Virus record (IMG/VR): IMGVR_UViG_3300018053_000002
Coordinates: 10,063-74,062 of that record
Origin: a virus
Reading direction: 5' to 3' (one strand)
DNA: 64,000 bases
In this document: positions 1 to 64,000 of the stretch, in pieces
Numbering within the stretch: the stretch's first letter is position 1
Layout of the letters: every line of letters begins with the position of its first letter
Notes under the pieces: generated by a model
Seen by the model: the letters and a program-made list of their open reading frames with translations, nothing else
What the model was told of the DNA's origin: nothing
Database searches by the model: none
Made by a program: the position numbers and the translations under genes

Positions 1-182
1 TGGACGATTACCGTCTACTCACTCCGGCCGAGGTCGCCGACCTGTTCCGGGTCGACGCCAAGACGGTCACGAGGTGGGCGAAGCAAGGGCGCCTCCGGAG
101 CCTCCGCACACCGGGCGGGCATCGCCGGTTCTACGAGCGGGACATCCTTGCTCTTCTCACCCGGCGGGAGGTGAGGCGATGA
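1..182 (+). CDS. bldC: BldC-like MerR-family HTH DNA-binding protein (start codon clipped by window edge; absent from ORF track)
   Basis: Manual translation from nt 3: DDYRLLTPAEVADLFRVDAKTVTRWAKQGRLRSLRTPGGHRRF, closely resembling Streptomyces BldC (LLTPAEVA-FRVDPKTVTRWAK-G-L-RT-GGHRR); ATGA overlap with next gene. Confidence 0.85.
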   Translation, partial: DDYRLLTPAEVADLFRVDAKTVTRWAKQGRLRSLRTPGGHRRFYERDILALLTRREVRR

Positions 183-325
183 CGCGCGAACCGCAGGCGG
201 TATTGATCGAGTACACCGTCCATCGTGTATTGGCCCAACACCGGCCGTACGAGATGTGTGACGAGTGCCGGGCGCTAAGGGCGATGCTCGTTCTCATCAT
301 TGACGATGGGGTGGTGAGCCCGTGA
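179..325 (+). CDS. small hypothetical protein (CxxC)
   Basis: ATGA-coupled start with GGGAGG RBS; GTGA overlap with next ORF. Confidence 0.55.
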   Translation: MTREPQAVLIEYTVHRVLAQHRPYEMCDECRALRAMLVLIIDDGVVSP

Positions 326-462
326 GACGTCGTCTCTCGCTCTACCTTGAGCCTCGCGATGCCTGGATAGGTGTCTATGTCGCGCCATCAGCTATCTACG
401 TGTGCCCGGTCCCGTTCGTGGTCATGAAATGGAACCGGAGGGGCTATCGTGTCGATGGATGA
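322..462 (+). CDS. small hypothetical protein
   Basis: Manual translation MRRRLSLYLEPRDAWIGVYV...; overlaps both neighbours. Confidence 0.55.
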   Translation: MRRRLSLYLEPRDAWIGVYVAPSAIYVCPVPFVVMKWNRRGYRVDG

Positions 463-709
463 ACCGACCTGGCGATATCTTCTTGGTGGCCGAGTTCTTC
501 ATGCCCTGGAATGGGCCGGGGCGCGGTACGCCATCTGTGGCCGAGGTAACCCATTGACGGTGCAACGCTATGTTTCCCGGCTCGACGTGAGGCGCAGCCT
601 CGATAACTGGCGCGGCACCGGCAACCAGGATGAATACGAGCGGGCGGCCGTTCTGCCCCGATGCAAAGACTGTGTACGGATGCTCAGGGGGGCAGGCGAT
701 GCGGATTGA
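455..709 (+). CDS. hypothetical protein, putative Zn-binding
   Basis: H-x-C...CxxC pattern; GGAGG upstream; operon packing. Confidence 0.55.
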   Translation: MDEPTWRYLLGGRVLHALEWAGARYAICGRGNPLTVQRYVSRLDVRRSLDNWRGTGNQDEYERAAVLPRCKDCVRMLRGAGDAD

Positions 710-1205
710 CAACCCTCCAACTGAATCTCGCCGGCTACCTCGGCTCGTCCCCCCGTGTGAACGGCACTGTGGCTGTCCGACCTGTCACGTGAAGCCGGGC
801 CAACGGTGCATCACGACCCGGCCCATCCACATGCAACCGTGGTCCGCGGCCGACCTGCGTTACGTTGGCAGCCCCACCTCGCCGCACCAGGCCCGGGTAC
901 GACTGTGGGCCCATCTCTTGGCGGGTGAAATTATGACCTTCCTAACCCATTCTCCCAGTCACGAGGAACGGTGCGTTGAGACACTGGCCATCCGCCAGAT
1001 ATGGGCCGCACTGCCCGAGTGGGCCCGTGAGGTCATTATGGTTACCGCGGACGCGGAATCTGGAGTTGACCAGGGCCCACCCCTAGCCCACGTCCGGGCC
1101 TCATCCTGGTTGCGCTGGGCTCGACAGCTCTGGCTAACGCTATGGCTTGAGGGCGAGACGCCACTGTCCGGTGAGACGCATGGAGGGGCCGTTGATGACC
1201 TCTGA
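699..1205 (+). CDS. zinc-finger hypothetical protein
   Basis: CPTCHVKPGQRC...PHQAR motif. Confidence 0.55.
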   Translation: MRIDNPPTESRRLPRLVPPCERHCGCPTCHVKPGQRCITTRPIHMQPWSAADLRYVGSPTSPHQARVRLWAHLLAGEIMTFLTHSPSHEERCVETLAIRQIWAALPEWAREVIMVTADAESGVDQGPPLAHVRASSWLRWARQLWLTLWLEGETPLSGETHGGAVDDL

Positions 1206-3018
1206 CCCCGTGACGCGTGTGCTCGATGCCCTCCGGGACTACGGGTCGGAGATCCGCGCCATCGCCGATGGTCACATGGCCCAGTGCCCGGCCCACAATG
1301 ATCGCAACCCCTCTCTTCACGTGAGCGAGGGAGCTGACGGGCGCGCGCTGGTCGACTGCAAGGCGGGGTGTCGGCTGGATGACGTGCTCTCCCCGCTGGG
1401 CCTGACCGAGCGGGACCTTTTCGTGGAATCGTTGGGGGGTAGCGGCTCGACTGGCACATATAAGGGGATGGCCGGTGTGCTCGCGCCGCGGTTGGATCCG
1501 GTGACCGACTACGTCTACACCGACGCGGCCGGCGTGCCCGTGATGAAGGTGACCCGGTTCAACCAGGTGGACCACTCGGGTGGCCTCATCGGCAAGACAT
1601 TCCGCCAGTATGGACCGGACGGTGCCGGCGGCTGGCAGGCCGGACTGAACGGGAAGGTTCCCCCGCTCTACCGGCTACCCGAGGTGCTCGCCGCGGTGGC
1701 CACCGGTGGGACCGTGCTCGTGGTCGAGGGCGAGAAGGATGCCGACCGGGCCACCTCGCTGGGGTTGGTCGCTACCACCTCGCCGATGGGTGCCGGGAAG
1801 TGGCGCGACGAGCACACGGCCAGTCTCACCGGCGGGGTCGTGGTGGTGGTGGTCGACGACGACGGGCCGGGCCGGGCTCATGCGCTGGCCGTCCACGAGG
1901 CTCTCAGTGCGGTGGCGCGCTCGGTCGTGATGGTGCTACCCGCATCGGGCTGCAAGGACCTCAGCGAGCATCTGGACGCCGGCTACACCCTCTCTGCGCT
2001 GCGACCGGTCCTGCCCGAGCATCTGACCCAGGCGCCCGAGCAGCTCCCCCAGGACGAACTCCACGTGAGGCTGGCCATCCATCAGGGAAGGGTCGTCATG
2101 GCCGACGGGCTCGACACCATTCCGGTACCGACCATGCTCGTACACGACCTGCTCCAGACGGACTCACTGGCCTGGCTCCAGGGCAAGCCGGGCTCGTGCA
2201 AAACCTTCCTCGCGCTCGATCTGGCCGGCGCCGTGGGGACCGGGCTCACCTGGCATGAGGGCCGTAAGGTACGCCAGGGATCGGTACTCTACGTAATCGC
2301 TGAGGGGGCCGGTGGGCTGCGGGCTCGGGTCCGGGCCTGGGAGTCGAGTGCCGGTCGACCGATGGGTCCGGTGGCGTTCCTGCCGATGGCGGTGCACCTG
2401 CTCGACCGTGTTGATCTCGGTGCGTTCTGTCTCCTGGTCTCGGAGATGACACCGTCGTTGATCGTGATCGACACCCAGGCGCGGGCCACGGTCGGAGCAG
2501 AGGAGAACTCAGCGAAGGACATGGGGCTCCTCGTCGAGGCGTTGGAACAGATCCGGGCGGCGTCCGGGGCGACCGTCCTTGTCGTGCATCACGAGGGTCG
2601 TAGTGGTGATCACCTCCGGGGCTCGACGGCGCTGGAGGGTGCCGCCACCACAGTGATGAAGGTCGATCGTGACGGGCCGGAACTCACGCTGTCGTGCCTC
2701 AAGCAGAAGGATGGCACCGAGTTCGAGCCAATCCGGTTTGCCCTGGTTCCCATGGGCGAGTCTGCTATCTGCGTGATGGCCGGTACGTCCGGTTCGGCGA
2801 GCCTTCTTAACCAGAGCGAACAGACGATCCTCAATTTCTTCCGGGACGGAAGTGAGACGGTCGGAGTGCCGTGGACAGTGATCCGGGACACCTCGGGACT
2901 GACTCGGACGACCGCGTACCGGGCCATGCAAGCCCTGGTCAGCCGTGGTGAGCTGCGCAATGTCGGGACTGCTGCCCGGATCATCCTGGTGGCCACTCGG
3001 AGAGGCAGCGTCCCATGA
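1195..3018 (+). CDS. DNA primase-helicase (Zn finger + TOPRIM + RepA-like AAA ATPase + C-terminal wHTH)
   Basis: CPAHND...CKAGC; VEGEKDAD and DDDGPG TOPRIM motifs; Walker A GKPGSCKT; Walker B IVIDT; VVHHEGR...RGSTAL. Confidence 0.9.
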   Translation: MTSDPVTRVLDALRDYGSEIRAIADGHMAQCPAHNDRNPSLHVSEGADGRALVDCKAGCRLDDVLSPLGLTERDLFVESLGGSGSTGTYKGMAGVLAPRLDPVTDYVYTDAAGVPVMKVTRFNQVDHSGGLIGKTFRQYGPDGAGGWQAGLNGKVPPLYRLPEVLAAVATGGTVLVVEGEKDADRATSLGLVATTSPMGAGKWRDEHTASLTGGVVVVVVDDDGPGRAHALAVHEALSAVARSVVMVLPASGCKDLSEHLDAGYTLSALRPVLPEHLTQAPEQLPQDELHVRLAIHQGRVVMADGLDTIPVPTMLVHDLLQTDSLAWLQGKPGSCKTFLALDLAGAVGTGLTWHEGRKVRQGSVLYVIAEGAGGLRARVRAWESSAGRPMGPVAFLPMAVHLLDRVDLGAFCLLVSEMTPSLIVIDTQARATVGAEENSAKDMGLLVEALEQIRAASGATVLVVHHEGRSGDHLRGSTALEGAATTVMKVDRDGPELTLSCLKQKDGTEFEPIRFALVPMGESAICVMAGTSGSASLLNQSEQTILNFFRDGSETVGVPWTVIRDTSGLTRTTAYRAMQALVSRGELRNVGTAARIILVATRRGSVP

Positions 3019-3230
3019 CGTCCCACCTCGTCCCACGGCCAAATGGGACATCGAAATATCGGCGTCCCACTATATCGACGGACTTGAGAGACGCAGTGGG
3101 ACGCAGTGTTGATCAAGGCTGTGACCTGCGGTTTCCCAAGATCCACAGCGGGCCAGAACCCCCCCCCCCCTATAAACCCCGTAGGGGTTTTAGACGGGGG
3201 GACTGTCCCGGGACGGTGAGACGGACATTT
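3009..3230. other. candidate replication origin (iteron-like repeats plus hairpin)
   Basis: CGTCCCA at 3009, 3019, 3029 (10-bp period) and 3063; inverted TGGGAC at 3044 and 3097; C12 tract 3159-3170 followed by AAACCCC-GTA-GGGGTTT. Confidence 0.5.
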
Positions 3231-3278
3231 ACCTTCCAATACCAATACACAAGGAATACCAGGAGAAGGCGTATATCG

Positions 3279-3590
3279 ATGAGTCGACATCTCGTCACGA
3301 CGACCGTGGCCGACCGGGTGTGTCCACGGTGCCAGGAGATGATCTTCGTCGGGGTGAGTCAGGGGATCACCGCTCGGGTGGACGTCTACCCACTCACGAC
3401 CGAGGTGGAGATCATGGCGCTGCTCCAGGGTCGATGGGTCTACGCCATGATCGATCATCGGCTGCATCGGAAGGTCGGCAGCCCGCGGGTCGGTGTCGTC
3501 CTCGCCGAGCATCGATGCGGTCAACCCCTACCGCGTACAGCCGTCACGTCGAGCGAGCCGGCGCCGGTGTCGGACCAACCCCCGTTCTGA
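3279..3590 (+). CDS. hypothetical protein (CxxC, ends DQPPF)
   Basis: AGGAG RBS; CPRC and EHRC motifs. Confidence 0.65.
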   Translation: MSRHLVTTTVADRVCPRCQEMIFVGVSQGITARVDVYPLTTEVEIMALLQGRWVYAMIDHRLHRKVGSPRVGVVLAEHRCGQPLPRTAVTSSEPAPVSDQPPF

Positions 3591-3604
3591 GGAGGACCGT
3601 GATC

Positions 3605-3958
3605 ATGACCACCCAACATCGGCGGGCTCGGGGTCGAGAGACCGAACGCTGCGTGACGGACTACCTCGCCAGCCGGATCTTCCCGGGTGCCTACCAGGTC
3701 GGCTCTGGTGCCGGTGGCGCCGACGTTCGCAATACCCCGGGCGCCTCAATCGAGGTGAAGGCGAGGCGGGACTTCGACCCGATGGCCTGGATCCGTGAGG
3801 CGTCACGTAGACCGGGGCTCCCGCTCGTGGTCTGGCGGCCGGACGGGATGGGTCCGCTCTCGGTGGCCGACTGGCCGAGCATGCTCCCGTTCGGGCGTCA
3901 GGTGGATCTCATGCTCGCGGCCGGTACGGGCTCGGCGTCGTCAAGTCTGGACCTTTGA
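3605..3958 (+). CDS. Holliday junction resolvase-like PD-(D/E)xK nuclease
   Basis: RGRETE...GADV...IEVKAR; GAGGAG RBS. Confidence 0.8.
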   Translation: MTTQHRRARGRETERCVTDYLASRIFPGAYQVGSGAGGADVRNTPGASIEVKARRDFDPMAWIREASRRPGLPLVVWRPDGMGPLSVADWPSMLPFGRQVDLMLAAGTGSASSSLDL

Positions 3959-3983
3959 TCATTCCTGAGGAGATGGTTCGGAG

Positions 3984-4799
3984 ATGACTCAGGAAGGGCT
4001 CACGCGCCCGAAGGGAACGGCCTACAACGGCCGAACAGCCTCCGGTGGTAGTTGGGTGCACCCCCGGGTGTCTGAGGCCGCTGTAGGCCGCTGCCGGACC
4101 GGTGACCGGTGTCGGTGGCGGGATCGTACTGGTCCGGCCCTTGTGGACGGTTTGGTCGTCTGTGACGGTTGTCTGGCCACGATGGACCGTAGCGTCGGCG
4201 GGCTGCTCTGGGATTATGTTGACCTTGAGCAGCTCATCCCGATGGCGACCTCACGGGGCCAGCTCGTCTCGGGTACGCGGGAACCGGCCAGCCTGCTTTC
4301 GCTTCACGTCGAGGCGTTGCAACGGGCGATTTGGCACACCGTCACGACGTGGGAGGAGATTATCCGCGAGCGAGCCGCGCTGTCCGAACCGACGGTAGGA
4401 GTTCGACCGGGTTGGGCGGTTCAGCGGGCCATCGAGGTGATTCGGCCGCGGATGCGGTTGCTCATCAACGTCGAGCCGGTCGCGGTCTGGCCGGACGGGT
4501 TCACCGGTGTGCCGGCAGACCGTAGCGGTGTGGATGCCGGGCTGGCGTTCGTGAGCCTGCATAACCGGGCTCGGGTCGTACTCGGGTTGACCCGGCAGAC
4601 GGACGAGCTGTACGGCTTGTGTTGGATGTACTCGATGCGGCATCCGACCGGGTGTGGTTGGCCGACGCTGCGCCGTGATGCCGGATCGGAGACGGTCTAT
4701 TGTGCCAACTGCTCGGCGCGGTGCTCCTGGGACAACTACCGTTCGTATCTCGGATTGATGGTGCCCTATGCCAAACGCGAGCTGGCCGTATCCGGCTGA
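3984..4799 (+). CDS. hypothetical protein with Zn ribbons (possible late regulator)
   Basis: N- and C-terminal Cys clusters; position at end of early region. Confidence 0.65.
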   Translation: MTQEGLTRPKGTAYNGRTASGGSWVHPRVSEAAVGRCRTGDRCRWRDRTGPALVDGLVVCDGCLATMDRSVGGLLWDYVDLEQLIPMATSRGQLVSGTREPASLLSLHVEALQRAIWHTVTTWEEIIRERAALSEPTVGVRPGWAVQRAIEVIRPRMRLLINVEPVAVWPDGFTGVPADRSGVDAGLAFVSLHNRARVVLGLTRQTDELYGLCWMYSMRHPTGCGWPTLRRDAGSETVYCANCSARCSWDNYRSYLGLMVPYAKRELAVSG

Positions 4800-5118
4800 G
4801 TCCGCGGTGGCGCGTGCACGACGGATAGCTCAGGCGTACCGGGCCCATCTGCACGCCGTGGCGCCCGACATCTGTGACCAGCTCGACGAGACGTGTGCCG
4901 GCTGGGGCGAGACGTGGATCGTGCCACGGGTGGTGACCTATGATCTCGACGACCTGCTGACCGCGCGGGAGGCGGCCGATCTCGCGAACGTGACGGTGTC
5001 GGCTGTCCGGCAATGGCGACACCGGGGCCGAATCATGGGCACATGGGTTGATGGGCAATGGCGGTACCGGGCCCGTGACGTGATCTTCCTCACAGGGGTT
5101 GTGGAGCCTGTCGCGTAA
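4768..5118 (+). CDS. MerR/excisionase-like HTH protein
   Basis: LLTAREAADLANVTVSAVRQWRHRGRI. Confidence 0.75.
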   Translation: MPNASWPYPAESAVARARRIAQAYRAHLHAVAPDICDQLDETCAGWGETWIVPRVVTYDLDDLLTAREAADLANVTVSAVRQWRHRGRIMGTWVDGQWRYRARDVIFLTGVVEPVA

Positions 5119-5271
5119 CGGGTTACGGTGCGCGCAACAGGTGGACTCTGTCCACTGCCCGGGGGGAACTGACCCTGACCCCCGTACCGCGGCCGGGTGC
5201 ACGGCGAGGTGGAGCGTGGCTCACCAGCGGGAGTCGAGCGCATAAGAGCCGATGACACCGTGCACCCGGCT

Positions 5272-5327
5272 GCGTCTGTGCCACTTTGGAAGTCGGAAAA
5301 CCCTTGGCGTCTGTGCCACTTTGGAAG
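5272..5327 (+). repeat. 21-bp direct repeat GCGTCTGTGCCACTTTGGAAG (2 copies)
   Basis: Exact copies at 5272-5292 and 5307-5327. Confidence 0.9.
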
Positions 5328-5337
5328 GGCTGTTGCC

Positions 5338-5739
5338 ATGCGAAAGTTTCTTGTCCTCACCGTTGCCGTGTTCGCGTCGCTGATCTTGGCCACACCCGCA
5401 TATGCCGGTTCACCCCACTTCGTGGGCGCGGTTACTGCTACCGTCTCGGGCGACAGTCTTACCGTCTCCGGCAAGGAGGCCGGGCTGGGCAATGAAGCGC
5501 AGGTACACATTGTGGTTACCGCTACGGCGGCGTGCCTTAACCCGGGTAACAACAAGCCGCAAGCGGGCAACAAGCAGAGCGTCTCGGCTGAGGGTGACTT
5601 CCCCGTACAGAACGGGCGGGCTGAGTTTTCGCTGACGTTAACAGCCATATTCCAACCATCGTGTACGCCACCCATGACAGTCGTATGGTCGGACATCACG
5701 GTGATCGATGAGACTAGCGGTATCATGGCCACGCCATAG
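5338..5739 (+). CDS. secreted protein
   Basis: Signal peptide MRKFLVLTVAVFASLILATPAYA; two Cys; beta-rich mature part. Confidence 0.75.
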   Translation: MRKFLVLTVAVFASLILATPAYAGSPHFVGAVTATVSGDSLTVSGKEAGLGNEAQVHIVVTATAACLNPGNNKPQAGNKQSVSAEGDFPVQNGRAEFSLTLTAIFQPSCTPPMTVVWSDITVIDETSGIMATP

Positions 5740-5855
5740 TGAAGTCATTCCTTGTGGTAGCGCTCACCGCTTATCTTGTCGTGCTGATTGGCCTGGCCTG
5801 GTACGTGATCTGGTTGCAGTGGAGGCGACCGTAAAACAAGGGGGGGGTGCTTTCC

Positions 5856-6200
5856 ATGCCCCTCCGGATCTGTCTTGAGGGGGGCCATCTCTTCCAGGGG
5901 GAGGGGCCTCGATGTCCGGGGCACACCCGGGCCAAAGACCGGGCCACCCTCCGACTCAAGCGAAAGCTGCGTCCCCACACCTACGCTGAGGATGTACGTC
6001 GAGCTGAAGTGGTCTTCTCATGGCGCGCCCTGTATGGAGACCTCTGCCCTGGGTGGCGTAGGGATGCCCACCCTGCCACACCCACCAATCCACTGACTGC
6101 TGATCACCCTCATGCTGTGGCTCGTGGTGGCGATGAACATCAGTCATTGTCTGTGCTGTGTAGACAATGCAACTCACGCAAACGTGATCACATCATGTGA
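5856..6200 (+). CDS. HNH endonuclease (packaging-associated)
   Basis: TADH...LCRQCNSRK; immediately upstream of terminase. Confidence 0.85.
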   Translation: MPLRICLEGGHLFQGEGPRCPGHTRAKDRATLRLKRKLRPHTYAEDVRRAEVVFSWRALYGDLCPGWRRDAHPATPTNPLTADHPHAVARGGDEHQSLSVLCRQCNSRKRDHIM

Positions 6201-6400
6201 TGTATGAGCGATAGGGGTGGGGGGGTACGGTTCGGACGTAATGTCCGTTTTGTCCCAGGACCCCGTCCCTCCAAAAGTCTTCGCGTGTTGAAATGAGGGT
6301 CAGTGTGCCCCTTGTGTCCTTTTTTTTGCCACCTGCTGTTTTCGCAGGTCAGGGGCCTCGTGGAGTCCATATAGGACATAACCTCCCCTTGTGAATGGAG
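6201..6400. other. probable cos/packaging site region
   Basis: Non-coding gap with G-run between HNH and TerS, the usual cos position in HK97-type phages; exact cut site not determinable. Confidence 0.5.
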
Positions 6401-6407
6401 GGTGAGG

Positions 6408-6923
6408 ATGCCGCGGACCAAGAAGCCGGCCGGTACGGCTGTCAATCCACGCAATGGTCGTCGCGCGGATCTGGTCCCGATCGCCGGGGCACGATTCGAT
6501 CCGCCCGAGGGTCTTTGCGAAGAAGCGACGACGGCCTGGGACTCCTACTGGGAAGACACTGTCGCCTGCGTGATGACGCCGGTTGACCGGGCCGTGCTCG
6601 TGCGCTGGGTTCGAGAGATGGATCGTTATCTACGTCTGTCGACGGAGGCGGATCTCAACCCCTCGGTGCGCGGTTCGCAGGGTCAGCCGGTCGAGAATCC
6701 GCTCTACGCGACGGCCTACAAGGCGCTCTCGGCAGTGCAGGCGTGCGAGAAGCAGATGGGGATGGGCGCACTGAACCGCTCGGCTCTGGGCATTGCGGTG
6801 ATCACTGAACGCAAGAGCCTCGCCGAGATGAATGCCCGGTACGGGGGTGGCGACGATGCTGATCGCGACCGCCCTGCCATCGTCGCCGAGATCGTCGACC
6901 CGCGGAGAATCATCGAAGGCTGA
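6408..6923 (+). CDS. terS: terminase small subunit (P27-like)
   Basis: GSQGQPVENPLY motif; precedes TerL. Confidence 0.85.
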   Translation: MPRTKKPAGTAVNPRNGRRADLVPIAGARFDPPEGLCEEATTAWDSYWEDTVACVMTPVDRAVLVRWVREMDRYLRLSTEADLNPSVRGSQGQPVENPLYATAYKALSAVQACEKQMGMGALNRSALGIAVITERKSLAEMNARYGGGDDADRDRPAIVAEIVDPRRIIEG

Positions 6924-8478
6924 CGGCTGTCCGGCGTGTGGCTGGAATCCGGCCGACGAGCTGTGGCCCAGTCACGGTGACATCGCGGTGCAGTGGATCA
7001 GCGACAATTGCATCTGTGGCGATGGCGACTGGTTCGGCCAGCCCATCAGGTTGCGCCTCGACCAGCAACGCTTTCTCTGGCGCTGGTACGAGTATTGCCC
7101 CGAGTGCAACCAGTGGCGCTATGACGAGGCACTGCGCGGTGCGGCCACCGGCGACGGCAAAACCCAGTTCATCGCGTCGATCGTGGTGCTGGAGTTCGCC
7201 GGCCCGCCACAGATCGCGCCATCCTCACCGATCATCCCGATTGCCGCCGCGAGCTTCGACCAGGCCAATCTCCTGTTTAGTGCCGTGGCTACGATCTGTG
7301 GTGGCCGAGATCAGAGCGTGCGTGAGTCGCCGTTGCGTGAGTTCTTCGAGGTCTACGACACGGTGATCAAGTTCGCCGACGGTCGGCCAGGTCTCATCGA
7401 GCGCGTCGCCGCGGTCGCGGGAACCAACGAGGGTGGTCTGCCGACGCTTTTCGTGCGTGATGAGTTGCATGAGTGGGGCGACGTCGGAGACCGCCGGGCC
7501 CGTGTCGCCACCGTCATCGGGAAGTCCACCAACAAGCGGCGTACGCCTCACGGCTCGGGCCGGATCATCAGCCTGTCCACGGCCGGGTTCGACATCGACC
7601 ATTCTTTGCTCGGCGCCAAGTGCAAGCTCGGTGAGCGCGTGGTGCGGAATCCCTCGTTGTCGCCGCGGTTCCTCTACGACTGGCGCCAGGCGCCCGACGG
7701 GCTCGACTATCGGCTGCCGGCTGACCGTGAGATCGCGGTACGCGCTGCCTCCCAGGCGGCCGACGTGCTCTGGAACGTGCGAGACCGGGTCGACGACTGG
7801 GGAAAGCCCGAGTGGCCCGCGCATGAGTGGATCCGCTATTACGCCAACCGGTGGGTCGACGTAGCCGAGGAGAGCTGGCTCAAGGACCACCCCGCCGCGT
7901 GGGTGCAGTGTGAGGGGACCTGGACGTCTAGTCCGTCGAACCCGTTTGTGGTCTCGGTGGACATGGCGTTGCGCCGGGACTCGGTAGCGGTCTCCCGGAT
8001 CGAGCAACTGCCGGATGAACGCTTCGCCATCACGTCGCGAATCTGGGTTCCGACCGGTGCGCCGATCGACCACCTGGACGTGTTCAACCACGTACGCACG
8101 CTGGCCTACGGTGTCGGTTTCCGCGGTGTTGTGTACGACCCCCGATTCTTTGAGTTGCCGGGTCGGATGCTGGAGGACGAGGGCATCCTCGTGGTCTCCT
8201 TTGACCAGTCGCCGCAGCGGATGGCGCCGGCGTGTGGGCTCGCCTTCGATCTCATCGTCAATCAGCGGATCGTGCATGACGGTGACCCCGAGCTGGGCGC
8301 GCACATCAAGGCGGCCGTGAAGCGTGAGCAGGAGCGCGGGTTCACGCTGAGCAAGGGCAAGAGCAAGCGGTCCATCGACGCAGCGATCACCCTGTGCATG
8401 GGTGTCTGGGTCCTCCACGAGCCGGCCGAACCGGTACAGCCGTTCTTCGGGACCTGGCGCGCGAGAGGTGGGGCCTGA
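6856..8478 (+). CDS. terL: terminase large subunit
   Basis: Walker A GDGKT; Walker B RDELHE; nuclease VDMA...D, YDP, SIDAAI. Confidence 0.93.
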   Translation: MLIATALPSSPRSSTRGESSKADGCPACGWNPADELWPSHGDIAVQWISDNCICGDGDWFGQPIRLRLDQQRFLWRWYEYCPECNQWRYDEALRGAATGDGKTQFIASIVVLEFAGPPQIAPSSPIIPIAAASFDQANLLFSAVATICGGRDQSVRESPLREFFEVYDTVIKFADGRPGLIERVAAVAGTNEGGLPTLFVRDELHEWGDVGDRRARVATVIGKSTNKRRTPHGSGRIISLSTAGFDIDHSLLGAKCKLGERVVRNPSLSPRFLYDWRQAPDGLDYRLPADREIAVRAASQAADVLWNVRDRVDDWGKPEWPAHEWIRYYANRWVDVAEESWLKDHPAAWVQCEGTWTSSPSNPFVVSVDMALRRDSVAVSRIEQLPDERFAITSRIWVPTGAPIDHLDVFNHVRTLAYGVGFRGVVYDPRFFELPGRMLEDEGILVVSFDQSPQRMAPACGLAFDLIVNQRIVHDGDPELGAHIKAAVKREQERGFTLSKGKSKRSIDAAITLCMGVWVLHEPAEPVQPFFGTWRARGGA

Positions 8479-8666
8479 TGGTTGCACTCACGACGCGTGC
8501 CCGCGGTCTTGGGCCCATTGTGCTGACGTCGATTGGTGCCCTCGTCATCGGGGCTGGTTGGCTGACTCACCGGATCGTTGCCGGGTCCTGGTTCGCTATG
8601 ACCTGGATCGCCGCAGCGTTCATGGAGGGCTGGGCCTCGGCTCAGCGGCCACGTGTCGTTTCTTGA
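8478..8666 (+). CDS. small membrane protein
   Basis: Two hydrophobic segments; TGATG coupling; between TerL and portal. Confidence 0.6.
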   Translation: MVALTTRARGLGPIVLTSIGALVIGAGWLTHRIVAGSWFAMTWIAAAFMEGWASAQRPRVVS

Positions 8667-11382
8667 CCGCATCAACGCTCGGCACCGTGGCGAGACGCGC
8701 AACTCGATCGACGGGTGGGTCAGCGACTATCTGTTTCCGGCCTCTGGCATGTTCGGGTTCGGTGGCAACCAGTACCCGTACGGGCTGAACACGACCTACT
8801 CCCGGCTGGCCGTCCAGGAGATCTCCTCGACCTTGCCGGGGCATATGGCCGCGGTACGGGGCTGCCCGCCAGCATTCGCAGCGGAGATGGTGCGGGCGCT
8901 GGTGCTCTCTCAGACGCGCTTCACGTTCCGGAACCCGCCCAGTCATCCCAAGACGCCGCGGCGGACGTTTGGCACGGGGGCGCTCTCGTTGCTGGAGCAC
9001 CCGTGGCCGAACGCGACTACCGGCGAGCTGGTTGCCCGGATGGAATGGCACGCCGGTCTTGCTGGCAACGCCTTCGTCACCAACCGGACCGCGGGTCGGT
9101 TGCGGGTGCTGCGTCCGGACTGGGTAGCCATCCTGTACGGCAGCGACCAGGAACCGGAGATGGCCGCGCACGCGCTCGACGGCGAGCTGCTCGGCTATGT
9201 CTATTGCCCTGGTGGGTTGGTGTCGACGGGACTTTCCTTGGCGCCGGCTGGCGGTGGAGAGCTTTACACCTTGCTGCCTCACGAGGTCGCGCACTGGTCG
9301 CCGCTGCCTGATCCTGAGGGTGCCGGTATCGGGATGTCCTGGATTACGCCGGCCATCCGGGAGATTCAGGGTGACACCATTGCTGCGCAGCACAAGGTTC
9401 TGTTCTTCCAGAATGCGGCGACCCCGAATCTTGTGGTCAAGGGCATTCCGGCGCTGACGAAAGATCAATTTGATGAGATCGTCGGTGCGATGGAGGAGCA
9501 GCACGCCGGTATTAGGAACGCTTACAAGACCCTTTACCTGACTGCCGGCGCCGATGCCACCGTGGTGGGCGCCAATATGCAGGAGGTCGACTTCAAATCC
9601 ACGGTGGGTAGCGGTGAAACGCGGATCTCGTTCCTGTCGCGGGTGCCGGCACCGGTGCTGGGAATCTCAGAAGGACTCGCCGGGTCGAGCTTGAACGCCG
9701 GCAACTTTGGACAGGCCCGTCGCAACTTTAGTGACACCTGGGTGTACCCGACGCTGCAAGATCTCTGCGCTGCGCTCGTGTCGATGGTCCGGGTTCCCTC
9801 GGATGCCGAGCTGTGGTACGACGTCACGGACATGCCGTTGCTTCGTGAGGACGCGAAGGATGCGGCCGAGATCATCAATATTCAGGTTGAGGGTGTCACT
9901 AAGGCCGTTCGAGAGGGCTTTACCGCCGTTTCCTCGATCGCTGCGATTGCTGGTCAGAACGTCAATCTGCTGGTGCACACTGGTCTGACCTCCGTCCAGC
10001 TCCAGAAGCCGGGGGAGGATCCGAATGACCCGTCCGCCGGTGACACTGGGCCCGACGGTGAGCCCACCGATGATAAGACTCAAGCTCTGTCTGATGCGTT
10101 GGACGAGGTTTCTGCTAGTCGGAACGTTGAAGAGCGCGTGAAGGTGCCGAGGAAACGGCTGCCTAGTTCGCGTCACCGAGGGGGTGCGTGGGCGATGTCT
10201 ATGGACCCCCAGCTTCGGCATCGGACGTTGCAATTGATCGGGCTTGCGGATCGCAATGCTGTTCCTGACGATTCAGACGACCTTGACGAGGATGCGGCGG
10301 CGCTCCTCTGGGCTCTTCAGGAGATCGAAGACCTGGACGATGAGATCGAGGAGGCCCCTTCGGCTCGGAATCGAGCGCTTCGTCTGGCCGGTGTGGAGCG
10401 TGCATGGACCGCTGCCCAAGCCGCTAAGCATCCTCGCAATTTGAAGGGCCCGGGTGGCGGGCGGTTCCGGTCGTTGTCACAGAGGCTCATTGACTGGATG
10501 TCAAGCATGGGCAATCGTGAGGACAGTCCGTTTGATGGCTTTGACCGAAAGCAACTGGCAAAGGTTGCTAGAGCGCGTGGTCTGAAGGTCGATCGTAAGG
10601 ACGATCGGGATGCGATCATCGACAAGCTGGTTGATAACCTTGAGTTCAAGGATCCTGGGAAGAAGGAAAGCCTGAAGAAGGCGATAGCCGGGAAGAAGAG
10701 CCGGGCACTGCACAAGTCGGTGGCGGTAGAGAAGGACCAGTTTGGCCAGGAGATAGCCCCGAAGGCGGTCCCGAAGGCGGTCCCGAAGGCGAAGCCTGGC
10801 CCTGATGATGTCGCGATCAGCAAGGCGCTACGGTCGCTGTCCTCGGGAGAGTTTGCCAGTATCGATGGAAGCCAGATCGATGCGTTCATGGCGGCCATGA
10901 GGGGCCAGGATCCTCCGGTCAATCTCTCATACCTCAAGGTGAACGGTCCTGGTAATGGGAACCTCTATGACCGGCATCTGCGGGACATTCCCCGATCGGA
11001 GATGCCGCAACTACCGACGACCGTTGAGGACTTGCAGGCGTTCCGTCTCAAGCTCGCCGACATGAACGTCAAGACAACTTATGAGCAGGTTGACCCGCGA
11101 ACTCTCGTCGCGACACAGAGCGAGCTGAACGGTCCGAAGGTTGCGAAGCTGTTTGGTTTCATGCGCGAGGGCGGATGGCAAGAGGGTGGCGCGCTCATCA
11201 TCTCACGCGAGGGGGCCGTGCTGGACGGGCATCACCGTTGGGCTGGTGCTGCTGCTGCCCGTGCGGCCGGCAAGGACATCAACGTCACGGCACTCCGAGT
11301 TGACATGGGTATTGACGAGCTTCTGGACGTGGCGCAGACGGTGTCGCTTCCCCGTAAGTCGCTCGACGAGGCTCCGAAGTAG
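8653..11382 (+). CDS. HK97-type portal protein with long C-terminal extension ending in a ParB/Srx-like domain
   Basis: LLEHPWPN, GNAF, GMSWI, FFQNAATP, RVPAPVLG portal motifs in first ~450 aa; C-terminal LVATQSEL...ISREGAVLDGHHRWA. Confidence 0.88.
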   Translation: MSFLDRINARHRGETRNSIDGWVSDYLFPASGMFGFGGNQYPYGLNTTYSRLAVQEISSTLPGHMAAVRGCPPAFAAEMVRALVLSQTRFTFRNPPSHPKTPRRTFGTGALSLLEHPWPNATTGELVARMEWHAGLAGNAFVTNRTAGRLRVLRPDWVAILYGSDQEPEMAAHALDGELLGYVYCPGGLVSTGLSLAPAGGGELYTLLPHEVAHWSPLPDPEGAGIGMSWITPAIREIQGDTIAAQHKVLFFQNAATPNLVVKGIPALTKDQFDEIVGAMEEQHAGIRNAYKTLYLTAGADATVVGANMQEVDFKSTVGSGETRISFLSRVPAPVLGISEGLAGSSLNAGNFGQARRNFSDTWVYPTLQDLCAALVSMVRVPSDAELWYDVTDMPLLREDAKDAAEIINIQVEGVTKAVREGFTAVSSIAAIAGQNVNLLVHTGLTSVQLQKPGEDPNDPSAGDTGPDGEPTDDKTQALSDALDEVSASRNVEERVKVPRKRLPSSRHRGGAWAMSMDPQLRHRTLQLIGLADRNAVPDDSDDLDEDAAALLWALQEIEDLDDEIEEAPSARNRALRLAGVERAWTAAQAAKHPRNLKGPGGGRFRSLSQRLIDWMSSMGNREDSPFDGFDRKQLAKVARARGLKVDRKDDRDAIIDKLVDNLEFKDPGKKESLKKAIAGKKSRALHKSVAVEKDQFGQEIAPKAVPKAVPKAKPGPDDVAISKALRSLSSGEFASIDGSQIDAFMAAMRGQDPPVNLSYLKVNGPGNGNLYDRHLRDIPRSEMPQLPTTVEDLQAFRLKLADMNVKTTYEQVDPRTLVATQSELNGPKVAKLFGFMREGGWQEGGALIISREGAVLDGHHRWAGAAAARAAGKDINVTALRVDMGIDELLDVAQTVSLPRKSLDEAPK

Positions 11383-11424
11383 ACTTGAGCCGTGCGGTGC
11401 TACCGACGATGAGAGGGGAGGTAG

Positions 11425-11598
11425 ATGATGGCAGAAGGTAGAGAACTGAAGCTCGGTGGTGAGCCCACCACGCCGCCACCGGATCCTGACCAGCCGTGGC
11501 TATGGACCGGTGACGAGTCGATCGGGAAGAAGGGCTGGATCCTGGTGATCACTGACACCGGAGACGGTGTCCCCGAGTCACTTGATGACCTTGACTAG
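11425..11598 (+). CDS. small acidic protein (not in ORF track)
   Basis: GGAGG RBS; MMAEGRELKLGG...LDDLD, 57 aa. Confidence 0.55.
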   Translation: MMAEGRELKLGGEPTTPPPDPDQPWLWTGDESIGKKGWILVITDTGDGVPESLDDLD

Positions 11599-11815
11599 TC
11601 CCCTGTACGAGCGGTTGGTCGAGGTTCTTGGTACCCGTGATGTGCACCCTGACGTCCGTAGCAAGATCCAGGATGCGTACATAGAAGTTGGTGATACGGG
11701 CACCTGGGACGACCTGCCCGTGGACGTGAGGCAGATGATCGAGGAGTCCGAGAGGCTTCCGCGTCAGGCTTGGGACGACCCAGCCGACGTACCTCAGGAT
11801 CTCGACAAGCTCTAA
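11585..11815 (+). CDS. small acidic protein
   Basis: ORF; overlaps previous gene. Confidence 0.6.
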   Translation: MTLTSPLYERLVEVLGTRDVHPDVRSKIQDAYIEVGDTGTWDDLPVDVRQMIEESERLPRQAWDDPADVPQDLDKL

Positions 11816-11844
11816 AGGTCTGTTTCCTGGGCCAGGGGGTGGTT

Positions 11845-14800
11845 ATGCCGCACCCTGGCCTCCGTATATCCGCAGCCGAACGGCACCGGGCCATGCAGCT
11901 TGCTGGGCTGCTTGATGTGCGGCGAGTGTATAACCCGGCGCTACATCCCCGTATCTTGAGGGGCCCGGGTGGCGGTCAATTCCTGAGCAAGAAACTGGTG
12001 GCCGGTCAGCATCCGCACAAGGAGCCTCAGAGTACGGATCTTCTTCATGACCCTGCCAAGATCGAGGCGCTTCGTCAGACGGTTCGGCGTGCTCGGTCCC
12101 GATACGCGGGTCGGACCGCTGACGACCGGTTGGCTGCGATCAGTGCCTTGCAGGGATTTGACGGTGCTCCGACCGTTGTGCCAAGCGCTGAGATGGACCG
12201 ATTGCTGGCAACCGGGGACTTCATCGAGGTTTGGCGTGGCGTAAAAGGGTTCGGGGCAGCGCCTAGTCAAAAGACTGGTGGTAGCCCGGTCTCAACGACC
12301 AAGACCGCGGCTGCCATTAATGACGAGTTCCGTACCGGGCCGGCGTACTTCGGAACGGGCATCTACGGGAACGGGTTCTACTTTTCGACTGCCAGGGAAA
12401 CTGCGCAGGGATACGCTGATGACACAGAGGGCAGTCTTGTACGGGCGTTGATTCCTAAGGATGCCAGGATCGGACGGTGGCGTGCATTGCGTGAAGAGGC
12501 TCGCCGCATCAATGACCACCCGGGCGAGGATGGCACGCTTTATGACGAGGGTCGCTATGCCGCCGCCAGGGGTATTGACGTCATGGAGATTGACGATGAT
12601 TACCTTGCGACCCAGTTTGGCGTCAGGCCGGATACCCAGGGTGGCACTAAGTCGGCGTTCAATGTCCTTAATAGGTCCGTTCTGGTTGTCGAGGACAGTC
12701 CTTCGGCGGATGTGTTAGCCGAGAAAAAGAGGCGCCAGTTCCTTATGGAGGTGTCTACCTTCCCGCTCACGTCGATGGACTTCTCGGGCAAGGTCAGGCA
12801 TCGGGCGCTTCAGCTTGCCGGCATCGTCGGGGCCGATGAGGATGTCGAGGCGCTCCTGGTGGCTCTGGACGAGTTCCGGGCGTGGGATCCGGCTAAGCAT
12901 CCTCGTAACTTGAAGGATACTCCGGGCGGGGGCCGGTTCCGGTCACTTGTGGCTTGGATTAAGGCTGCGCTAAAGATCTGGGACGATAAGCTCCAAAGTA
13001 GTGGCGATACGGTGGGAGACAGTCCGCTGGCGGGGTTCAGTCATGAACAGCTACAGAGGGCGGTAAAGAAGCTAGGGCTCTCGGTGCGACCTGACGCGAG
13101 TCGCGCGGAGATTGAAGAGCTGTTTAACGCTGATCTTCGGGCCCGTATGACCCACGACGCCCTGATTGCCGGCAGGGCTGCTCATGCTCCACCTCCCCCG
13201 ATCGATGTGCTGATGCGCCGTCTGGCTCAGGAATCGTCGGCTAACCTCGCTGGGCTGGAGGTCCGGGGGTACGGGAACGAGCATCTGTATGCGAAGCATT
13301 TACGTGAGATCCCCCGGGACCAGATGCCGCAGTTGCCGGAGAACGTGGCTGGACTAACGCCGTTCCTTAAGGCGCTGAACGAGCGGGGCGTCAAGTCAGA
13401 GCTGGTGGACATGGATCCCCGGCAGTTGACCATGACCCAGAACCAGCTCGACAGCAAGAAGGTCGGTTACCTTTACGACGCGATCCGTGACAAGGGGTGG
13501 AGAGAAGAGACCGTCATGGTCGCCTCGCGGGAGGGTGCGATCCTGGACGGTCACCATCGATGGGCTGCTGCCTCCGCTGTTCGTGCGGCCGGTGTTGAGT
13601 TTGATCTTCACGTGCTTAAGGTCGATATGGGCATCGACGAGCTGTTGACGTTCGCTGATGGCTTTTCGGGTGTCAAGAAGTCGATGGAACAGGCGATGGT
13701 GCGTGACCGTACTCTCTGGCTCGCTGGCATCGTCGAGGAACGGAAATATAACCCGAGCCAAGCCCGGGTCCCGAAGGGTAGTCGGTACGGCGGTCGCTGG
13801 GGATCTGTCTCGGTCATGCACAAGCTCTGGGACCGTGCCAAGGAGGGTGGCTTCACCTATAACACCGTGAGCGGTGATCAGCCCACAACCGGGTTTGCGC
13901 TCTCCGTGTATCCGGACCGGTCCCGGGTCATCGCGACGCGCGATTTCACGCCGGCTTCCATCCAGGAGTACCGTGACGCCAACCGTGAGGTTCTGTCCAA
14001 GCCGAACCACTATCTCGGGGCATGGCGCGAGCGTGACGAGGACGAGGGCGTCGACCGGGTCTGGCTCGACGTGTCTATCGTCCAGAGTGACCGGGCTGAG
14101 GCTGAGCGGGTCGGTCAAGAGTTTGATCAGATCGCCATGTTCGACCTCGGTGAGGGTACAGAGATTAGTCTCGGTGGTAAGGGTGGAGAGGTCGGGCTAC
14201 TCGCGGACGTTGCACCCGAGAAGCCGGGGCCGAGAAAGAGGGCTAAGAGCAGGGCACCTCCTGCGCTCCCTGCTTCGACGACGGCGCAGTCTGACTCTGA
14301 TTACCAGCCTGGCAAGTGGAAAAAGGCTGACAACAACGTTGTCAAAGAAGAGTTTCTCGGGATGCTCCGGGACTACTTGCATCGGGCGGGCCTGTCCACC
14401 GAAGACGTTAAGCGCATGGTTGAGGACGAGCGGGACGACCTTCCTGACCCCCGAGCGGTCTACGAGAACGGTCCGCACTATCTTACTGTGTGGAGCGACA
14501 GGCCCATTGGCCAACTCCGGATGGGCGAATTGTTTGACGCCATCGACCGGTTGCAGACCACTAATCCCAGCAGTGATCCGCTCAGAATCTCCATTCGGCC
14601 TCAGCACGAGATGCCGGGACCGCCAGGTGTGGCAGTAGGCAAAGCGGCTGGAGCGACGATTCGGGGTACTGGCTCGATAATACTGAGTGATCGGATGATC
14701 GATGATTGGAACGACCCCGATCTGTTCGGCAACTTTATGCCGGTCCGCACCTCTGTTCCTCTGGGTGAATATGTTGTCACTCACGAGTGGGGCCACGTGG

Positions 14801-15006
14801 TTGATCACTCTGATGAGGACCCATTGGCTGAGTCCTGGCAGAACATAGTCTGGCAGCGAAACGCGAAATACTTGTCGATCTACGGGAACACTGAGTACTC
14901 CGAGGGTTACGCGGAGGCGTTCGCTGAGTGGTTCTTGACCAAGGGCCAGACAACCAATGTGGCGGCGCAGGCGTATGCTAAGGAATATGGATGGAAGCAT
15001 GGCTAA
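11845..15006 (+). CDS. multidomain (polyvalent) head-region protein: ADP-ribosyltransferase-like, ParB-like, unknown domain, zincin metallopeptidase
   Basis: VWRGV...GIYGNGFYFST...AQGYA; LDGHHRWAA; GGFTY...LGAW...WLDVS...DQIAMFDL; THEWGH...SIYG...EGYAEAF. Confidence 0.8.
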   Translation: MPHPGLRISAAERHRAMQLAGLLDVRRVYNPALHPRILRGPGGGQFLSKKLVAGQHPHKEPQSTDLLHDPAKIEALRQTVRRARSRYAGRTADDRLAAISALQGFDGAPTVVPSAEMDRLLATGDFIEVWRGVKGFGAAPSQKTGGSPVSTTKTAAAINDEFRTGPAYFGTGIYGNGFYFSTARETAQGYADDTEGSLVRALIPKDARIGRWRALREEARRINDHPGEDGTLYDEGRYAAARGIDVMEIDDDYLATQFGVRPDTQGGTKSAFNVLNRSVLVVEDSPSADVLAEKKRRQFLMEVSTFPLTSMDFSGKVRHRALQLAGIVGADEDVEALLVALDEFRAWDPAKHPRNLKDTPGGGRFRSLVAWIKAALKIWDDKLQSSGDTVGDSPLAGFSHEQLQRAVKKLGLSVRPDASRAEIEELFNADLRARMTHDALIAGRAAHAPPPPIDVLMRRLAQESSANLAGLEVRGYGNEHLYAKHLREIPRDQMPQLPENVAGLTPFLKALNERGVKSELVDMDPRQLTMTQNQLDSKKVGYLYDAIRDKGWREETVMVASREGAILDGHHRWAAASAVRAAGVEFDLHVLKVDMGIDELLTFADGFSGVKKSMEQAMVRDRTLWLAGIVEERKYNPSQARVPKGSRYGGRWGSVSVMHKLWDRAKEGGFTYNTVSGDQPTTGFALSVYPDRSRVIATRDFTPASIQEYRDANREVLSKPNHYLGAWRERDEDEGVDRVWLDVSIVQSDRAEAERVGQEFDQIAMFDLGEGTEISLGGKGGEVGLLADVAPEKPGPRKRAKSRAPPALPASTTAQSDSDYQPGKWKKADNNVVKEEFLGMLRDYLHRAGLSTEDVKRMVEDERDDLPDPRAVYENGPHYLTVWSDRPIGQLRMGELFDAIDRLQTTNPSSDPLRISIRPQHEMPGPPGVAVGKAAGATIRGTGSIILSDRMIDDWNDPDLFGNFMPVRTSVPLGEYVVTHEWGHVVDHSDEDPLAESWQNIVWQRNAKYLSIYGNTEYSEGYAEAFAEWFLTKGQTTNVAAQAYAKEYGWKHG

Positions 15007-15160
15007 GCGGGTGATCACCGACACCTCGGAGGGTCCGGTCTATACGGATCTTTGGGAGTTGTCTGATGAGCAGATCCGGCTCTTGGCCGTGTCTGGTAGC
15101 AAGGACGCGACGGAGGAGTTGGCTCGCCGTATCGCGGAGAGGATGCAGGCGGATGGCTGA
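14999..15160 (+). CDS. small protein after peptidase module
   Basis: Overlapping start; 53 aa. Confidence 0.55.
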   Translation: MAKRVITDTSEGPVYTDLWELSDEQIRLLAVSGSKDATEELARRIAERMQADG

Positions 15161-15290
15161 GCTGCGTGTTGCCATGATCCCTGGCGATGCCTCTGACGAA
15201 GAGATCGACCGTATCCACGCGGCCCTGGTCACGGACCCGCCACCGGATGAGCCAGATGATGAGCCAGACGATGAGCCGGACGAGGATTGA
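15153..15290 (+). CDS. small acidic protein with DEPD repeats
   Basis: Overlapping start; GATGAGCCRGAY tandem. Confidence 0.5.
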   Translation: MAELRVAMIPGDASDEEIDRIHAALVTDPPPDEPDDEPDDEPDED

Positions 15291-15339
15291 TCCATAACTG
15301 AAGGCTTGGGCTCTCTCGCCCACGTGATCCCTGAGGGGG

Positions 15340-15639
15340 GTGGCGTGGGCGATGTCTATGGACCCCCAGCTCCGGGATCGAGCGCTCCGGTTGGCTGGCG
15401 TTCGTGTGGCCGGCAAGGATGTCACCCCGGGCCACGATCAGCTCCACCACTACTGGACCCGTGGTCCCGGTCTCGCTAAATGGGCTAAGAGCCCTCACCC
15501 GTGGACGGCGCTTTACAACCATCTTGTCAAGTACGTAGGCCCCGAGCGCGCAAAGCGTATGGCTGCGCAGTGGCACAAAGAGGTCTTCGGCATCTGGCCA
15601 GGGGAAAAGAAAGGCAAGAATCCAGTCGGTCCCGGCTGA
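15340..15639 (+). CDS. small head-region protein
   Basis: LHHYW..GPGLAKW...HLVKY...WH..FGIWPG; start region duplicated inside the portal extension. Confidence 0.75.
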   Translation: MAWAMSMDPQLRDRALRLAGVRVAGKDVTPGHDQLHHYWTRGPGLAKWAKSPHPWTALYNHLVKYVGPERAKRMAAQWHKEVFGIWPGEKKGKNPVGPG

Positions 15640-15715
15640 GCGGGGTGCTTGTAACGGTAACTGGCCGGGCTCATATCCCGAGCGACTAAGGGTTCGATTC
15701 CCTTCCCCGCCACCA
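15639..15715 (+). tRNA. tRNA-fMet/Met (CAT)
   Basis: Acceptor (A)GCGGGG/CCCCGC(C) with 1:72 mismatch; anticodon arm CGGG-CTCATAT-CCCG; T arm AAGGG-TTCGATT-CCCTT; encoded CCA. Confidence 0.8.
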
Positions 15716-15750
15716 ACCCGCATCACACGACATCGAGAGGTGGTGCGGCG

Positions 15751-17337
15751 ATGACGTCTGTCCCGACGATGACTGTGCCTGTCCGGACCTGGGACCACCG
15801 GGCGGACTCGAAAGAGCCCTACGGTCCTGCGTCGAAAGCCCACTATGCCGACCCCGGCTACCAGAAGGACGGTCAGAAGCGCTACCCGCTCGACTCCGAG
15901 GACCATTGTCGAGCTGCCTGGTCGTACATCAATCAAGCGGCCAACGCAGCCAAGTACACGCCCGACGAGCTGGCCCGGATCAAGGGCCGGATCAAGGCTG
16001 CCGGGAAGAAATATGGCATCGAGTTCTCCGACCAGCGGTCACGGTCGCTGCGGTTCTTTGATGAGAGCAAGTACGAACGTGACCCCAAGAATCAGCCAAC
16101 CGGCGGCCAGTTCAAGACCAAGGCTGCGGAGAAGGCACCGGCCAAAAAGACTACCAAGAAGGCGCCCGCCAAGAAGGCGACGACGCGTCGGCCCGCAGCC
16201 AAGAAGGCTGAGTCATCTAAGGGTGATATGGCCTATGACCCGGACACCGGGCGTGGTCCTGGCTACGGCACAGCCGGTGGCGATGCGCGGGTCAAGCAGC
16301 TTCAGACCGCTCTGAACCGGCTGGGTCTTACCGATTCACGTGGCCAGAAGCTCAAGGTCGACGGGAAGTTGGGTCCCAAGACCACCCAAGCCATCAAAGC
16401 AGCACAACGACGCCTCGGCATGAAGGCGGATGGACGGGTGACTCCTGCCATGCTAGCTCAATTCTCCGGCGCCAAGTCGCTGTCTAAGAGAGCGAAACCC
16501 AAGAACTGCACCTGTGGGTCCGTGGAATGCATCGCCGACGAATGTGGGGATGACACGGAGTACCGCCGGACTGTGCCAGACGTCTGCGTGCGCGCGTTCG
16601 ACTTCGAGTCACGTTCTCGCGGTGGCGATGGGCGCACGCTGGAGGGCTACGTGGCGGTGTTCGGTGCTGTTGCGCGGATCGCTTCCAGTCAGGGCGGTGA
16701 CTTCGACGAGGAGATCCATCGCGGCGCATTCGACGACTCGCTGGGACGCTCTTTCCCGGTAATGCAGTTCGACCATGGTCGTGACACCCGTGTCGGGTCA
16801 GTGCCGATCGGGGTCTATGAGGTGTTCGAGCCCGACAGTCGTGGCTACTTCGTCCGCGGCAAGCTGCTCGACAACCCCGTCGTGGAGCCGGTCCGGCAGG
16901 CCATTACCGCGGGCGCCATCCGTGGCATGAGCTGGCGGATGATGGTCGACCCCGCCAAGGGGTCCCGATGGACCCGTCGCAGTGGCCAGGTCGACAAGCG
17001 CGATGTGATCCGGGCCGATGTTCCGGAAGCCGGGCCCGTCGTTTTCCCGGCCTATGACGCCACTACTGTTTCTGTCCGCTCGATCCTCGCGGCAATGCCA
17101 GAAGAGGAACGAGCGGCACTCGTCCGTGAGCTTGCAGCCGAGGTTCGGCTCGCCGTGGACCTTAATGACTTCACCGGGCGATCGAGTGCATGGAGCACAG
17201 ATGGCGGTGAACTCGGCCCCGAACGGCAGGAGCCAGAGGAGCCAACCAGCACAGACATAACCGCCCGCTTCCATGACCCTGATCCGGCTCAAGCCGGTAG
17301 GGAACGGTTGCTACGCCTACAAGGAGTTCTTAAGTGA
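15751..17337 (+). CDS. HK97-family prohead protease with N-terminal accessory and peptidoglycan-binding domains
   Basis: YADPGY...RYPLD...RAAWSYI; VKQLQTALNRLG...VDGKLGPKT...AQRRLG (PG-binding); LEGYVAVF, FDHG, GMSW, GPVVFPAY protease motifs. Confidence 0.9.
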   Translation: MTSVPTMTVPVRTWDHRADSKEPYGPASKAHYADPGYQKDGQKRYPLDSEDHCRAAWSYINQAANAAKYTPDELARIKGRIKAAGKKYGIEFSDQRSRSLRFFDESKYERDPKNQPTGGQFKTKAAEKAPAKKTTKKAPAKKATTRRPAAKKAESSKGDMAYDPDTGRGPGYGTAGGDARVKQLQTALNRLGLTDSRGQKLKVDGKLGPKTTQAIKAAQRRLGMKADGRVTPAMLAQFSGAKSLSKRAKPKNCTCGSVECIADECGDDTEYRRTVPDVCVRAFDFESRSRGGDGRTLEGYVAVFGAVARIASSQGGDFDEEIHRGAFDDSLGRSFPVMQFDHGRDTRVGSVPIGVYEVFEPDSRGYFVRGKLLDNPVVEPVRQAITAGAIRGMSWRMMVDPAKGSRWTRRSGQVDKRDVIRADVPEAGPVVFPAYDATTVSVRSILAAMPEEERAALVRELAAEVRLAVDLNDFTGRSSAWSTDGGELGPERQEPEEPTSTDITARFHDPDPAQAGRERLLRLQGVLK

Positions 17338-18821
17338 GCACCGCCACTCGCACCGCCGTTCGTGATGACGACGGCAACCGCGGGTTCGACCTGACCATGG
17401 AGGACCTGCAAAACAAGACACCGGAGGATCTGCGCGACATCATCAGCATCACGGAGGCTCACCTTCGCGAGCTGCACCAGGACGAGCGTGGTTCCCTGCG
17501 CATCCTGGACGAGGCCGAGCAGGCTGCATTCGACATTGCCATGGAGATCCGCAACGCGGCCATGGACATGCTCGACAAGCACAACGAGATCCGGTCCGTG
17601 CTCCAGCGCCGGCCAAAGTCGGTTGAGCGTGCGCTGTCCAGCATGGGCCACCGTGATGACGACCCGTACTCGAACGTGCGGCGTATGACCCATGCCGAGG
17701 CTCGTGACAAGGCACTTCGGGTGCTGGACACGCGCGAGGCTAAGTCGTCGCTCAGCGCTCCGCAGATGGACCAGGTTGAGAAGCAGGTCCGTCGGGACTC
17801 TGACATCGCCAAGCGGTTGCTGGTCACCGAGACCGAGCACTACCGCAGCGCATGGATGAAGGTTGTCACCGATCCCAACGGGATGGGTCTGCTCGACGAC
17901 GAGGAGCGTAACGCCCTTCGCGCCTACCAGGAATACCGGGCAATGTCCGAAGGTGTCACCACCGCAGGTGGATTCGGAATCCCCGTATTCATCGACCCAT
18001 CTATTATCCTCACTGCCCAGGAATCGGGCAACCCGTTCCTCACCCTGGCCCGTCAGGTCACCGTCAACACGAACGCCTGGAAAGGTGTCTCGTCCGCCGG
18101 TGTCACCTGGCAGTTCCAGGCCGAGGCGGCCACGGCCACGGACGCAAGCCCGGTGCTCGCTCAGCCGTCTGTCACAGTGTTCATGGCTCGTGGTCTGATC
18201 CCCTTCTCCATCGAGGTTGGCCAGGACTACCCGTCCTTCGCCGACGAGATGGCGACTCTGCTCGCGGCCGGTTACGACGAGCTGCTCGTGGACAAGTTCA
18301 CGCGCGGCTCTGGCTCCAACGAGCCGAGGGGCATCCTCACGGCCCTGTCCGCCAACACAAACGTCCGCATCACGCTGACGACTTCTGGCTCCATCGGTTC
18401 GCCTGACCCGTACAAGGTGTGGGCGGCCCTTCCCCAGAAATTCCGTCGTCGCGCCAACTGGCTTATGTCGGTTGACGTCAACAACAAGTTCCGCCAGCTC
18501 GGTACTGCGAACGTGTTCCATGCGTACACGCAGAACCTTCCGGCGGAATGGGCGGACATTCTGTTCGGTAAGGGTGTCTACGAGAGCCCGTACATGCCGG
18601 ACTCGACCACCTCGACCTCTGCGACGACTGGTCTGGCCGTCGTTGGGGACTGGCAGAACTACGTCCTGGCCCGGCGCGGCGGCATGACCGTCGAGCTGAT
18701 CCAGAACTTGGTTGACGTGACCACCAACATGCCGACCGGCCAGCGCGCCTGGTTCGGGTACGCACGTATCGGTGGCAACTCGGTCAACGACCTCGGCTTC
18801 CGGCTGTTGGTCAACACCTGA
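17334..18821 (+). CDS. major capsid protein (HK97 fold, with delta domain)
   Basis: Coiled-coil N-terminus; YR|AMS...GGFGIP; GSGSNEPRGI; VVGDW; ARIGG. Confidence 0.93.
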   Translation: MSTATRTAVRDDDGNRGFDLTMEDLQNKTPEDLRDIISITEAHLRELHQDERGSLRILDEAEQAAFDIAMEIRNAAMDMLDKHNEIRSVLQRRPKSVERALSSMGHRDDDPYSNVRRMTHAEARDKALRVLDTREAKSSLSAPQMDQVEKQVRRDSDIAKRLLVTETEHYRSAWMKVVTDPNGMGLLDDEERNALRAYQEYRAMSEGVTTAGGFGIPVFIDPSIILTAQESGNPFLTLARQVTVNTNAWKGVSSAGVTWQFQAEAATATDASPVLAQPSVTVFMARGLIPFSIEVGQDYPSFADEMATLLAAGYDELLVDKFTRGSGSNEPRGILTALSANTNVRITLTTSGSIGSPDPYKVWAALPQKFRRRANWLMSVDVNNKFRQLGTANVFHAYTQNLPAEWADILFGKGVYESPYMPDSTTSTSATTGLAVVGDWQNYVLARRGGMTVELIQNLVDVTTNMPTGQRAWFGYARIGGNSVNDLGFRLLVNT

Positions 18822-18839
18822 TCCTTCTCCCCCTTCCCC

Positions 18840-18889
18840 GTCGAGGAGTCCCGAGCTATTTCCCCCTCTGTGGCTCGGGACTCCTCGAC
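18840..18889 (+). terminator. strong hairpin after capsid gene
   Basis: GTCGAGGAGTCCCGAGC / GCTCGGGACTCCTCGAC. Confidence 0.7.
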
Positions 18890-18907
18890 ACCCTTAAAGG
18901 AGCACTC

Positions 18908-19213
18908 ATGTCCGACGCGACCACCAAGGCTGAAGAAAAGGCCGAGGCTAAGGCTGAAGCCAAGGCCGAGGCTGCCGAGATCAAGAAGGCCGAGGTTGAG
19001 GCTAAGGCTGAAGCCAAGGCGGCTGCCGAGCTGGCTCCGGCGTCGGACTCCGGCGACCCGGACGTACATCACCTGCTCGCGCAGCGCCAGGCCCACGAGA
19101 TGAACGTGGCCACCCTCATGACGCCGGTCGACGAGGCTGCGGTCAAGGCGTCTAAGGACGCGATCGAGGCCATTGACGACCAGCTTGCCAAGCTCGGAGT
19201 CAGTGCGAAATGA
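18908..19213 (+). CDS. Ala/Glu/Lys-rich hypothetical protein
   Basis: AAGGAG RBS; AEAK repeats. Confidence 0.75.
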   Translation: MSDATTKAEEKAEAKAEAKAEAAEIKKAEVEAKAEAKAAAELAPASDSGDPDVHHLLAQRQAHEMNVATLMTPVDEAAVKASKDAIEAIDDQLAKLGVSAK

Positions 19214-19446
19214 AGGTTGTATACGCACGGGCGCGGTTCATTCCGGGTGGTTACGGCGGCGTGGTGGAGTTCGGTACCCACTGGCCGGCAGACGATCCGA
19301 TAGTCGCGGCGCACCCAGATATGTTCTCGGCCGACCCGGGCTTTGGGTTGGCGTACTCCGTCCCGCCAGCAGAGTTGCTGGACCCACCCGTCGAGATGGC
19401 CAGTGCGGCGCCAGGTGAGAGGCGCGCGGCGGTCAGACGTTCGTAA
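19210..19446 (+). CDS. hypothetical head-region protein
   Basis: ATGA overlap; VEMASAAPGERR C-terminus. Confidence 0.7.
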   Translation: MKVVYARARFIPGGYGGVVEFGTHWPADDPIVAAHPDMFSADPGFGLAYSVPPAELLDPPVEMASAAPGERRAAVRRS

Positions 19447-19514
19447 TCGCCTCCGGCCCCGGCTGCTTGGAATGGTCGGCTGGGGCCGGAGGTCAACCAT
19501 TCCGGAGGATCAGC

Positions 19515-20378
19515 TTGAACGCGTTATCGCTTGCGTCGATGGGAATCGACGAGTCAGTAGAGATTCAGCCCGAACCACAACCACAACCCGCACAACCACA
19601 ACCACAACCTGAGCTTGACGACCTACCGGACCGGTCTGAGTCCGTCGCGCTCGCGTATGTCTGCGGCAACCAGGTGGCCTACTCGTGGCACGTGAGCATG
19701 TGGCAGCTCGACCGGTACGACATCGCCAACCATGGTCGGATTGTGCGCGGTGGGCTCATCCCGATGCGGCACGGCAGTGATGGCCTGGTGGAGGCCCGCA
19801 ACAGGGTGATCCAGGAGTTCCTTGGAGATGATCGGGCGGACTGGTTGTTCTGGGTCGATACCGACATGGCCTTCGAGCCGGACACAGTAGATCGGCTGTT
19901 CCAGGCTGCCGACCCGATCGAGCGGCCCATGGTAGGGGCATTGTGCTTCTCCCAGCGTGAGGTCGAGACGGACGGAATAGGTGGCTGGCGCACCCTGGCC
20001 ACGCCGACTGTCTTCTACTGGGCTCACGACGGTGACCAGCAGGGCTTTGCTGTCCGTTGGGACTATCCCTCGAACACGGTCGTTCGTTGTGGCGGGACCG
20101 GCGCCGCGTGCGTGCTGATACACCGGTCGGTGTTCGAGCGGGTGGCCGATAAGTACGGGCCTATCTGGTACGACCGAGTACCCAACACGACCACCGGACA
20201 ACTGGTTGGGGAGGACCTCTCGTTCTGCTTGAGGGTGGGTGCGCTCGACATCCCGATTCACGTGCACACCGGTGTTCGGACGACGCACCTTAAACCGGTC
20301 TGGCTCTCTGAAGAGACCTATTGGCGCGAGCGGGCTCTGGAACCCCCACCGGCGAAGCTCGGTGAGGTCGATGGCTGA
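19515..20378 (+). CDS. glycosyltransferase (GT-A fold)
   Basis: ARN, WLFWVDTDM (DxD), GEDLSFC. Confidence 0.85.
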   Translation: MNALSLASMGIDESVEIQPEPQPQPAQPQPQPELDDLPDRSESVALAYVCGNQVAYSWHVSMWQLDRYDIANHGRIVRGGLIPMRHGSDGLVEARNRVIQEFLGDDRADWLFWVDTDMAFEPDTVDRLFQAADPIERPMVGALCFSQREVETDGIGGWRTLATPTVFYWAHDGDQQGFAVRWDYPSNTVVRCGGTGAACVLIHRSVFERVADKYGPIWYDRVPNTTTGQLVGEDLSFCLRVGALDIPIHVHTGVRTTHLKPVWLSEETYWRERALEPPPAKLGEVDG

Positions 20379-21042
20379 GCTACTGATGCTCGTACCTTCA
20401 CGTGGCCGTCCGGACAATATCGTTGCCCTGCTGGAGTCCTGGCAGGTCACCTCGGGTGGAGCGGCGGAACTGCTCGTTGCGGTCGACGACGATGACCCCG
20501 AGCTGGACCGGTACCGCGCGCTCGACGTCAGCCTGGAGGTCGGACCGCGGCTGCGGCTGGGGCCCACGCTCAACAAGCTCGCCGTCGAGCGGGCGCGCGA
20601 CCACTTCGCGATCGGGTTCCTTGGAGACGACCACCGGCTGCGTACGAAGGGCTGGGACCAGTTCATCGTCAAGGAGCTGCACGATCTCGGTACCGGCATC
20701 GTCTACGGTGACGACCTCCTGCAACGGGAGCGGCTCCCCACCGCGGTGGCGATGACCTCGGACATCATCACGACGCTGGGCTACATGGTTCCGCCGGGGC
20801 TGATCCATATGTACGCGGACAACGCCTGGCTGGTGCTCGGTAAGGAACTGGGGCGTATCCGCTACCTGCCTGACGTCGTGATCGAGCATATGCATCCTAT
20901 CGCCGGCAAGGCGCCCGTGGACGTCGGGTATGCCGAGGTGAACTCGCCTGGAATGTACGCGCGGGATGGGGCTGTCTTCCAGCGGTGGCTACGGGAGCGT
21001 ATGTCGACCGACGTGGCGCGGCTCAAGGAGATCCTCCAGTGA
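20371..21042 (+). CDS. glycosyltransferase (GT-A fold)
   Basis: VPSRGRP, VDDDD, LGDDH, YADN, EHMHP. Confidence 0.85.
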   Translation: MAELLMLVPSRGRPDNIVALLESWQVTSGGAAELLVAVDDDDPELDRYRALDVSLEVGPRLRLGPTLNKLAVERARDHFAIGFLGDDHRLRTKGWDQFIVKELHDLGTGIVYGDDLLQRERLPTAVAMTSDIITTLGYMVPPGLIHMYADNAWLVLGKELGRIRYLPDVVIEHMHPIAGKAPVDVGYAEVNSPGMYARDGAVFQRWLRERMSTDVARLKEILQ

Positions 21043-21608
21043 TGCGCCAGCGTTTGCGGCCGATGCCGACCGCGGAAGACCTGGCCGTCCTCTACGCTCA
21101 ACCCCACCAGCACGAGCGGTGGATCGATCACAAGATCCGTGTCGACGTGACGACCACCCTGGCCGGGCGAATGCTGCGTGATCGCGGTGTTGTGGCCGAT
21201 CTCTCGTGCGGGGACGCCGCCATCGCCCGACGGCTGGCCCGTACTCACGGCGCCCGGCTGATCCTCGGTGACCTCGCGCCCGGCTACGAGCGCACCGGCC
21301 CGATTGAGACCACTATCCATACCTTGTCGCGCCGGCAGGCTGATCTGTTCATCTGCTCTGAGACGATCGAGCACCTTGACGACCCGGACGCGGTATTGAC
21401 GGTGATCCGTGAGAAGACCGATTACCTGATCCTGTCCACACCCGACGGCGAAACCGATGACCGGAATCCCGAGCATATCTGGGGCTGGGATGCCGAGGCC
21501 GTCGAGAAGATACTCCGGGACGCCGGGTTCACGCCACTGATCCACAACACACTGGACTTTCGTCCGGCTGGCTACCAGTACGCCTATCAGATCTGGACAT
21601 GCCGATGA
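21039..21608 (+). CDS. class I SAM-dependent methyltransferase
   Basis: DLSCGDA; SETIEHLDDP; STP. Confidence 0.85.
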   Translation: MMRQRLRPMPTAEDLAVLYAQPHQHERWIDHKIRVDVTTTLAGRMLRDRGVVADLSCGDAAIARRLARTHGARLILGDLAPGYERTGPIETTIHTLSRRQADLFICSETIEHLDDPDAVLTVIREKTDYLILSTPDGETDDRNPEHIWGWDAEAVEKILRDAGFTPLIHNTLDFRPAGYQYAYQIWTCR

Positions 21609-22177
21609 CCGAGTGGAAGCTCTACCAGGGTGACGTGGCGCACGTGTCGACATCCGAGTTCCACGAGCACCGTGAACGTGCCACGCATCTGGAGCAGGAA
21701 GTTCATCGACCTCGGCTGGAGCACGCGGCACAGCTCGTGCGCATGGTCGGACAATCGGTTTCCGACCTTGGATGTGGCGACGGCGGGCTACTGTCCTTGA
21801 TCCCGGATCTGGACGCCTGGGGCTACGACTTCGCGCCAGCCAATGTGGCCGGGTGGGACGAGCGCGGCGTTCGGGCGGAATTCCTGGACGTGTTCGGTGC
21901 CGACCGGGACAAGGTTGTATTCGGTGTGACCACCGTGGTCACCGAGGTGCTCGAACATCTCACCGACCCGCACGCTGAGCTGCGTTGGATCGTCCGGCAC
22001 TCCCCGTTCATCGTCGCGTCCTCACCGTGGACCGAGAACGACCAGCACCACGACGAGTGCCACGCTTGGGCCTGGGATCAGAACGGCTACCGGGATCTGG
22101 TCGAACAGGCGGGTTACCGGGTGCTGCGTCATGACCTCGTCAACCAGTTCCAGATCATCCTGGGGATGCAGGCATGA
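21605..22177 (+). CDS. class I SAM-dependent methyltransferase
   Basis: DLGCGDG; TEVLEHLTDP. Confidence 0.85.
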   Translation: MTEWKLYQGDVAHVSTSEFHEHRERATHLEQEVHRPRLEHAAQLVRMVGQSVSDLGCGDGGLLSLIPDLDAWGYDFAPANVAGWDERGVRAEFLDVFGADRDKVVFGVTTVVTEVLEHLTDPHAELRWIVRHSPFIVASSPWTENDQHHDECHAWAWDQNGYRDLVEQAGYRVLRHDLVNQFQIILGMQA

Positions 22178-23037
22178 AGGCCCTGGTAACCGGCAGTGCC
22201 GGGTTCATCGGTCGGCACTTCGCCACCGAGCTTGCCTCCCGTGGCTACCGGGTGACCTCGTGTGATGTGGACTCGGTCCAGGACGCGTTCACCCGGTTCC
22301 GGCGCAATGACACCCAGTTTGATCTGGTGGTACACGCTGCCGCCCGTGAGCCGCACCGTGCCGCTATCGAGGGGCAACCGGCTACGTTCCCTTACAACGT
22401 CGCGCTGGATGCGTCCATGTTCGACTGGGCGGTCCGGACGGGGCAGGGCCGGGTGCTCTACCTCTCCTCGTCGGCGGTCTACCCGGTGGACACGCAGACC
22501 GGCAACCCCGCCATGTCTCTGCTTGAAGACCTCGTGGTGCTCGACTCCGCTGAGGAGCCCGACGCGCGCTACGGCTGGGCGAAGCTGACCGGGGAACGGA
22601 TGGCGGTCGCGGCGAGTGAAGCCGGACTGGCCGTGCACGTCGTAAGGCCCTTCAGCGGTTATGGAGAGGACCAGGACGAGCGTTGGCCGTTCGGTGCACT
22701 CATGGGCCGGGCCCGGCGCCGGGAGGACCCGTACGTTATCTGGGGGCCCGGTATCCAGGTACGGGACTGGGTTCACGTCGATGATGTCGTCGCGGCGTCG
22801 CTGGCCGTGATCGAGGCCGACGTCCTGGGGCCGGTCAACATCTGTACGGGTATCGGCACGTCGATGTTGGACCTGGCGGCCATGGCCTGCGAGCGGGTCG
22901 GCTATAGCCCGCGCTTCGAGCTGCATCGGGAAGCACCTACCGGCGTCATGTACCGGGTCGGTGACCCCACGCGGATGCAGGAGCACTACGTGCCGAAGAT
23001 CGGCCTGGACGAAGGTGTCTCGCGCGCTCTCGCCTGA
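22174..23037 (+). CDS. NAD-dependent epimerase/dehydratase
   Basis: GSAGFIG; SSSAVY; YGWAK (YxxxK); RDWVHVDD. Confidence 0.92.
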   Translation: MKALVTGSAGFIGRHFATELASRGYRVTSCDVDSVQDAFTRFRRNDTQFDLVVHAAAREPHRAAIEGQPATFPYNVALDASMFDWAVRTGQGRVLYLSSSAVYPVDTQTGNPAMSLLEDLVVLDSAEEPDARYGWAKLTGERMAVAASEAGLAVHVVRPFSGYGEDQDERWPFGALMGRARRREDPYVIWGPGIQVRDWVHVDDVVAASLAVIEADVLGPVNICTGIGTSMLDLAAMACERVGYSPRFELHREAPTGVMYRVGDPTRMQEHYVPKIGLDEGVSRALA

Positions 23038-23554
23038 CATCACGGTCATCACGCCGACCGTGCCGGGCCGGGAAACTCTGCTCAATGAATGTGTCGCCAG
23101 TGTTGAGGCTGTCGGTCTGAAGCACCTGGTCCAGCTCGACGTCGAGCATAAGGGCCCCGTTGCGGTACGCAACCGACTGATTCAGCAGGTGGCTACTAAG
23201 TGGACTCTTTTCCTCGACGACGACGACCTGCTTTACCCCGGTTATCTCACGACCGTGCGCGCGCACCTGGCAACGGCCGACGTCGTCTACACGGCCTGGG
23301 ACCTGTCCGGTGCCGATGAGCCCCAACCACACCCCTGGTTCGATGCCGAGCTGCTACTGGTGCGCAACTTCATCCCCGTGACTGCGTGCGTGAGAACGGT
23401 GGCGCTGCGCGCGGTGGGCGGTTTCCCGGATGCGCGGTTCGAGGACCACGAGCTGTGGAAGCTGCTCCTGGCTCGCGGATACCGCTTTACGTATGTCCCG
23501 GTCGTCGCCTGGTGCTACCGGAGATTTCCTGGCTCACGATCGGAGATGCGATGA
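23015..23554 (+). CDS. glycosyltransferase family 2
   Basis: ITVITPT; RN; FLDDDD; VGGF...EDHELW. Confidence 0.85.
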   Translation: MSRALSPDITVITPTVPGRETLLNECVASVEAVGLKHLVQLDVEHKGPVAVRNRLIQQVATKWTLFLDDDDLLYPGYLTTVRAHLATADVVYTAWDLSGADEPQPHPWFDAELLLVRNFIPVTACVRTVALRAVGGFPDARFEDHELWKLLLARGYRFTYVPVVAWCYRRFPGSRSEMR

Positions 23555-24186
23555 CTGCCGTCATTACCGACCTCTGCAAGAATGCGCTGCTTGACAGTGC
23601 GGTGGCGGCTGGGCTTAACACCACCCCGCATATGTCGTTGCATACCGGCTTCCCACCAGCGGGTGGCAACGAGCTGACCGGTGGCTCCCCGGCGTACGCG
23701 CGGCAACCGTTCACCTGGAATGCCGCTGGCTCTGGTGCGAGATCGATTGCCGCGAGCGAGACGTTTGATGTCGCGGCCGGTACCACCGTCCGGTCCGTGG
23801 CCGTCTACGACGCGCTCACCTCCGGCACGCAGAAGTGCTGGAGTCCGGCCGGTGCGTCGGCGAGACGAGCATTTGCCGTTATTGCCGCCGACCTGGCCGG
23901 TAACACGATCCAAAGCCCAGCGCATGGCCTGACCACCAATGACCGGGTTTTGTTTTGGCCGACTATCGGTGCCGCGCTGCCGACCGGATTGTCGGAGGAT
24001 ACCGAATACTTCGTCATCGCTGCGGGCCTGACCACTGACGTGTTTGAGGTGTCTACCACTCAGGGCGGCTCGGCCGTGGATATTACCGCCATTGGTGACG
24101 GTGACGTTCAGAAATACGTGGCGGAAGTGTTCGCCGGCCAGGGCACCTATCAGGTTTCAACCTTCACTGTTTCGCTGCCGGGCTAA
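23551..24186 (+). CDS. virion structural protein
   Basis: LHTGFP...NELTGG.PAYARQ; HGLTTNDRV...LPTGL; position. Confidence 0.7.
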   Translation: MTAVITDLCKNALLDSAVAAGLNTTPHMSLHTGFPPAGGNELTGGSPAYARQPFTWNAAGSGARSIAASETFDVAAGTTVRSVAVYDALTSGTQKCWSPAGASARRAFAVIAADLAGNTIQSPAHGLTTNDRVLFWPTIGAALPTGLSEDTEYFVIAAGLTTDVFEVSTTQGGSAVDITAIGDGDVQKYVAEVFAGQGTYQVSTFTVSLPG

Positions 24187-24197
24187 GAGGAGCTGAC

Positions 24198-24734
24198 ATG
24201 CCACGCCAGTATTGGGGTGCTCCGCTCCCACCGTTGCACATCCTCGACGGGGCGGCGTACAACACATCGGTCACGCTCACCGACGTGTCCCGGGCGCCAC
24301 AGAAACAGTTCGCGGCGATGCAACTCGAAGAGGGCACCGAACTTGAGTTGAGTGCCCATGGTCTGTTCTCTAACACGGGCACACCCACGTTGTTGTTGGG
24401 TTTCTACTACGGCGGTGTTGCGGGTGTGGCGCTGGCCGCGACCTCGGCAATCACGACGACCACTGGCGCGGCGTCCTGGCCATGGCGGCTCTACTACCGG
24501 GGCCGCGTCCGGGCGACTGGCACATCCGGGTCAATCAACGGTGACGGGTACATCATGCTCGGCACCTCCTTGCTCGCGTTTACAGTGCGGCCGATCCCGG
24601 AAACCTTAGCGGCGCGGACGGTGACAATCGACACCACGATCGTCAAAACACTCACCGTGGGCGCTCAGTGGGGTACCAGCTCAGCGAGCAACACACTTAC
24701 CTGTAACGACCTTTCCGTCGTCCTGATCAGCTAG
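24198..24734 (+). CDS. probable virion structural protein
   Basis: GAGGAG RBS; Thr/Gly-rich, beta-type composition. Confidence 0.65.
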   Translation: MPRQYWGAPLPPLHILDGAAYNTSVTLTDVSRAPQKQFAAMQLEEGTELELSAHGLFSNTGTPTLLLGFYYGGVAGVALAATSAITTTTGAASWPWRLYYRGRVRATGTSGSINGDGYIMLGTSLLAFTVRPIPETLAARTVTIDTTIVKTLTVGAQWGTSSASNTLTCNDLSVVLIS

Positions 24735-24740
24735 GAGGAG

Positions 24741-25049
24741 TTGGCTGTGGCCATCGGTTACCCGATCACCAAGATCGGACTTGACAATACCATGGGCGGT
24801 CTGGTCGTGGGGCTCCGCGACGCCCTTAACGCCTGTGTGGCATTTAAGGCGAACCTGGACGACACGGCCATTCTGCCTGACGCGGTTCTTACCTCGCTGG
24901 GCTATGGCAGCGGTGAGATCACCACGATTCGAGCGTCGTTTACCGACCTGAAGAAGCTCTCCGACATTGCTCGGGCGGCAGCGACCCAGTCACCGGCCTC
25001 GGACTTCTGGTTCAACGCCAAGCTGCTCGCCGGCACGAACCTTCACTAG
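24741..25049 (+). CDS. hypothetical protein
   Basis: AGGAGGAG RBS; in operon. Confidence 0.65.
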   Translation: MAVAIGYPITKIGLDNTMGGLVVGLRDALNACVAFKANLDDTAILPDAVLTSLGYGSGEITTIRASFTDLKKLSDIARAAATQSPASDFWFNAKLLAGTNLH

Positions 25050-25069
25050 CCCGCCCGGGGGGCTGAGCC

Positions 25070-27547
25070 GTGGGCCTGCTCATTGACATCTCGTCCCCGG
25101 CCATCGCGACAGGCAACCCGACCGCCACCACCGCCTCGTTCACTCCGCCCGACGACTCACTGTTGGTTGTCGCTTTCAGCGGCAACGACTCGGTTGCCTT
25201 CATGGCTGCCCCGAGTATCACCGACAGCCTCGGTACGCATCTCACCTACACCCGTACCGACTGGATTAACCGCAACGACACCGGCATCAACGGTCAAGCC
25301 GCGATCTGGACAGCCCCGGTCGTAACCGGCGCGGCGATGACGGTCTCCGTGACCAACGGCGACGGCGCCACCGCGCGACACTGCGCTATCCGGGTGTGGG
25401 TACTGACCGGCGCTGAGCCGACCACTCCGGTTGGCGCCCACGGTGGCGCCGCGTCAGCGTCCGCGGCGGCGATTGCCCAGTCCTACACGGCGCAGGGCGA
25501 TGGTGGGCAAGGGTTCCTGGTCTCCTGCGACTGGGACGCTCTCGGCGCCGACACCGCCGGGACCGGTTGCACACTGGACGGGTCGGCGACCATCCCCACC
25601 AACCAGATCTCCTACGCGTTTGAACACCGCACCTTCGCCGACGACTCCATCGGCGGTTTGAACACTCTGAACCTGACCCTGCCCGGAACCTCAACCAACC
25701 TCTCCTGGGCCTATATCGAGATCCTCCCGATGGTCGGCGACGATCCCGAGAAGGACCCACCGCCGTTCGTCATGTGGCGTCCGCCCGGTGAGGGTTTGGC
25801 CCCTAACGGGGTGTGGAGTCCATGGCTGGGAACAGCCAACGAAGGGCCACCCGACACAGGGTTGCGCATTGACGGCAGCGGCCCCGGCGCGGTCACCCAA
25901 ACCGACGGCACCGTCATCGCGCTTACCACCGCTTCATTCACCCCACCGGCCGGGTCGCTGCTGCTCATCTTGTGGGCGGGCAACTCCGTCAACGGGGTCA
26001 ACCCGTCTCAGCCGACGATCACTGACAGTCTCGGCACACCGCTGACCTACACCCGCTCAGACTGGCAGTCGCGCGCTGACGCACCCACCGTCGATGGGCA
26101 GGCCGCGGCCTGGACCGCTCCGGTGATTACCGCGGCACCGATGACGGTAACGGTCAGCAACAACGCGGCCAGCGGGTCCCGGCAAGCCGCGTTTCAGGTG
26201 CTGGTACTGACCAACGAGGCGGCCTCACCGGTCGGCGCCCACGGCAAGGCTGGTTCCGTCTCAGGCGCGATCATCACCCAGACGTACACCGCCCAGGCCA
26301 CCCTCGGCCAAGGTTTCATCGCCGTCAGTGACTGGTCCGCAACCGGCACACCCAAGGCCGGCACCGACTGCTATCTAGCCAACGTCAATGCCGCGGGTAC
26401 CATCCCAACCAACCAACTGTCGTATGGGTTCTTCAAACGGACCATCCCCGACGATGTCAACACCGTCAACAACCGCCTGAACGTCTCCCTGGCCGGCACC
26501 TCCACCGCACTGGCCTGGGTTTACATCGAAATTCTGCCGCTAGTTGTTAGTGGGCCGAGTGGGGCCGGAGTCACCCCGCAGCACACCGAAATTGTCAACA
26601 CCATCCGCAAGCAGGCCAACGCCGATACGGCAGTCACCCAACGTGCCGCAGTCGTTGCCACCGGCGTCAAGAACGCCAGCACCGGAACCATCACCAGTCA
26701 GCACACCACCACCCAACCAACCGGGCTGAAACAAGCCCAAGCCGCCGGGGCCACGGTTGGGCACACCACCACCCAACCAACCGGGCTGAAACAAGCTCAA
26801 GCCGCCGGGGCCACGGTTGGGCACAACGTCACCCAGTCCACCGGCACCTCTGCTGCTCCGGTCATCGGTTCTGGCAGCACTGTTCAGCGCAACACCACGG
26901 CTGTTACCAGCTTCAAGGTCGGCGTCGGTACGGGTCGTTCATCGGCTCGGGCCACCACTGTGGCAACCGGCCGGAAGCAAGCCGTTGCAACCGGCGCGAC
27001 TGTCCAGCGCAGCACCGGTACCGGCACTGTCCGGAAGCAGGCCATCGCAACCGGCGCGACTGTTCAGCGCAGCACGGACACCAACACCGTTCGCAAGCAG
27101 GGCATCAGCACCAACACGACCTCGGTCCATCCGCTGACCTTGGCCACTGCTCCTACCCCCGTGGTCGGTGCCGGCCTGACGGTCGTGCACCAGGTCACCA
27201 CCGCGACCGGCAAGCGTAGTGCAGTCGCCACCTCGGTTACCCACCCTCACGTAGCAACCACGTGCACCGGGAAACGGTCAGCTATCGGGGTCGGACGGAC
27301 CTCGGTTTATCCGGTCACGAGAGCAACCGGTGTCCATCAGGGTGTCGGGGTAGGGCGCGTCCCGGTCGCTGTGGCTACGCGCGTGCTGTCCAGTTCGACA
27401 CCCATTCCGGCGGATCTGCTCTACGCCACCGAGGTGGACCGCGAGCTTGTCCCGTCGGCGACCGGTGCGGCTCTTCATGGCACCGACTCTCATCCGACCT
27501 ATCGATCCACCGGATCTGGAGCCCAGCTCGTGGCGAGGGAGGACTGA
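25070..27547 (+). CDS. large virion fibre/decoration protein with duplicated domain and Thr-rich repeat stalk
   Basis: Two copies of TASFTPP...ITDSLGT.LTYTR.DW...GQAA.WTAPV...W.YIEILP; ~20-aa Thr-rich repeats, with a 60-bp tandem duplication at 26701-26825. Confidence 0.75.
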   Translation: MGLLIDISSPAIATGNPTATTASFTPPDDSLLVVAFSGNDSVAFMAAPSITDSLGTHLTYTRTDWINRNDTGINGQAAIWTAPVVTGAAMTVSVTNGDGATARHCAIRVWVLTGAEPTTPVGAHGGAASASAAAIAQSYTAQGDGGQGFLVSCDWDALGADTAGTGCTLDGSATIPTNQISYAFEHRTFADDSIGGLNTLNLTLPGTSTNLSWAYIEILPMVGDDPEKDPPPFVMWRPPGEGLAPNGVWSPWLGTANEGPPDTGLRIDGSGPGAVTQTDGTVIALTTASFTPPAGSLLLILWAGNSVNGVNPSQPTITDSLGTPLTYTRSDWQSRADAPTVDGQAAAWTAPVITAAPMTVTVSNNAASGSRQAAFQVLVLTNEAASPVGAHGKAGSVSGAIITQTYTAQATLGQGFIAVSDWSATGTPKAGTDCYLANVNAAGTIPTNQLSYGFFKRTIPDDVNTVNNRLNVSLAGTSTALAWVYIEILPLVVSGPSGAGVTPQHTEIVNTIRKQANADTAVTQRAAVVATGVKNASTGTITSQHTTTQPTGLKQAQAAGATVGHTTTQPTGLKQAQAAGATVGHNVTQSTGTSAAPVIGSGSTVQRNTTAVTSFKVGVGTGRSSARATTVATGRKQAVATGATVQRSTGTGTVRKQAIATGATVQRSTDTNTVRKQGISTNTTSVHPLTLATAPTPVVGAGLTVVHQVTTATGKRSAVATSVTHPHVATTCTGKRSAIGVGRTSVYPVTRATGVHQGVGVGRVPVAVATRVLSSSTPIPADLLYATEVDRELVPSATGAALHGTDSHPTYRSTGSGAQLVARED

Positions 27548-28396
27548 ATGCCCGATGTCGGTGACTGGACCACTCCGGTCCTGGAGGTAACCCCGTTCGA
27601 TGGCACGACGACCGCGACCTTGGTTGTCACCAAACCTGATGGCACTACGGCCAACCCGGGCGTGACCCCCTCCGCTGGTGGACACATCCAGACCGGCGTG
27701 GCCTACCAGTACACGATGGCCGGGCTCTGGCTGGAGACGTGGACGGTCAGCAACACCGGCGCTGGAGTGCAGTACCGGGACACCATCGTTACCGGTGTTC
27801 CGTCTGACCGGTATGCAACGGAAGCGGAGTTGCGCTCACGGCTGAACATCACGACCACGGCCGAGGATTCGAGGGTGCTCGACGCATTGTCTGCGGCGTC
27901 CCGTGGCATCGACGTTGTATGTGAGCGTCGGTTCACGAGAGCCAACACCGCGACGGCGAGGGTGTTTTACCCGGGTCGATGGTCGGCCGAGGTGGACGAC
28001 TTCTGGACCACGAGCGGCTTGATCGTGGCCACCGACGAGGGTGGCTCCGGGACCTTTGATTCGACCTGGACGTCGGCGGACTATGAGCTGTTTCCCCTCA
28101 ATGGTCTGGTCCGTGGCGAGGCACAACCGTTCTGTCGGATCAAGGCGGTCAACCGGTACTTTCCGCTCCAGCGGATCCGGGCCGGGCTTCAGGTCACCGC
28201 CATATGGGGCTGGGCCTCGATCCCGTCCCCGGTGCATGAAGCAGCGCTCGCGGTCGCGGAAGAGATTTACAAGCTTAAGGACTCCCCGTTCGGGGTCGCC
28301 GGCACCACAGAGTGGGGAACGATCCGTGTGCGACAGAACCCGTACGCGATGCAGATGCTCCGGCCCTACTCGCGCTACCCGTTCATGATGGCCTGA
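27548..28396 (+). CDS. head-to-tail adaptor with N-terminal extension
   Basis: YATEAELRSRL...AASRGID..CERRF...VTAIWGW..IP..V. Confidence 0.8.
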   Translation: MPDVGDWTTPVLEVTPFDGTTTATLVVTKPDGTTANPGVTPSAGGHIQTGVAYQYTMAGLWLETWTVSNTGAGVQYRDTIVTGVPSDRYATEAELRSRLNITTTAEDSRVLDALSAASRGIDVVCERRFTRANTATARVFYPGRWSAEVDDFWTTSGLIVATDEGGSGTFDSTWTSADYELFPLNGLVRGEAQPFCRIKAVNRYFPLQRIRAGLQVTAIWGWASIPSPVHEAALAVAEEIYKLKDSPFGVAGTTEWGTIRVRQNPYAMQMLRPYSRYPFMMA

Positions 28397-28397
28397 C

Positions 28398-28808
28398 ATG
28401 ATCTCCCAGGTTCGCGTCGGTCTGGCAGCCGGCATCGCCACCATCAACGGACTCAACGTCGATCCGAACGGGCTGGTGCAGGGTGCCATCACCCCACCCA
28501 CCGCGGTGATCCTGCCGGGTGAGCCGTATCTTGAATACAGCGTAACTATGGGCGACGAGGTCTACGACCTCCGATTCACCGTGCTGCTCATTGTCGGTGC
28601 GGCGTACAGCCCGGAGAACCAGCAGGCTCTCGACAACTACCTGGAACCGACCGGGGCGATGAGCATCCGCGCGGCCGTGCACTCTCACGTGACCACGGCC
28701 TATGACTACGCCATTGTGCGTCGGGCCTTCAGCATCGGGATGTTCGAGTACGCCGGTCAGCAGTATTACGGAGCGCAGCTCACCGTGGAGGTGGCGTGCA
28801 GTGTCTAG
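28398..28808 (+). CDS. tail terminator/neck protein
   Basis: Size, position, QQALDNYL...SIRAA motif. Confidence 0.65.
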   Translation: MISQVRVGLAAGIATINGLNVDPNGLVQGAITPPTAVILPGEPYLEYSVTMGDEVYDLRFTVLLIVGAAYSPENQQALDNYLEPTGAMSIRAAVHSHVTTAYDYAIVRRAFSIGMFEYAGQQYYGAQLTVEVACSV

Positions 28809-29055
28809 TGACGTTAAGGATCTCGACGAGACGCGCCGGTTGCTCTATGGTGCCTTGGCTGCTTCACGCACCGATCGGTGGGAGTTGGTCGGCACCCTCG
28901 TCAACGCGCTGGCGCATCATTCTGGGCTGAGCGAAGACCCGATGACCGACATGGACTACCTGGTCGGACTCGTGGAAATTGGTGGTACCGAGAACTCCGC
29001 TCGGGCGTTGGCCTGGATCGACCAGCTCACGGCCCGCCAGTGCGTTTCCTCGTAG
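28801..29055 (+). CDS. hypothetical protein
   Basis: GGAGG RBS; overlaps neighbours. Confidence 0.5.
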   Translation: MSSDVKDLDETRRLLYGALAASRTDRWELVGTLVNALAHHSGLSEDPMTDMDYLVGLVEIGGTENSARALAWIDQLTARQCVSS

Positions 29056-30062
29056 CGCACCCGGGGCCTCACTTCTCGGTCGCGGACGTGCACGTCGGTT
29101 GGTGCGAGGCGTTGCGGGAGTTGGGTTGTCAGGTCATCGAATACAACCTCGCGGAACGCCTCACGTTCTATGGCTCGGTGTTCTTCGAGGCGGGCGAGGG
29201 TGCCTTCCGGCGGGCGTTGACCTCGGAGCAGGCGACCGACCTCGCGACGAACGGAATCTATTCCACCCTCTACAAGACCCAGCCTGACGTTCTCCTGGTC
29301 ATCAGCGGGTTCTTCTACCCGCCCGAGGTCTATGATCGGGCCCGCGCCGCGGGAACCAAGGTTGTCATCGTTCACACCGAGAGCCCGTACGAGGACAAGC
29401 GCCAACTGGAGATCGCACCCCACGCTGACCTGAACCTGATTAACGATCCCGCTAATGTCGAGGCGTTCAAGGTGTTGGCACCGACCAGATGGCTACCACA
29501 CGCTTACCGGCCATCGGTTCACTGTCCGGGTGAACCCAAGCCGGATCTCGTCTGCGACCTTGCCTTCATCGGTACGGGCTACCCGAGCCGGGTCAAGTTC
29601 TTCGAGGCCATGGACCTCGACGGTCTGGACGTCCTGCTCGGTGGCAACTGGAAGGACCTCGACGAGGATTCACCATTGCGACCGTACGTTGGTCACGACC
29701 CGGAGGAATGCCTCGACAACGCTGACGCGGTCGACATCTACCGCTCGGCTCAGGTCGGCATTAACGTCTACCGCCGGGAATCCGAGATCGGCTACATCGG
29801 TCAGGGTGGCGCGTGTGGGCCACGTGAGATCGAGATGGCGGCGTGCGGCCTGTTCTTTCTCCGGGATCCCAGGCCCGAGAGTAATGATCTCTTCCCGATG
29901 CTGCCGACCTTCACCGGACCTCAACACGCCAGTGAGCTGCTACATGACTGGCTCGGGCGTCCCGCACTACGACAAACGTTGGCAGCCAAGGCGCGGGAGG
30001 CGGTCGTCGATCGCACGTTCACGAGCCATGCCCGGCATCTGCTGAGGCTGCTCGGCTACTAG
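29040..30062 (+). CDS. glycosyltransferase (GT-B, CgeB-like)
   Basis: TESPYED; DLAFIGTGYPSR; YRSAQVGIN; PREIEMAACG. Confidence 0.85.
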   Translation: MRFLVAHPGPHFSVADVHVGWCEALRELGCQVIEYNLAERLTFYGSVFFEAGEGAFRRALTSEQATDLATNGIYSTLYKTQPDVLLVISGFFYPPEVYDRARAAGTKVVIVHTESPYEDKRQLEIAPHADLNLINDPANVEAFKVLAPTRWLPHAYRPSVHCPGEPKPDLVCDLAFIGTGYPSRVKFFEAMDLDGLDVLLGGNWKDLDEDSPLRPYVGHDPEECLDNADAVDIYRSAQVGINVYRRESEIGYIGQGGACGPREIEMAACGLFFLRDPRPESNDLFPMLPTFTGPQHASELLHDWLGRPALRQTLAAKAREAVVDRTFTSHARHLLRLLGY

Positions 30063-30077
30063 CCCGGGGGTGGGGCA

Positions 30078-31223
30078 ATGGCGTTCGGTCGCAAGGCTCT
30101 GTTCATTATCACTGGTCTGTTGCTCGCCATGGCGGGTGTCGCTTGGGCGGTTACTCCTCCTGCCACATCGGATGACGCGGCCGTGTTCCGGCAGGTGTGC
30201 GAGGCCGCGTTGCGTGGCCAGTTGTCGACGGCGGATCGGACGTGGGCGCAACGCTGTGCGCGGGTAGGCGCGGTCGCCGGTGGAGTCCTGGATAGCCCGA
30301 GCCCGTCACCGTCCTCCAGCCCCAGCCCGTCCCCCAGCCCGTCAGGAAGCCCTACACCGACCCCCAGCCCGTCCCCGACCGTTTCCCCGTCCCCGACCCC
30401 CAGCCCGTCACCGTCGCCTACAGCGGGCCCCAGCCCGACGTCACCGGTGTTCGGCTGTCCCGTCTTCCCGGCTATCCCTGACCAGGACTGCACCGGCTGG
30501 CGGCATACCGGTGTTACCCTCCACGACTGCCCGCTCACCTTGACCGCAGCTAGTTACGACTCGTGTCGATTCAACGGCAGTATCGTCGTCGCTTCAAGCA
30601 ACGTCCAAGTATCGCGGTCGCTGGTCCTCGGTCACGTCGAGGGCGCCGGCTATGACCTACGTGGCCTGATCCTCACCGACGTGGAGGTCTCCGGCTCGGC
30701 GGACAACATGGCTGCCATCGGCAACTCGAACTGGACCTGCCTCCGGTGTGATGTGCATGACGGTCAGCGTGGCTTTGCGCTCGGCAACAACGTGCGGGTC
30801 GAGGACTCCTACGCCCATGACTTCGCGATTATCCCTGGCGCCCACCAGACCGCGGCCAGTACGCACGGTAGTAGCAACGTGACCGTGTTGCACTCGAATC
30901 TGCAATGCAATAGCGACGCCTATGCCTGCTCGTCGGCGATGAGCTTCTATTCGGAGGACGCTCCCGGCATCAGCGGCTTCACGGTGCGCCACAACCTGTT
31001 CAACACCGATGCTGGTTACTGCGTCTTCTTTGCTTCACTGACGGCCGGTAAGCCGTACGGAATTACCAATGTCATGTTCATCGACAATCTATTCGGCAAG
31101 CTGTTCCGCAGCGGTACGAGGTGTGGCGAGTATGGGCCTCTCGCGAACTGGCCAGAGTCGCAGGCCGGGAATACGTGGTCTGGAAATGTATATCAGGATG
31201 GTTCGGGGCCGGTGCTGCCATGA
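30078..31223 (+). CDS. secreted protein with Pro/Ser linker and probable right-handed beta-helix
   Basis: Signal peptide; (SP/TP)n linker; VEDSYAHD, VTVLHSNL, TVRHNLF, FIDNLF repeats. Confidence 0.75.
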   Translation: MAFGRKALFIITGLLLAMAGVAWAVTPPATSDDAAVFRQVCEAALRGQLSTADRTWAQRCARVGAVAGGVLDSPSPSPSSSPSPSPSPSGSPTPTPSPSPTVSPSPTPSPSPSPTAGPSPTSPVFGCPVFPAIPDQDCTGWRHTGVTLHDCPLTLTAASYDSCRFNGSIVVASSNVQVSRSLVLGHVEGAGYDLRGLILTDVEVSGSADNMAAIGNSNWTCLRCDVHDGQRGFALGNNVRVEDSYAHDFAIIPGAHQTAASTHGSSNVTVLHSNLQCNSDAYACSSAMSFYSEDAPGISGFTVRHNLFNTDAGYCVFFASLTAGKPYGITNVMFIDNLFGKLFRSGTRCGEYGPLANWPESQAGNTWSGNVYQDGSGPVLP

Positions 31224-31266
31224 GGGCCAGGTCAGTGAACTCGCAATTTAGTGGAGGTTGACCCTA

Positions 31267-31665
31267 ATGGCTCGTATTGCTGGTAGGAACGGTCGTGTCT
31301 ACATCGCCATCACGTCCGTTGGTACTGCTGCGCCGTTGCCGTTCCAGGCGTCGTGGTCGCTCTCTGCGGCCGTTGACAAAATCGATGTCACTGCGATGGG
31401 TGACACTAACAAGGTCTACGTGTCCGGGCTTCCCGACGCCAGCGGTGAGTTCTCTGGCTTCTACGACGACGCCACGGCGCAGACCTACACCGCTGCGACC
31501 GACGGATTGCCTCGTAAGTTCTACCTCTACCCGAACCTGTTGCTGGTGACTCAGTACTGGTTCGGTGAGGTGCTGCCGGACTTCTCGGTCAACGCCACTG
31601 TAGACGGCGCTGTCCAGGTGTCGGCGAGCTGGAACGCGTCGAGCACCATCATCAAGGTCGGCTAA
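31267..31665 (+). CDS. major tail (tube) protein
   Basis: WSLS...IDVTAMGDTNKVYVSGLPDASGEFSGFYD. Confidence 0.85.
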   Translation: MARIAGRNGRVYIAITSVGTAAPLPFQASWSLSAAVDKIDVTAMGDTNKVYVSGLPDASGEFSGFYDDATAQTYTAATDGLPRKFYLYPNLLLVTQYWFGEVLPDFSVNATVDGAVQVSASWNASSTIIKVG

Positions 31666-32130
31666 GTGCCGGTCACCGTCGAGGTCCGTGGTCAGGCCGA
31701 ACTACGTGACGCCGCCAGGGATCTGCGGAAGGAAAGAGCACAGCTACGCCAGCGATTGGTCGACGCGACCCTTCATGCGGTCAGACCGTTGGAGGGGCTC
31801 ATTAAGGTGGGCGCTCCGGCGTTCCTGCCCTCGGGCTATGCGCCCGTCATGGTGAGGACCCTGAAGGTGACCCCGTCGGTCCGGCTTTCTCGTGGTCGGC
31901 GGGGTGTGAGCTTGCGCGTGCACGCGAAGGGCCAGAAGGAACAGCGGGACGTTGAAGCCGTTGATCTCGGTATGTTGCGACACCCGGTGTTCGGCAACCG
32001 TAGGCGCTGGGTCGAGCAAGGCATCACGCCGGAGTTCGTGACCCGGCCGTTCGCGGCGATGAAACCCCGCATCATCAGTGAGCTGGACGATGTGCTCGAC
32101 GGTATGCGCGTGAGGATTGAGAGGGGCTAG
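31666..32130 (+). CDS. tail completion/neck protein (HK97 gp10-like)
   Basis: Basic; RHPVFGNR..WV.Q motif. Confidence 0.7.
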   Translation: MPVTVEVRGQAELRDAARDLRKERAQLRQRLVDATLHAVRPLEGLIKVGAPAFLPSGYAPVMVRTLKVTPSVRLSRGRRGVSLRVHAKGQKEQRDVEAVDLGMLRHPVFGNRRRWVEQGITPEFVTRPFAAMKPRIISELDDVLDGMRVRIERG

Positions 32131-32523
32131 ATGCGAATCACCTTGGCTGAGAAGGACCGCGAACGTTTCAGTGTGCCCGAGGTCATCGAATACGAAGAGA
32201 TGGACCTGACCCTTGGCGAGGTCGTGGCCCTGGAGGAGCAGGCTGGCATCACGTTCGATGTCTGGGCGGACATGCTACGCGGTGACCCCGTACCGGTGGA
32301 GGAGGGCAGAGAGCCACGCTATCGCCGGTCCTACCGCACTCAGCACGTCATCCTCTGGCTGGCGGTCCGTAAAGCAGGAGTGAATGTCAAGTACAAGGAC
32401 TTTGACGTGTCGCTGAGCGGGCTGAAGGTTCTTCAAGATGAGGTTGCCGTGGAGGAGCCGGGAAAAGAGCCGGGCCCGGACGGGTCCGAATTGCCAGACT
32501 CCCCAGCGACGACCCCGAGCTGA
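32131..32523 (+). CDS. tail assembly chaperone (gpG-like)
   Basis: Between tail tube and tape measure; contains slippery GGGAAAA at 32460-32466. Confidence 0.8.
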   Translation: MRITLAEKDRERFSVPEVIEYEEMDLTLGEVVALEEQAGITFDVWADMLRGDPVPVEEGREPRYRRSYRTQHVILWLAVRKAGVNVKYKDFDVSLSGLKVLQDEVAVEEPGKEPGPDGSELPDSPATTPS

Positions 32524-32678
32524 GCACGCTACGCCACTGGTATGACCTCGCATTTGAGCATCTCTTCTCGTTGACGATTGAGCAGATCAATGCCATGCCC
32601 TATAGCGAGTGGTGTGACCGGCGACGGTTCTCTGATCTGATGATCCCGGTGCGATGGGGGGTGCCAGATGGCTCGTGA
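32131..32678 (+). CDS. tail assembly chaperone gpGT (-1 programmed frameshift product)
   Basis: -1 frame after G GGA AAA is open to TGA 32676-32678 (...HLFSLTIEQINAMPYSEW...). Confidence 0.75.
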
Positions 32679-34680
32679 CCTGAACATCGACATCTATACC
32701 CAGGCGCATCTTGACGGGCTGGATAACGCGGCCCTGGGGTTGGACCAGACAGCCAGGAGTGCCGACAAGACTGGCAGCTCTTTCCGCAACATGAAGCAGG
32801 ACGCTGAAACACTCAACAAGACGATCGCGGTCACGAAGACAAAGGTCCAAGAACTCAACGCAGAGTTCGCGAAGAGTGGTGGCAGCGACAAGTCGATCTT
32901 TGGTGATCTGAAGAAAGAGCGTTCGTTCCTTGCTGAGCTGGAGCGGATCAAGAGGGAGTTGTCCAAGGACCAGGGCTGGGCTCTTGCTTTGGGGTCCAAC
33001 GCCGGTGCCGGTTTCGGTGACGGTTTTCTCTCGGCGCTCTCTGCGACACCACTGCGTACCAAGGCTATCGCTGCTCTGGTTGCTGTCGGTGTTGCTGCGT
33101 CTCCAGCCCTGGGTGCCGCGGTTGCTGGAGCGGTAACCGGTGCAGTCGGGCTCGGTGGGATTGCAGGTGGAATTGCGGCGGCGTCAAAGGACCCACAGAT
33201 CCGGATGGCAGCTAAGCACTTCAGCACCACAATCTCCAAGGAGTTCTTCAGCTCCGGATCGGCGTTCGTTGAACCGACCGTTGCGGCGCTAGACATCCTG
33301 GAGAAAGCTTTCCAGGATCTTGATCTGGGTAGTTCGTTTGCCCGAGCCGCACCCTTCGTCGAGGACGTTGCTCGTGGCATTGCTGGGCTAGCTACGAAGT
33401 TCATGCCGGGCTTCAATAAGGCTCTCGATGACGCGGGCCCAATATTGGAAGCCCTCGGCCGTGAACTGCCCGAGATCGGCGACGCGCTCGGTGACATGCT
33501 CGCCGACATGGCCGGTAGTGACGGGACCCTTGAGGGCTTCATCTTCCTGATGGATGTCATCGAGGGTAGCCTCCGGGCCGTCGGCGCCACTTTGCACTTC
33601 CTGGGCGAGGTGTTCGAGAACGCCATTCAGGCTATGCGGCTTCATACCGATGTCCTGCTTATTCAGTTCGGTAAGATACCGATCTTGGGTGACAAGCTCC
33701 GAGAGTTTAAGGGCCATCTCGATGACCTTTCTGTCGGTCAGCGTAACGTCGTCGTTGCCACTGATGATATGACCAAGGCCGTCCGGTTCTTCACGCCGGA
33801 GGCCCGCGAGAGCACCAAGATTCTGGTCGAGCAGGCCTACACCTCCATGATTGCCGCCGCTGAGTTTGAACACCTCCGATACATGACCGAGCAGGCCAAG
33901 CTGGAGCTGGCCCGCTTCAACCAGGAGGTTGAGGACGCGTTCAACGTAGAGATGACCCTTGACGAGGCAACTCTGCGTGTGCAACAGGGGATGTTGAGGT
34001 TAAAGGACACGCTGAAGGAGAACGGTAAGCACTGGGAGACCAACACCGAGAAGGGCCTGGCCAACCGGGAAGCGTTGCTGTCTCAGGTCAAGGCCCTTGA
34101 CGGGGCGCGACAGGCCATGGTGACGAAGGCCGGCTCAGACACCAAGGCGATCGATGCCATCAACGCGAAGTTCAACGCCCAGATTCTAGTCATCATGAGC
34201 ATGGCAAGGACGGCTGGCGCCGGGAAGGACGTGCTCAACGACCTCGCCGGGTCATATCTCATCGATGTCAAGGCGCCGACCGTGGTAACGGCCAAGGACA
34301 AAGTCAACGACCTGCACACCGCGTTGAACAACCTGCCCAGCCTGAAGACGCTCTACGTCAGGACGATCTACCAGGAGTTCCGCCAGGGGGAGAGGTCCTC
34401 TACCGGCCGGCAACACGGTGGCGACGTGCTGCCGCACCACACCTACCAGTGGCAGGAGAAACGGCCCGAGGTGCTGGTGATGGGCGCACAAAAGGGTCAC
34501 GTCTTCCCGTCGGTGGACGCCTACAAGAAGGCGATGGGTAACGGGGGCGGGGGTGGGCCCACGTACAACCTCACCATCAATGCCGGCATGGGGTCAGATC
34601 CACGTGAGATCCAGCGCGAGATCATGCGCGCCATTCAGGGCTATGAGAGCAGCAATGGCCGTCGCTGGCGGACACCGTGA
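32668..34680 (+). CDS. tape measure protein
   Basis: Long Ala/Gly-rich helical protein after the chaperones. Confidence 0.85.
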   Translation: MARDLNIDIYTQAHLDGLDNAALGLDQTARSADKTGSSFRNMKQDAETLNKTIAVTKTKVQELNAEFAKSGGSDKSIFGDLKKERSFLAELERIKRELSKDQGWALALGSNAGAGFGDGFLSALSATPLRTKAIAALVAVGVAASPALGAAVAGAVTGAVGLGGIAGGIAAASKDPQIRMAAKHFSTTISKEFFSSGSAFVEPTVAALDILEKAFQDLDLGSSFARAAPFVEDVARGIAGLATKFMPGFNKALDDAGPILEALGRELPEIGDALGDMLADMAGSDGTLEGFIFLMDVIEGSLRAVGATLHFLGEVFENAIQAMRLHTDVLLIQFGKIPILGDKLREFKGHLDDLSVGQRNVVVATDDMTKAVRFFTPEARESTKILVEQAYTSMIAAAEFEHLRYMTEQAKLELARFNQEVEDAFNVEMTLDEATLRVQQGMLRLKDTLKENGKHWETNTEKGLANREALLSQVKALDGARQAMVTKAGSDTKAIDAINAKFNAQILVIMSMARTAGAGKDVLNDLAGSYLIDVKAPTVVTAKDKVNDLHTALNNLPSLKTLYVRTIYQEFRQGERSSTGRQHGGDVLPHHTYQWQEKRPEVLVMGAQKGHVFPSVDAYKKAMGNGGGGGPTYNLTINAGMGSDPREIQREIMRAIQGYESSNGRRWRTP

Positions 34681-36494
34681 GCCTGCCGACGGTCATCGTC
34701 GAGGCGGCGTTCTCGGGTGGCGCATCCACCGGCTCGTACCTACAGCTCGACGACCTCACGCGAGGAAAGCTGGACACGGCCACGCTCGGGCCCGACACGG
34801 TGTGGACCGACATCAGTGCCTATGTGCATCGGCTGGCCATCGACCGCGGAGCCAATCGGGTCGAGTCGTCGATCCTCCGCAGTGAGGCCGGTACGTGCAC
34901 CATTGACCTGAACAATAGCGATAGGCGATTCGATCCGACCAACCTCTCCGGGCCCTACGTCTCGGCCGGGGTTACCCAGGTCACCCCGATGCGCGCAATC
35001 CGGGTACGCGCCACCTGGAACGGCGTCACGTATGACCTGTTCCGGGGTTTCGCCGATGAGTGGCACATTGACTATGACCCGCCGCGGTACTCGCTCTGCA
35101 CACTGCGTTGCACCGACGCGACCAAGGTGCTGGCCAACTACGACCGGGTTGCGGTGGGGGCAGTCGGGGGCGGGGAGGCTGCCGGCGCCAGGGTTACCCG
35201 CATTCTTGATTCGGGCTCGTGGTCGGCCTCGGACCGGTCCATCGCCACGGGCGATACCACCATGCAGGCGACCACGCTGGAGGGTCCGGTCTGGGACGAG
35301 CTGCTCCTCACTCAGGCGACCGATGTGGGCGAGATCTATATCGATGGTGCTGGTCGGGTTGTCTACCGCAACCGCCAGGCGGCGATGGAGGACCCGCGAT
35401 CGACCGGCGTGCAGGCGAGGTTTGGTGACAGTCCGGTGCCGGGCGTGCAGACGACCATCAACCTGGTCCGTAACCCGTCGGCCGAGATTGACATTGTCGG
35501 CTGGGGTGCCGGTGGCTCCGCTCCACCAGTGCCAACCCAGTCCAGTGTACGGGCCATGTTCGGCACCAAGTCAGTCCTGTATACGTGGGCCACCAACGGT
35601 CTTCTACCTTTGGCCAGCTATATAGTGACTGGGCTTGAGTTCGGTAAGACGTACACGATCAGTGTCTATGTCTATGTTCCCACCGGCTCCCCCGGCGTGT
35701 TCCTCTTCTTGCAGACCGGCCTGTCCTTTGAGGAGGGCATAGGCACTGGAACCAACCTGAAAGATCAGTGGGTGCGGCTGACCAAGACCCATACCATTTC
35801 ACCGGCCACCGGCTCGACCTGGGACATTCAGCTTTGGCCTCTCCAGACTCCGACATCTGGTGATCAGCTCTTTGTAGATGGGCTCCAGGTAGAGCTAGGT
35901 GGCAGTGCCAACATCTATTGTGACGGTGACCAGGCGTCCTCGGAGTGGGATGGTGTGGCTCACGCCTCCACGTCGCGACGTTTACCCGAGCTGCCCTATC
36001 AGGATGTTGAGATCGAGTACGACGATACGACTATCGCCAACTATGTACGGATTACCGCGGTAGGTGGTACTGAGCAGGTGGTCCAGGATGTTACGAGCCA
36101 GCAACTCTATTTGATTCACACTCACTCGCGCAGTGACCTGATCATGGAGACAGATGCGGCGGCGCTCGACTACGCCAACCTCATTCTCTACCAGTCCAAG
36201 GACCCCGAGCTGAGGTTCTCCACGCTGGATGTCATTCCCCATCGTGATGAGACGGCGTTGTACCCGCAAGTGCTCGGGCGCGAGTTCGGTGATCGCATTC
36301 GTATTGTCAGACGACCCCCCGGTGGCGGAACCATTGCGCGCGACGTGTTCATCCGTGGAGTTCGTCATGAGGTTGACAAGAGGTCCAATGCGTGGGGGAC
36401 CCGCTGGACATTGCAGTCGGCCACTAAGTACGCGTTCCTCACCCTTGACCATGGGACGCTCGGGAAGCTCGATGAGAATGCGTTGGCGTACTAG
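34677..36494 (+). CDS. minor tail/baseplate protein with inserted carbohydrate-binding-like domain
   Basis: WTDISAYV...RG, LNNSDRRFDP, LFRGF; insert NLVRNPSAE...YTISVYVY...VDGLQVE. Confidence 0.8.
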   Translation: MSLPTVIVEAAFSGGASTGSYLQLDDLTRGKLDTATLGPDTVWTDISAYVHRLAIDRGANRVESSILRSEAGTCTIDLNNSDRRFDPTNLSGPYVSAGVTQVTPMRAIRVRATWNGVTYDLFRGFADEWHIDYDPPRYSLCTLRCTDATKVLANYDRVAVGAVGGGEAAGARVTRILDSGSWSASDRSIATGDTTMQATTLEGPVWDELLLTQATDVGEIYIDGAGRVVYRNRQAAMEDPRSTGVQARFGDSPVPGVQTTINLVRNPSAEIDIVGWGAGGSAPPVPTQSSVRAMFGTKSVLYTWATNGLLPLASYIVTGLEFGKTYTISVYVYVPTGSPGVFLFLQTGLSFEEGIGTGTNLKDQWVRLTKTHTISPATGSTWDIQLWPLQTPTSGDQLFVDGLQVELGGSANIYCDGDQASSEWDGVAHASTSRRLPELPYQDVEIEYDDTTIANYVRITAVGGTEQVVQDVTSQQLYLIHTHSRSDLIMETDAAALDYANLILYQSKDPELRFSTLDVIPHRDETALYPQVLGREFGDRIRIVRRPPGGGTIARDVFIRGVRHEVDKRSNAWGTRWTLQSATKYAFLTLDHGTLGKLDENALAY

Positions 36495-36847
36495 TGGGCC
36501 ATAAGTGCTCACCGTCTGGCGACCATCCGAAGGTTCCCAGAGTTGGTGACGCGGTTCTGTTTGTTCCTGAGTGTTACGGCGTTCCTCGGCTGGTTGTCGT
36601 GGTCATGGTCCACATGCAGGACATGGAAGACCTGAATGTGTGGCGATGGCGAACCGACCCGTCGACCGGTCAACCGACCCTTGTTGTTGACCAGAATGGT
36701 CAGCCGGTACCGGTCGAGTGGCCTAATCCAAATCTTGAGCTACTTGACGATGACGGCAATACCCACATGACGCGGCAAATTCGATACCGAGGCTCGCCGG
36801 GCTGGACCTGGCCCCTCTCTCTGGGAGGAGTAACAGGTGGCCTTTAA
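36494..36847 (+). CDS. hypothetical protein
   Basis: Fills gap, overlapping both neighbours. Confidence 0.5.
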   Translation: MGHKCSPSGDHPKVPRVGDAVLFVPECYGVPRLVVVVMVHMQDMEDLNVWRWRTDPSTGQPTLVVDQNGQPVPVEWPNPNLELLDDDGNTHMTRQIRYRGSPGWTWPLSLGGVTGGL

Positions 36848-37424
36848 AACATTCACTGTCGGTGAGGTTCTGACTGCCAGCGATGTCAATACCCACTTGA
36901 TGAAGCAGGCCGTCATCGTCTGCACATCGGGCACCCGGCCAGGCTCACCGGTCGAGGGCATGACGATCTATGAGACTGACACCAACGAGTTGCTCATTTA
37001 CGACGGAGCCGCGTGGGTCCTAGTGACGCCCATTGACGCCTGGACCACCTATGTGCCGGTATGGTCATCGAACGGAACTCAGCCCGCAATCGGCAACGGA
37101 ACGATCACCGGTGCTTCTATCCAGCATGGTAAGACGGTGCATGTCCGGGGCCAGATCACGATGGGTTCGACGACCACGTTCGGCACCGGCTCCTATCTTG
37201 TGACAGTCCCGATTGCATGCACCGCTGGTTCCCAAGCCCAGACCGTGGCCGTGACTTTCTACTTCGATACGGGGACGGCTAACCGGGGCGGTATGGCGGT
37301 CTTCACTAACTCGACGACGCTCCAACTGGTCACCGCGGCTGGGGGCGATGTCACCAATCTCGTGCCTCAGACGTGGGCCAACGGCGACAACATCCGGTGG
37401 TCTATTATCTACGAGATCGCGTAA
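36837..37424 (+). CDS. tail fibre/minor tail protein
   Basis: FTVGEVLTASDVN; EGMTIYETDT; WTTYVP.W...GNGTITG. Confidence 0.75.
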   Translation: MAFKTFTVGEVLTASDVNTHLMKQAVIVCTSGTRPGSPVEGMTIYETDTNELLIYDGAAWVLVTPIDAWTTYVPVWSSNGTQPAIGNGTITGASIQHGKTVHVRGQITMGSTTTFGTGSYLVTVPIACTAGSQAQTVAVTFYFDTGTANRGGMAVFTNSTTLQLVTAAGGDVTNLVPQTWANGDNIRWSIIYEIA

Positions 37425-38272
37425 TGGCCCTACCGGTTCACTCGATCACGTGGCCAGTGGTGGTGGTTGGGCGAAGCAATGGTGAGCTGCCAGCCAGCAT
37501 CCTCGTTGACACCCCTGGTCAGGCGGGTGGGCCGATCGTTCGGCTGGTGGCACCGGCGGCGCGGGCGTGGCGGGCCCTGAGCGGTACTGCGCTCGCCGCT
37601 GGTCATGTCCTCAAGGCTACGAGTTTGTCGGACTCCTACCGCACGCTCAGCGTCCAGGAAGTCATCTTCTGCCAGCGGTACACGACCACGTTCCTGCCTG
37701 ACCGGCCGTACCGGACCTGGGAGGGCCAGCGCTGGTACCAGAAGCCGGGTACGGCCGTGGCCGCAGTGCCCGGAATGAGTAATCACGGGTGGGGTGTCGC
37801 GGTCGATGTGGGTGAGGAACGCGACGGTGACGTCGGTACCGAGTCGATCGACGCTGCCACGTTGGCCTGGCTGGTCGCGAATGAGAGCCGGTTCGGCTGG
37901 TCTCACGAGGTTCAGTCCGAACCCTGGCATATCCGCTACTGGAGCGGTGACACCACCCCACCCGCAGTCCTGGCCTTTGAGAAGGAGCCTGACGTGCTAT
38001 TGACCGACAAGCTTGCTAGCGGCATGACGGTGGGCGGCGCGCTCGACACGTTACTGGTCCGCACCAATTACCTGACCAACGTGCTTGGGCTGGCCGGGCG
38101 CCTCGATGCCATTCTCGCTGCGGCTCAGGACGACGGGAACGTGACGGTTGTTGCGGACCCGACTGTTGTAACCGAGTTGCAGGCCATTCGTGATGCGCTC
38201 GCCGCGGTACCCACTGCCGAGGAAACCGCTCAGGCGGTAGTCGATGAAGAGGCCACTCGGTTAGTCGACTGA
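37424..38272 (+). CDS. endolysin, M15-family peptidase
   Basis: SYR...Q; SNHGWGVAVD; EPWH. Confidence 0.85.
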   Translation: MALPVHSITWPVVVVGRSNGELPASILVDTPGQAGGPIVRLVAPAARAWRALSGTALAAGHVLKATSLSDSYRTLSVQEVIFCQRYTTTFLPDRPYRTWEGQRWYQKPGTAVAAVPGMSNHGWGVAVDVGEERDGDVGTESIDAATLAWLVANESRFGWSHEVQSEPWHIRYWSGDTTPPAVLAFEKEPDVLLTDKLASGMTVGGALDTLLVRTNYLTNVLGLAGRLDAILAAAQDDGNVTVVADPTVVTELQAIRDALAAVPTAEETAQAVVDEEATRLVD

Positions 38273-38310
38273 AAGGCACGCCGCCGACGCGGCTGAATAG
38301 CTACCCGAGA

Positions 38311-38736
38311 ATGGGGGGGGAGAACGTGGAAACTATCGTCGTCGCTCTGATCGTTGCCGCCGCCGCAGTCATTGGGCCGCTGCTGGTAGCCCGCCAGCGG
38401 GACAAGCGCCTTGATCGGAAGCTGGAGCAGAACAACAAACGGCTAGACGCCATCGGGCAGGTTGCATCGACCACCCTCGAAAAGGTCAGGACCGTCGAGA
38501 GACATACCGACGGAACCCTCACCGCCGCCTTCCGTGCTGAACTCGCGGCCGTTGACGCGCAGGCTGCCGCCATGCGCAGACCGGCACCGGACACGTGGGC
38601 GGCGATCCAAGCCACCGAAGCCCGAGCTGAGGTGTTGCGCCGCAACCTCGCCGAGCGGGAGAGGGCAACTGCTGCGGCCCAGAAGCTTATTGCCAATGGT
38701 GCGCAGGACGTCGAGGGTCCCGGTGAGCCGGGCTGA
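38311..38736 (+). CDS. membrane protein in lysis cassette
   Basis: One N-terminal TM segment plus coiled coil. Confidence 0.6.
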   Translation: MGGENVETIVVALIVAAAAVIGPLLVARQRDKRLDRKLEQNNKRLDAIGQVASTTLEKVRTVERHTDGTLTAAFRAELAAVDAQAAAMRRPAPDTWAAIQATEARAEVLRRNLAERERATAAAQKLIANGAQDVEGPGEPG

Positions 38737-39101
38737 TGTATACCTATGCCGCCACCGTAGTCAGAGTGGTCGATGGCGACTCGATCATTGTTGACCTGGA
38801 CCTGGGTCGGCGGATCTGGGTACGTGACGCGCCACATCGGTTGGCTGGTATAGCCGCACGTGAGCTGAAGATGCCCGGCGGCGTCGAGGCCCGGAACAAC
38901 CTGTCCACCCTGTTGCCGGTCGGTGCTCTGGTGACGCTGCGGTCGCTGAGACCCTACAAGTACGGCGACTCCTACATGGCACAGATCACCCTGTCCGACG
39001 GGACCGACCTGTGTAACCGGCTCATCGCTGACGGCTGGGCTCTGCCATGGGACGGGCGTGGTTCACAACCCGTTCCGTCATGGCCGCTGGCGCCTGTCTA
39101 G
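38736..39101 (+). CDS. staphylococcal-nuclease (thermonuclease)-like protein
   Basis: VVRVVDGDSI.VDLDLG...RLAGI..EL...KYG. Confidence 0.85.
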   Translation: MYTYAATVVRVVDGDSIIVDLDLGRRIWVRDAPHRLAGIAARELKMPGGVEARNNLSTLLPVGALVTLRSLRPYKYGDSYMAQITLSDGTDLCNRLIADGWALPWDGRGSQPVPSWPLAPV

Positions 39102-39148
39102 TTCTCCGGCGCATCGCATTGGTGGTCGGACTCAGATAAGGAGAAATC

Positions 39149-39298
39149 ATGTTAGCGATCCTGGCTCTGTTGGCGTTCGTGTTGGCACTTTTCCATGCCC
39201 ACTTTGCCAGCATCGACTTCGTTGTCCTCGGCCTTTGTTTCGTGGCCGCGCACCTGGCCTTTAGCATCGGCTTGACACCGTGGCGACGCGGCGGCTAA
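39149..39298 (+). CDS. small two-TM membrane protein (not in ORF track)
   Basis: AAGGAG RBS; MLAILALLAFVLALF... Confidence 0.65.
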   Translation: MLAILALLAFVLALFHAHFASIDFVVLGLCFVAAHLAFSIGLTPWRRGG

Positions 39299-39837
39299 AC
39301 CGCAGGGCTGTCATCACCGGCGCGTTTCTGACCGTCACCGTCACGGCCGTCGGCATGGAGGTGTGGTTCGCCACTGATAGCGACCCGGACACCCTCCCAT
39401 GGACCACGCTCCTAGTTGACAACGTGCCCGGTCCGATCATCCTTGCCGCCGTCGCGGTACTGACGTCGTGGATCGGGCCGCACTTCATCGAGGCCATCGC
39501 CAAACGAAAGGCCCGAACCATGAGCGCAGAAACCGTCACCGTCCCGGCAACCCCGGAGGCTGGGGCCCCGCGCGAGCCCCTGTTCGGCGTGGGATGGATC
39601 ACTGCCGTGGCAGCCGCCGCGCTCAGTTTGGCCGTGGCGTTCGGCATGGAGTTGACCGAGAAGCAGACTGGGGCCGTGCTCACGTTGGTCGCGCTTGTCG
39701 GGCCGGGGATCGTGGTGCTGGTGGGGCGGCGCAAGGTGTATGCCCCGGCGACCGTGCGGACGATGGTGGTCGACGCGGCCAACAATTTGCAGCCCGGCCA
39801 GACCCGCCCTGAGACGGTGGACGTGCCGGCGCCGTGA
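39280..39837 (+). CDS. holin-like multi-TM protein
   Basis: Four hydrophobic segments; AFGMELTEKQTGAV...RRKV. Confidence 0.65.
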   Translation: MATRRLNRRAVITGAFLTVTVTAVGMEVWFATDSDPDTLPWTTLLVDNVPGPIILAAVAVLTSWIGPHFIEAIAKRKARTMSAETVTVPATPEAGAPREPLFGVGWITAVAAAALSLAVAFGMELTEKQTGAVLTLVALVGPGIVVLVGRRKVYAPATVRTMVVDAANNLQPGQTRPETVDVPAP

Positions 39838-40048
39838 TCGTCCCCTTTTGATACCCTCACGTGGAGGGGTAGTCGACGCCGCTCTGGCACGGGTGGATCC
39901 GTGACCTCTGGCCCCAGGGCCTCACCCTCCAGGCAAGAGGTCCCGGGCGCGTCGACTACCTCTCCTCGTTTGGGCTCGTACTTCCCGCATCGAGCTGGGA
40001 CAGCCCAACTGCCCGGGATGGGCAGCTCTCCGAGATGGAGATGGCGTG

Positions 40049-40294
40049 ATGCCAAAAGAGATCATCTACGACAGTGCCGGGATGTATGACGCGGTTGTGG
40101 GCTGGAGCCCTGACCAGTACGTGCAGGTCGGCATCCAGACTCACAGTGGCCGAACGTTGGCCGAGACACTCGGGGCCGGTGACAACCCGGCTCAGTTCAC
40201 CGGACTGTGGGGCACCTTCGATCGGGACGGCCTCAACCGACTGATCAAAATGCTCCGTCATGCACGTGAGGCCGCGTACGGCAAGGACGAATAG
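40049..40294 (+). CDS. hypothetical protein
   Basis: ORF ends before terminator. Confidence 0.65.
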   Translation: MPKEIIYDSAGMYDAVVGWSPDQYVQVGIQTHSGRTLAETLGAGDNPAQFTGLWGTFDRDGLNRLIKMLRHAREAAYGKDE

Positions 40295-40372
40295 ACCGTG
40301 CGGACGGCGCTGTAAACCGGATGGTCCGTACCCCACGGTCGGCAGACATCACCGGGTCATGGTCGATACAAC

Positions 40373-40422
40373 GAAAAGGGCCCCGTTTCCGCCATCGCTG
40401 GTGGAAACGGGGCCCTTCTTTT
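40373..40422. terminator. bidirectional intrinsic terminator
   Basis: AAAAGGGCCCCGTTTCC...GGAAACGGGGCCCTTCTTTT between convergent genes. Confidence 0.85.
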
Positions 40423-40428
40423 GTGCGC

Positions 40429-40632
40429 CTACTCGACGGTCTCGAATCTGAACGAGCCAACCGTGTTGCCGTTGGCGTCTTGCAGTGTGAGTTCCGCTGG
40501 GTCCACCGTCCACTTGGCGTACTTCGGGTCCGCGACCTTCTTGGCAGCTTCCCGCAGTATCCGTGCGACTTCCTTCTCCAGGTCCGGCTCAAATGCTGCG
40601 TTGTCACAGGCAATCTCCAGCCAGAACTTCAT
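40429..40632 (-). CDS. small hypothetical protein
   Basis: MKFWLEIACDNAAF...DANGNTVG; AGGAG RBS. Confidence 0.75.
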   Translation of the reverse strand: MKFWLEIACDNAAFEPDLEKEVARILREAAKKVADPKYAKWTVDPAELTLQDANGNTVGSFRFETVE

Positions 40633-40729
40633 GGTCCTCATCCCTCTCCTAAGTGCTCCCGGTACAGTTGCCGGGCCCGTGGCCGGGGCGGGACTCGAAC
40701 CCGCCCTGTGTGCCTCCTCGGCCAACCTC

Positions 40730-40924
40730 TTACAGGTTGAGGTGAACCTTGACGTCTTTAACCTCAGCGAGGCCACCCCACTTCGGCTGCCGTAGGTACT
40801 GCTCGTGGTCCCTCAGATCACTGAGTGCCTGTTCCAGAGACCTGGCGGCGCTGGTGGTGCCGTATTCCTTGGTCCATTCGTCGAGGTCCAGCTCCACGTC
40901 GAGTGTCACCGTGAACCGTGCCAT
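40730..40924 (-). CDS. small hypothetical protein
   Basis: RBS; flanked by repeated elements. Confidence 0.7.
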   Translation of the reverse strand: MARFTVTLDVELDLDEWTKEYGTTSAARSLEQALSDLRDHEQYLRQPKWGGLAEVKDVKVHLNL

Positions 40925-41016
40925 GGTGATCCTTCTTCCTCTCTTGGGCCCCTAACCGGGGGCGGCCGGACGGGACTCGAACCCGCCTGTGTGCCGCTCG
41001 GCCGACCTTGCGCGTC

Positions 41017-41646
41017 CTACTCCACGGAGATCAGTTCTGCTCCGTCCAGCTTTCGCAGCTCACCAACCAGGTTGGCGGTGTAGCCCTCGCTCGCGTTGGC
41101 GGTCTTCGCGATCTGCTTGATCGTCCAGTCCGGGTGCTTGCTGAGAAGCTGGGCAACCAGTTCCTTCTTCTTCAGGATCGTGGCGGGTTTCGGCTCCGAC
41201 TTCGGCAGCCGGATGGCGAGACCTGTAGCTGCTGCTTCCAGCTCAGCGATCCGGTCGTTCAACTCGAAGACCGAGACCGAGGCAATGATCATCAGGCCGT
41301 CGATCAGGCCCGGCAGGATCGTTGCCGCCTGCCAGTCTTCGGTGTAACGGAGAACTGCTGAACGCTGGTGCCTGTAGCTCAGGTACGCCGCTCCGGCAGC
41401 GAGTCCGAACGTCACGATGGGACGGACCCACCGTCGATACCAGGGCCGGTCCTTGAGAATCGGGATCCGACTGACCAGTTCCCACGCACCGATGACGATG
41501 AGCGGGGGCGCTGCGGCGAAGAGGACGGGAACAGTACCCGGCTTCGCGTGTAGGACGTTGGCCCAGATCGAGAACCCCGCGGCGGCCAGAACGACCGCTC
41601 GACAGGCCCACAACAACCAGACCAACTTGTTGCGCTCTTTGTTCAT
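41017..41646 (-). CDS. DUF2637-like membrane protein with C-terminal HTH
   Basis: TM segments; SIWANVLHA, LSYRH, PGLIDGL; C-terminal HTH. Confidence 0.7.
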   Translation of the reverse strand: MNKERNKLVWLLWACRAVVLAAAGFSIWANVLHAKPGTVPVLFAAAPPLIVIGAWELVSRIPILKDRPWYRRWVRPIVTFGLAAGAAYLSYRHQRSAVLRYTEDWQAATILPGLIDGLMIIASVSVFELNDRIAELEAAATGLAIRLPKSEPKPATILKKKELVAQLLSKHPDWTIKQIAKTANASEGYTANLVGELRKLDGAELISVE

Positions 41647-42093
41647 GGCCCCTCCTCGGGGAACGAACGGGTTGCGCTTTTGCGCGTGGCTCCGGGAGGG
41701 GTCGAACCTCCTCCGGGCGTTCCCGCCTCAGGCGCGACTCGTGATGGTCGCAGCGCTGATTGATTACGTGCCTGACGCACGATTGACGTTCACGCCAGAT
41801 GCAGCCGGCGTAACGAAGCCATGGGCCCATCTCAACTCCGGTCGCGCTCGGGCGCGGTGTCGGGAGGAGTCGGGCTGTAATTCTGTGTGAGGGGGTGCAG
41901 GGCTTGTATCCTGCTAGCTCGGTCCTATCGCCGCAACACGTGGATCTGGTTCTGTGCGGCTTCCGTCTCCCCTTCGCTGCACCGACGGGTCTCGAACCAC
42001 GTCGACACGCCTGCCGGCGCGCCATGCCGGGCTTCCAGCTTCACCAAACGCTGGCGGTGCAATGGTAACCGGTGGCCTCCCCAGGATGACCGG

Positions 42094-42396
42094 TCATAGC
42101 CCGCAGGCGGGGCAGTCGTACAAGGTACCTGCTTCGTGTGGGTAGTCCGCGTGGACTCTATCCAGTGAGATCCAGCCGAGGCCGTAATGCCACTGCATCA
42201 GGTATGGACCCTCGCGGACGTGGTCGGCGGCGGGCTCGGTCTCGTGAGCCTCAGTCGGTTCGCCATAGTCCCACTGCGCTAAATGCGCCATGGTCTTGGC
42301 CACGCTCTCGGCCGTGGTCCAGCCGTCAACGTAGAGCATGTCGAGAGCCTCGTTCGCGTCATCGCCCTGCATGAAGATGATCGTTTCCGTGAGCAT
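42094..42396 (-). CDS. hypothetical protein
   Basis: RBS; HLAQWDYGE, CPAC. Confidence 0.65.
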   Translation of the reverse strand: MLTETIIFMQGDDANEALDMLYVDGWTTAESVAKTMAHLAQWDYGEPTEAHETEPAADHVREGPYLMQWHYGLGWISLDRVHADYPHEAGTLYDCPACGL

Positions 42397-42479
42397 CTCC
42401 GTGCTCCCTTCTTCCCCTCGGATGAGGGTAGTGGGTGCCGGGGCCTTGAATCCCGGTGGCTGCCAGTCACCCTCCTTGC

Positions 42480-42668
42480 TCAGACGTACGGTCGGAATTT
42501 GGCGGGTAGTCCTGCACGTTTCCGGGCTTCGCTCACCTGCGCCACAGTCCATGAGGACTGACACGTGCATTCGTCAACCGCTCCACATCCCTTGCGGGTG
42601 TGCCGTTCCAACAGGTGCCCGCACTCGCTACATTCCACGTAACCGTCGGACAACGCGGTGTCGTTCAT
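42480..42668 (-). CDS. small Zn-binding protein
   Basis: CSECGH...H...C...CTC; GGAGG RBS. Confidence 0.65.
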   Translation of the reverse strand: MNDTALSDGYVECSECGHLLERHTRKGCGAVDECTCQSSWTVAQVSEARKRAGLPAKFRPYV

Positions 42669-42699
42669 GTGTCGGTCTCCCTCCGACGTGCCCGGTCTG

Positions 42700-43185
42700 G
42701 CCGGGGTAGTGCTGTGTACGGGGGTCGAACCCGCCTACTCGAATCGACTGACCTGCGGTGGTCGTACCCGCCCGCGACCCGGTGCTACCGGCGACAGCAT
42801 TGGTGGTCCGAGAGAGGCTCAGCTTGTACGGATCGCCCGGACTCACACCGGGGGCTGTGATCTCTACCCTTTCGACCGGCGCGGACTCACACCGCTTCCG
42901 TGGCGGCCGGTGGCCGCTCTACGTCACAAATCAGGCCCCGGACTCTCACCGGCTTTGGATCGTTTCTGCCCGTCTTGGGTCTGGCCTCTCTCGGACTCGT
43001 GGGGGCGGGCTGACCTGCACAGCCTGTAGGACTGCGGCCGGCAGCGTGTAAATGCCGAACCTGCTAGCGCCCCTCAGTCTTTGCTATTCGGTGCTCCAGT
43101 CGGGCTGTTTCACTTCCCGGGTCCGCGCCTGCCACAATGGGTAAAGGTCTCGCTCGCCCTTGGTGTCCCGCTATCCACTTGTCCT
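42700..43185 (-). ncRNA. candidate structured ncRNA/leader with multiple T-loop-like hairpins
   Basis: No credible ORF; three CGGTGWGAGTCCG hairpins inside a perfect 13-bp stem (42806-42818/42984-42996); TATACT -10 upstream. Confidence 0.55.
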
Positions 43186-43191
43186 GCACCT

Positions 43192-43212
43192 AGTATAGCA
43201 TCCATGGATGCT
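43192..43212 (-). promoter_or_regulatory. -10 box (TATACT) abutting palindromic operator AGCATCCATGGATGCT
   Basis: Perfect 16-bp palindrome 43197-43212; near-copy at 43461-43476. Confidence 0.6.
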
Positions 43213-43256
43213 GGATTATTCCCGGGCACGCCAAGGTGCTGTCAGATCAAGGACAG

Positions 43257-43448
43257 TTAGCGGCGGGGAAGCTGCGGGCGTTCGGCCAGCCAGGTCTTCG
43301 CGGTGGACGGCCACCAGTAGGGGCGGACGTACTGGCCATCAATGTCACGACCGTCGGGCTCGGGCAGGTGCGCATGGCTGAGCGAGGTTATCTTGATCCC
43401 TGCCAGCTCGGCCATGTCTGCTCGGTAGAGCTTCCGACGAGGTGCCAT
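43257..43448 (-). CDS. small HTH DNA-binding protein
   Basis: LYRADMAELAGIKITSL...LPEPD...PYWWPST..W. Confidence 0.7.
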   Translation of the reverse strand: MAPRRKLYRADMAELAGIKITSLSHAHLPEPDGRDIDGQYVRPYWWPSTAKTWLAERPQLPRR

Positions 43449-43450
43449 GG

Positions 43451-43486
43451 TTGTCAGCTTAGCATCCATGGGTGCATACTGCGAGC
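43451..43486 (+). promoter_or_regulatory. promoter TTGTCA-N18-CATACT containing operator copy; probable leaderless start at 43487
   Basis: -35 at 43451-43456, -10 at 43475-43480, operator AGCATCCATGGGTGCA between. Confidence 0.55.
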
Positions 43487-44023
43487 ATGACACAGAATCC
43501 GCACCAAACACCGCCGGTTATCCCCGGCACTCATACTGCACCGTCGTCGGTGGCGCCCGTAACACCCAAGCGCCGCGTTCACCCGCTATCGATCATTCTT
43601 ACCGCCATTGGCGTGGCAACGTTTCTTGTCGGCATGATCCTTGTTGCCGTGTCGGTCGCAGGTCCTTCCGTCACGGCAGCCAGCTCACCCAGCCCCAGCC
43701 CGGTAGTCGTCTACGTGACCCAGCCCGGCGTTGCCCCGGTTGCCTCAGTGGCCGTGCCGGTCACCACAACCAAACCCCCACCACCCCCGGCGCCGACTAT
43801 TGACGATGGCACATGGACGGTTGGCGTGGATCTGCCGGCCGGCAAGTACCGGGTTACAGCCAACGTGGGTTCAGGCTGCTATTGGAAGATCACCAAATCG
43901 GGGACGAATGGCGAGGATATTATCGCCAACGACATTCCCGGCGGCGGCCGTCCGACGGTCACCGTGAAGGCTGGCCAGGACTTCAGCACGACGGAGTGTG
44001 GCACCTGGACAAAGATTGGCTGA
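43487..44023 (+). CDS. membrane-anchored surface protein
   Basis: TM + Pro/Ser linker + DGTWTVGVDLPAGKYR...CYW...ECGTW domain. Confidence 0.75.
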   Translation: MTQNPHQTPPVIPGTHTAPSSVAPVTPKRRVHPLSIILTAIGVATFLVGMILVAVSVAGPSVTAASSPSPSPVVVYVTQPGVAPVASVAVPVTTTKPPPPPAPTIDDGTWTVGVDLPAGKYRVTANVGSGCYWKITKSGTNGEDIIANDIPGGGRPTVTVKAGQDFSTTECGTWTKIG

Positions 44024-44501
44024 GCAAGGGGGGCGGCCGTCACGCCCACGCTGGGCGATACCGTTCATCGCCGGCTTGGCCGTCCTATTCCTTGTCGCGG
44101 CCGGAGCCACGTGGGCACTAACCCGGGCAGTCCCGGCCGCACCTACTCCGACGCAGTCCGCGACCGGGGCTGCGACAACCATCATCAACGGTGACCTCAC
44201 CCTCACCAGCGCCCGCGGTGTGAGGAACACGGTGGGCAGCATCTGCACCGGTACGGGCGGCTACGACGACATCCAGGCGGGCGCCTCAGTCACCGTTACC
44301 GACGCCAACGGGACCACGATCGCGCTCGGGTCACTCTTGCTCGGCGAGACGTCCGAGTTGATATTCAGGTGCGTCTTTCCGATCCGGGTCCTCGACGTGC
44401 CGATGGGCAAGGGCTTCTACGGGATCGAGGTGGCCCACCGGGGGAAAGTGCAGATCGCTGAGGCGGACCTTGCGGCGGGAGTGCACCTGACTCTGGGCTA
44501 G
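43998..44501 (+). CDS. membrane-anchored protein
   Basis: TM; C.GTGGYDDI..GA.VTVTD..G...C.F. Confidence 0.7.
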   Translation: MAPGQRLAEQGGRPSRPRWAIPFIAGLAVLFLVAAGATWALTRAVPAAPTPTQSATGAATTIINGDLTLTSARGVRNTVGSICTGTGGYDDIQAGASVTVTDANGTTIALGSLLLGETSELIFRCVFPIRVLDVPMGKGFYGIEVAHRGKVQIAEADLAAGVHLTLG

Positions 44502-44530
44502 AACTCCCTGAAGCGCGCTCCCCGTCAAGG

Positions 44531-44570
44531 AAGGGCCCCGGTCTCCACGTCATTGGAGATCGGGGCTCTT
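44531..44570. terminator. bidirectional terminator
   Basis: AAGGGCCCCGGTCTCCA...TGGAGATCGGGGCTCTT between convergent genes. Confidence 0.8.
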
Positions 44571-44581
44571 CTCGTTTGTCC

Positions 44582-45013
44582 TCAGCCGTTCGTTGCCTTA
44601 CGTGGTCGGCCACCCTTCTTGGCCGTCTCCGGGAGATTCTGACCACCCGCCTCCTCGTACGCCTCGGTGACCCGGGCTGGCAGTCGACCACGTGACCGCG
44701 GCATGGGGAGCTGGGGCTCCGTGCGGTTCCAGTTCGTCGTCCACCAGCGCCTCTGCGTGTCACGTTGGCCCTTATCGACCTGCGCTGTTGCCGTACTGGC
44801 CGGTGTCCGGACGGCGGGACCAGCCCGGAACGATCGTTCGGCCTTGTCGAGGAATGGCTGGATCGCCTGGACGTACGCGGTGTAGGAGTCGGGCCCAAGA
44901 TCAAGACGGTAGAACCACCCCTCGTGAAGGATGGACGTCGTGCGGACCAGGCCCTCTGGGACGCTCTCCCCAGTCATGTCGTCCGTGTAGACCTCGACGA
45001 TCTTCTTTGCCAT
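44582..45013 (-). CDS. lsr2: Lsr2-like nucleoid-associated protein
   Basis: MAKKIVEVYTDDMTG...YRLDL...QPFL; C-terminal RGRLP..V.EAYE (AT-hook-like RGR). Confidence 0.85.
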   Translation of the reverse strand: MAKKIVEVYTDDMTGESVPEGLVRTTSILHEGWFYRLDLGPDSYTAYVQAIQPFLDKAERSFRAGPAVRTPASTATAQVDKGQRDTQRRWWTTNWNRTEPQLPMPRSRGRLPARVTEAYEEAGGQNLPETAKKGGRPRKATNG

Positions 45014-45031
45014 AGATTGACCTCGTTTCGC

Positions 45032-45640
45032 TCAGCTTGAGGCGGCAGCCTCCTTGTTCTTCTTACGGATGGTAGTGAGCCAGTTCTGAGCGGTTTTCGG
45101 GGGGACCTTGAAGTGGTCCGCCAGCCCTACCGTCGACCCGGCCTGCTCGTGAACGGCCATCACCTCGTCTGCCGGGGGCATCTTGTGGTAGGTGCGCCGG
45201 GGCGTCGCCTCGGGGTCGGCCTTGACGCGCTTACGGGGCTTGCCTGCCTCGGCTTCCTGCTCATCGGCCTTCGCGATCCACTCACGGATCGACTGGAGAG
45301 TGGTGCCGAACTCGGCCGCTACGGCGCTGCGGAGCTTGCCGGACCTGACCTCGGCCACGGCCCTGGCCTTGTCCTCGGGGAGGAAACGTCTCTGCGACGG
45401 GGTCTTGGTCGGAACCTCGAACGACTGGGCCGGGATCGCGTCCAGGCGGTCGGCTGTGTTGGCCAGAGTGGAGGCCAGGGCGATGTACTCTGCCACGGAC
45501 CCGCTGACTCCCCCGCCGTTCTCAGTGCTGACCGACAGTGCCTTCACGATCGGGGTTGAACCGGACACATCCACTGTTGCGGTCACCCGTGGGCCTCTAC
45601 TCACGTCCATGCTGACGGTGACCAATGACTCTGCTGTCAT
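45032..45640 (-). CDS. HTH DNA-binding protein (two HTH-like segments)
   Basis: RRFLPEDKARAV...VAAEFGTT..SIREW; LADHFKVPPKTAQNW. Confidence 0.7.
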   Translation of the reverse strand: MTAESLVTVSMDVSRGPRVTATVDVSGSTPIVKALSVSTENGGGVSGSVAEYIALASTLANTADRLDAIPAQSFEVPTKTPSQRRFLPEDKARAVAEVRSGKLRSAVAAEFGTTLQSIREWIAKADEQEAEAGKPRKRVKADPEATPRRTYHKMPPADEVMAVHEQAGSTVGLADHFKVPPKTAQNWLTTIRKKNKEAAASS

Positions 45641-45731
45641 TGCCTCAGTTCTCCTTTGTGGGGGCAATGGGGGGGGGTGGTGGCATGAGCCCACCAATTA
45701 ACAGACGACTGTACGCGACGAATTGCGTCCG

Positions 45732-45962
45732 TCAACACGCATAGAGCTTTCGCGTGTCGATCTCACCGGTTCGGACGTCGGACCGCCCGCGGCGCCACTC
45801 GCCGGTCAGGTAGTCGCGGAGGATGTCGTCATCGACGTCGAACTGAGAGAGGAAGGACCACCAGGCGGCCATGGTGATGGCGGCGGCACGTAGTGATCGA
45901 ACGCTCTGGTACTCGACGAGGGCGCCATATCGGTACGCCTGGAGTCGGGCCCATCTCACCAT
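45732..45962 (-). CDS. hypothetical protein
   Basis: TAATG coupling. Confidence 0.5.
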   Translation of the reverse strand: MVRWARLQAYRYGALVEYQSVRSLRAAAITMAAWWSFLSQFDVDDDILRDYLTGEWRRGRSDVRTGEIDTRKLYAC

Positions 45963-46360
45963 TATGGATCTCCACGGTTGAGGACGATGATGCCGGCCTC
46001 AGTCGCGAGCTTCATACAGCCGCGGGTTCCGCGCGACTCCCCGAGTGGGTAGGCGAGCACGAGATCGGCGCCAAGCTCCACCATATGTCGGTTACGGAGG
46101 GGACCACACGCCGGCCAGGGTCCGAATAACGCAGCTGGATAGCGCTCGACCTTCACGTTGAGACCGGCCTTGATCGCAAGAGCGCACCAGCCATCGGCCC
46201 ACCTGTCAGCGCCTCGTAGTCGTCCCCGGCGGTCACAACAGGCTCCGTGAACGACGGTCAGGTCGTGATGGGATGCTTCGTACTGCCAGTTCAGGTCCAG
46301 CCAGATGAGGAAGGGCTCGGCCCAGTAGCGGGACCCGGTGACGATGGTGCGGGCCATCAA
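45962..46360 (-). CDS. SLOG/DUF2493-family protein
   Basis: IVTGSR.W; VVHGA; GAD; GPLRN..MV; SRGT. Confidence 0.85.
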   Translation of the reverse strand: MMARTIVTGSRYWAEPFLIWLDLNWQYEASHHDLTVVHGACCDRRGRLRGADRWADGWCALAIKAGLNVKVERYPAALFGPWPACGPLRNRHMVELGADLVLAYPLGESRGTRGCMKLATEAGIIVLNRGDP

Positions 46361-46554
46361 TCCCTCAGGACAATATAGACGTAGGCCCCGAGCTGCTGTG
46401 GGTACCAGTGCACGCCATGCACACGGTAGGTCCGTTCGTTTTCGCCGAGCGAGACAGTGTCGCCGACGCGAGGAGCGGCCTCCATGGTGAGGTCTAGACT
46501 GAAGCCTTCACCTGCCGGGCCGACGCCGCGTGGTGCATGAAATCGGATCTTCAT
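46357..46554 (-). CDS. hypothetical protein
   Basis: Coupled ORF. Confidence 0.55.
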   Translation of the reverse strand: MKIRFHAPRGVGPAGEGFSLDLTMEAAPRVGDTVSLGENERTYRVHGVHWYPQQLGAYVYIVLRD

Positions 46555-47045
46555 AGGTCCTCAGCGTTGGCGATGGCGAGGAACGCCGGCTCGTCGAATC
46601 TCAGCATGAGTAGCTGGGCGATCATCGCATCCTCGGTGGGTAGGCGCTGGTTGGCACCCTGCCACATGTCCGGATGGGCGCACAGACGTTGCCGGCGGCC
46701 GTTCAGTCGCTCGATGTTCTGGGAGACGCCGTGCCGGATCAGGTAGTGACCACCAGCCGACCCGATGACCCGGAACGACCTATCTCTGTTGTAGCGGCCC
46801 CGTTCGGTTGGACTGAGCAGGGATCGGAGGGTGGCCTGAGCCCGCTCTTCAGCCGCATTCTCGCGCGCACGCTGCTCTTCACGTTCCCGGTCCCGCTCAG
46901 CTCGTTGTACCTCGCGCTCTCGGGCTAGCTCAGCTCGTCGTTCCAAGGTGACGGTGTAGCTCGTGGTCAGTGGGGCGTAGTACATGGTGCCCAACGTGAT
47001 CCAGGTCCCCGTCGTGCTCGCGGTCGTGGTCAGGTAGACGGGCAC
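46551..47045 (-). CDS. hypothetical protein
   Basis: Coiled coil, then LCAHP...LPTED..IAQLL.L..DE..FL..AN. Confidence 0.7.
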   Translation of the reverse strand: MPVYLTTTASTTGTWITLGTMYYAPLTTSYTVTLERRAELAREREVQRAERDREREEQRARENAAEERAQATLRSLLSPTERGRYNRDRSFRVIGSAGGHYLIRHGVSQNIERLNGRRQRLCAHPDMWQGANQRLPTEDAMIAQLLMLRFDEPAFLAIANAEDL

Positions 47046-47046
47046 C

Positions 47047-47172
47047 TCAGGGACGCCAGCCTGACAACCAAGCAGTGATCAATACGCCGCCGAGACCCAT
47101 GCAAAAGCTGAAGATGAAGACGGGGCGCCAGTAGGTCCACCAGGTCTGGCGTACGTGTGACCGTATGGGCAC
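47047..47172 (-). CDS. small single-TM protein (not in ORF track)
   Basis: GTG start, 41 aa, fills the gap exactly. Confidence 0.5.
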   Translation of the reverse strand: MPIRSHVRQTWWTYWRPVFIFSFCMGLGGVLITAWLSGWRP

Positions 47173-47173
47173 C

Positions 47174-47401
47174 TCAGCCACCAGCCAACGGCGGGGTCAG
47201 CATGATGCGCTCGTGCTCGGGGTTGAACTCACGGATCACCTCGCCACGGTTGCCGTCACGATCCAGGCGGTAGGCCAGGTAGCCCTTCTTCCTCATGGCG
47301 GTGAAGTGGGCTCGGGCGGGCTCGACCTCATCCGGGAGGGAGGCGTCCCAGTTCATCGTGGTGTCGCCGGACGGGTCGAGGGTGCTCATCTGGTGCGTCA
47401 T
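47174..47401 (-). CDS. small protein with C-terminal Gly-Gly
   Basis: 75 aa ending TPPLAGG; GGAG RBS. Confidence 0.75.
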   Translation of the reverse strand: MTHQMSTLDPSGDTTMNWDASLPDEVEPARAHFTAMRKKGYLAYRLDRDGNRGEVIREFNPEHERIMLTPPLAGG

Positions 47402-48204
47402 TGGAATGGCTCCATTTCAGCGGTGGAAGGGAGGACGCGAGCGGTGTATGCCCCTAAGATCTCGCGTCCTCCCGGCATGAGCTAACGGGAGGCTCGATGG
47501 TCCTACCCACTACCCACGCCTTGTGGCCGACGTTACGTTCAGCCTTTCGGGTCGTCAAGGCATCCGAGACAGTTGATCTGCGCCGGGTTCCTTGACTCGC
47601 TCTCTATCCGGCCTTAGCGTGACCATGCCCCGCACACCGGGGGGACTTTGGGGCTGGCTTGCGGGCGCGACGTCGGGCCAGCCCCAAAGTGTTGGGACAT
47701 CCCACTAAAGGGTCGTACGGCTAGGGGTTCCAGGCCAGAGCTGCGACCCGCTCAGGGGCCGACCCCCGCCTCCACACACCAGGGTCGGCCCCTGAGTCTT
47801 GTCCCCGACAGTAGGGCTCCGGTGAGTACGACTGTTCGCAGCCAGCGTAAAGACCGGTAGTGCGATGGCTGTGGCACCGATAAGCGGGCCCCACGTGACC
47901 GAATAGCCTAGTGCTGCGAACAGCCCACACCGCTAACGTCGCCGGCCATGAGCGTGGCCCTTCTGCCCTGCAATGCACACAGCCCGACGGGGTCACGTTC
48001 GTGCTGGGAGGTGGACACTCCCACGGTATGCACGACCCCCGGGCCCACGAGCTGGCCAGGTGAAGGGTCCGGGGGAACGTGCTCGGAGGCGGTCGGAGGT
48101 AAGTTGATGGGCTGGTCACTGCGTGTCTGGCTGACCGTGGGGGTCGTCACGGTTATCGTCGGCATGACTCTGATCGTGATCGGGGTGACGAGGGCGGCGA
48201 TGCA

Positions 48205-48528
48205 ATGAATCTGCTGTACTTCGGGCGCCGTTGGGATGCGCCGATGCTCGACGACGCGCTGCGGGTCCCCGTCCCGGTCGGCGAGCGTTGCCTCTCCTGC
48301 GAAGAGGTCGTCACGGCCAAGGACCGCGGGTTTGTCCGGTCGACCCTCAAGGCCAACGGCACGGGGCTACTGCAACCGCAGCACTTGGAGTGTGATCTCC
48401 GACTGGTGCTCGGGCATGTCTACGGGGTGTGCGGGTGCACCGGGTACGGGACCACTCGGGTCGAGGCCCAGCTCGTGCTTATGCTCCTCAATCGGGACCG
48501 GTGCGAACAGGGGCGAGATCCTCTGTAA
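48205..48528 (+). CDS. hypothetical Cys/His protein
   Basis: WDAP, CLSC, HLEC, CGC. Confidence 0.65.
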   Translation: MNLLYFGRRWDAPMLDDALRVPVPVGERCLSCEEVVTAKDRGFVRSTLKANGTGLLQPQHLECDLRLVLGHVYGVCGCTGYGTTRVEAQLVLMLLNRDRCEQGRDPL

Positions 48529-48580
48529 GCTCATTGACGAACTATGACTGAAGGGTAAGACTGGCCGGGGAAGGGTCCAG

Positions 48581-48856
48581 ATGGTTATCCAGTGCATAGG
48601 CAAGTCAGATGCCATGGAGCTGATCCGCTCGTTGCGGGAGTGGGTCGACAAGGCCGACGCTGGGAGCGCCCAGCAAATGATTGATCTCAGGTGGCAATTG
48701 TCCCAAATCCACAACTGGCTGTCGGTGCTGCCGGAGCACGTGACGTGTGAGCCGCCAGCGTTCTCCTTGCTCGCCAGTCCGGTGGAATACCTGCCCCGTC
48801 GGCGACCGCAGCCCACCACGTATGGCGGTCAGAACAATGGCCGGGAGGCGACCTGA
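48581..48856 (+). CDS. hypothetical protein
   Basis: ORF in rightward small-gene cluster. Confidence 0.45.
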   Translation: MVIQCIGKSDAMELIRSLREWVDKADAGSAQQMIDLRWQLSQIHNWLSVLPEHVTCEPPAFSLLASPVEYLPRRRPQPTTYGGQNNGREAT

Positions 48857-48949
48857 TGTCTGTCGGCGCCAGGTTGTTTATGATGATCGTTGGTGGGCTC
48901 ATGCTTGTCTGGGTCTGTGTCTGGGTCCTGCGTAACGGGAGATGATCTG

Positions 48950-49261
48950 ATGACCATTAGAGATGACCTAGCCGAATACCGGGCCGTCGCCGGCCGTACC
49001 CTGCATGAGCGGATCACGTTGGCGATCCATGGCACTGACTGCTCCGACGGGGATCAATGCCAGGTGGAGGTCTCACCGAACGGTCGATATGGCCGATATG
49101 CCGGCGCGGCGCTCGGGGTGGTCCGGGGCGATGCCACCGACGCGCTCAAGCACCACCTGTTCGCGGCCTACCTTACCTACGTTCGAGGGGATCGCACACT
49201 GGCTCGGGAGCTGACCGAGCTGACGTTGACGACCATGGGCAACTGGTTCGAGGAGTCATGA
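48950..49261 (+). CDS. hypothetical protein
   Basis: ORF in cluster. Confidence 0.55.
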   Translation: MTIRDDLAEYRAVAGRTLHERITLAIHGTDCSDGDQCQVEVSPNGRYGRYAGAALGVVRGDATDALKHHLFAAYLTYVRGDRTLARELTELTLTTMGNWFEES

Positions 49262-49382
49262 GCGGGACCAACCTCGTGGGCCGCATCCATGTCCGTGTAC
49301 GTGGGTTCTCCACGCAGAGGGAGAAGGGTGCTCGCTGGCACGCCCGTCGAAAAGCGAAGATCAAACGAAGGCGGCGGCGGTC

Positions 49383-49823
49383 ATGACCAACCCGGCGATG
49401 TACGAGGTGGCGAAGCGGGTCGTCGAGGCATGGCTTGATCGGCAGGAGGAGATCGAAGACCTCGTCGATGCCCTCTGGCCTGTCGCCATAGCTGAGGGGC
49501 GTCGGCAAGCTGCGGAGGCGATCCGGACCGCGGGGCGTGAGGTGTATGAGGCCACCGGGCTGGAGACGTTCATGTGGCCGGAAGAGGCTGCCCTGATCGC
49601 TGAGGGGAGTCATGATGCCCCGGTGGTTGTGCAAGGGGTCAAGAACGAGCGCAGTTGGAATCGTTTGGCATTCGTCGTGTGGGACATCCCGCATGAATGC
49701 TTCAGAGCGGTTTGTTACATCTGCGACTGGCGTGGGAGCGATGCCGAGACCCACGCGGCGGCTGAACCCGAGCTGGCCGTACACGTGGCTACCACCGACC
49801 ACCTGGAGCGGATGTCGCCATGA
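49383..49823 (+). CDS. hypothetical protein
   Basis: ATGA couplings; CxxC. Confidence 0.6.
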   Translation: MTNPAMYEVAKRVVEAWLDRQEEIEDLVDALWPVAIAEGRRQAAEAIRTAGREVYEATGLETFMWPEEAALIAEGSHDAPVVVQGVKNERSWNRLAFVVWDIPHECFRAVCYICDWRGSDAETHAAAEPELAVHVATTDHLERMSP

Positions 49824-49992
49824 ACTGGCAAGTCGTCATCCCGATCGTGTTGGCCCTTGTCAGTGTTGGGCTCGGCTGGAGTATTCGGGCGTATATCGAG
49901 CTGGGCAATGACCTTCGTGAGCTTGAGGTCCACGTCAATCGGCTGGAGAAGATGCTCCGTGAGAGTCCCCTGATTGAGTCCAAGGAGGAGTA

Positions 49993-50319
49993 GTGACCTC
50001 GACCTTTGCCGGTGCATCGGCCAAGGAGATCCGGGCGGCCATCGACGACATTGCTCGGGCAATCAAGGCGATCCGGGGCCTGGACGAGATGCCGTCACGT
50101 GAGGTCGCGATGCGCCATATGATCCAGTTCCTCGACGGTCTCATGGACCAGCTCGTCGCAGCCGGCGTCTGTCCCGAGCGACCGGAGCTGCGTGGTGATC
50201 AGCAACTCGGGCTGTACCCCTGCCCGTTCTGTAGCTGCATGGTCCTGGCGGGGGAGCCTCATAGCCCTCACGATCAAGGGTGCGCGCTGGGCCTGGACGG
50301 GTTCGGGATATGGCGGTAA
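49993..50319 (+). CDS. hypothetical protein
   Basis: AAGGAGG RBS; CPFC...PH...C. Confidence 0.6.
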   Translation: MTSTFAGASAKEIRAAIDDIARAIKAIRGLDEMPSREVAMRHMIQFLDGLMDQLVAAGVCPERPELRGDQQLGLYPCPFCSCMVLAGEPHSPHDQGCALGLDGFGIWR

Positions 50320-50620
50320 GACTGAGCCTGATCCTCATCCTCGCCACGCTCCTCTTCCTGGTGATCTGGCGATGGTTCGAGTGGTTGGCCCGCAAGGATA
50401 AGGACCCACGATGACGATGGGGTTCTCATGAGGGTGTATGAGATCTTGTTAGCCTTGTTCCTGAGGTGAAATGAGAGGTGACGATCTATGCTTACTGACC
50501 CTAAAGCTGTCGAAATTATCAGCAAAGCACGCCAGGTGGGCGTCGCCCAGCCCGCTCGTGTACTGATGCGTTGCAAGCCGAGCGCCACTGACACGCGCTT
50601 CCGGTGGAGGCGAGCCTGAC

Positions 50621-51010
50621 GTGACGTACCGGCTAATTGGTGAACAAGGGGTGACCATGCTGCCTGATCCTGAGGGTGAGTTCGCCTGGATCGATGAGTT
50701 GGCCAGTGGTCCCGAGGCCGTGGCCATCCGGACGCAGGTTGATGTCTTGCGCCGGTCTATGCGCTCGATGATGGATGAGATTGCTCGGCTACGTAATGAG
50801 CGGGACTATGCGCGGGAGCAGTATCAGGAGGCTGCCAACGCGGCCGGAGACTATGCGGTGAAGCTCAAGGCTGCGGAAGAGGTCATCGCGCGGGCGCGGG
50901 AGATCCATGGACCGGTGATCGTGTTAGGTGGTGGCGTCGTCCCTTGCCGCGCCGGTTGTGGTGGGTGGCCTTGTAAAACCATCCGTGCTCTCGACGGGGA
51001 GCTGGCATGA
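50621..51010 (+). CDS. coiled-coil hypothetical protein
   Basis: C-terminal H...C..C...WPC.T.RAL. Confidence 0.65.
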   Translation: MTYRLIGEQGVTMLPDPEGEFAWIDELASGPEAVAIRTQVDVLRRSMRSMMDEIARLRNERDYAREQYQEAANAAGDYAVKLKAAEEVIARAREIHGPVIVLGGGVVPCRAGCGGWPCKTIRALDGELA

Positions 51011-51204
51011 CTAACATGCGACCACCGGAACGGGACCCGACCCGGAAGGTGATGCACTCGTCCTTCGCCATCCTGGCCATGGTCCTTGCGGTGGTTGTGG
51101 TGCTCATCATTATCTGTTGCTGCTTGTACCTCTTCTACTTCAGCGCGGAGTACAACAAGCAGCAGGGGGGCTCTATCACCGATGTGATCGAGGTGGGGAC
51201 GTGA
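51007..51204 (+). CDS. small membrane protein
   Basis: One TM; coupled. Confidence 0.6.
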   Translation: MTNMRPPERDPTRKVMHSSFAILAMVLAVVVVLIIICCCLYLFYFSAEYNKQQGGSITDVIEVGT

Positions 51205-51425
51205 CCAATACCTACGACCGACGGCTTGATCGATTGGTTGGTCATGACTACCCCGGTGTTCATACTCGTGGGTTCGTTCAGTACGAGCTGGACGAGTTGG
51301 AGCTGGGTGCCCGTGCGGCCATGGCGATCGACGATCCGGAGCAGGCGTGGTGGGAGGTCGTGGGCTATCCCGGTCTACGTGAGCTGGAAGCGTTGGAGGC
51401 GGCTGATGGGCCGGCGGCGCGGTAA
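51201..51425 (+). CDS. hypothetical protein
   Basis: GTGA coupling. Confidence 0.55.
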   Translation: MTNTYDRRLDRLVGHDYPGVHTRGFVQYELDELELGARAAMAIDDPEQAWWEVVGYPGLRELEALEAADGPAAR

Positions 51426-51634
51426 GCCTGGTCGAGGGCGTACCAAAGGAAGTTCGCGACATTGAGCGGGCAGTGATCCAGGCTGGTGGCACGGTGGAGC
51501 GCACGGGTAATGGTCACCTGAAGATCACGGGACCAGCCGGCGTCGCCATAGTTGCGTCGGAGCCAGGGTCTAATTCGATGCGCACGACACTGCGAACGAT
51601 CAAGTTCTATGCTGGCCTGGATCTGGAGCTGTGA
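51406..51634 (+). pseudogene. HicA-like protein split by a 1-nt frameshift
   Basis: GGAGG + ATG 51406 (MGRRRGKPGRG); +1 frame continues VPKEVRDIERAVIQAGGTVERTGNGHLKITGP... Confidence 0.5.
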
Positions 51635-51652
51635 GGATGAGAGAATGCGGGT

Positions 51653-51874
51653 GTGATGAAGACCTGCGGGGCACCCGTCATTTACCCACCCGACTTGGAG
51701 ATCGTTCATCCGTGTTCACGCCCGGCTGGCCACGCACATCCTCGTATCCACTGGTGCAATGCACAGATCGACGCTTGGGCGGCCAGCCTGCCCCGACTGG
51801 TGGACATGTCAGAGGAGAGGCGGGCCAGGCTTTCATTGCTGTTCGCGCCAGCTCGTCCGAAGAAACGTATGTGA
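51653..51874 (+). CDS. small Cys/His protein, paralogue of 61329-61577
   Basis: CGAPV.YPP...CSRPAGH...HWC.AQI.AWAASLPRLVDMS. Confidence 0.7.
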   Translation: MMKTCGAPVIYPPDLEIVHPCSRPAGHAHPRIHWCNAQIDAWAASLPRLVDMSEERRARLSLLFAPARPKKRM

Positions 51875-52014
51875 TCAATCTTACATCTAGTTTAGCTTCT
51901 ATCTTCCCAGGTCAAGCCCTTGATCTCGTGTACCGATACCCGAAGTTCGGCAAGACGAGGTTCGGAATTTAGTACATCGGTGGTACGTTACCCCTAGTGA
52001 AGGGGTGAGGCCCG

Positions 52015-52254
52015 ATGAGTACAGCCAAGGACTATGGCTACCAGGGTCACCAGGGAGTGGCCGAGGTCGAGGCGGAATCAGTCGCCTACATCGTCTCGGC
52101 TGCGCTCGGGCTTGACCGGAGCGACTATTCCACCGACTATCTGGTGGGGTGGGCGAGCGGCGACATCGAGGTTGTCCGGAACACGGCGGCCAAGGTGACG
52201 ACGGTAGCCCGAGAGATCCTCGACGCGCTCGGCGTCAAGGGCGAGGAAAACTGA
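52015..52254 (+). CDS. stand-alone C-terminal fragment resembling ArdC-type/zincin domain
   Basis: EVEAESVAYIV...G......YL.GW, lacking the upstream HExxH. Confidence 0.65.
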   Translation: MSTAKDYGYQGHQGVAEVEAESVAYIVSAALGLDRSDYSTDYLVGWASGDIEVVRNTAAKVTTVAREILDALGVKGEEN

Positions 52255-52313
52255 CATGGACGGGACCGTACTCAGTGATGGGTACGGTCCCGTTCGCAAT
52301 GGAGGGTGAGGAC

Positions 52314-53078
52314 ATGAGTGATCGTGTGAGGGTGCCCAGTCTTCCCGAATGTGACATCCACAAATACGAGCTGAACACGACAGGGGTCACAGCTCACTAC
52401 GACGGCAAGACTGTGAAGGGCCCGTGGGCCTATATGTGTGAGGGGTGCTTCACGTCTCATGGCATCGGGCTCGGGACGGGCAGAGGACAACGACTGTACG
52501 TGGAGGGTGAGGACATGAACGACAAGACCGTGCGGGTGCTGATCGTGTACCCGGACCTACCGGCCGAGACTAAGGACATCACGGCCAAGCTGAAGACGTT
52601 CCAAGAGATCGTCGGTGGCTACATCGAGGGCGTCTCTCCGGTACGTGGGACAGTGCGTTGGCACGCCTACTGCAATGAGGAAGGCAAGCTCCAGGGGCTA
52701 CCGATCAACCGGATTGCCACCAACATCGCGGTCGCGGCCGGCTGGACAACGACCGATCTCCTGGTGGGTCCCGTGGTGTTCCTCGGTGACGTGGAGAGTG
52801 ACGACGAGGAGGACGAGGGCGGCGAGGCCGACGTGCCACAAGAGCTGGTCGACCTGCTCGACGTCGAGCACGTGCAGTATCGGGTCGAAATCCTGGCAAC
52901 CAACGAGATCAACTGGGCCACTAACCAGCGCCGATTCGACACTATCGCGGAGGCCGAGACGCACGCCCGTGACCTCTACTCGCGATGGATGCTGGTGGAG
53001 AAGGCCAGTGTGGTCCCCGAGTCCACGCCATATCGTCAGCCCTATGTGGCCGGTGAGCGCGAGGAGGTCAAGCTGTGA
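52314..53078 (+). CDS. fusion protein containing DUF3846-like domain
   Basis: LKTFQEIVGGYIE...CNEEGKLQGLPINRIAT...LVGPVVF. Confidence 0.75.
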   Translation: MSDRVRVPSLPECDIHKYELNTTGVTAHYDGKTVKGPWAYMCEGCFTSHGIGLGTGRGQRLYVEGEDMNDKTVRVLIVYPDLPAETKDITAKLKTFQEIVGGYIEGVSPVRGTVRWHAYCNEEGKLQGLPINRIATNIAVAAGWTTTDLLVGPVVFLGDVESDDEEDEGGEADVPQELVDLLDVEHVQYRVEILATNEINWATNQRRFDTIAEAETHARDLYSRWMLVEKASVVPESTPYRQPYVAGEREEVKL

Positions 53079-53365
53079 GTGACGTCTGGTCAGAGGAGAC
53101 GCTGCGAGTTGAGGCTGAATCGGATGGGCTCGACACGCACGACCTGGAGCTGTTCAGCCGGTGGCTGTCGCGTGGCGATGGCGTCGCGGTCTACGAGAAC
53201 CATGACCTGGGGCACCCCGAAGTGGGGCACCGGCAGTGGATGTCCTACGGGGGCACCGCCGCACAACTGGAGGTCGACACGCCACCAACCACGCTCCCGG
53301 ACATCGGGGGCCGGATCCACTGGCGGTACCAACTGATCGCCACATGCCGACGTGAGGTGAAGTGA
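53075..53365 (+). CDS. hypothetical protein
   Basis: GAGGAGG RBS; coupled. Confidence 0.65.
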   Translation: MSDVWSEETLRVEAESDGLDTHDLELFSRWLSRGDGVAVYENHDLGHPEVGHRQWMSYGGTAAQLEVDTPPTTLPDIGGRIHWRYQLIATCRREVK

Positions 53366-54018
53366 TGACCGTTCCCCACGACCGCGACCCGTCCAATATC
53401 AACTATTGCCGGACCTGCCGTACTGCGCTGGAGGTGTTCTACGGCACCGGGCACCTTCAGTACCGGCACACCCGGCCGGGCCATGACGATCACATGCCTG
53501 TACCGACGCCGGTTACCGAGCTGGACCACGTTGAGATGGTCTGTGACTTCTGTTCCGGCCCAGACGTGACGTGGTGCTACGTGCTCTCCGACATTGAGAA
53601 GAAGCAGGGCATCGTCAAGCGGGTCACCGCGGACCTGGCCGACTACCGGGATCAGCACTACGCCGCTCGTGTTCGCAAGGTTCAGACCGAGGGTACTTTC
53701 ACCCGTCACATGGGCGAGCGGTGGACTGCCTGCAATGACTGTTCTGAGGCCATCGAGGCTGACGACGTTATGGCGCTGGTACGGCACGTTACGTCGACAC
53801 TGGCAACCAAGCACACCCGGGCCAATCGAATTGCAGAGACCCGGGCCAAGCTGGTGGTTGCTTACACCGAGATGTTCTCACTGTCCCGGACCCGTGTGGC
53901 TGTCACTAAGGACAACCCGCTCGGACTACCGGGGAGACGACGAGATGACGTTTGGCTCGGGCCGCCTATGGAGCCGGACATGACGTGGTTAGGAGACGAC
54001 GATGCCCCGTCAAGCTGA
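53362..54018 (+). CDS. Zn-binding hypothetical protein
   Basis: CRTC, CDFC, WTACNDC. Confidence 0.7.
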   Translation: MMTVPHDRDPSNINYCRTCRTALEVFYGTGHLQYRHTRPGHDDHMPVPTPVTELDHVEMVCDFCSGPDVTWCYVLSDIEKKQGIVKRVTADLADYRDQHYAARVRKVQTEGTFTRHMGERWTACNDCSEAIEADDVMALVRHVTSTLATKHTRANRIAETRAKLVVAYTEMFSLSRTRVAVTKDNPLGLPGRRRDDVWLGPPMEPDMTWLGDDDAPSS

Positions 54019-55477
54019 TCTTCATGTGCCCAAGCGAGCCCGTATCCTGGCCCGGCTATCAGAGGCCGACGACGAGGAGAACGGCAACGGCAGTAAGGGG
54101 ATCAACGACCAGATCGACGACCTCCGGGCCGAGGCTGCCAGGATGGGCTGGACGGTGCTGGAACCCCCGGTGGTAGAGGACGGCGTCTCTGCTTTCAAAC
54201 GGCGCCGGGTGACCCTCTCAGACGGCCGGAAGGTCTACCGTGTCGTACGACCGGCACTGGCCAAGCTCCTCGACGAGCTGACGTCCGGGGTGGCCGATGG
54301 GTTGCTCGCCTACGACATCGACCGGGCGTTCCGGGACCCGCAAGACCTGGAAGACCTGATCATGGTCGTGGAGATGAGTCGACCACGGATCCCGGTACGG
54401 TCGCTGACCGGCTCGCTCCGGCTCGACAACGACGCGGACATCACGATGAGCCGGATCCATGTCGTGATGGCCAACAAGTCCTCGAAGGACACCGGCCGGC
54501 GGGTTTCCCGGGCCAAGCTCCGTCAGGCGCTCAACGGGGAGTATGGCGGGGGCCGGCGCCCGTATGGGTTCGAGGCCGATGGCGTGACCCCACGACCGTC
54601 CGAGGTGGCCGAGATCGTGAAGGCGGGTGAGGAGATCCTTACCGGTGTCAGTCTCAAGGCCATCGTGCGGGACCTCAACGCCCGTGGGCTCGTCACGGTC
54701 ACCGGTACCCAGTGGACGTCTGACGGGCTGCGTGCGGTGCTCCTGAGGGCGCGCAATGCCGGTCTGATGGTGCACCGGGGTGAAGAGGTGGGGCCGGCGC
54801 CGTGGGATCCCCTCGTACCCGAGGACCAGTGGCGCGTGATCGTGGCCAAGCTGACCGACCCGGCCCGCAAGACCTCCCCCGGCCCGGCACCGCGGTGGCT
54901 CGGCAGTGGCCTGTACCAGTGCGGTGTCTGTGGCTCCGGCCTGCGGGTGCACACCTTTGGCTATGACGCGACCCGGCAGCCCACCTACCGGTGCCAGGCC
55001 ACGGGGGGTGGTCACGTAGCTCGTACCGTTGCCTCGCTCGATGCTGCCGTGGTCGACACGATCGTGAGGTGGATGACGAGCCAGGACGTCTCCGAGCTGG
55101 TGCTCCCACGCACCGAGGGGGTCGACGTGGCCGCGCTGCGAATGGAGGTCATGACTCTTCGGGCCAGCCTGGACGACCTCGGTGCCATGTACGTGGACCG
55201 CACTATCGACAAACGCCAACTGGAGTCGGGCACGAAGCGGGCCCACGTGCGGATGGAGGAGCTGCAACGCACACTGGAGGGGGCGACGGCAACCTCTCCG
55301 CTGGTGTCGTTGGCGGGCGCGCTGGACGTCCGGGCGGCCTGGGAGGCATTGCCACTGGGCAGTCAGCGCCGGGTCATCGAGGAGCTGATGACTGTGACCG
55401 TGCTACCGATCCCTGAGGGTGGTCGTGGGCTCAGCCCGGACACCCTCCGAATCGAACCAAAGAAAGGTGGGTCATGA
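54002..55477 (+). CDS. int: large serine recombinase (integrase)
   Basis: ARLS catalytic Ser; EDGVSAF...RPAL; DIDRAFR; GGRRPYGF recombinase domain; CGVCG...YRC Zn ribbon; coiled coil. Confidence 0.93.
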   Translation: MPRQADLHVPKRARILARLSEADDEENGNGSKGINDQIDDLRAEAARMGWTVLEPPVVEDGVSAFKRRRVTLSDGRKVYRVVRPALAKLLDELTSGVADGLLAYDIDRAFRDPQDLEDLIMVVEMSRPRIPVRSLTGSLRLDNDADITMSRIHVVMANKSSKDTGRRVSRAKLRQALNGEYGGGRRPYGFEADGVTPRPSEVAEIVKAGEEILTGVSLKAIVRDLNARGLVTVTGTQWTSDGLRAVLLRARNAGLMVHRGEEVGPAPWDPLVPEDQWRVIVAKLTDPARKTSPGPAPRWLGSGLYQCGVCGSGLRVHTFGYDATRQPTYRCQATGGGHVARTVASLDAAVVDTIVRWMTSQDVSELVLPRTEGVDVAALRMEVMTLRASLDDLGAMYVDRTIDKRQLESGTKRAHVRMEELQRTLEGATATSPLVSLAGALDVRAAWEALPLGSQRRVIEELMTVTVLPIPEGGRGLSPDTLRIEPKKGGS

Positions 55478-55636
55478 AGACGTTATTTGAGGATCTAGAG
55501 GCGCTAGAGGTGATGGTGGCGTTGAGAGAGAGGGAGGTCCAGCAGGCTCAGGAAGCTCTTGACGCTGCCCTGAACCGTTACGGCCAGGCAATCGCTCGCC
55601 GTACTACGGCCCACCTTGAGGGCAGGGTAGTTGGCC

Positions 55637-56080
55637 ATGAGCCAGGTTCCTGAGCGCCGATCCGAGGGCGTTTCGGCTGAGTTCAAGGAGTCGCTCGCCG
55701 AGAACATACACGAGAATGACGAACTGTACCGACGTCTCGCCACTGGCCCCCGAGGAGCCGGAATGACTGACAACCCGCCTGACGGGATCGAGTTCCAGGC
55801 TCCTGAGTGCGCTCATAGGTCGATGTCGGAGTGCACAGGCCCGGCGGATGTCGCCATTGTCTACCGCTCGGTGCATGGGCGTGAGCTGGACCGTGAGATG
55901 GTCTGTGCCGGCCATGTTGACGACCGGGTTGTGAGGATGGTTGAGAGGCGGTCCGCGGACATTTTCGTCGAGGGCCCGCAGCGATCCTCCTTCACGTGTC
56001 CAAAGTGCGGCATGGTGAGCCACAACCTGTTTAACACCGACGCCGGCTACTGCGGAGCTTGCCACGACTGGACCGGTTGA
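55637..56080 (+). CDS. hypothetical Zn-ribbon protein
   Basis: SFTCPKCGMVSHN...GYCGACHDWTG. Confidence 0.6.
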   Translation: MSQVPERRSEGVSAEFKESLAENIHENDELYRRLATGPRGAGMTDNPPDGIEFQAPECAHRSMSECTGPADVAIVYRSVHGRELDREMVCAGHVDDRVVRMVERRSADIFVEGPQRSSFTCPKCGMVSHNLFNTDAGYCGACHDWTG

Positions 56081-56099
56081 CCTCTCCTTGGACGCCAAC

Positions 56100-56133
56100 G
56101 ACCCCGGGCCACATATCCGGTGACCCGGGGTCT
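56100..56133. terminator. terminator-like hairpin between convergent units
   Basis: GACCCCGGG-CAC...GTGACCCGGGGTC. Confidence 0.7.
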
Positions 56134-56244
56134 CCCTGTTGGCTAGAGGTTCCTACGACCTCCGTCAGTTTTCAAGACTGACACGTCGGGTAGCCGCCAT
56201 CCTCTCACGCCAGCGACGGTTGAGAACGCCTCTTAGGTCTCAGT

Positions 56245-56318
56245 ACGTGCGCTCTGCCTGTTGAGCTACCCCGCCATGATTGGAGGCGGGGGCGGGATCC
56301 GAACCCGCAACCTCACGT
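56245..56318 (-). ncRNA. circularly permuted tRNA-like module 2
   Basis: ACGTG-AGGTT-GCGGG TTCGGAT CCCGC-CCCCGCC TCCAATCAT GGCGGGG-TA-GCTC AACAGGCA GAGC-G-CACGT. Confidence 0.8.
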
Positions 56319-56395
56319 AATTTGATGACGTCCGGTTGATCTGGCGATCGACGGCAATACTGAGTTTGGGACAAACAGCTTGAGTTTGAGTAGGC

Positions 56396-56473
56396 TCCCG
56401 ACGCCTCTGCCATTTGGGCTACCGGGGCATGATGGGAGCCCCGGGCTGGGATTTGAACCCGCACTGAACGGGA
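56396..56473 (-). ncRNA. circularly permuted tRNA-like module 1
   Basis: TCCCG-TTCAGT-GCGGG TTCAAAT CCCAGC-CCGGGGC TCCCATCAT GCCCCGG-TA-GCC CAAATGGCAGA GGC-GT-CGGGA. Confidence 0.78.
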
Positions 56474-56639
56474 TACCTGAGTTTGAGTTTGAGATTGAGT
56501 TTGTTGTCCCACCCCCGAGGGGGCGTCTAAGGGATGGCCGGTCTGACGCGATGCCCGGATCCGTCACGAGGATTATTGGATCTCCGGAACCACAGACTGC
56601 ACCGGCAGGTTCGGTGGCGGCCATCAGTTATCGAGGTTA

Positions 56640-57380
56640 CTACGCGAACAGGTAGCCGAAAATCTTGGTACCGATCTCGATGCTCGGGGCCTCGGTCGTG
56701 TTGGCCTGCTCGCGGGCGACCTTCACGGCGTCCATGAGCTTGAGTACGCGCGTGCGCAGCTCGTTGACCCGGGCCTGGGGCAGAGCACCGGAGAACTTGG
56801 TTGTGGTCCAGTTTCCCACGAGCACGTCCTCGTAGTACATCTCGACCTGAGCCGGGTGCTTGTCGGTGGCCTCGGCCCGGACGTGGTTGCGGGGCACCTT
56901 CTTGGACCGGACGGTCTGGGTTGCCGGCGTCGCGAACGCATCGGTGGCCGGGTCGTAGACCCATGTGTCAGCCGGGTCGAGCACGGGTAGTTTGGCTACG
57001 AACGTATGGACGTCGCCGAGATGCTTCTCCAGGAAGAGCAGGGTGGTCGCCGGTACGTTCTCGGCGATAGTCTCCCCGTCCACCTCGATGTCGGCTCGGG
57101 CGGTCGCGTTGCCCTTGTCCTTGGTGATCGTGATGTCGAATAGGCGGGTGAGCGCACGCTCGACGTCCTTGATCACGTCGGTGGCCCGGATCTGTACCCG
57201 GGTCTGCTCGGGTGGGAGCTGCTCCTTGTCGTCATCGTCCTTGGCCTTGTACGTGCGAGAGATACCCGACAGGAGCGGTGCCTTCTGGAGCAGTTGGTAG
57301 GCGGCCGTGAAGTCCGCGGAGGCGCGGGGCTTGATCCCCTTCTCCAGGGCGACGACCTTGTTGAGAGTCTGTGGCACCAC
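56640..57380 (-). CDS. uncharacterised coiled-coil protein directly upstream of the tRNA-mimic RNA
   Basis: LLSGISRTY...LPPE..RVQ...LLFLEK.L...LPVLD...HPAQV...AVKVAREQAN; resembles a conserved actinomycete family. Confidence 0.85.
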   Translation of the reverse strand: MVPQTLNKVVALEKGIKPRASADFTAAYQLLQKAPLLSGISRTYKAKDDDDKEQLPPEQTRVQIRATDVIKDVERALTRLFDITITKDKGNATARADIEVDGETIAENVPATTLLFLEKHLGDVHTFVAKLPVLDPADTWVYDPATDAFATPATQTVRSKKVPRNHVRAEATDKHPAQVEMYYEDVLVGNWTTTKFSGALPQARVNELRTRVLKLMDAVKVAREQANTTEAPSIEIGTKIFGYLFA

Positions 57381-57440
57381 GCGTCCCCTCTCAGTGTGTG
57401 GTGGCAGTGCTCGCAGACGTTAGTGACCGCGTTCAGGTTG

Positions 57441-57809
57441 TCAAGGGGGATTGCTCGCGGCACCGCTGAAGGTTGTCACCACGTATTCGTCCGAGGATCC
57501 CTCAAGGTCCAGGGCGGTGAGGACCAGAGTGACCATATGCTCATGGCCCACCTTGGCGTCCTCCAGTGAGCTGTAGCGATCCTGATCTGCGTCCAATGGA
57601 CCTCCGAAGACCATCGTCTCCCACAAGATCGGGGGGCCGCCTTCATGCCAACCATGATCTAGAACCAGGAAAATCGTCGAGACCTGGATGTGTAGATCCT
57701 TAGTAACGATCATGGTCTTAGCAACATGTCGAGCCTCGCCATCTCTCAGGAGAGCGTCTGCTTCCTGAATGGAAATGGGCTGGAGGTTCAACCCGTACCA
57801 GAGGATCAT
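57441..57809 (-). CDS. hypothetical phage protein
   Basis: VSTIFL.LDH...PILWETMVFGG...RYSS..DA..GH. Confidence 0.75.
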   Translation of the reverse strand: MILWYGLNLQPISIQEADALLRDGEARHVAKTMIVTKDLHIQVSTIFLVLDHGWHEGGPPILWETMVFGGPLDADQDRYSSLEDAKVGHEHMVTLVLTALDLEGSSDEYVVTTFSGAASNPP

Positions 57810-58066
57810 TAGAAGACCGTTGTCCTCTTCCGTCTCACCGGCCGGTCACATAGGTAGCCGACAGTGGTGCCGAGCGTATGAGCGATGGCGGCCAGGACCG
57901 TGATCGTGGTGTCCTGCCTGCCGGCCTCGATGTTGGCGATGGACGAACGGGCACGACCGACCGCGGCGGCCAGGTCTTCTTGTCGCATCCCGGACTCATA
58001 TCGCAGGAGTGCGATGCGGGCGCCCATCTCGGTAAGGAGGATCTGGGTCTTTAGGTTGGCTTGCAT
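57809..58066 (-). CDS. XRE-family HTH regulator
   Basis: GMRQEDLAAAVGRARSSIANIEAGRQ. Confidence 0.85.
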   Translation of the reverse strand: MQANLKTQILLTEMGARIALLRYESGMRQEDLAAAVGRARSSIANIEAGRQDTTITVLAAIAHTLGTTVGYLCDRPVRRKRTTVF

Positions 58067-58428
58067 CGGCCGCCGTGCTCGTCGGTACAGTCGGGCGCGT
58101 GCTCGTCGTAGCTCGTGGACTCCTCCGGCGGCAGTGGTAGACCGTACCGCTTGGCGTCCGCAGCGCTCTGCTTGGCCAGCTTCTTGTCGACTTTCTTCTT
58201 TCTTTCTGCGCGCTCGCCCGGTGTATCCCTCATCATGGGCCGAAAGAGCGCGTGCTCGATGGTGAAATAGAGCAGAGCGATGGGCCAGAACAGGCCCGTA
58301 AAGAATGCGGCTGGTGTCGGGCCGTTTTCCTCTCGATCCCAGTTCTGCCTGTCTATGAGACGGATGAATTGCAATCGCCACACCACCAGCATCATGATGA
58401 CGTACCCGACGATGATTACCCAGGTCAT
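58051..58428 (-). CDS. membrane protein
   Basis: Two TM segments; LFWP. Confidence 0.65.
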   Translation of the reverse strand: MTWVIIVGYVIMMLVVWRLQFIRLIDRQNWDREENGPTPAAFFTGLFWPIALLYFTIEHALFRPMMRDTPGERAERKKKVDKKLAKQSAADAKRYGLPLPPEESTSYDEHAPDCTDEHGGRCKPT

Positions 58429-58682
58429 GTCCGGACCACCAATCGGTGTTCTCCGGGACAGTCGGGGGCAGGGCAGGACACGGCGGCCGGCTCGCGACCG
58501 TATCGATGTTCTTCAAGCGGGCCCTGGGTCAACAATGCCGGCCAGGTCATGATGTACCCGTCCTCGAACCGGAGCCACAGCGCGGGGTTGTCCTGACCGC
58601 GGTCCCACCGTTCACCGTAGAAGTCGATCAGTGCCCTCACGTCCAGCGGCGGCGGCTCGGGCAGGCTCCATCGGCGGGTCAT
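58425..58682 (-). CDS. hypothetical protein
   Basis: WSLPEPP...D..GERW...TWPALL..GPL. Confidence 0.55.
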   Translation of the reverse strand: MTRRWSLPEPPPLDVRALIDFYGERWDRGQDNPALWLRFEDGYIMTWPALLTQGPLEEHRYGREPAAVSCPAPDCPGEHRLVVRT

Positions 58683-59057
58683 GGCCTCACCGAGCCCGTG
58701 AACAAGAGCGGCGCGACCCGATCCTGTCTGTTCTGATCGAGCTGGAACTGTTGGGGGGTTCGACGGGTGACGCGACAACGCGGGCACGGACATCCGGGGT
58801 TGTAGACCCACGGCCCTGATCCCTCATGCGAACGACGGCGGCGGCCCATCAGTATGCACCACTCTCAGCACGCTCCTTGAGGATCTCCTCCAGTCCTTCG
58901 AGGCGCCAGCGCCACATCTGACGCTCCATGTAGTCGGCTACTCGGTCTGTCGCTAACCTCTTTGTGAGGTTCTCAATGATTTGCTCGATACGTTTGGTCG
59001 TCATCTCGTGGGTGGACATGCACATGGGTCTGTGTTTCCTTCCTTCCCAGAGGGGTT

Positions 59058-59378
59058 CTACGTCCGTGTGTAGAAGGCGGCGCGGTAGTCCTCGACGTGA
59101 AGTTTTCCAGCACCATTGGTCTTGATGAGGTATCCCTCACCGTGCTTGTACTTCCGGCTCAGTAGTTCGTAGCTCTTCGTGTTGTAGACGTCGGTGCGCA
59201 TGGTCTCACACCTTGAGCATCCTCGAACGACCTCCAGGCCAGTGACAACACCGGAGCGGGTGGTTGACACGGGGGTCTCAGAGAGACGGCGCCACTGGTG
59301 ATTGTCCATCCGGCATTCGAGCATAGGCTCCGTCATGACGGTGGTACGGTCATCGATCGCGATGGCTGGGAGTTTCAT
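59058..59378 (-). CDS. hypothetical protein
   Basis: CR...H.W; CSRC. Confidence 0.65.
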   Translation of the reverse strand: MKLPAIAIDDRTTVMTEPMLECRMDNHQWRRLSETPVSTTRSGVVTGLEVVRGCSRCETMRTDVYNTKSYELLSRKYKHGEGYLIKTNGAGKLHVEDYRAAFYTRT

Positions 59379-59590
59379 TGCTGACCCTTCTTGGCTGACC
59401 CTTGTTCGGCTTGTGCTAGGCACGGCTTGTCGCCGATGTCATAGCAGACTACCGCAGTGCAGTGATCATGAGAGGTGGCCCGAGGGGGCATCGCCAGCCG
59501 GGTGATCTTGAATCCGCCCCGGTACGTTGACCCCTCTGGGTATAGCGAGTCGTAGAGCTGGCCAATCGTTTCGTCAAGGTCGTCGTTCAT
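59375..59590 (-). CDS. hypothetical protein
   Basis: Coupled ORF. Confidence 0.55.
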   Translation of the reverse strand: MNDDLDETIGQLYDSLYPEGSTYRGGFKITRLAMPPRATSHDHCTAVVCYDIGDKPCLAQAEQGSAKKGQQ

Positions 59591-60030
59591 GAGGGATCCC
59601 GTTGGCGCATCTGCATGGTGCGTTCCAGGGTGTCGAGGTTGGCACTAACGGACATGACACCGGTGAGGCGGTTAATGGATTCGGCGAGGAGGGCAAGCTG
59701 CTCGTTCTGCTCATCCATCGCTCCCGTGATCATCTCCTCGACGCGGGCTGCGATCTTAGTGATGGCGGCTGCGGTCTCAAGCTGGCTGTGGTGGTTCAGG
59801 AAGCCGATCACGCCGATCGCCGCGAGAACTACGCCGACCGAGAGGGTGAGGAACGCGAGCTGCCACAGCGGTGGGGCCGGGTCGCGCAACGAAATGCCGA
59901 GGAAGAGCACTCCGAGGAGGACGGCGACATTGCCTGTCCCGAGTACCAGGAAGGGAACGCGTGCACTGATTCTGAGCCGTTCCGTCCGTTCCGGTTTGTC
60001 TTGGTCCCGGCGGTTATCTTCTTCCTTCAT
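59587..60030 (-). CDS. two-TM membrane protein
   Basis: Hydrophobic pair plus coiled coil; coupled to repressor. Confidence 0.65.
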   Translation of the reverse strand: MKEEDNRRDQDKPERTERLRISARVPFLVLGTGNVAVLLGVLFLGISLRDPAPPLWQLAFLTLSVGVVLAAIGVIGFLNHHSQLETAAAITKIAARVEEMITGAMDEQNEQLALLAESINRLTGVMSVSANLDTLERTMQMRQRDPS

Positions 60031-60473
60031 CTGGTGACCTTTGCCGTAGTCTGCGCACGGAGTTGGACAATTCGCTCGATACTCTCATTGAACACATCTT
60101 CGCCAAAGAGGTCTCGTAGGTCGACGAGGAGCCCGACTAGCTGACCCGATGACGCGCTCTTAAATCCACCGATCTGTGCGTACCACATCTCCCGGGCCAC
60201 GTCAGGTCGGCAGCGTACGAGCTTCTCGGGGGGCAGCTCGACCACCCTGGCCATGATGGCGAGCACGGTGGACTTACCGCGGACAGACACCCAGCCGTCG
60301 GAGCCGAGGCGGACTCCACTCTCGACGAAGCGCCATTGGCTACTACTGACTCCGGCACGGCGGGCGGCCTCTCTCTGCGATAGACCCAGTCGCTTGCGGG
60401 CCGCCTCAATGAGCGCACCCTCTTTGGTCTGAACCAGCTCGGTGGCGATGACAGGACTCCTTGGGGTTGGCAT
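60027..60473 (-). CDS. immunity repressor (XRE HTH)
   Basis: ARKRLGLSQREAARRAGVSSSQWRFVESG; divergent from Cro-like gene. Confidence 0.8.
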   Translation of the reverse strand: MPTPRSPVIATELVQTKEGALIEAARKRLGLSQREAARRAGVSSSQWRFVESGVRLGSDGWVSVRGKSTVLAIMARVVELPPEKLVRCRPDVAREMWYAQIGGFKSASSGQLVGLLVDLRDLFGEDVFNESIERIVQLRAQTTAKVTR

Positions 60474-60602
60474 CGACGACCCTACTGGTTGTGTTCGCAA
60501 GATCTGGACATTGGATCTCCATAAGTCCTGCTCAGCGGGGATAGAGCCGCATGTTACCGCGAACATCTTTCGTACGCAAGCGGCGCACACTACTGTTCGC
60601 AC
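60474..60602. promoter_or_regulatory. repressor/Cro divergent control region
   Basis: TGTTCGC at 60492 and 60594, inverted GCGAACA at 60559; TACTGT 6 nt before ATG 60603. Confidence 0.55.
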
Positions 60603-60824
60603 ATGGCCCGTCAAACCCGTCCCCTCAGCCAGAACCCGTTGGCACTGAGCTGGGCTCGGGAGAGTAGGGGCCTGTCGTTACGAACATGTGCGAACCAAGC
60701 GGGGATCTCACCCGGCTATCTGCACGACTTGGAGTCTGGTCGGCGCAGTGCCACTCCCGATGTCCTCACCCGGCTCGCGCAAGCGCTTGGTTGTCCGCTC
60801 ACGGTGCTGGAGGCGAAGGCGTGA
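60603..60824 (+). CDS. Cro-like XRE HTH protein
   Basis: RESRGLSLRTCANQAGISPGYLHDLESGRR. Confidence 0.85.
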   Translation: MARQTRPLSQNPLALSWARESRGLSLRTCANQAGISPGYLHDLESGRRSATPDVLTRLAQALGCPLTVLEAKA

Positions 60825-61017
60825 AGTGGTGCGCGTGGTGTGGCTCCCTGCTCTCTAGCCCTGACGGCTCGCCGCGGTGGGAGATCTACGGGGGTGGTAA
60901 CCGTCGTGGTGCTCGTGCCGCGATGTATATCTGCCTGGAGGGCTGCAAGCGAGCGACACGCCGATGGGTTGTTCCGTTCGCACTGTCCCGGTGGGGGACG
61001 GTTTCGGTGCCATCGCT

Positions 61018-61326
61018 ATGACTGACGAACTGGTTCCCCTCGATGCGGTGGCAACCTACATTGACACCTACCGCGCGCTGGACAAGCAGATCCGTGAGTG
61101 GATCATCCTCCGGGACAAATGCCGGGAGCAGATCGAGACGGCGCTGGGGGAATCTGAGTCCGGCGCGGTGGCCGGGATTCCGACCGTGCGGTGGAGTCGC
61201 TACTCATACAAAAAGCTATCCAACGAGCTGCTCCGCAAGAAGTGGACCGAGGACGAGCTGGCCGACTGCTACGCCACCATCGACGCTCGCCGGTTCACGG
61301 TACTTCCCATCGCGAAGGTGGCATAA
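61018..61326 (+). CDS. hypothetical protein
   Basis: Coiled coil; C-terminal RRFTV. Confidence 0.65.
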   Translation: MTDELVPLDAVATYIDTYRALDKQIREWIILRDKCREQIETALGESESGAVAGIPTVRWSRYSYKKLSNELLRKKWTEDELADCYATIDARRFTVLPIAKVA

Positions 61327-61328
61327 AG

Positions 61329-61577
61329 ATGGCCCGGACCCCTGTACGTGCGGACTCACGCGAGCAGTGCGGGGCACCTGTCGTCTACCCGCCGCTTGCC
61401 GAGATTCCTCATTGGTGCTCACGCCCGGCTGGCCACGTTGGACGGGACCACTGGTGCGACGCGCAGATCGAGGCTTGGGCAGCCAGCCTGCCTCGACTGG
61501 TGGATATGTCATCCGAGAAGCGGGCGCGGCTGAGTGTGCTGTTCGCACCGGCCCGTCAAGTCCGGGGCAAACCATGA
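61329..61577 (+). CDS. small Cys/His protein, paralogue of 51653-51874
   Basis: Shared motifs. Confidence 0.7.
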   Translation: MARTPVRADSREQCGAPVVYPPLAEIPHWCSRPAGHVGRDHWCDAQIEAWAASLPRLVDMSSEKRARLSVLFAPARQVRGKP

Positions 61578-62125
61578 AGTATCGAGAGCGGCAAGTTGAG
61601 GTCGACGCCATCCAGTGGTTCAAGAACGGTGATCATCCCGGGGACGGTCCGGCTGATCTGGAAGGCCGGGTCGTGCGCTACTTCCGGCACCCCTACGTAT
61701 CAGGTACGGACGTCCACAGCGAGTGTGAGCGGACATGGCACGACCATGGCTGGATCGATGTTGGAGCGCCAACCAACGGTAAGACGGTCTGTCCAGGTGA
61801 CTGGATCATTTCGGGCGCCGGTGGGGACTACGCGCTCAAGTCTGAGCTGTTTGAGGCCATGTACGAGGCAGTCGAACCGTGGAATCTGGTCACTGCCGAG
61901 CGTGATGACATCAAGGCCATCACCAAGAAGTGGCTCCAGGTCTGCGTTCCCTGCGATGCCGGGGTCTCCGGCACGTGCACCCATCCGGCCGAGGACTACC
62001 GGCCCGTCATCGCCGCACTCGTGGAGGAGTTGAGGCTGACACTCCAGTACCTCGAAGCGGTCCAGCACTACCGCCGGTTGGCCGAGGACCAGGTCATTGA
62101 GCTGATCAACCGGACGACATCATGA
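61574..62125 (+). CDS. hypothetical phage protein
   Basis: MKYR...VEVDAIQW...VCPGDWII...LF...YE. Confidence 0.75.
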   Translation: MKYRERQVEVDAIQWFKNGDHPGDGPADLEGRVVRYFRHPYVSGTDVHSECERTWHDHGWIDVGAPTNGKTVCPGDWIISGAGGDYALKSELFEAMYEAVEPWNLVTAERDDIKAITKKWLQVCVPCDAGVSGTCTHPAEDYRPVIAALVEELRLTLQYLEAVQHYRRLAEDQVIELINRTTS

Positions 62126-62871
62126 CGACGACGTTCGCCGCACCGGCGGTGTCGAGTTCGGTCCACCTGCAACAGATCGTCAGGCGGGCGGCCGAGGCGT
62201 CGCCACGGAACCAGCAGGTGGCGGTGGGCCCGTCCGAGATGGGCGACGAGTGTGACCGACGGCTGGCCTATCGCGCGCTCGACGTGAAGGGTCCGAACAC
62301 CTCGGGCGACCCGTGGCCGTCCATTGTCGGGGTCGCGGTCCACGGCTGGCTGGCTGATGCCTTCACGTTGGAGAACCAGCGGTTGGGCCGGGTGCGTTAC
62401 CTCATCGAGCAACGCGTCTTCATGACCGACGGGATCTCCGGCACGTGCGACCTCTTCGACGTGGACCAGGCCGAGGTCATCGATCACAAGATCCTCGGTA
62501 CCACCTCCATGAAGAAGATCAAGTCGGGGGACATCGCGGCTCGGTACCAGGTCCAGCTTCAGCTCTACGGGTTCGGACTGCGCCGGGCCGGACGCCGGGT
62601 CGAGCGGGTGAGCCTGGCCTGCTATCCGCGGGGTGGCTTCCTTGACGGGCTCTACGTCTGGAGTACCGACTACGACGAGGCGACGGCATTGGCCGCGCTG
62701 GCGAGGTTCTCCAACATCTCGGCGGCGGCGCTCGTGCTCAACCTCGATGACCCGAGCACGTCGTTCTGGGGAATGATCCCGGCCCAACCCACCCCCGAGC
62801 GCTGTGCCTGGTGCCCGTACTGGCGGCCGGGTCGACCTGCTGACTTCACCGGCTGCCCGGGGCCGACATGA
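62122..62871 (+). CDS. Cas4/RecB-like PD-(D/E)xK exonuclease
   Basis: GPSE.G.ECDR; G.AVH; GTCDL.D...IDHK; QLQLYG; C.WCPY...C. Confidence 0.88.
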   Translation: MTTTFAAPAVSSSVHLQQIVRRAAEASPRNQQVAVGPSEMGDECDRRLAYRALDVKGPNTSGDPWPSIVGVAVHGWLADAFTLENQRLGRVRYLIEQRVFMTDGISGTCDLFDVDQAEVIDHKILGTTSMKKIKSGDIAARYQVQLQLYGFGLRRAGRRVERVSLACYPRGGFLDGLYVWSTDYDEATALAALARFSNISAAALVLNLDDPSTSFWGMIPAQPTPERCAWCPYWRPGRPADFTGCPGPT

Positions 62872-63389
62872 CCACCACCGCTGGAGGGACCATGGCTACT
62901 ATCGATCTTCATGCACTCGTTGACCGTGTACTGGACGAGACTGACCTTGTTCCATCTGAGGACATCACAAGGAAGGTTATTAAACTCCTCCGTGAGGACC
63001 AGCTCCGTGACGCTCTTTACATTACCTTGCTCGTCTTTGTCAGACAGCGCATGAGCTTCCGACACAATAGGACGGGGGTCAAAGCAGCATCGAATCCAAA
63101 TCTGCCTCCAATTAAAATTGTGGGCCGGTCGGCGAAAGTGTCCGGTTATCGCCACTGGGCGCCATGGCTGCGGGGACGTTATGATTCAATCCAGCAAATG
63201 CTCGGTAACTGCACTCAAGACAATCTGCTAACCCTGATTAAAGAACGTCGGACGCACGCTGCGGACACCAATGCCGCCGCCGATCGGCTTCAGAAGATTT
63301 ATAACGCAATGATCGAGCACGACGTCCAGCGTGTCATCGACCTTCCGGCAGACGTGCTCAAGCTCCTCGGCGAGGAGTGGACGTCATGA
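62868..63389 (+). CDS. hypothetical helical protein immediately upstream of array
   Basis: ATGA coupling; visibly more AT-rich than neighbours; stop codon 4 nt before the first array unit. Confidence 0.75.
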   Translation: MTTTAGGTMATIDLHALVDRVLDETDLVPSEDITRKVIKLLREDQLRDALYITLLVFVRQRMSFRHNRTGVKAASNPNLPPIKIVGRSAKVSGYRHWAPWLRGRYDSIQQMLGNCTQDNLLTLIKERRTHAADTNAAADRLQKIYNAMIEHDVQRVIDLPADVLKLLGEEWTS

Positions 63390-63393
63390 CTAT

Positions 63394-64000
63394 CCGCCCG
63401 ACCAAACACGCCTCGACACCCATACTCGGATCGTTGGGGGGCGGGTCCAAATCTGCCGGCCGCCACACTACGGACGACACCCATGTTACTCTCGCGACCG
63501 GCAACAACTCCCACCCGACCAAAGAGAAGCCGACATCCACCTTTCCCGCGTCGGGTGGGCCCACTTCCCTCGTGACCAGTGTCCAGTCGACACCCAGACT
63601 ATCTCCGTCACGGGGGACTAAATCCGCCGGTCGCCATTCACCATTCGATATCCAATCGACTCGCGCGACCGGTACCAACTCCCACCCGACCACAGAGACG
63701 ACGACATCCACAGCGCATCCGTCGGGTGGGCCTAAATCTGTCGGCCGCCAGATCCTCACCGATACCCGCCCCCAGGGCGCGGCCGGTACCAACTCCCGCC
63801 CGACCACCTTGACGGCGATACCCACGCTCTCATCGTCGGGTGGGCCAACTTCCCCCGTGACCATAGAGATCACGACACCCAGTCCTTCAACGTCACGGGG
63901 GACCAAATCTGCCGGCCGCCAAGTGCCCTCCGATATCCAAAAGGATTGCGCGACTGGTACCAACTCCCACCCGACCGGCAACAACTCCCACCCGACCAAA
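63394..64000 (+). repeat. TIGR-like dual-spacer stem-loop array (10 complete units, 1 collapsed, 1 truncated by window end)
   Basis: Unit = 8-bp stem, CCA, N9, CGAYAYCCA, N9, CG, complementary stem, 8-10 nt linker; all spacers 9 nt and unique. Confidence 0.88.

Follow-up and report, generated by a model that had tools for sequence, protein, structure and literature searches.

In the head-gene block of an uncultured soil-type phage, enzyme modules carried on the portal and on a large neighbouring protein are probably loaded into the capsid and freed there by cutting. We infer this because each module has a peptide that resembles the tail of the prohead protease, followed by an arginine that is a predicted cut site. 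The window, that is, the whole stretch of DNA examined, is 64 kb long, and all coordinates refer to its plus strand unless stated otherwise. The genes follow the order portal, large multi-module protein, small protein, prohead protease and major capsid protein (Table 1), and the peptide, R-x-R-x-(L/M)-x-L-x-G (M1), is present in seven copies across the first four of these adjacent genes. A sequence-only reading of this DNA had listed the same seven copies, all of which were recovered on the plus strand. New relative to that reading are the wider cassette to which M1 belongs, the likeness of M1 to a conserved helix in the delta domain of the capsid protein, and the tagged cargo that lacks M1 in several relatives. 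The repeated junction cassette consists of the basic peptide M1 (in the form R-x-R-x-L-x-L-A-G-I/V), sometimes an acidic amphipathic helix (M3), then Arg and then a header, which reads either (W/Y)-(N/D)-P-x-x-H-P-R..G-G-x-F or A-A-G-H-D-V-T-P-G-H-D. M3 separates M1 from the tag in this sequence and likewise in L032, L031, L035, P0007, P0017 and P0036.

Table 1 Features of the head-gene block (a slash marks a predicted cut)
Feature	Coordinates	Strand	Basis or detail
Portal gene, 909 aa	8653–11382	+	Portal domain at residues 110–413, then C-terminal extension with cargo
Intact ribosome-binding site and ATG (10195) within portal frame	10180–10209	+	Sequence repeat
M1 copy 1, RHRTLQLIG	10216–10242	+	Downstream of internal ribosome-binding site and ATG 10195
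M3 acidic amphipathic helix, D-E-D-x3-A-L-L-x-A-L-x-E	10285–10335	+	Recurrence
M1 copy 2, RNRALRLAG	10366–10392	+	Motif match
Predicted cut R583/A584, then HPR header AW..KHPR..GGGRF	10399–10467	+	Motif match
ParB/Srx-like module, DGHHRW motif	10843–11346	+	phrog_2859, E = 6e-18; fold from motif alone
Polyvalent protein, 1053 aa, four modules	11845–15006	+	P0006 in protein collection, same start
M1 copy 3, RHRAMQLAG, residue 13	11881–11907	+	Motif match
Predicted cut R27/V28, then HPR header VYNPALHPR..GGGQF	11923–11982	+	Motif match
Module 1, possible ADP-ribosyltransferase	12022–12774	+	Pfam ART-PolyVal, E = 0.029, under curated cut-off
M1 copy 4, RHRALQLAG	12796–12822	+	Motif match
M3 helix, predicted cut EFR/AW, HPR header AWDPAKHPR..GGGRF	12835–12939	+	Motif match
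Module 2, ParB/Srx-like (DGHHRW)	13276–13677	+	phrog_2859, E = 7.8e-19
M1 copy 5, RDRTLWLAG	13702–13728	+	Motif match
Predicted cut EER/KY, variant header KYNPSQAR..GGRW	13741–13800	+	Motif match
HEWGH candidate zinc-peptidase motif, last module	14782–14796	+	Sequence; sole Pfam match weak (ATLF)
Small protein, 95 aa, M1 leader and four-helix domain	15352–15639	+	phrog_6439, E = 1.1e-20
M1 copy 6, RDRALRLAG, predicted cut GVR/VAG, second header VAGKDVTPGHD	15373–15438	+	Motif and alignment
Prohead protease polyprotein	15751–17337	+	DUF6582, degenerate header, peptidoglycan-binding domain, S78 protease, tail
Protease tail RERLLRLQGVLK, M1 copy 7	17299–17334	+	Best non-training M1-profile match, six frames of window
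Major capsid protein, 202-residue delta (scaffold) domain	17334–18821	+	Pfam Phage_capsid, E = 1.8e-28, residues 212–492
Conserved delta-domain helix EARDKALRVLDTR, M1-like	17697–17735	+	Cargo-M1 profile
Predicted maturation site E-Y-R202/A203-M	17931–17945	+	Conserved junction

Given the composition of the four proteins, 0.013 M1 matches would be expected by chance in their 2585 residues, compared with the seven observed, and only 2 of 20000 shuffled sequences contained at least two. A six-frame scan of the whole 64 kb returned one further match, at position 50005 on the minus strand, which is in line with chance. Among the seven copies, 3–5 synonymous codons are used at each of the invariant positions (R, R, L and G), which argues for selection on the peptide rather than for a DNA repeat, and the copies share only 63–82% identity at the DNA level. 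The ATG codons at 11845 and 15352 place the first M1 of the large protein at residue 13 and that of the small protein at residue 8, correcting the earlier reading, and elsewhere some 13 representatives have M1 starting at residue 6–8, with a single further protein in which it starts at residue 16. M1 in these proteins is a short leader at the extreme N-terminus of a cargo precursor, as is a T4-type capsid-targeting sequence. The original reading of the motif needs altering, in that M1 is for the most part a leader, located at the N-terminus or between modules, and forms one element of a larger cassette.

The resemblance of M1 to the C-terminal peptide of the protease, which had been proposed from this DNA alone, was borne out. 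Such a tail ends most of the related proteases compared, at the extreme C-terminus and in three flavours. The protease matches Pfam Peptidase_S78 (PF04586, E = 1.7e-20), DUF6582 (7e-19) and PG_binding_1 (6.9e-14), and the degenerate header R/FFDESKYERD..GGQF described earlier lies within it at residues 102–121 (16054–16113). Its structural model consists of a catalytic domain with pLDDT ~95, a disordered stretch of about 40 residues (205–242) and a helix (246–257) that corresponds to the tail. An S78 catalytic domain followed by a flexible link and a conserved short C-terminal element is the organization of an HK97 gp4-type protease. Co-variation between the motif and the protease C-terminus, on which the sequence-only reading had staked its proposal, is present across the three flavours. 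The peptide preceding the small-protein domain matches the genome’s own tail, for example in L004, L068, L088, L067, L060 and this window, and the match in L004 extends over 18 residues with a score of 48. Within a sample of linked genes from about three clades, permutation of the flavour sharing between cargo peptide and tail yields p = 0.026 with 8 pairs and p = 0.005 with 22. In some pairs (L032, L029 and L038), the cargo peptide matches another tail better than that of its own genome. No tail-matching cargo peptide was seen in 80 more distant actinobacterial prophage loci.

One hypothesis is that the M1/M3 cassette is simply a flexible linker and recombination joint for module shuffling, with its likenesses reflecting the R/A/L/G-rich composition of a high-GC phage. 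The cassettes do lie exactly at module boundaries and former gene starts, the portal and the large protein share modules through duplication and rearrangement, and within the window alone the M1-profile score of the protease tail (23.7) barely exceeds that of the best chance match in six frames (23.0). However, the invariant residues survive many synonymous changes in copies of such low DNA identity, M1 occupies a stereotyped place in stand-alone proteins, and the flavour matches recur at independent loci, including the long match in L004. Moreover, when 228,000 positions are ranked with a cargo-only, composition-corrected M1 profile, the highest ranks still go to the delta-domain helix and the protease tails. 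A linker or joint is an improbable explanation of the cassette.

How would the modules be released? The four occurrences of an arginine followed by a second motif, reported previously for this DNA, were all found, one as a variant header (Table 1). Among internal headers, Arg is located two residues before the aromatic residue in 19 of 31, nearly always inside this capsid family, and in stand-alone tagged genes the start codon lies 2–3 codons ahead of the aromatic residue, such that the protein begins just after the Arg position. The residue preceding the second header is Arg in 22 of 23 contexts at loci with this S78 protease and Ala in 12 of 12 contexts at loci without it, with 3 kb or more of sequence available downstream in 11 of the 12; in one stand-alone gene, Met occupies this position. 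In the small protein, the Arg before the second header is invariant in alignment A2. The capsid delta-domain junction, previously read as YR/AM, is confirmed as E-Y-R202/A203-M, and the pattern of E-(Y/F)-R plus a variable residue, also seen as D-E-Y-R/(A/T/V), is conserved among the aligned capsids that could be read. Cutting by the S78 prohead protease after the header Arg thus has good comparative support, as the stand-alone starts, the conserved E-Y-R junction and the Arg/Ala split by protease type would all fit such a specificity. HPR-tagged cargo that starts directly at the header is carried by L014, L015, L022, L033 and L042, which indicates that M1 is not required for all cargo. The earlier interpretation is therefore modified: the tail likeness, the co-variation and a probable cut after Arg stand, whereas M1 as the sole route does not, because relatives often lack it.

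The capsid protein itself provides a further likeness. A related capsid of solved structure is 9lw6 (E = 3.7e-58), and with a profile built from cargo M1 only, the delta-domain helix is among the top non-training matches in almost every related capsid. By this comparison, M1 resembles the delta-domain helix at least as well as it does the protease tail, which makes a role in protease recognition possible instead of docking. M1 would then be an exosite, an extended non-prime-side motif or a secondary cut site common to the delta domain, the cargo junctions and the tail, with the tail acting as a product-like or self-substrate peptide. The carriers of M1-like peptides are indeed the three protein classes that a prohead protease is expected to process, and M1 is always followed, at a distance of 2–30 residues, by a predicted Arg site or a C-terminus. 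If cut, five of the seven copies would yield R-x-R-x-L-x-L-x-G plus 2–6 residues ending in R or K, which is the format of the protease tail, and the capsid junction E-R-N-A-L-R-A-Y-Q-E-Y-R/A is in register with the portal copy R-N-R-A-L-R-L-A-G-V-E-R/A. However, an M1-to-Arg spacing of 2 to ~30 residues misfits a fixed-register substrate motif, the tail is predicted to be a helix and not an extended strand, and cargo without M1 would need cutting all the same. The delta-domain helix, moreover, lies ~70 residues from the junction and is almost unchanged among relatives, whereas M1 and the tails differ in flavour, which means that not all three have evolved in step. We consider a recognition element somewhat unlikely.

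The alternative we favour is that M1 is an address peptide that is clipped off after use. M1 would anchor a cargo protein to the scaffold layer that the delta domains form in the prohead, and the protease would make the same contact through its helical C-terminal tail, as the HK97 protease reportedly does with its C-terminal part. The S78 protease would then cut after Arg, as it would after E-Y-R at the capsid delta-domain junction, and each module would be released with the header as its new start. For the cargo block of this phage, we judge this complete scheme to be evenly poised between right and wrong. Counting against it are the tagged cargo without M1, the narrow margin of the tail score within the window, the linked genes and few clades behind the co-variation, the near-constancy of the delta-domain helix, and the 80 distant loci without a tail-matching cargo peptide. 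There is moderate support for M1 as a clip-off address of the T4 capsid-targeting kind. In T4, a capsid-targeting sequence on IPI-III and Alt is removed by the gp21 prohead protease (PMC7411985). Both systems have a short N-terminal leader (residue 6–16 here) followed by a site that matches, here by prediction, the specificity of the phage’s own head protease, on proteins that would travel in the head, and in both the leader seems portable between unrelated domains. They differ in that there is no sequence likeness, the protease here is an HK97-type S78 enzyme and not gp21, and the scaffold takes the form of a delta domain within the capsid polypeptide, compared with the separate core of T4. 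Moreover, the leader described here, known from its sequence, also occurs between polyprotein modules and at the protease C-terminus. A different possibility is that M1 binds elsewhere (for example, to the portal, to the DNA once packaged or, following ejection, to a target in the host) and controls retention or exit, not loading. M1 is basic, and one of its carriers is the portal extension, which points into the capsid. A cut at the downstream Arg, however, would part N-terminal M1 leaders from their modules before DNA packaging, and the likeness to the scaffold helix and protease tail suggests a role in assembly, which leaves such a partner very doubtful.

Beyond T4 and the giant phages, little is understood of how tailed phages with HK97-type heads choose their protein cargo. 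The C-terminal region of the HK97 maturation protease gp4 reportedly targets it to the prohead, and the phage described here shares with HK97 an enzyme of the Pfam S78 family, in which a flexible link connects the catalytic domain to a conserved short element at the C-terminus, and a capsid with a fused scaffold domain. We know of no natural HK97 cargo that has the protease tail in common, whereas here six cargo copies in one genome resemble the tail and vary with it among relatives. We tentatively hypothesize, with less than even confidence, that HK97-type fused-scaffold phages pick cargo by a portable address peptide, one that evolves in concert with the protease tail and imitates the scaffold helix, such that any domain behind M1 (with or without M3), Arg and a header would be loaded and then freed by the head protease. 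If true, the capsid contents of uncultured actinophages would be legible straight from sequence, including candidate ADP-ribosyltransferases, ParB-like proteins, peptidases and cell-wall binders, and the three natural flavours would represent ready-made specificity swaps. M1 might also load chosen proteins into HK97-fold shells, which would allow for programmable protein loading. Encapsulin cargo-loading peptides are likewise short, with alternating hydrophobic residues around a Gly, and tie cargo inside an HK97-fold shell. Encapsulins, however, lack a portal, a protease and a scaffold domain, and their cargo peptides are not known to be clipped off. An encapsulin system was ruled out here, as the portal, protease and delta-domain capsid identify a tailed-phage head module.

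The portal matches Pfam Phage_portal (E = 1.4e-23) and phrog_12 (portal), with phrog_2859 at residues 731–898. Its extension appears to be a former gene, or one that is separately expressed as well, because an intact ribosome-binding site and ATG lie within the portal frame. Over 57 nt, this internal start region repeats that of the small gene (15337–15393) at 82% identity, and its GAGGTGCGTGGGCGATG also precedes the proteases of L002 and L004. The ParB/Srx-like module of the portal is a paralogue of that in the large protein (69-nt repeat, 77% identical).

The four modules of the large protein are bounded by junction cassettes, and about 21% of the query is common to its polyvalent-protein homologues at 40–53% identity. 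For phage-type polyvalent proteins and portal- or MuF-fused effectors, processing by an embedded zincin peptidase was proposed (Iyer, Burroughs, Anand, de Souza, Aravind 2017, PMC5512222); a text search of that paper for the names ‘HPR’ and ‘GGxF’ returned no mention of either. The protein described here is similarly a large, putatively multi-domain protein with candidate ART, ParB-like and zincin modules, its gene lies between those of the portal and protease, the portal also bears a module, and its homologues are fused to NUDIX, portal (PF04860) and MuF (PF04233) domains. In contrast to the published proposal, the predicted cut sites match the head protease and not an embedded zincin. AlphaFold2 predicts the small protein to be a four-helix domain that is joined by a disordered link to a leader helix, and the M1 leader helix is separate in this prediction, with no packing against the folded domain. 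The same small-protein domain is also present within actinophage protease, ‘RNA ligase’ and ‘capsid morphogenesis’ fusion proteins.

The peptide R-x-R-x-(L/M)-x-L-x-G, here termed M1, is present in the seven copies that the sequence-only reading had listed, and the six frames of the 64 kb hold one further match; 0.013 copies would be expected by chance in the four proteins concerned. Each invariant residue of M1 is encoded by 3-5 different codons and the DNA identity among copies is only 63-82%, which argues that selection maintains M1 as a peptide. The Arg and header reported behind four of the copies are likewise found, as aromatic-(N/D)-P..H-P-R..G-G-x-F or a variant of it, and a degenerate header lies within the protease after R-S-L-R. 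In relatives and in homologues from protein collections, the cassette starts with M1, which V-R-x-x-P often follows, and continues with an acidic helix (D-D-x3-A-L-L-x-A-L-D-E-F/W), Arg and header. Searching 1.84 billion representatives with a profile of this cassette returned 209 protein clusters at E <= 0.001; 29 of the top 150 contain the M1 pattern, a few of these 29 being probably chance matches. M1 starts at residue 6-16 in stand-alone proteins. Further M1 flavours, or sequence variants, are seen in the collection proteins P0007, P0017, P0164, P0185 and P0189, and a scan of viral contigs using P0189 found nothing. The flavour of P0164, P0185, P0189 and P0133 is L-V/Q-M-L-G-V-V. One explanation of the cassette is that it is a pure linker or recombination joint, which would be consistent with the shuffling of modules but is inconsistent with the codon evidence, with the fixed N-terminal position of M1 and with the matching flavours presented below. 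A 1516-aa relative at locus L031 carries G-H-P-H-P-G-Q-H-Y-T-H-G-W, K-H-P-H..G-G-Q-F and E-L-R-I-P-G-G-K-G-G-G-R-W as further headers after E-E-R or E-Y-R, which makes the header family wider than H-P-R..G-G-x-F.

The source record is a 74-kb IMG/VR virus of ~63% G+C, estimated by CheckV as ~81% complete, whose + strand carries in order the 548-aa ORF, portal, large protein, small protein, protease and capsid genes. Related S78 proteases sit on contigs binned as Actinomycetota (Jiangellaceae, Streptomyces, Micromonosporaceae), and for this reason the host is probably an actinobacterium. Among isolated phages, Megablast returned no match to the head gene block and tblastn none to one cassette. 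The portal, large protein, small protein and protease genes share one reading frame, an arrangement expected by chance about 1 time in 27; a single read-through polyprotein was rejected on account of the many stop codons between the genes. Two overlapping small ORFs, of 57 and 82 aa, lie between portal and large protein.

Coordinates of features in the window and in relatives' loci (L031, L148)
Feature	Position	Strand	Remark
548-aa ORF	6832-8478	+	probably large terminase
Portal, 909 aa + 400-residue extension	8653-11382	+	Pfam Phage_portal, residues 110-413
Large protein, 1053 aa	real start ATG 11845	+	same start in protein collection
Small protein, 95 aa	ATG 15352	+	
Protease polyprotein, 528 aa	15751-17337	+	DUF6582, PG_binding_1, Peptidase_S78
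Capsid protein, 495 aa, 202-residue delta domain	17334-18821	+	
Genes sharing one frame	8653-17337		portal to protease
M1 copies	10216, 10366, 11881, 12796, 13702, 15373, 17299		
Overlapping small ORFs	11426-11598 and 11567-11815		
Four-helix domain	15406-15636		phrog_6439
Delta-domain helix	17697-17735; L148 9735-11366		E-A/L-R-x-R-A-L-x-x-L/I-D/E
57-nt repeat	10180-10236 and 15337-15393		
69-nt ParB-like core repeat	11202-11270 and 13524-13592		
1516-aa relative	L031 2349-6896		
Gene upstream of portal	L148 5692-7404		

A conserved C-terminal peptide ends most of the ~35 related proteases compared. The likeness of M1 to this tail, first noticed in the window, is borne out there (R-D-R-A-L-R-L-A-G-V in the small protein vs R-E-R-L-L-R-L-Q-G-V in the tail), and tails fall into three flavours: R-E-R-L-L-R-L-Q-G-V-L-K in this window, L-R-Q-R-L-D-D-G-A-L-R-T-R-G-I-L in the majority of relatives and (T)-R-A-L-A-M/L-x-R-x-P-x-x-L-P in a third group. 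AlphaFold2 predicts the tail to be a helix behind a disordered stretch of ~40 residues. Comparison of cargo with tail was anchored on the small-protein domain: the peptide immediately upstream of that domain was set against the tail of the same genome. The expected co-variation of the two was found: with shuffled pairings, p was 0.026 over 8 loci and 0.005 over 22 non-redundant loci. These values represent few independent events, since the genes concerned lie next to each other and the flavours correspond to approximately three clades. By our reading of the lists, cargo and tail flavours show no disagreement in 3, 9 and 1 loci, and the resemblance inside each clade, as judged by these peptides, is unexplained by descent alone. 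A search with each genome's own tail against the locus it came from yielded only noise in 80 actinobacterial prophage loci that are more distant. A high-scoring match of the majority-type tail in four relatives, I-R-Q-Y-L-D-N-G-T-L-K-T, was treated as unrelated because it lies inside what appears from its sequence to be an ADP-ribosyltransferase domain.

Cargo peptides and protease tails of the same genomes
Locus	Cargo	Tail
L004	L-R-S-D-V-D-D-D-S-L-R-L-R-G-I-L-V-D	L-Q-Q-R-L-D-D-G-A-L-R-L-K-G-I-L-R-D
L068 and L088	S/Q-L-R-L-R-G-I	A-L-R-V-R-G-I-L
L067	K-A-A-R-A-L-D-L-L	E-A-A-R-A-L-A-L-L
L060	R-D-R-T-L-R-L-L	R-A-R-A-L-Q-L-L

A composition-corrected profile built from 22 cargo M1 copies only was scanned over 228,000 ORF positions. 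Leaving aside one additional genuine cargo copy and a frame that is likely spurious, its top matches are a helix of the delta domain, the fused scaffold domain of the capsid protein, found as E-A-R-D-R-A-L-R-x-L-D-D-R in almost every related capsid at 13-15 bits, and two protease tails (12.9 bits in locus L028 and 11.0 bits in this window). Streptomyces prophage capsids and the solved relative 9lw6, an entry for which no literature mention was found, retain the helix in the form E-L-R-A-R-A-L-S-A-I-E-K-M. It is nearly unvarying, while M1 and the tails vary, and this scaffold family probably uses it as a functional site. An M1-like peptide, R-L-R-R/K-R-A-L-A-A-I-E-x-G, is encoded upstream of the portal in L148, by a gene that has no Pfam match, and in the corresponding place of ~12 Streptomyces prophage loci; it is similar to the delta-domain helix that these prophages carry.

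Four independent lines support the prediction that the S78 protease cuts after the Arg ahead of the header. First, Arg stands two residues before the aromatic at 19 of 31 internal headers across all loci, and it is almost always kept there within this capsid family. Second, where relatives encode the tagged protein as a separate gene, that gene starts 2-3 codons ahead of the aromatic, at the position of the Arg in internal copies or beside it; several of the products, once Met is removed, would match the N-terminus predicted from cutting. Third, the capsid junction, at which D-E-Y-R precedes (A/T/V)-M-S-E-G, is kept in the readable related capsids, and we take it to align with the HK97 K103/S104 site. 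Fourth, the small-protein domain opens with a second header, A-A-G-H-D-V-T-P-G-H-D, which is immediately preceded by Arg in 22 of 23 contexts where the locus has this S78 protease, by Ala in 12 of 12 from loci without it (at least 3 kb of downstream sequence being available for 11 of these 12) and by Met in one stand-alone gene.

What, then, could the cassette do? A T4-like scheme assembled from HK97-type parts is the most economical model; in it, a clip-off leader would hold the cargo on the scaffold layer through the same contact as the protease tail, and the protease would then cut after Arg to free the modules header-first. In the main rival model the protease itself recognises M1, as might be expected from an M1-like peptide that the three presumed substrate classes all share and that is always found a short way upstream of a predicted cut or of a C-terminus; however, the variable spacing of M1, the predicted helix and the constancy of the delta-domain helix argue against direct recognition. 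Judging from relatives, M1 cannot be the sole route into the head, because several of them lack M1 on their tagged cargo and on a tagged protease N-terminus. The underlying concepts (T4 capsid-targeting sequence, HK97 protease targeting region, polyvalent proteins) are already known. A C-terminal targeting region of the HK97 protease was reportedly described by Duda et al. in 2013. The likeness to T4 lies in the proposed clip-off leader; the parts here are HK97-type. The T4 capsid-targeting sequence is an established concept (PMC7411985), and the polyvalent-protein study, in which a text search found neither 'HPR' nor 'GGxF', proposes processing by embedded zincins (PMC5512222).

AlphaFold2 predicts the small-protein leader as a separate helix outside a four-helix domain. 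M1 as part of the small-protein fold was rejected, since the helix is predicted to stand behind a disordered link, and assignment of the domain to a known fold was rejected for want of a PDB match. The four-helix domain is widespread in actinophage head modules. The Gordonia phages GTE6 and Wizard (L008, L009) have it joined either immediately after a different protease or to 2H-type 'RNA ligase' modules, and Gordonia phages with this domain are rich in L-x-A-A-G strings. The protease itself carries DUF6582 at its N-terminus and a peptidoglycan-binding PG_binding_1 domain. L014 and like relatives have an HPR header and, by sequence, apparently the same cell-wall-binding domain before the protease. 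The protease precursor may thus give off a piece that binds the cell wall.

Inside the portal frame, the portal M1 copy follows an intact ribosome-binding site and ATG, a stretch near-identical to the small gene's start and to protease starts in relatives. Such a resemblance to gene starts indicates that the portal extension would thus be a former separate gene, or one additionally made separately. A 57-nt repeat, 82% identical, spans the ribosome-binding site, ATG and leader; one copy lies inside the portal frame, which may mean independent translation of the extension as well, or else a recent fusion. Internal cassette copies look like gene starts captured through fusion. The ParB-like modules (DGHHRW) of the portal and large protein are paralogues with a 69-nt core that is 77% identical, and this cargo type is present in two forms, tethered to the portal and free.

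What the first reader, a model, noticed from the sequence alone, without database searches (positions are those of the whole stretch)
56135..57380. Protein-linked ncRNA with two circularly permuted tRNA mimics and CAAACT repeats
Seen (minus strand, after gene 56640-57380): two modules in which the tRNA 3' half (T arm, acceptor strand, CCA/CCC) precedes the 5' half (acceptor strand, D arm). They are joined by ATCAT, with perfect 7-bp acceptor pairing and no anticodon loop. Module 1 sits on a stem (GGGACAA/TTGTCCC) whose internal loop carries AAACTC repeats on both sides. A separate anticodon-like arm TCAGT-CTTGAAA-ACTGA with a variable-arm-like hairpin lies at 56145-56182, before the terminator. 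Known: bacterial YrlA Y RNAs are tRNA mimics with a loop-closed acceptor stem and normally sit by a Ro60/TROVE gene; none is in this window. Inference: a distinct RNP with the upstream coiled-coil protein, perhaps a decoy for tRNA-targeting defence or tRNA-processing enzymes.
Basis: partly seen in the sequence, partly recalled or inferred. Interest (0 to 1): 0.8.

Follow-up and report, generated by a model that had tools for sequence, protein, structure and literature searches.

The report
Two-headed tRNA-mimic RNA beside DUF7873
A temperate phage carries an unstudied protein gene (DUF7873) followed by a folded RNA of about 430 bases holding two back-to-front tRNA look-alikes; the RNA is a relative of bacterial Y RNAs, but here and in many other phages and bacteria it travels with this protein instead of Ro60.

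Summary
Downstream of the 246-aa gene (DUF7873, PF25283) lies a structured RNA of about 430 nt (about 56531-56100, minus strand). It has two permuted tRNA-like modules: T arm, 7-bp acceptor stem closed by a U-CCA/CCC-AUCAU loop, then D arm.

- **Kinship:** module 2 is a sub-threshold YrlA match (36.7 bits).
- **Fold:** my model of module 2 (R1) gives 96.6% paired cells, and 25 of 25 pairs show compensatory changes over 43 sequences.
- **Linkage:** R1 finds the RNA just downstream, on the same strand, of 28 of 28 strong DUF7873 genes sampled by protein alone. All 6 genome-wide hits of 55 bits or more in 151 Planctomycetota genomes lie there too.
- **Ro60:** no Ro60 domain (TROVE or vWA_Ro60) in 11 of 11 phage records.
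- **Two sub-families:** weaker R1 hits (42-52 bits) proved to be classic Ro60-YrlA-RtcB/RtcA loci. These carry the Ro60-binding motif but not the features specific to DUF7873 RNAs.
- **DUF7873-specific features:** hexamer repeats and a long terminal hairpin with a conserved MGGNUAY loop (32 of 44 loci).

The "anticodon-like arm" is a variable insert. Binding of protein to RNA, processing and function are untested, and no transcript data exist. Four literature searches found no description. This scan has noted the same pair before on other DNA (372 notes). I class it as a new variant of a known kind.

The parts
56640..57380 (-). DUF7873 protein gene (246 aa, GTG start)
   Evidence: Pfam PF25283: E 6.5e-100, 334 bits, profile positions 3-242 of 244. 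AlphaFold model with pLDDT 97.1. 2256 cluster representatives at E<=0.001.
56532..56639 (-). Spacer between the stop codon and the conserved RNA; it folds into a long local stem in the MFE
   Evidence: MFE fold. It has no counterpart in relatives, where the conserved 5' hairpin starts 10-30 nt after the stop. Whether it belongs to the RNA is unknown.
56511..56531 (-). Conserved 5' hairpin (AGAC-CCCCC...GGGGG-UG); likely start of the conserved RNA
   Evidence: Aligned block 'AGACNCCCC...GGGGTG' in relatives.
56478..56503 (-). 5' hexamer repeats (CAAACT, 4.3 copies)
   Evidence: TRF and AAACTCA enrichment. Period-6 arrays with units CAAACT, CAGACT, CAAGCT or CAAGGT in 23 of 44 loci.
56403..56462 (-). 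Module 1: permuted tRNA mimic (T arm, acceptor CCGGGGC/GCCCCGG closed by UCCCAUCAU, D arm GCCC/GAGGC); T stem degenerate
   Evidence: Sequence. R1 34.7 bits. RNAalifold on relatives shows compensatory changes in the acceptor and T stems.
56361..56391 (-). 3' repeat-bearing strand (AAACTCA twice) with TTGTCCC (56368-56374), which can pair with GGGACAA (56504-56510)
   Evidence: Equivalent complementary pairs can be drawn in relatives, but they are not separable from shuffles.
56205..56350 (-). Module 2 domain: basal stems, conserved AUCAAC/AAUCGAC stretch, anticodon-stem-like helix, T arm, 7-bp acceptor closed by UCCAAUCAU, D arm
   Evidence: R1 108.9 bits. Rfam YrlA 36.7 bits over 56220-56334. 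25 of 25 pairs with compensatory change.
56146..56182 (-). Two small hairpins (loops CUUGAAA and CGUAGGA) in a variable insert of the 3' domain
   Evidence: Sequence. Similar only in L004; other relatives have unrelated or no insert.
56100..56132 (-). Terminal 13-bp hairpin with conserved 7-nt loop CGGAUAU; no U tract after it here
   Evidence: A hairpin with loop MGGNUAY is found in 32 of 44 loci against 16 of 880 shuffles, and in 0 of 6 Ro60-linked RNAs.

Best explanation
The region encodes one structured non-coding RNA of about 430 nt. It belongs to the same superfamily as YrlA-type bacterial Y RNAs (tRNA mimics with T arm, loop-closed acceptor stem and D arm). It forms a separate branch whose fixed genetic partner is the DUF7873 protein, not Ro60.

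Most likely working model (inferred, not shown):
- DUF7873 binds the non-tRNA parts of the RNA. These are the hexamer repeats around module 1, the conserved single-stranded stretch 5' of module 2, and the terminal hairpin loop.
- The one or two tRNA-like heads are presented to tRNA-handling factors of the host.
- Both acceptor stems have 7 bp, and the loops tend to begin with N-CCA. The heads are therefore probably nicked by RNase P at G+1 and trimmed or extended to a CCA end, as shown for Mycobacterium smegmatis YrlA. This would leave a multi-piece RNA held together by base pairing.
- In this phage the pair sits in the integrase/repressor-side leftward gene block, so it may be expressed from the prophage.
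- The biological role is open. I favour tRNA or RNA surveillance, repair or protection in phage-host conflict.
For: Shown:
- A real, strand-specific fold. Over 43 module-2 sequences, 96.6% of cells are paired and 25 of 25 pairs have changes on both sides. The covariation score is 0.906, against 0.254 in shuffles (0 of 500 reach it) and 0.13-0.15 when slid. On structure-blind MAFFT alignments, 22 of 25 pairs (module 2) and 11 of 20 pairs (module 1) are compensatory.
- Kinship with YrlA. Rfam YrlA matches full-length at 36.7 bits here and 31-37 bits in three actinophages. R1 in turn hits RNAs beside Ro60-type or Rtc genes at 42-52 bits.
- Linkage from gene to RNA: 28 of 28 strong DUF7873 loci from 1203 genomes of three phyla, plus one divergent paralogue. 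All 11 non-training loci of the first set also have it.
- Linkage from RNA to gene. All 6 R1 hits of 55 bits or more in 151 genomes follow DUF7873. In six whole phage records the only hits at E<=1e-4 or better are the pair after DUF7873, apart from one 29-bit hit.
- No conserved third gene within 8 kb on either side in six chromosomal loci.
- No Ro60 in 11 of 11 phage records, by TROVE and by vWA_Ro60.
- Branch-specific features. The MGGNUAY terminal hairpin is in 32 of 44 loci against 0 of 6 Ro60-linked RNAs. The Ro60 motif GNCGAAN0-1G sits at a fixed place in 5 of 6 Ro60-linked RNAs. In DUF7873 RNAs it is scattered at about chance level (11 of 44 loci) and absent here.
- N-CCA starts the acceptor loop in 9 of 15 module-1 rows and 14 of 43 module-2 rows.

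From a paper: M. smegmatis YrlA, with a 7-bp acceptor stem, is cut by RNase P and gains CCA in vivo (PMC4201824, passages read).
Against: - No transcript, processing or binding datum exists. No RNA run holds this DNA.
- DUF7873 is near-neutral (median pI 6.2). It has no recognisable RNA-binding fold. Foldseek gave nothing at E<=0.001. The best VIA match is 3kdq, a protein of unknown function, at Z 9.2 with rmsd 7.9.
- The tRNA core of module 1 is dispensable. It is replaced by a plain hairpin in L013, L029, L030 and L035.
- CCA in the loop is not universal.
- The outer stem of module 1 is not separable from chance in my control.
- 2 of 5 MAGs that carry the pair also encode a TROVE protein elsewhere. 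Use of a host Ro60 is therefore not excluded.
- An earlier check in this scan priced the 'works as one unit without Ro60' reading at 22 in 100.
Confidence: 0.55

Rival explanations
1. It is an ordinary YrlA Y RNA supplied by the phage, and it works with the host's own Ro60. DUF7873 would be only a neighbour.
For: Homology to YrlA. A canonical Ro60-adjacent YrlA in an actinobacterial MAG also scores only 42.4 bits with Rfam, so a low Rfam score does not exclude membership. 2 of 5 MAGs with the pair encode TROVE elsewhere.
Against: The Ro60-binding motif GNCGAAN0-1G is absent from this RNA and is only at chance level in 44 DUF7873 RNAs, but sits at a fixed place in 5 of 6 Ro60-linked ones. The gene-RNA linkage of 28 of 28 across phyla would be unexplained. 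In one genome (G005) both kinds coexist and score 109 and 42.5 bits with R1.
Confidence: 0.12
2. The RNA is a decoy or sponge for host enzymes or toxins that recognise the tRNA acceptor end or elbow. DUF7873 would be a helper or stabiliser. Examples of targets are nucleotidyltransferase or pyrophosphokinase toxins, RNase P or Z, and the CCA-adding enzyme.
For: tRNA top-half mimicry with a 7-bp acceptor stem and N-CCA-biased loops. Location inside tRNA gene arrays of lytic actinophages and in the prophage-side block here.
Against: No match of DUF7873 to anti-defence or defence models (PADLOC). The pair also sits in bacterial chromosomes with no shared neighbours. There is no anticodon loop, so the best-known tRNA-cleaving defences are not addressed. 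No experiment exists.
Confidence: 0.2
3. It is a cis-acting 3' UTR element of the DUF7873 mRNA (stability, termination or translational control), not a trans-acting RNA.
For: It is always on the same strand directly downstream. No separate promoter-like site was found here. It ends in a strong hairpin, followed by a U tract in several relatives.
Against: A 350-450-nt multi-domain fold with tRNA mimicry is far more than a terminator needs. The terminal loop sequence is conserved. In L008 about 300 nt with an open frame lie between gene and RNA, and here a 108-nt spacer does. Its relatives, the YrlA RNAs, are free-standing RNAs (PMC4201824).
Confidence: 0.08
4. It is debris of tRNA genes (rearranged pseudo-tRNAs), or a permuted tRNA or two-piece tmRNA gene.
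For: The permuted order is the same as in two-piece tmRNA genes (recalled). Phage relatives lie among tRNA genes.
Against: ARAGORN, which also looks for tmRNA genes, calls nothing here. There is no anticodon arm and no tag frame. Compensatory evolution across phyla excludes debris. G3:U70 was seen only in Phendrix module 1, by eye.
Confidence: 0.03

Closest known systems
YrlA-type bacterial and phage Y RNAs with Ro60/Rsr (Rfam RF02553; Chen et al. 2014, PMC4201824)
   Same: Same permuted tRNA-like core (anticodon-like stem, T arm, loop-closed acceptor, D arm) on basal stems. Cross-detection by both covariance models. Tandem modules occur in both.
   Different: The partner gene is DUF7873, not Ro60, and no Rtc genes are nearby. 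It lacks the GNCGAAN0-1G / GGAACUACAU Ro60 block. It has hexamer repeats, a 3' domain and an MGGNUAY terminal hairpin. The two modules are parts of one RNA with different flanks, not repeats of one unit. It is below the Rfam gathering score.
Mycobacterium smegmatis YrlA (Chen et al. 2014, section on RNase P cleavage, passages read)
   Same: 7-bp acceptor stem in an actinobacterial setting. It is the precedent for RNase P nicking and a CCA end on a loop-closed tRNA mimic.
   Different: That RNA is bound by Rsr and encoded 5' of rsr. Here CCA is often already encoded in the loop, and processing is only predicted.
Two-piece (circularly permuted) tmRNA genes and permuted tRNA genes of Cyanidioschyzon (recalled, not looked up here)
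   Same: Gene order is 3' half - CCA - short linker - 5' half, which needs processing to open the acceptor end.
   Different: No tag reading frame, no anticodon arm, and no ARAGORN call.
Ro60-YrlA-RtcB-RtcA RNA repair operons (found here in Planctomycetota MAGs; Hughes et al. 2020, PMC7790460, seen in listing only)
   Same: A tRNA-mimic RNA encoded next to a dedicated protein partner.
   Different: Those loci carry RNA ligase and cyclase genes. DUF7873 loci share no neighbour within 8 kb.

Membership tests
YrlA (Rfam RF02553) | Reaches the family's gathering score (69 bits) | tested here: not met
   36.7 bits (module 2) and 14.7 bits (module 1). Caveat: a Ro60-adjacent YrlA in MAG G005 also reaches only 42.4 bits, so this cut-off is weak evidence.
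YrlA (Rfam RF02553) | tRNA-like domain: T arm, acceptor stem closed by a loop, D arm, on an anticodon-like stem | tested here: met
   Full-length alignment to the model; covariation.
YrlA (Rfam RF02553) | Encoded within about 4 kb of, and on the same strand as, a Ro60/TROVE gene (criterion of Chen et al. 2014) | tested here: not met
   No TROVE or vWA_Ro60 match in the 74-kb record or in 10 other phage records with the pair. The own record is only 81% complete by CheckV.
YrlA (Rfam RF02553) | GNCGAAN0-1G motif near the 5' end (proposed Ro60 contact) | tested here: not met
   No match in 56205-56640 on the minus strand. Present at a fixed place in 5 of 6 Ro60-linked RNAs examined.
YrlA (Rfam RF02553) | Bound by Ro60/Rsr in cells | not testable with these tools
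   Needs immunoprecipitation.
tRNA / tmRNA | Cloverleaf in normal order with an anticodon arm, or a tmRNA with a tag frame (standard or permuted) | tested here: not met
   ARAGORN and Rfam tRNA call only the tRNA-Met at 15639-15715.
DUF7873 (Pfam PF25283), the protein | Score over the curated cut-off across the whole profile | tested here: met
   334.3 bits against a 27-bit cut-off, profile positions 3-242 of 244.
DUF7873-linked tRNA-mimic RNA (working family defined here by model R1) | R1 match well above the Ro60-linked range (42-52 bits), directly downstream of DUF7873 on the same strand | tested here: met
   108.9 bits at 56205-56350 on the minus strand. The window was one of the 12 training rows, so the score itself is by construction. 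Untrained loci score 53-105 bits.

The most novel reading that the evidence does not exclude
DUF7873 and this RNA form a Ro60-independent ribonucleoprotein that is widespread in phages and bacteria. The protein coats the hexamer repeats and grips the conserved terminal loop. RNase P and 3' trimming open both acceptor loops, giving a three-piece RNA with two free CCA-ended tRNA 'top halves' on one scaffold. This two-headed tRNA mimic then engages a factor that handles two tRNAs at once, or a dimeric one. Candidates are the ribosomal peptidyl-transferase side, RNase Z, a class II synthetase or a tRNA-end-modifying toxin. The effect would be to protect or redirect translation during infection or lysogeny.
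Probability: 0.25. Interest if true: 0.85.

Novelty: new variant of a known kind. Interest (0 to 1): 0.72.

Why it matters
- Y RNAs are known only as partners of Ro60. A second, equally fixed protein partner would split the tRNA-mimic Y RNA world into at least two ribonucleoprotein classes.
- The family is large. The protein has 2256 clusters at 50% identity, and about 2-5% of sampled Actinomycetota and Planctomycetota genomes carry it.
- It gives a first functional handle on DUF7873.
- Carriers include cultured phages (Gordonia, Arthrobacter, Rhodococcus, Vibrio, Klebsiella, cyanophages), where it often sits inside tRNA gene arrays. The idea is therefore directly testable at the bench.
- It also shows that Rfam's YrlA threshold misses both this branch and some genuine Ro60-linked actinobacterial and planctomycete YrlAs.

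Tried and rejected
- **Rule-based module finder:** too loose, with dozens of chance hits. It also missed both true modules (non-consensus T loop TTCGGAT; mismatched T stem). I dropped it in favour of a covariance model.
- **Outer stem GGGACAA/TTGTCCC:** equivalents can be drawn by eye in relatives. RNAalifold did not predict it. My shuffle control gave a mean longest helix of 5.87 against 5.27. Inconclusive.
- **Pseudoknot** between the terminal loop and upstream sequence: looked for by eye only. No consistent partner, so dropped.
- **Two-piece tmRNA or alanine identity:** G3:U70 seen only in Phendrix module 1, by eye. Rejected.
- **Protein fold:**
  - PDB sequence profile search: nothing below E 0.2.
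  - Foldseek PDB: nothing at E<=0.001; top weak rows are PUR-alpha and TolC.
  - VIA wide: best is 3kdq_A at Z 9.2, rmsd 7.9; the rest are helical hairpins at Z<8.
  - NCBIfam, PADLOC and PHROGs: no family.
  - ESM Atlas: only DUF7873 clusters and unnamed phage proteins.
- **Expression:** no RNA holder listed. The four holders are DNA runs of freshwater sediment metagenomes, two of them possibly the source. Read laying was not used, because DNA contigs cannot show a transcript.
- **Literature:**
  - 'DUF7873': 0 papers.
  - YrlA + phage: 6 papers, none on this pair.
  - tRNA-like/permuted/bacteriophage, tRNA-like/Y RNA/phage/tRNA array and tRNA mimic/anti-defense searches found nothing relevant.
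  - Burroughs & Aravind 2016 (NAR) and Sim et al. 2020 (Annu Rev Microbiol) are not held. The statement in an earlier scan note that a Ro-independent tRNA-like RNA was proposed in 2016 is therefore unchecked.
  - Supplementary tables of Chen et al. 2014 (lists of YrlA loci) were closed and not seen. By the paper's stated criteria they hold only RNAs within 4 kb of Ro60.
- **TROVE alone as a test for Ro60:** it missed divergent Ro60 genes in Planctomycetota. I repeated the phage test with vWA_Ro60.
Full report
**What is in the window.** The window is bases 10063-74062 of a 74,062-base IMG/VR virus record, which CheckV estimates to be 81% complete. The DNA recurs in freshwater sediment metagenomes. 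Three features define the neighbourhood:
- The ORF at 56640-57380 (minus strand) is a full-length DUF7873 protein (PF25283, E 6.5e-100).
- A large serine integrase lies at 54002-55477 (plus strand).
- An HTH/XRE-type regulator lies at 57809-58516 (minus strand).

The gene therefore lies in the integrase/repressor-side block of a temperate phage. That it is expressed from the prophage is my inference from this position, not a result.

**The observation.** Read on the minus strand, two modules follow the gene.
- Each runs T arm, 3' acceptor strand, a 9-nt loop (U-CCC-AUCAU or U-CCA-AUCAU), 5' acceptor strand, D arm.
- Both acceptor stems have seven perfect pairs.
- Module 2 is clean. Module 1 keeps only 3 of 5 T-stem pairs and has one extra base.
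- ARAGORN and Rfam's tRNA model ignore both.
- Rfam's YrlA model aligns full-length to module 2 at 36.7 bits (E 3e-6) and to module 1 at 14.7 bits. Both are under the 69-bit gathering score.
- The CAAACT-type repeats are significant.
- The 546-nt stretch folds better than shuffles (z = -3.37).

**Relatives.**
- tblastn finds DUF7873 in 75 phage records: Vibrio 29, Gordonia 12, Rhizobium 12, Klebsiella 7, Serratia 6, Arthrobacter 3, and others.
- An exhaustive profile-free search finds 2256 cluster representatives at E<=0.001, nearly all about 245 aa long.
- In Gordonia phage Phendrix, Arthrobacter phage Mimi and Rhodococcus phage NiceHouse, the gene sits inside the tRNA gene array. It is followed by an unannotated gap of 400-530 bp.
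- That gap holds sub-threshold YrlA matches in Phendrix and Mimi (37.1 and 32.9 bits). Gordonia phage Ziko has one at 31.3 bits in the corresponding stretch, where two small ORFs are annotated. NiceHouse gave no YrlA match at E<=0.1.
- A 13-locus alignment shows one conserved RNA, not two separate genes. Its parts, in order, are:
  - a 5' GC hairpin;
  - hexamer repeats;
  - module 1;
  - a conserved repeat-bearing return strand;
  - a conserved AAUCGAC-type stretch;
  - module 2;
  - a CUUAAACGUG-type block;
  - a variable 3' domain;
  - a long terminal hairpin.

**Fold evidence.**
- On MAFFT alignments made without structure, RNAalifold recovers the T, acceptor and D helices. Compensatory changes occur in 11 of 20 pairs (module 1) and 22 of 25 pairs (module 2).
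- I built model R1 from the 12-row module-2 alignment.
- On 43 matches aligned to R1, 96.6% of cells pair. All 25 pairs change on both sides somewhere. The acceptor stem pairs in 100% of cells.
- The covariation score is 0.906. Shuffles give 0.254 (0 of 500 reach the observed value), and slid partners give 0.13-0.15.
- That alignment is fitted to the model, which favours it. The MAFFT-based result is the independent one.
- G-U pairs in several helices fit the gene's strand.

**Is the RNA tied to the gene?**
- *From gene to RNA.*
  - I sampled DUF7873 by protein family alone. It occurs in 8 of 401 Actinomycetota genomes, 2 of 401 Pseudomonadota (1 over the cut-off) and 20 of 401 Planctomycetota.
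  - Of the 33 loci returned, 28 have a strong protein match (over 300 bits). All 28 have an R1 hit at E<=0.01 downstream on the same strand.
  - Three of these 28 are places already in my first set, and one of them was a training row.
  - A divergent paralogue (221 bits) also has hits.
  - One locus is cut by its contig end.
  - Three weak protein matches (22-26 bits) have none.
  - In the first set, all 11 loci not used for training have a hit, down to 38.5 bits (cyanophage) and 27.2 bits (Vibrio phage).
- *From RNA to gene.*
  - In 151 Planctomycetota genomes, the six R1 hits of 55 bits or more all lie just after DUF7873 genes.
  - Two further DUF7873 loci score 36-40 bits there.
  - Two more were lost to the stricter filters of that scan, but score 53 and 55.6 bits.
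  - In six whole phage records, including this one, the only hits are the module pair after DUF7873, plus one 29-bit hit.
- *No third gene.* Within 8 kb on either side of six chromosomal loci, no other protein is shared. The exception is two neighbours common to one closely related pair of loci.

My covariance-model test agrees with the fold test.

**Relation to Ro60 and YrlA.**
- No TROVE and no vWA_Ro60 domain occurs in this record or in 10 other phage records with the pair. Of those 10, five are complete GenBank genomes, four are IMG/VR records with CheckV completeness of 99-100%, and one is a GenBank chromosome-level assembly.
- Two of five MAGs with the pair have a TROVE gene on another contig.
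- In one of them (G005), that gene has its own YrlA next to it. It scores 42.4 bits with Rfam and 42.5 with R1, and carries GCCGAAG near its 5' end. The DUF7873-linked RNA of the same genome scores 109 bits with R1.
- I examined five of the many 30-52-bit R1 hits in DUF7873-free Planctomycetota. None is a tRNA gene.
  - Three have a vWA_Ro60 protein directly upstream.
  - A fourth has a partial homologue of it at the contig start.
  - RtcB or RtcA lies downstream in three by Pfam, and in a fourth by BLAST.
  - The other hits in that range were not examined.
- The plain TROVE search had missed these Ro60 genes. That is why I repeated the phage test with vWA_Ro60.

The two kinds of RNA are therefore homologous but separable:

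| Feature | Ro60-linked RNAs | DUF7873-linked RNAs |
|---|---|---|
| GNCGAAN0-1G Ro60 motif | 5 of 6, at a fixed place before each module | 11 of 44, scattered; 12 occurrences in 18.6 kb, about 9 expected by my rough estimate; none in this window's RNA |
| Long terminal hairpin with 7-nt loop MGGNUAY | 0 of 6 | 32 of 44, against 16 of 880 shuffles |
| Period-6 repeats (CAAACT, CAGACT, CAAGCT, CAAGGT) | not tested | 23 of 44 at a permissive TRF threshold |

- The tRNA core of module 1 is optional. In L013 (the closest relative, 69% protein identity), L029, L030 and L035, a plain hairpin replaces it, while the repeat-bearing scaffold stays. By R1 hits, roughly two thirds of loci have two heads.
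- The 'anticodon-like arm' and its neighbour hairpin lie in a variable insert. A CUUGAA-type loop there is shared only with Phendrix.
- The final hairpin has no U tract here, though several relatives have one. Its conserved loop argues that it is more than a terminator.
- The acceptor loops begin with N-CCA far more often than chance would give. This holds for 9 of 15 module-1 rows and 14 of 43 module-2 rows.
- M. smegmatis YrlA is cut by RNase P and given CCA in vivo, and its authors ascribe this to its 7-bp acceptor stem (PMC4201824, passages). Taken with the N-CCA bias, this makes nicking at G+1 and a free CCA end the likeliest processing route. This is a prediction.

**The protein.**
- AlphaFold gives a confident model (pLDDT 97.1, pTM 0.77) with four long helices and a beta sheet.
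- No informative structural or family match was found.
- The family is near-neutral (median pI 6.2). It has a strongly conserved ATDKHPAQ stretch and other invariant polar residues.
- Nothing shows RNA binding.

**Verdict.**
- The RNA is real, folded and under selection.
- It is a distinct branch of the YrlA-type tRNA mimics.
- It forms a self-contained two-part module with DUF7873 in many phages and bacteria.
- That the two form a particle, that RNase P opens the heads, and what the particle does are all inferences.
- I found no paper on it. Chen et al. 2014 searched only genomes that encode a TROVE protein, which explains why this branch was not seen.
- This scan has noted the same pair on other DNA many times.

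Noticed in passing
L064-L068 (Planctomycetota MAG contigs), e.g. L066 2007-2330 minus strand: Ro60-type operons (vWA_Ro60 protein, tandem YrlA-like RNAs each preceded by GGCGAAUGC...GGAACUACAU, then RtcB and RtcA). Both the plain TROVE search and Rfam's YrlA gathering score would miss them. L066 seems to carry up to four tandem modules. L067 has a HEPN AbiU2 gene between the Ro60-like gene and the RNA.
   Followed up: partly
L014 3934-4185: The acceptor loop of module 2 holds a 117-nt insert full of short GAGTC/GACTC-type repeats. Other loci have hairpin inserts of 20-45 nt at the same place, so the loop tolerates large insertions.
   Followed up: no
L004 3063-3591 (Gordonia phage Phendrix): A tmRNA match (89 bits, over the gathering score) lies in an unannotated gap of the phage's tRNA array, about 1.4 kb upstream of the DUF7873 gene.
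   Followed up: no
L008 3720-4050: In this IMG/VR phage, about 300 nt with an open frame (signal-peptide-like start) lie between the DUF7873 stop and the RNA. The RNA is therefore not always immediately adjacent.
   Followed up: no
window 56532-56639 (minus strand): The 108-nt spacer after the stop codon folds into a long stem in the MFE and has no counterpart in relatives. It could hold the RNA's promoter or an extra domain.
   Followed up: no
window 40688-40704 (minus strand): An isolated T-arm-like hairpin followed by a short GC palindrome gives weak YrlA (17 bits) and R1 (14.6 bits) hits. It is probably a terminator-like hairpin.
   Followed up: no
window 55604-56098 and 57441-57809 (minus strand): The ORFs flanking the gene-RNA pair on the same strand (164 aa and 122 aa) match no family in Pfam, PHROGs, NCBIfam or PADLOC.
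   Followed up: partly

Follow-up and report, generated by a model that had tools for sequence, protein, structure and literature searches.

A stem-loop TIGR array in the 5' part of a probable tasA-type gene of a temperate actinophage-like virus

The window, meaning the whole 64,000-nucleotide stretch of DNA that was analysed, comprises bases 10063-74062 of a 74,062-bp IMG/VR record that is linear and 81% complete by CheckV. At its right-hand end lies a tandem array of stem-loop units, directly preceded on the same strand by a gene for a 173-aa protein, here called the partner. The features needed for what follows are these:

54002-55477, large serine integrase (phrog_95, E 1e-61)
62868..63389, plus strand, 173-aa partner gene (phrog_4604, function unknown; PHROG E 3e-15, full length)
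63386..64000, plus strand, 5' part of a tasA-like open reading frame, open at the contig end, with the array inside it and a low-complexity peptide as its product
63394..63959, plus strand, stem-loop TIGR array of 10 complete units (motif match, pairing, covariation and folds)
63965..63971, plus strand, beginning of the 5' arm of another type-B unit (sequence reading)
63972..64000, no strand, assembly loop-back, 29 nt that are an exact copy of 63495-63523 and are unreliable as genome sequence

Judged by its head genes, its serine integrase and a G+C content of 60-65%, the virus that carries the array is a temperate actinophage-like virus. It encodes a large terminase and a capsid-protease fusion, and its head genes are nearest to those of Rhodococcus, Gordonia and Mycobacterium phages, in keeping with the actinophage origin originally proposed from the letters of the DNA; the serine integrase makes it probable that the phage is temperate. 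At 61043-62871, before the partner gene, are two genes overlapping end to end, one for a 360-aa protein (phrog_419, unknown function) and the other for a 249-aa PD-(D/E)XK-like protein (Pfam E 1.5e-4), and both probably share a rightward operon with the partner. The predicted structure of the partner is all-helical (pLDDT 76, pTM 0.33), and searches of Pfam, PDB sequences, Foldseek and VIA gave no meaningful match, only generic helical hairpins at Z of 5.4 or less.

The array consists of ten tandem copies, in one orientation, of a unit with the formula stem-CCA-N9-CG-AYAY-CCA-N9-CG-stem', in which two 14-nt CCA-N9-CG intervals flank AYAY and the stem encloses them. Across the whole 64-kb window the pattern CC[AG]-N9-CGAYAYCC[AG]-N9-CG has exactly 10 matches, spanning 63402-63950, with no match elsewhere in the window and no further credible unit in the rest of the genome. 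This pattern match reproduces, in place and in form, all ten of the units of about 57 nt that the original prediction had described, and the spacer pairs are as it listed them, all 20 being 9 nt long and all different, with the one CCG falling in unit 7. The units are as follows, each with its pair of spacers:

63394..63442, plus strand, unit 1, bulged stem; AACACGCCT / TACTCGGAT
63454..63503, plus strand, unit 2, type A stem with one C.A mismatch; CACTACGGA / TGTTACTCT
63510..63559, plus strand, unit 3, type B, 9-bp stem; AAGAGAAGC / CCTTTCCCG
63566..63617, plus strand, unit 4, type C, 10-bp stem; GTGTCCAGT / GACTATCTC
63626..63673, plus strand, unit 5, type A, 8-bp stem; TTCACCATT / ATCGACTCG
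63681..63730, plus strand, unit 6, type B; CAGAGACGA / CAGCGCATC
63739..63788, plus strand, unit 7, type A, inner box C is CCG; GATCCTCAC / CCCCCAGGG
63795..63844, plus strand, unit 8, type B; CCTTGACGG / CGCTCTCAT
63851..63902, plus strand, unit 9, type C; TAGAGATCA / GTCCTTCAA
63910..63959, plus strand, unit 10, type A, mismatched stem; AGTGCCCTC / AAAGGATTG

Box C is CCA at 19 of 20 positions and CCG at the remaining one, and CG is found at 20 of 20. Three stem types recur, running B', A, B, C, A, B, A, B, C, A along the array, with arms GCCGGCCG / CGACCGGC for type A, CCCACCCGA / TCGGGTGGG for type B and (T)CCCYCGTGA / TCACGGGGG(A) for type C. From one unit to the next the spacing is, in order, 61, 56, 57, 58, 56, 58, 56, 57 and 58 nt, which by type means 56 nt from A to B, 57 from B to C, and 58 from C to A and from B to A. 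Linkers are mostly of 6-8 nt and are longer near units 1-2 and 9-10, and a CU precedes 9 of the 10 stems, as AACU, ACUU or AAUCU. Stems of the same type, together with their linkers, are almost identical and carry unrelated spacers, a combination that suggests block duplication followed by fast spacer turnover. The spacers resemble random 9-mers with no excess likeness among them, the mean pairwise identity over the 20 being 2.29 of 9 positions against 2.32 expected from composition; their G+C content is 53%, that of the genome 60-65%. Tandem Repeats Finder reported no repeat at the array, and Rfam gave no match at E up to 1.

That the stems are real structures follows from covariation and from folds that are better than those of shuffled sequence. 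With the arms extended outward from the core, 7 of the 10 units have 8-10 uninterrupted pairs, while units 2 and 10 have an 8-bp stem with a single C.A mismatch, a position occupied by a T-A pair in unit 5, and the stem of unit 1 is bulged. For covariation, 60 units (set A1: the window's own 10 and 50 taken from 13 further viral contigs) were aligned by the core alone, and nine stem pairs were scored against 500 shuffles. Over these 60 units 86.9% of the stem cells were paired against 49.2% in shuffles, none of the 500 reaching the observed value; changes on both sides numbered 203, where shuffles gave 69; and pairing fell to 30-47% when the 3' arm was shifted by 1-3 columns. The expectation that the stems vary in sequence and yet stay paired is thereby borne out, the exceptions being the mismatched units 2 and 10 and the bulged unit 1. 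Folding of the single units gave energies better than those of shuffles in 7 of the 10 (z from -1.7 to -3.7), with the flanking stem within the minimum-energy fold.

Taken together, the 9+9 spacers, the boxes, the covarying stems and the tandem units match the published definition, and so the proposal of a TIGR-like dual-spacer stem-loop array holds. Stem-loop TIGR arrays were described by Faure et al. 2025, with an intervening element that may be variable or conserved (PMC12045711), and the spacer criterion is a fixed length of 8-12 nt, usually 9, as in all ten units here. In such arrays box C may be CCA, CGA, CTA or CAA and box D may be TG or CG (Xu et al. 2026, 10.64898/2026.09.09.750476), and TIGRFinder works with eight box combinations, CCA with CG among them (10.64898/2026.09.09.750476); the reading of CG as a box-D variant is correct in that the CCA/CG pair belongs to this set. 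Arrays inside the tas coding sequence, a CUU at the stem base and repression by TasA have likewise been reported (Xu et al., 10.64898/2026.09.09.750476). The array of the window is thus a stem-loop TIGR array of a kind which, including its CCA/CG boxes and its intragenic placement, is already published.

Its nearest counterparts are the stem-loop TIGR/TasA systems, for which the references used were PMC12045711, 10.64898/2026.09.09.750476 and the preprint of Guan et al. 2026 (10.64898/2026.08.11.744272). PlTasA, from a Peromyscus leucopus gut contig, and BlTasA of Bifidobacterium longum both have two 9-nt spacers between CCA and box D, and with the window they have in common a variable closing stem that covaries, tandem units, short linkers and a pyrimidine (CU) at the stem base, as well as units within the tas coding sequence (for the window a probable one) with the frame unbroken and a Nop protein lacking a nuclease, the last being seen here in relatives. 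What sets the window apart is a box D of CG in place of UG, an apical element fixed as the 9-nt CGAYAYCCA in the manner of a true loop repeat, an alternation of three stem types whose blocks keep the frame, and a conserved gene for the 173-aa partner ahead of tasA; the rest of the window phage's tasA would lie beyond the contig end. With dual-repeat TIGR (TaTasR, PDB 9MTY, an entry cited by both Faure et al. and Xu et al.; SpTasH of a Salicola phage) there is a common tandem-spacer logic and a CCA box C, the A-rich tetraloop-like loop repeat of TasR guides resembles the inner CG-AYAY-CCA here, and the Nop domain is homologous to that of the relatives' profile A2 described below (E 3e-23 for TasR, 3e-13 for TasH). 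However, dual-repeat arrays have conserved edge repeats and 36-nt tigRNAs where the window array has variable long stems, and TasR and TasH are effectors with RuvC or HNH that cut DNA, whereas the Tas of the relatives is without a nuclease domain.

More distant systems have parts of the same design. Box C/D sRNAs and snoRNAs and the IS110 bridge RNAs likewise have two guides flanked by C/D boxes and Nop-type binding, but box C/D RNAs have RUGAUGA/CUGA and a K-turn, and the window units, with CCA and CG as their boxes, have neither; the expected targets here are moreover DNA and not the rRNA of box C/D sRNAs, and, compared with bridge RNAs, the units are multi-copy and have no RuvC-Tnp transposase near them. 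CRISPR arrays too carry tandem variable guides between constant elements on a mobile element, yet with identical repeats of about 25-40 nt and spacers of about 30-40 nt, in contrast to the constants of 2-9 nt and paired 9-nt spacers of the window, where the array is also without cas genes.

It had been claimed that no plus strand frame spans the array, and this is contradicted by a plus frame that from GTG 63377 or ATG 63386 stays open to 64000, over 208 codons. ATG 63386 overlaps the stop of the upstream gene (ATGA, 63386-63389). Taken on the window alone the open frame is weak evidence, because with the spacer bases shuffled the frame still stays open in 22% of trials (p about 0.22). Most single-unit spacings are not multiples of three, but the blocks A-B (114 nt) and A-B-C (171 nt) keep the frame. 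The invariant nucleotides fall in two frames, one for type A units and the other for types B and C, and so CCA, CGAYAYCCA and CG are conserved as nucleotides and not as codons. The window frame is weakly similar (E 5e-6) to the N-terminal part of a Tas reading frame in a related locus, L088. An open minus strand frame at 63358-63999 was rejected, as it has no support in relatives, whose arrays run with the tas strand.

Since the window and the record end together, the array is cut off by the end of the contig. The final 29 nt copy 63495-63523 exactly and a Logan contig carries the identical back-joint, from 63971 to 63495, all of which points to a repeat-induced assembly break and not to a genome terminus, and makes the apparent start of an eleventh unit at 64000 untrustworthy. 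The loop-back passes through the repeated type-B stem, so that a biological origin of the 'collapsed unit' at the end is improbable. The real array is longer than ten units, since Logan contigs from four freshwater-sediment runs contain extra units in which the stems recur with different spacers, such as TTCGACGCG / GTCGTAGCT. Attempts at extension gave Logan contigs of only 67-170 nt, all of them inside the array and none reaching tas, and exact-pattern scans of metagenome contigs for a continuation of the array gave no match. A search for RNA runs containing this stretch found none.

No Nop-domain gene had been seen in the window, and this stands for the whole 74 kb, in which neither the Pfam Nop model (PF01798) nor a related Tas protein used as query found a match. 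PF01798 also found none in five related records, and it misses the Tas of these viruses because the family is too diverged for the model. As to the further expectation of such a gene just beyond 64000, the part that stands is its association with the array, which in relatives lies in or beside a Nop-domain Tas gene, but a separate gene is improbable: most likely the tas of this phage is the very reading frame that runs through the array, and tasA would continue past 64000.

A BLASTN comparison of the last 3.4 kb of the window with cultured phages gave no match, and a search for related loci with the partner protein alone found none. Relatives came instead from a scan of IMG/VR with GACCA-N9-CGAYAYCCA-N9-CGTC, which gave 48 loci, many of them with arrays. 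In L007, L014, L018, L020, L026, L027, L035, L038 and L031/L052 the array occupies the 5' portion of a reading frame with a conserved last part of about 250 aa, and partner homologues stand directly upstream of the array or tas in loci found in this way (L031, E 5e-15). The protein of one array-bearing frame on its own matches TasH (E 2.6e-5), and a profile of ten relatives' Tas sequences (A2) matches TasR (PDB 9mty_A) at E 3e-23, aligned to residues 110-295 of 9mty_A, and TasH (21kl_A) at E 3e-13, as expected of the coiled coil and C-terminal Nop domain by which TasA is recognised. Ahead of the relatives' Nop domain Pfam detected no RuvC or HNH, the N-terminal part being array-encoded low complexity, and it is this Nop domain without a nuclease domain that makes the relatives' proteins TasA-type. 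In L052, at 1341 as oriented, a stem-loop unit sits within an insertion in the Nop-domain region of tas, which fits the published intragenic units.

The converse search with profile A2 gave 80 Tas loci from IMG/VR, of which about 63 have at least two stem-flanked units on the tas strand, 5' of tas or inside it, and nearly all of the array-bearing loci among the 80 use CCA and CG boxes. Units lie inside the tas stop-to-stop frame upstream of the domain in 46 of the 80 loci, within the domain region in 21 of the 80, and only outside the tas frame in ten of the 80; in every related locus but one their orientation is that of tas. Of 58 distinct loci, 32 have no stop in the tas frame from the end of the upstream gene as far as the Nop domain, while the other two frames are clear in 5 and 4; for the 45 loci with at least two units in that interval the corresponding numbers are 27, 3 and 3. 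Arrays are thus as a rule part of the tas coding sequence, in accord with what Xu et al. report for stem-loop systems, although in 18 of these 45 loci a stop breaks the tas frame before the domain and the array may there be a leader. A profile of nine partner sequences (A3) finds the partner family in 72 of the 80 Tas loci (L060-L139), immediately upstream of tas and in the orientation of tas, and across these loci its stop codon often overlaps the tas frame. With its partner gene, its overlapping start codon and an array in an open frame, the window thus holds the conserved left half of this module.

Cultured phages have the module too. TBLASTN with a related Tas domain found 90 cultured-phage records (83 Mycobacterium, 5 Gordonia, 1 Rhodococcus and 1 Arthrobacter), annotated as 'hypothetical protein', 'transposase' or 'DNA binding'. 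In Gordonia phage Spooky (MK937597.1 35283-37027, locus L054) gp49 is the partner homologue and gp50 is TasA, the two overlapping by 4 nt, and gp50 has six embedded CCA-N9-CG...CCA-N9-CG units, one of which ends in TG, with stems of 5-14 bp. Mycobacterium phage Pinto has no unit by the strict pattern.

Overall the locus is best read as a stem-loop TIGR array that a temperate actinophage-like virus carries in the 5' portion of a tasA-type gene, with the Nop domain of that gene past the contig end, and we give this reading a probability of roughly 0.88. The expression, processing, translation, targets and biological role of the array are inferred, and the scheme would run as follows. A rightward operon (with the PD-(D/E)XK-like gene, the partner and tasA as its last members) would give one transcript, and no promoter-like site was found at the array itself. 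The first 600 nt or more of tasA would form at least ten hairpin units, each to be excised in the short linkers, and the CU before 9 of the 10 stems recalls the published CUU processing motif. Each tigRNA, of about 50 nt, would have an 8-10-bp closing stem and two pairs of C/D boxes, one next to the stem (CCA...CG) and one at the apex (CG-AYAY-CCA), to which a TasA dimer may bind. The two 9-nt spacers would then pair with opposite strands of a single 18-bp DNA site, one strand of which would read as spacer A and then the reverse complement of spacer B. Since the homologous Tas proteins of relatives are without RuvC or HNH, it is more likely that the complex binds and blocks its site, so acting as a repressor, than that it cuts. 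The DNA of the array is probably also translated, which would give TasA a disordered N-terminal tail.

Whether the array is indeed translated is where a rival has most weight. The array could be transcribed with tasA as an untranslated 5' leader, the true tasA start lying downstream of the last unit, as the stops in the tas frame in 18 of the 45 loci with at least two units between partner and Nop, the ten loci with units solely outside the tas frame and an open frame in the window that may be chance (p 0.22) would all allow. That is nevertheless unlikely, if with an appreciable chance of being right, given that ATG 63386 overlaps the partner stop as ATGA just as gp49 and gp50 overlap in Spooky, that among 45 loci the tas frame stays open in 27 and each of the other frames in 3, and that the spacings of 56, 57 and 58 nt sum to 114 or 171 per block and so keep the frame. 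The same open frame across the entire array, with a mean period near 57 nt or 19 codons, could be pressed to the opposite extreme, in which the repeats are only a coding low-complexity repeat, disordered and with a period of about 19 aa, and have no RNA function. Such a repeat would be expected to appear in relatives as a conserved peptide with unpaired stems, and the opposite is observed: the invariant nucleotides are read in two frames in different units, the stem arms vary by compensatory pairs, the spacers are random-like and the same units occur outside any reading frame in relatives, all of which makes a purely coding role very improbable.

The absence of any tas from 74 kb of a record that CheckV puts at 81% complete could instead mean an orphan array, or one served by another effector such as the partner protein, in a phage without tas. 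However, the contig breaks inside the array through the repeat loop-back, tas follows within about 1.2 kb of the partner in 72 of 80 relatives, and partner and array without tas occur in none of the related loci examined, and so we regard a phage without tas as improbable. Lastly the repeats might act as DNA, whether as palindromic protein-binding sites (iterons or operators) or as recombination sites, since dimeric proteins could recognise inverted repeats whose centres vary, and a serine integrase is encoded at 54002-55477. A DNA-level role is hard to reconcile with G-T (G-U) pairs being tolerated on the plus strand only, with units pointing as tas does in all related loci but one, or with a unit that equals, box for box, an RNA whose complexes are solved, and it is given next to no credence.

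Targets for such guides were looked for with a geometry in which one strand carries spacer A, a gap of 0-2 nt and the reverse complement of spacer B, as an 18-bp site, this geometry being fixed by the 3' overhangs of TasR and by an unwinding junction beside the first paired guide nucleotide. The paired 9+9 matches that had been anticipated showed no enrichment above chance in the phage's own genome, in related loci, in IMG/VR or in genomes, and a role against competing elements, as originally suggested, would be conjectural. In its own 74 kb there were three matches at 3 mismatches, with about 3 expected by chance. Related loci totalling 418 kb had 5 matches with at most 2 mismatches against 0.5 in shuffles, an enrichment that was dropped when a larger test gave 7 for the predicted geometry and 5, 3 and 1 for controls. 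For 327 spacer pairs searched against 1.92 Mb the predicted geometry did no better than three control geometries: its counts at 0, 1 and 2 mismatches were 4, 6 and 144, the four exact matches being the loci originally fetched with those patterns, and the controls gave 0/4/155, 1/9/146 and 0/3/136. Exact scans gave 1 and 3 matches in IMG/VR and 61 and 59 in 185,579 genomes, which is chance level, and the genome matches were spread over all phyla with no clustering by taxon. For the target predicted for unit 8 (gap 1), IMG/VR contains a single exact match, at L056:7967-7985 in a viral contig of 64% G+C, where chance predicts one. A candidate unit 5 target, 16 of 18 positions with gap 1 and one of the matches from the 418 kb, in the partner genes of Pinto gp71 (L055:2036) and of L007:13703, was set aside since it is not significant beside control geometries; in these two distant phages the match falls on the stretch encoding INHYES.

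As one more stem-loop TIGR array for the field, of a kind already published, the array is unsurprising when taken alone. What is of more use is that the module of partner, embedded array and tasA occurs in cultured, genetically tractable phages such as Spooky (gp49-gp50), and so the native role of TasA and the origin of its spacers could be studied in a natural host by way of cultured actinophages, with the conserved gene directly upstream of tasA as a candidate accessory factor. A word search of the TIGR papers of Faure et al. and Xu et al. found no mention of a gene like the partner, and in the same papers a ParB-like partner is known for some dual-repeat TasA loci. Tentatively, and with the odds somewhat against it, actinophage TIGR-TasA might be a three-part module in which the 173-aa partner is a required accessory factor and the guides double as the coding sequence of the TasA N-terminal tail, in which case guide release and effector translation would compete on one mRNA. 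The partner, which would be translationally coupled to tasA, is present in 72 of 80 loci and has no recognisable fold, might serve for instance in tigRNA processing or loading, or in spacer turnover. In L068 a homologue of the PD-(D/E)XK-like protein is found downstream of tas.
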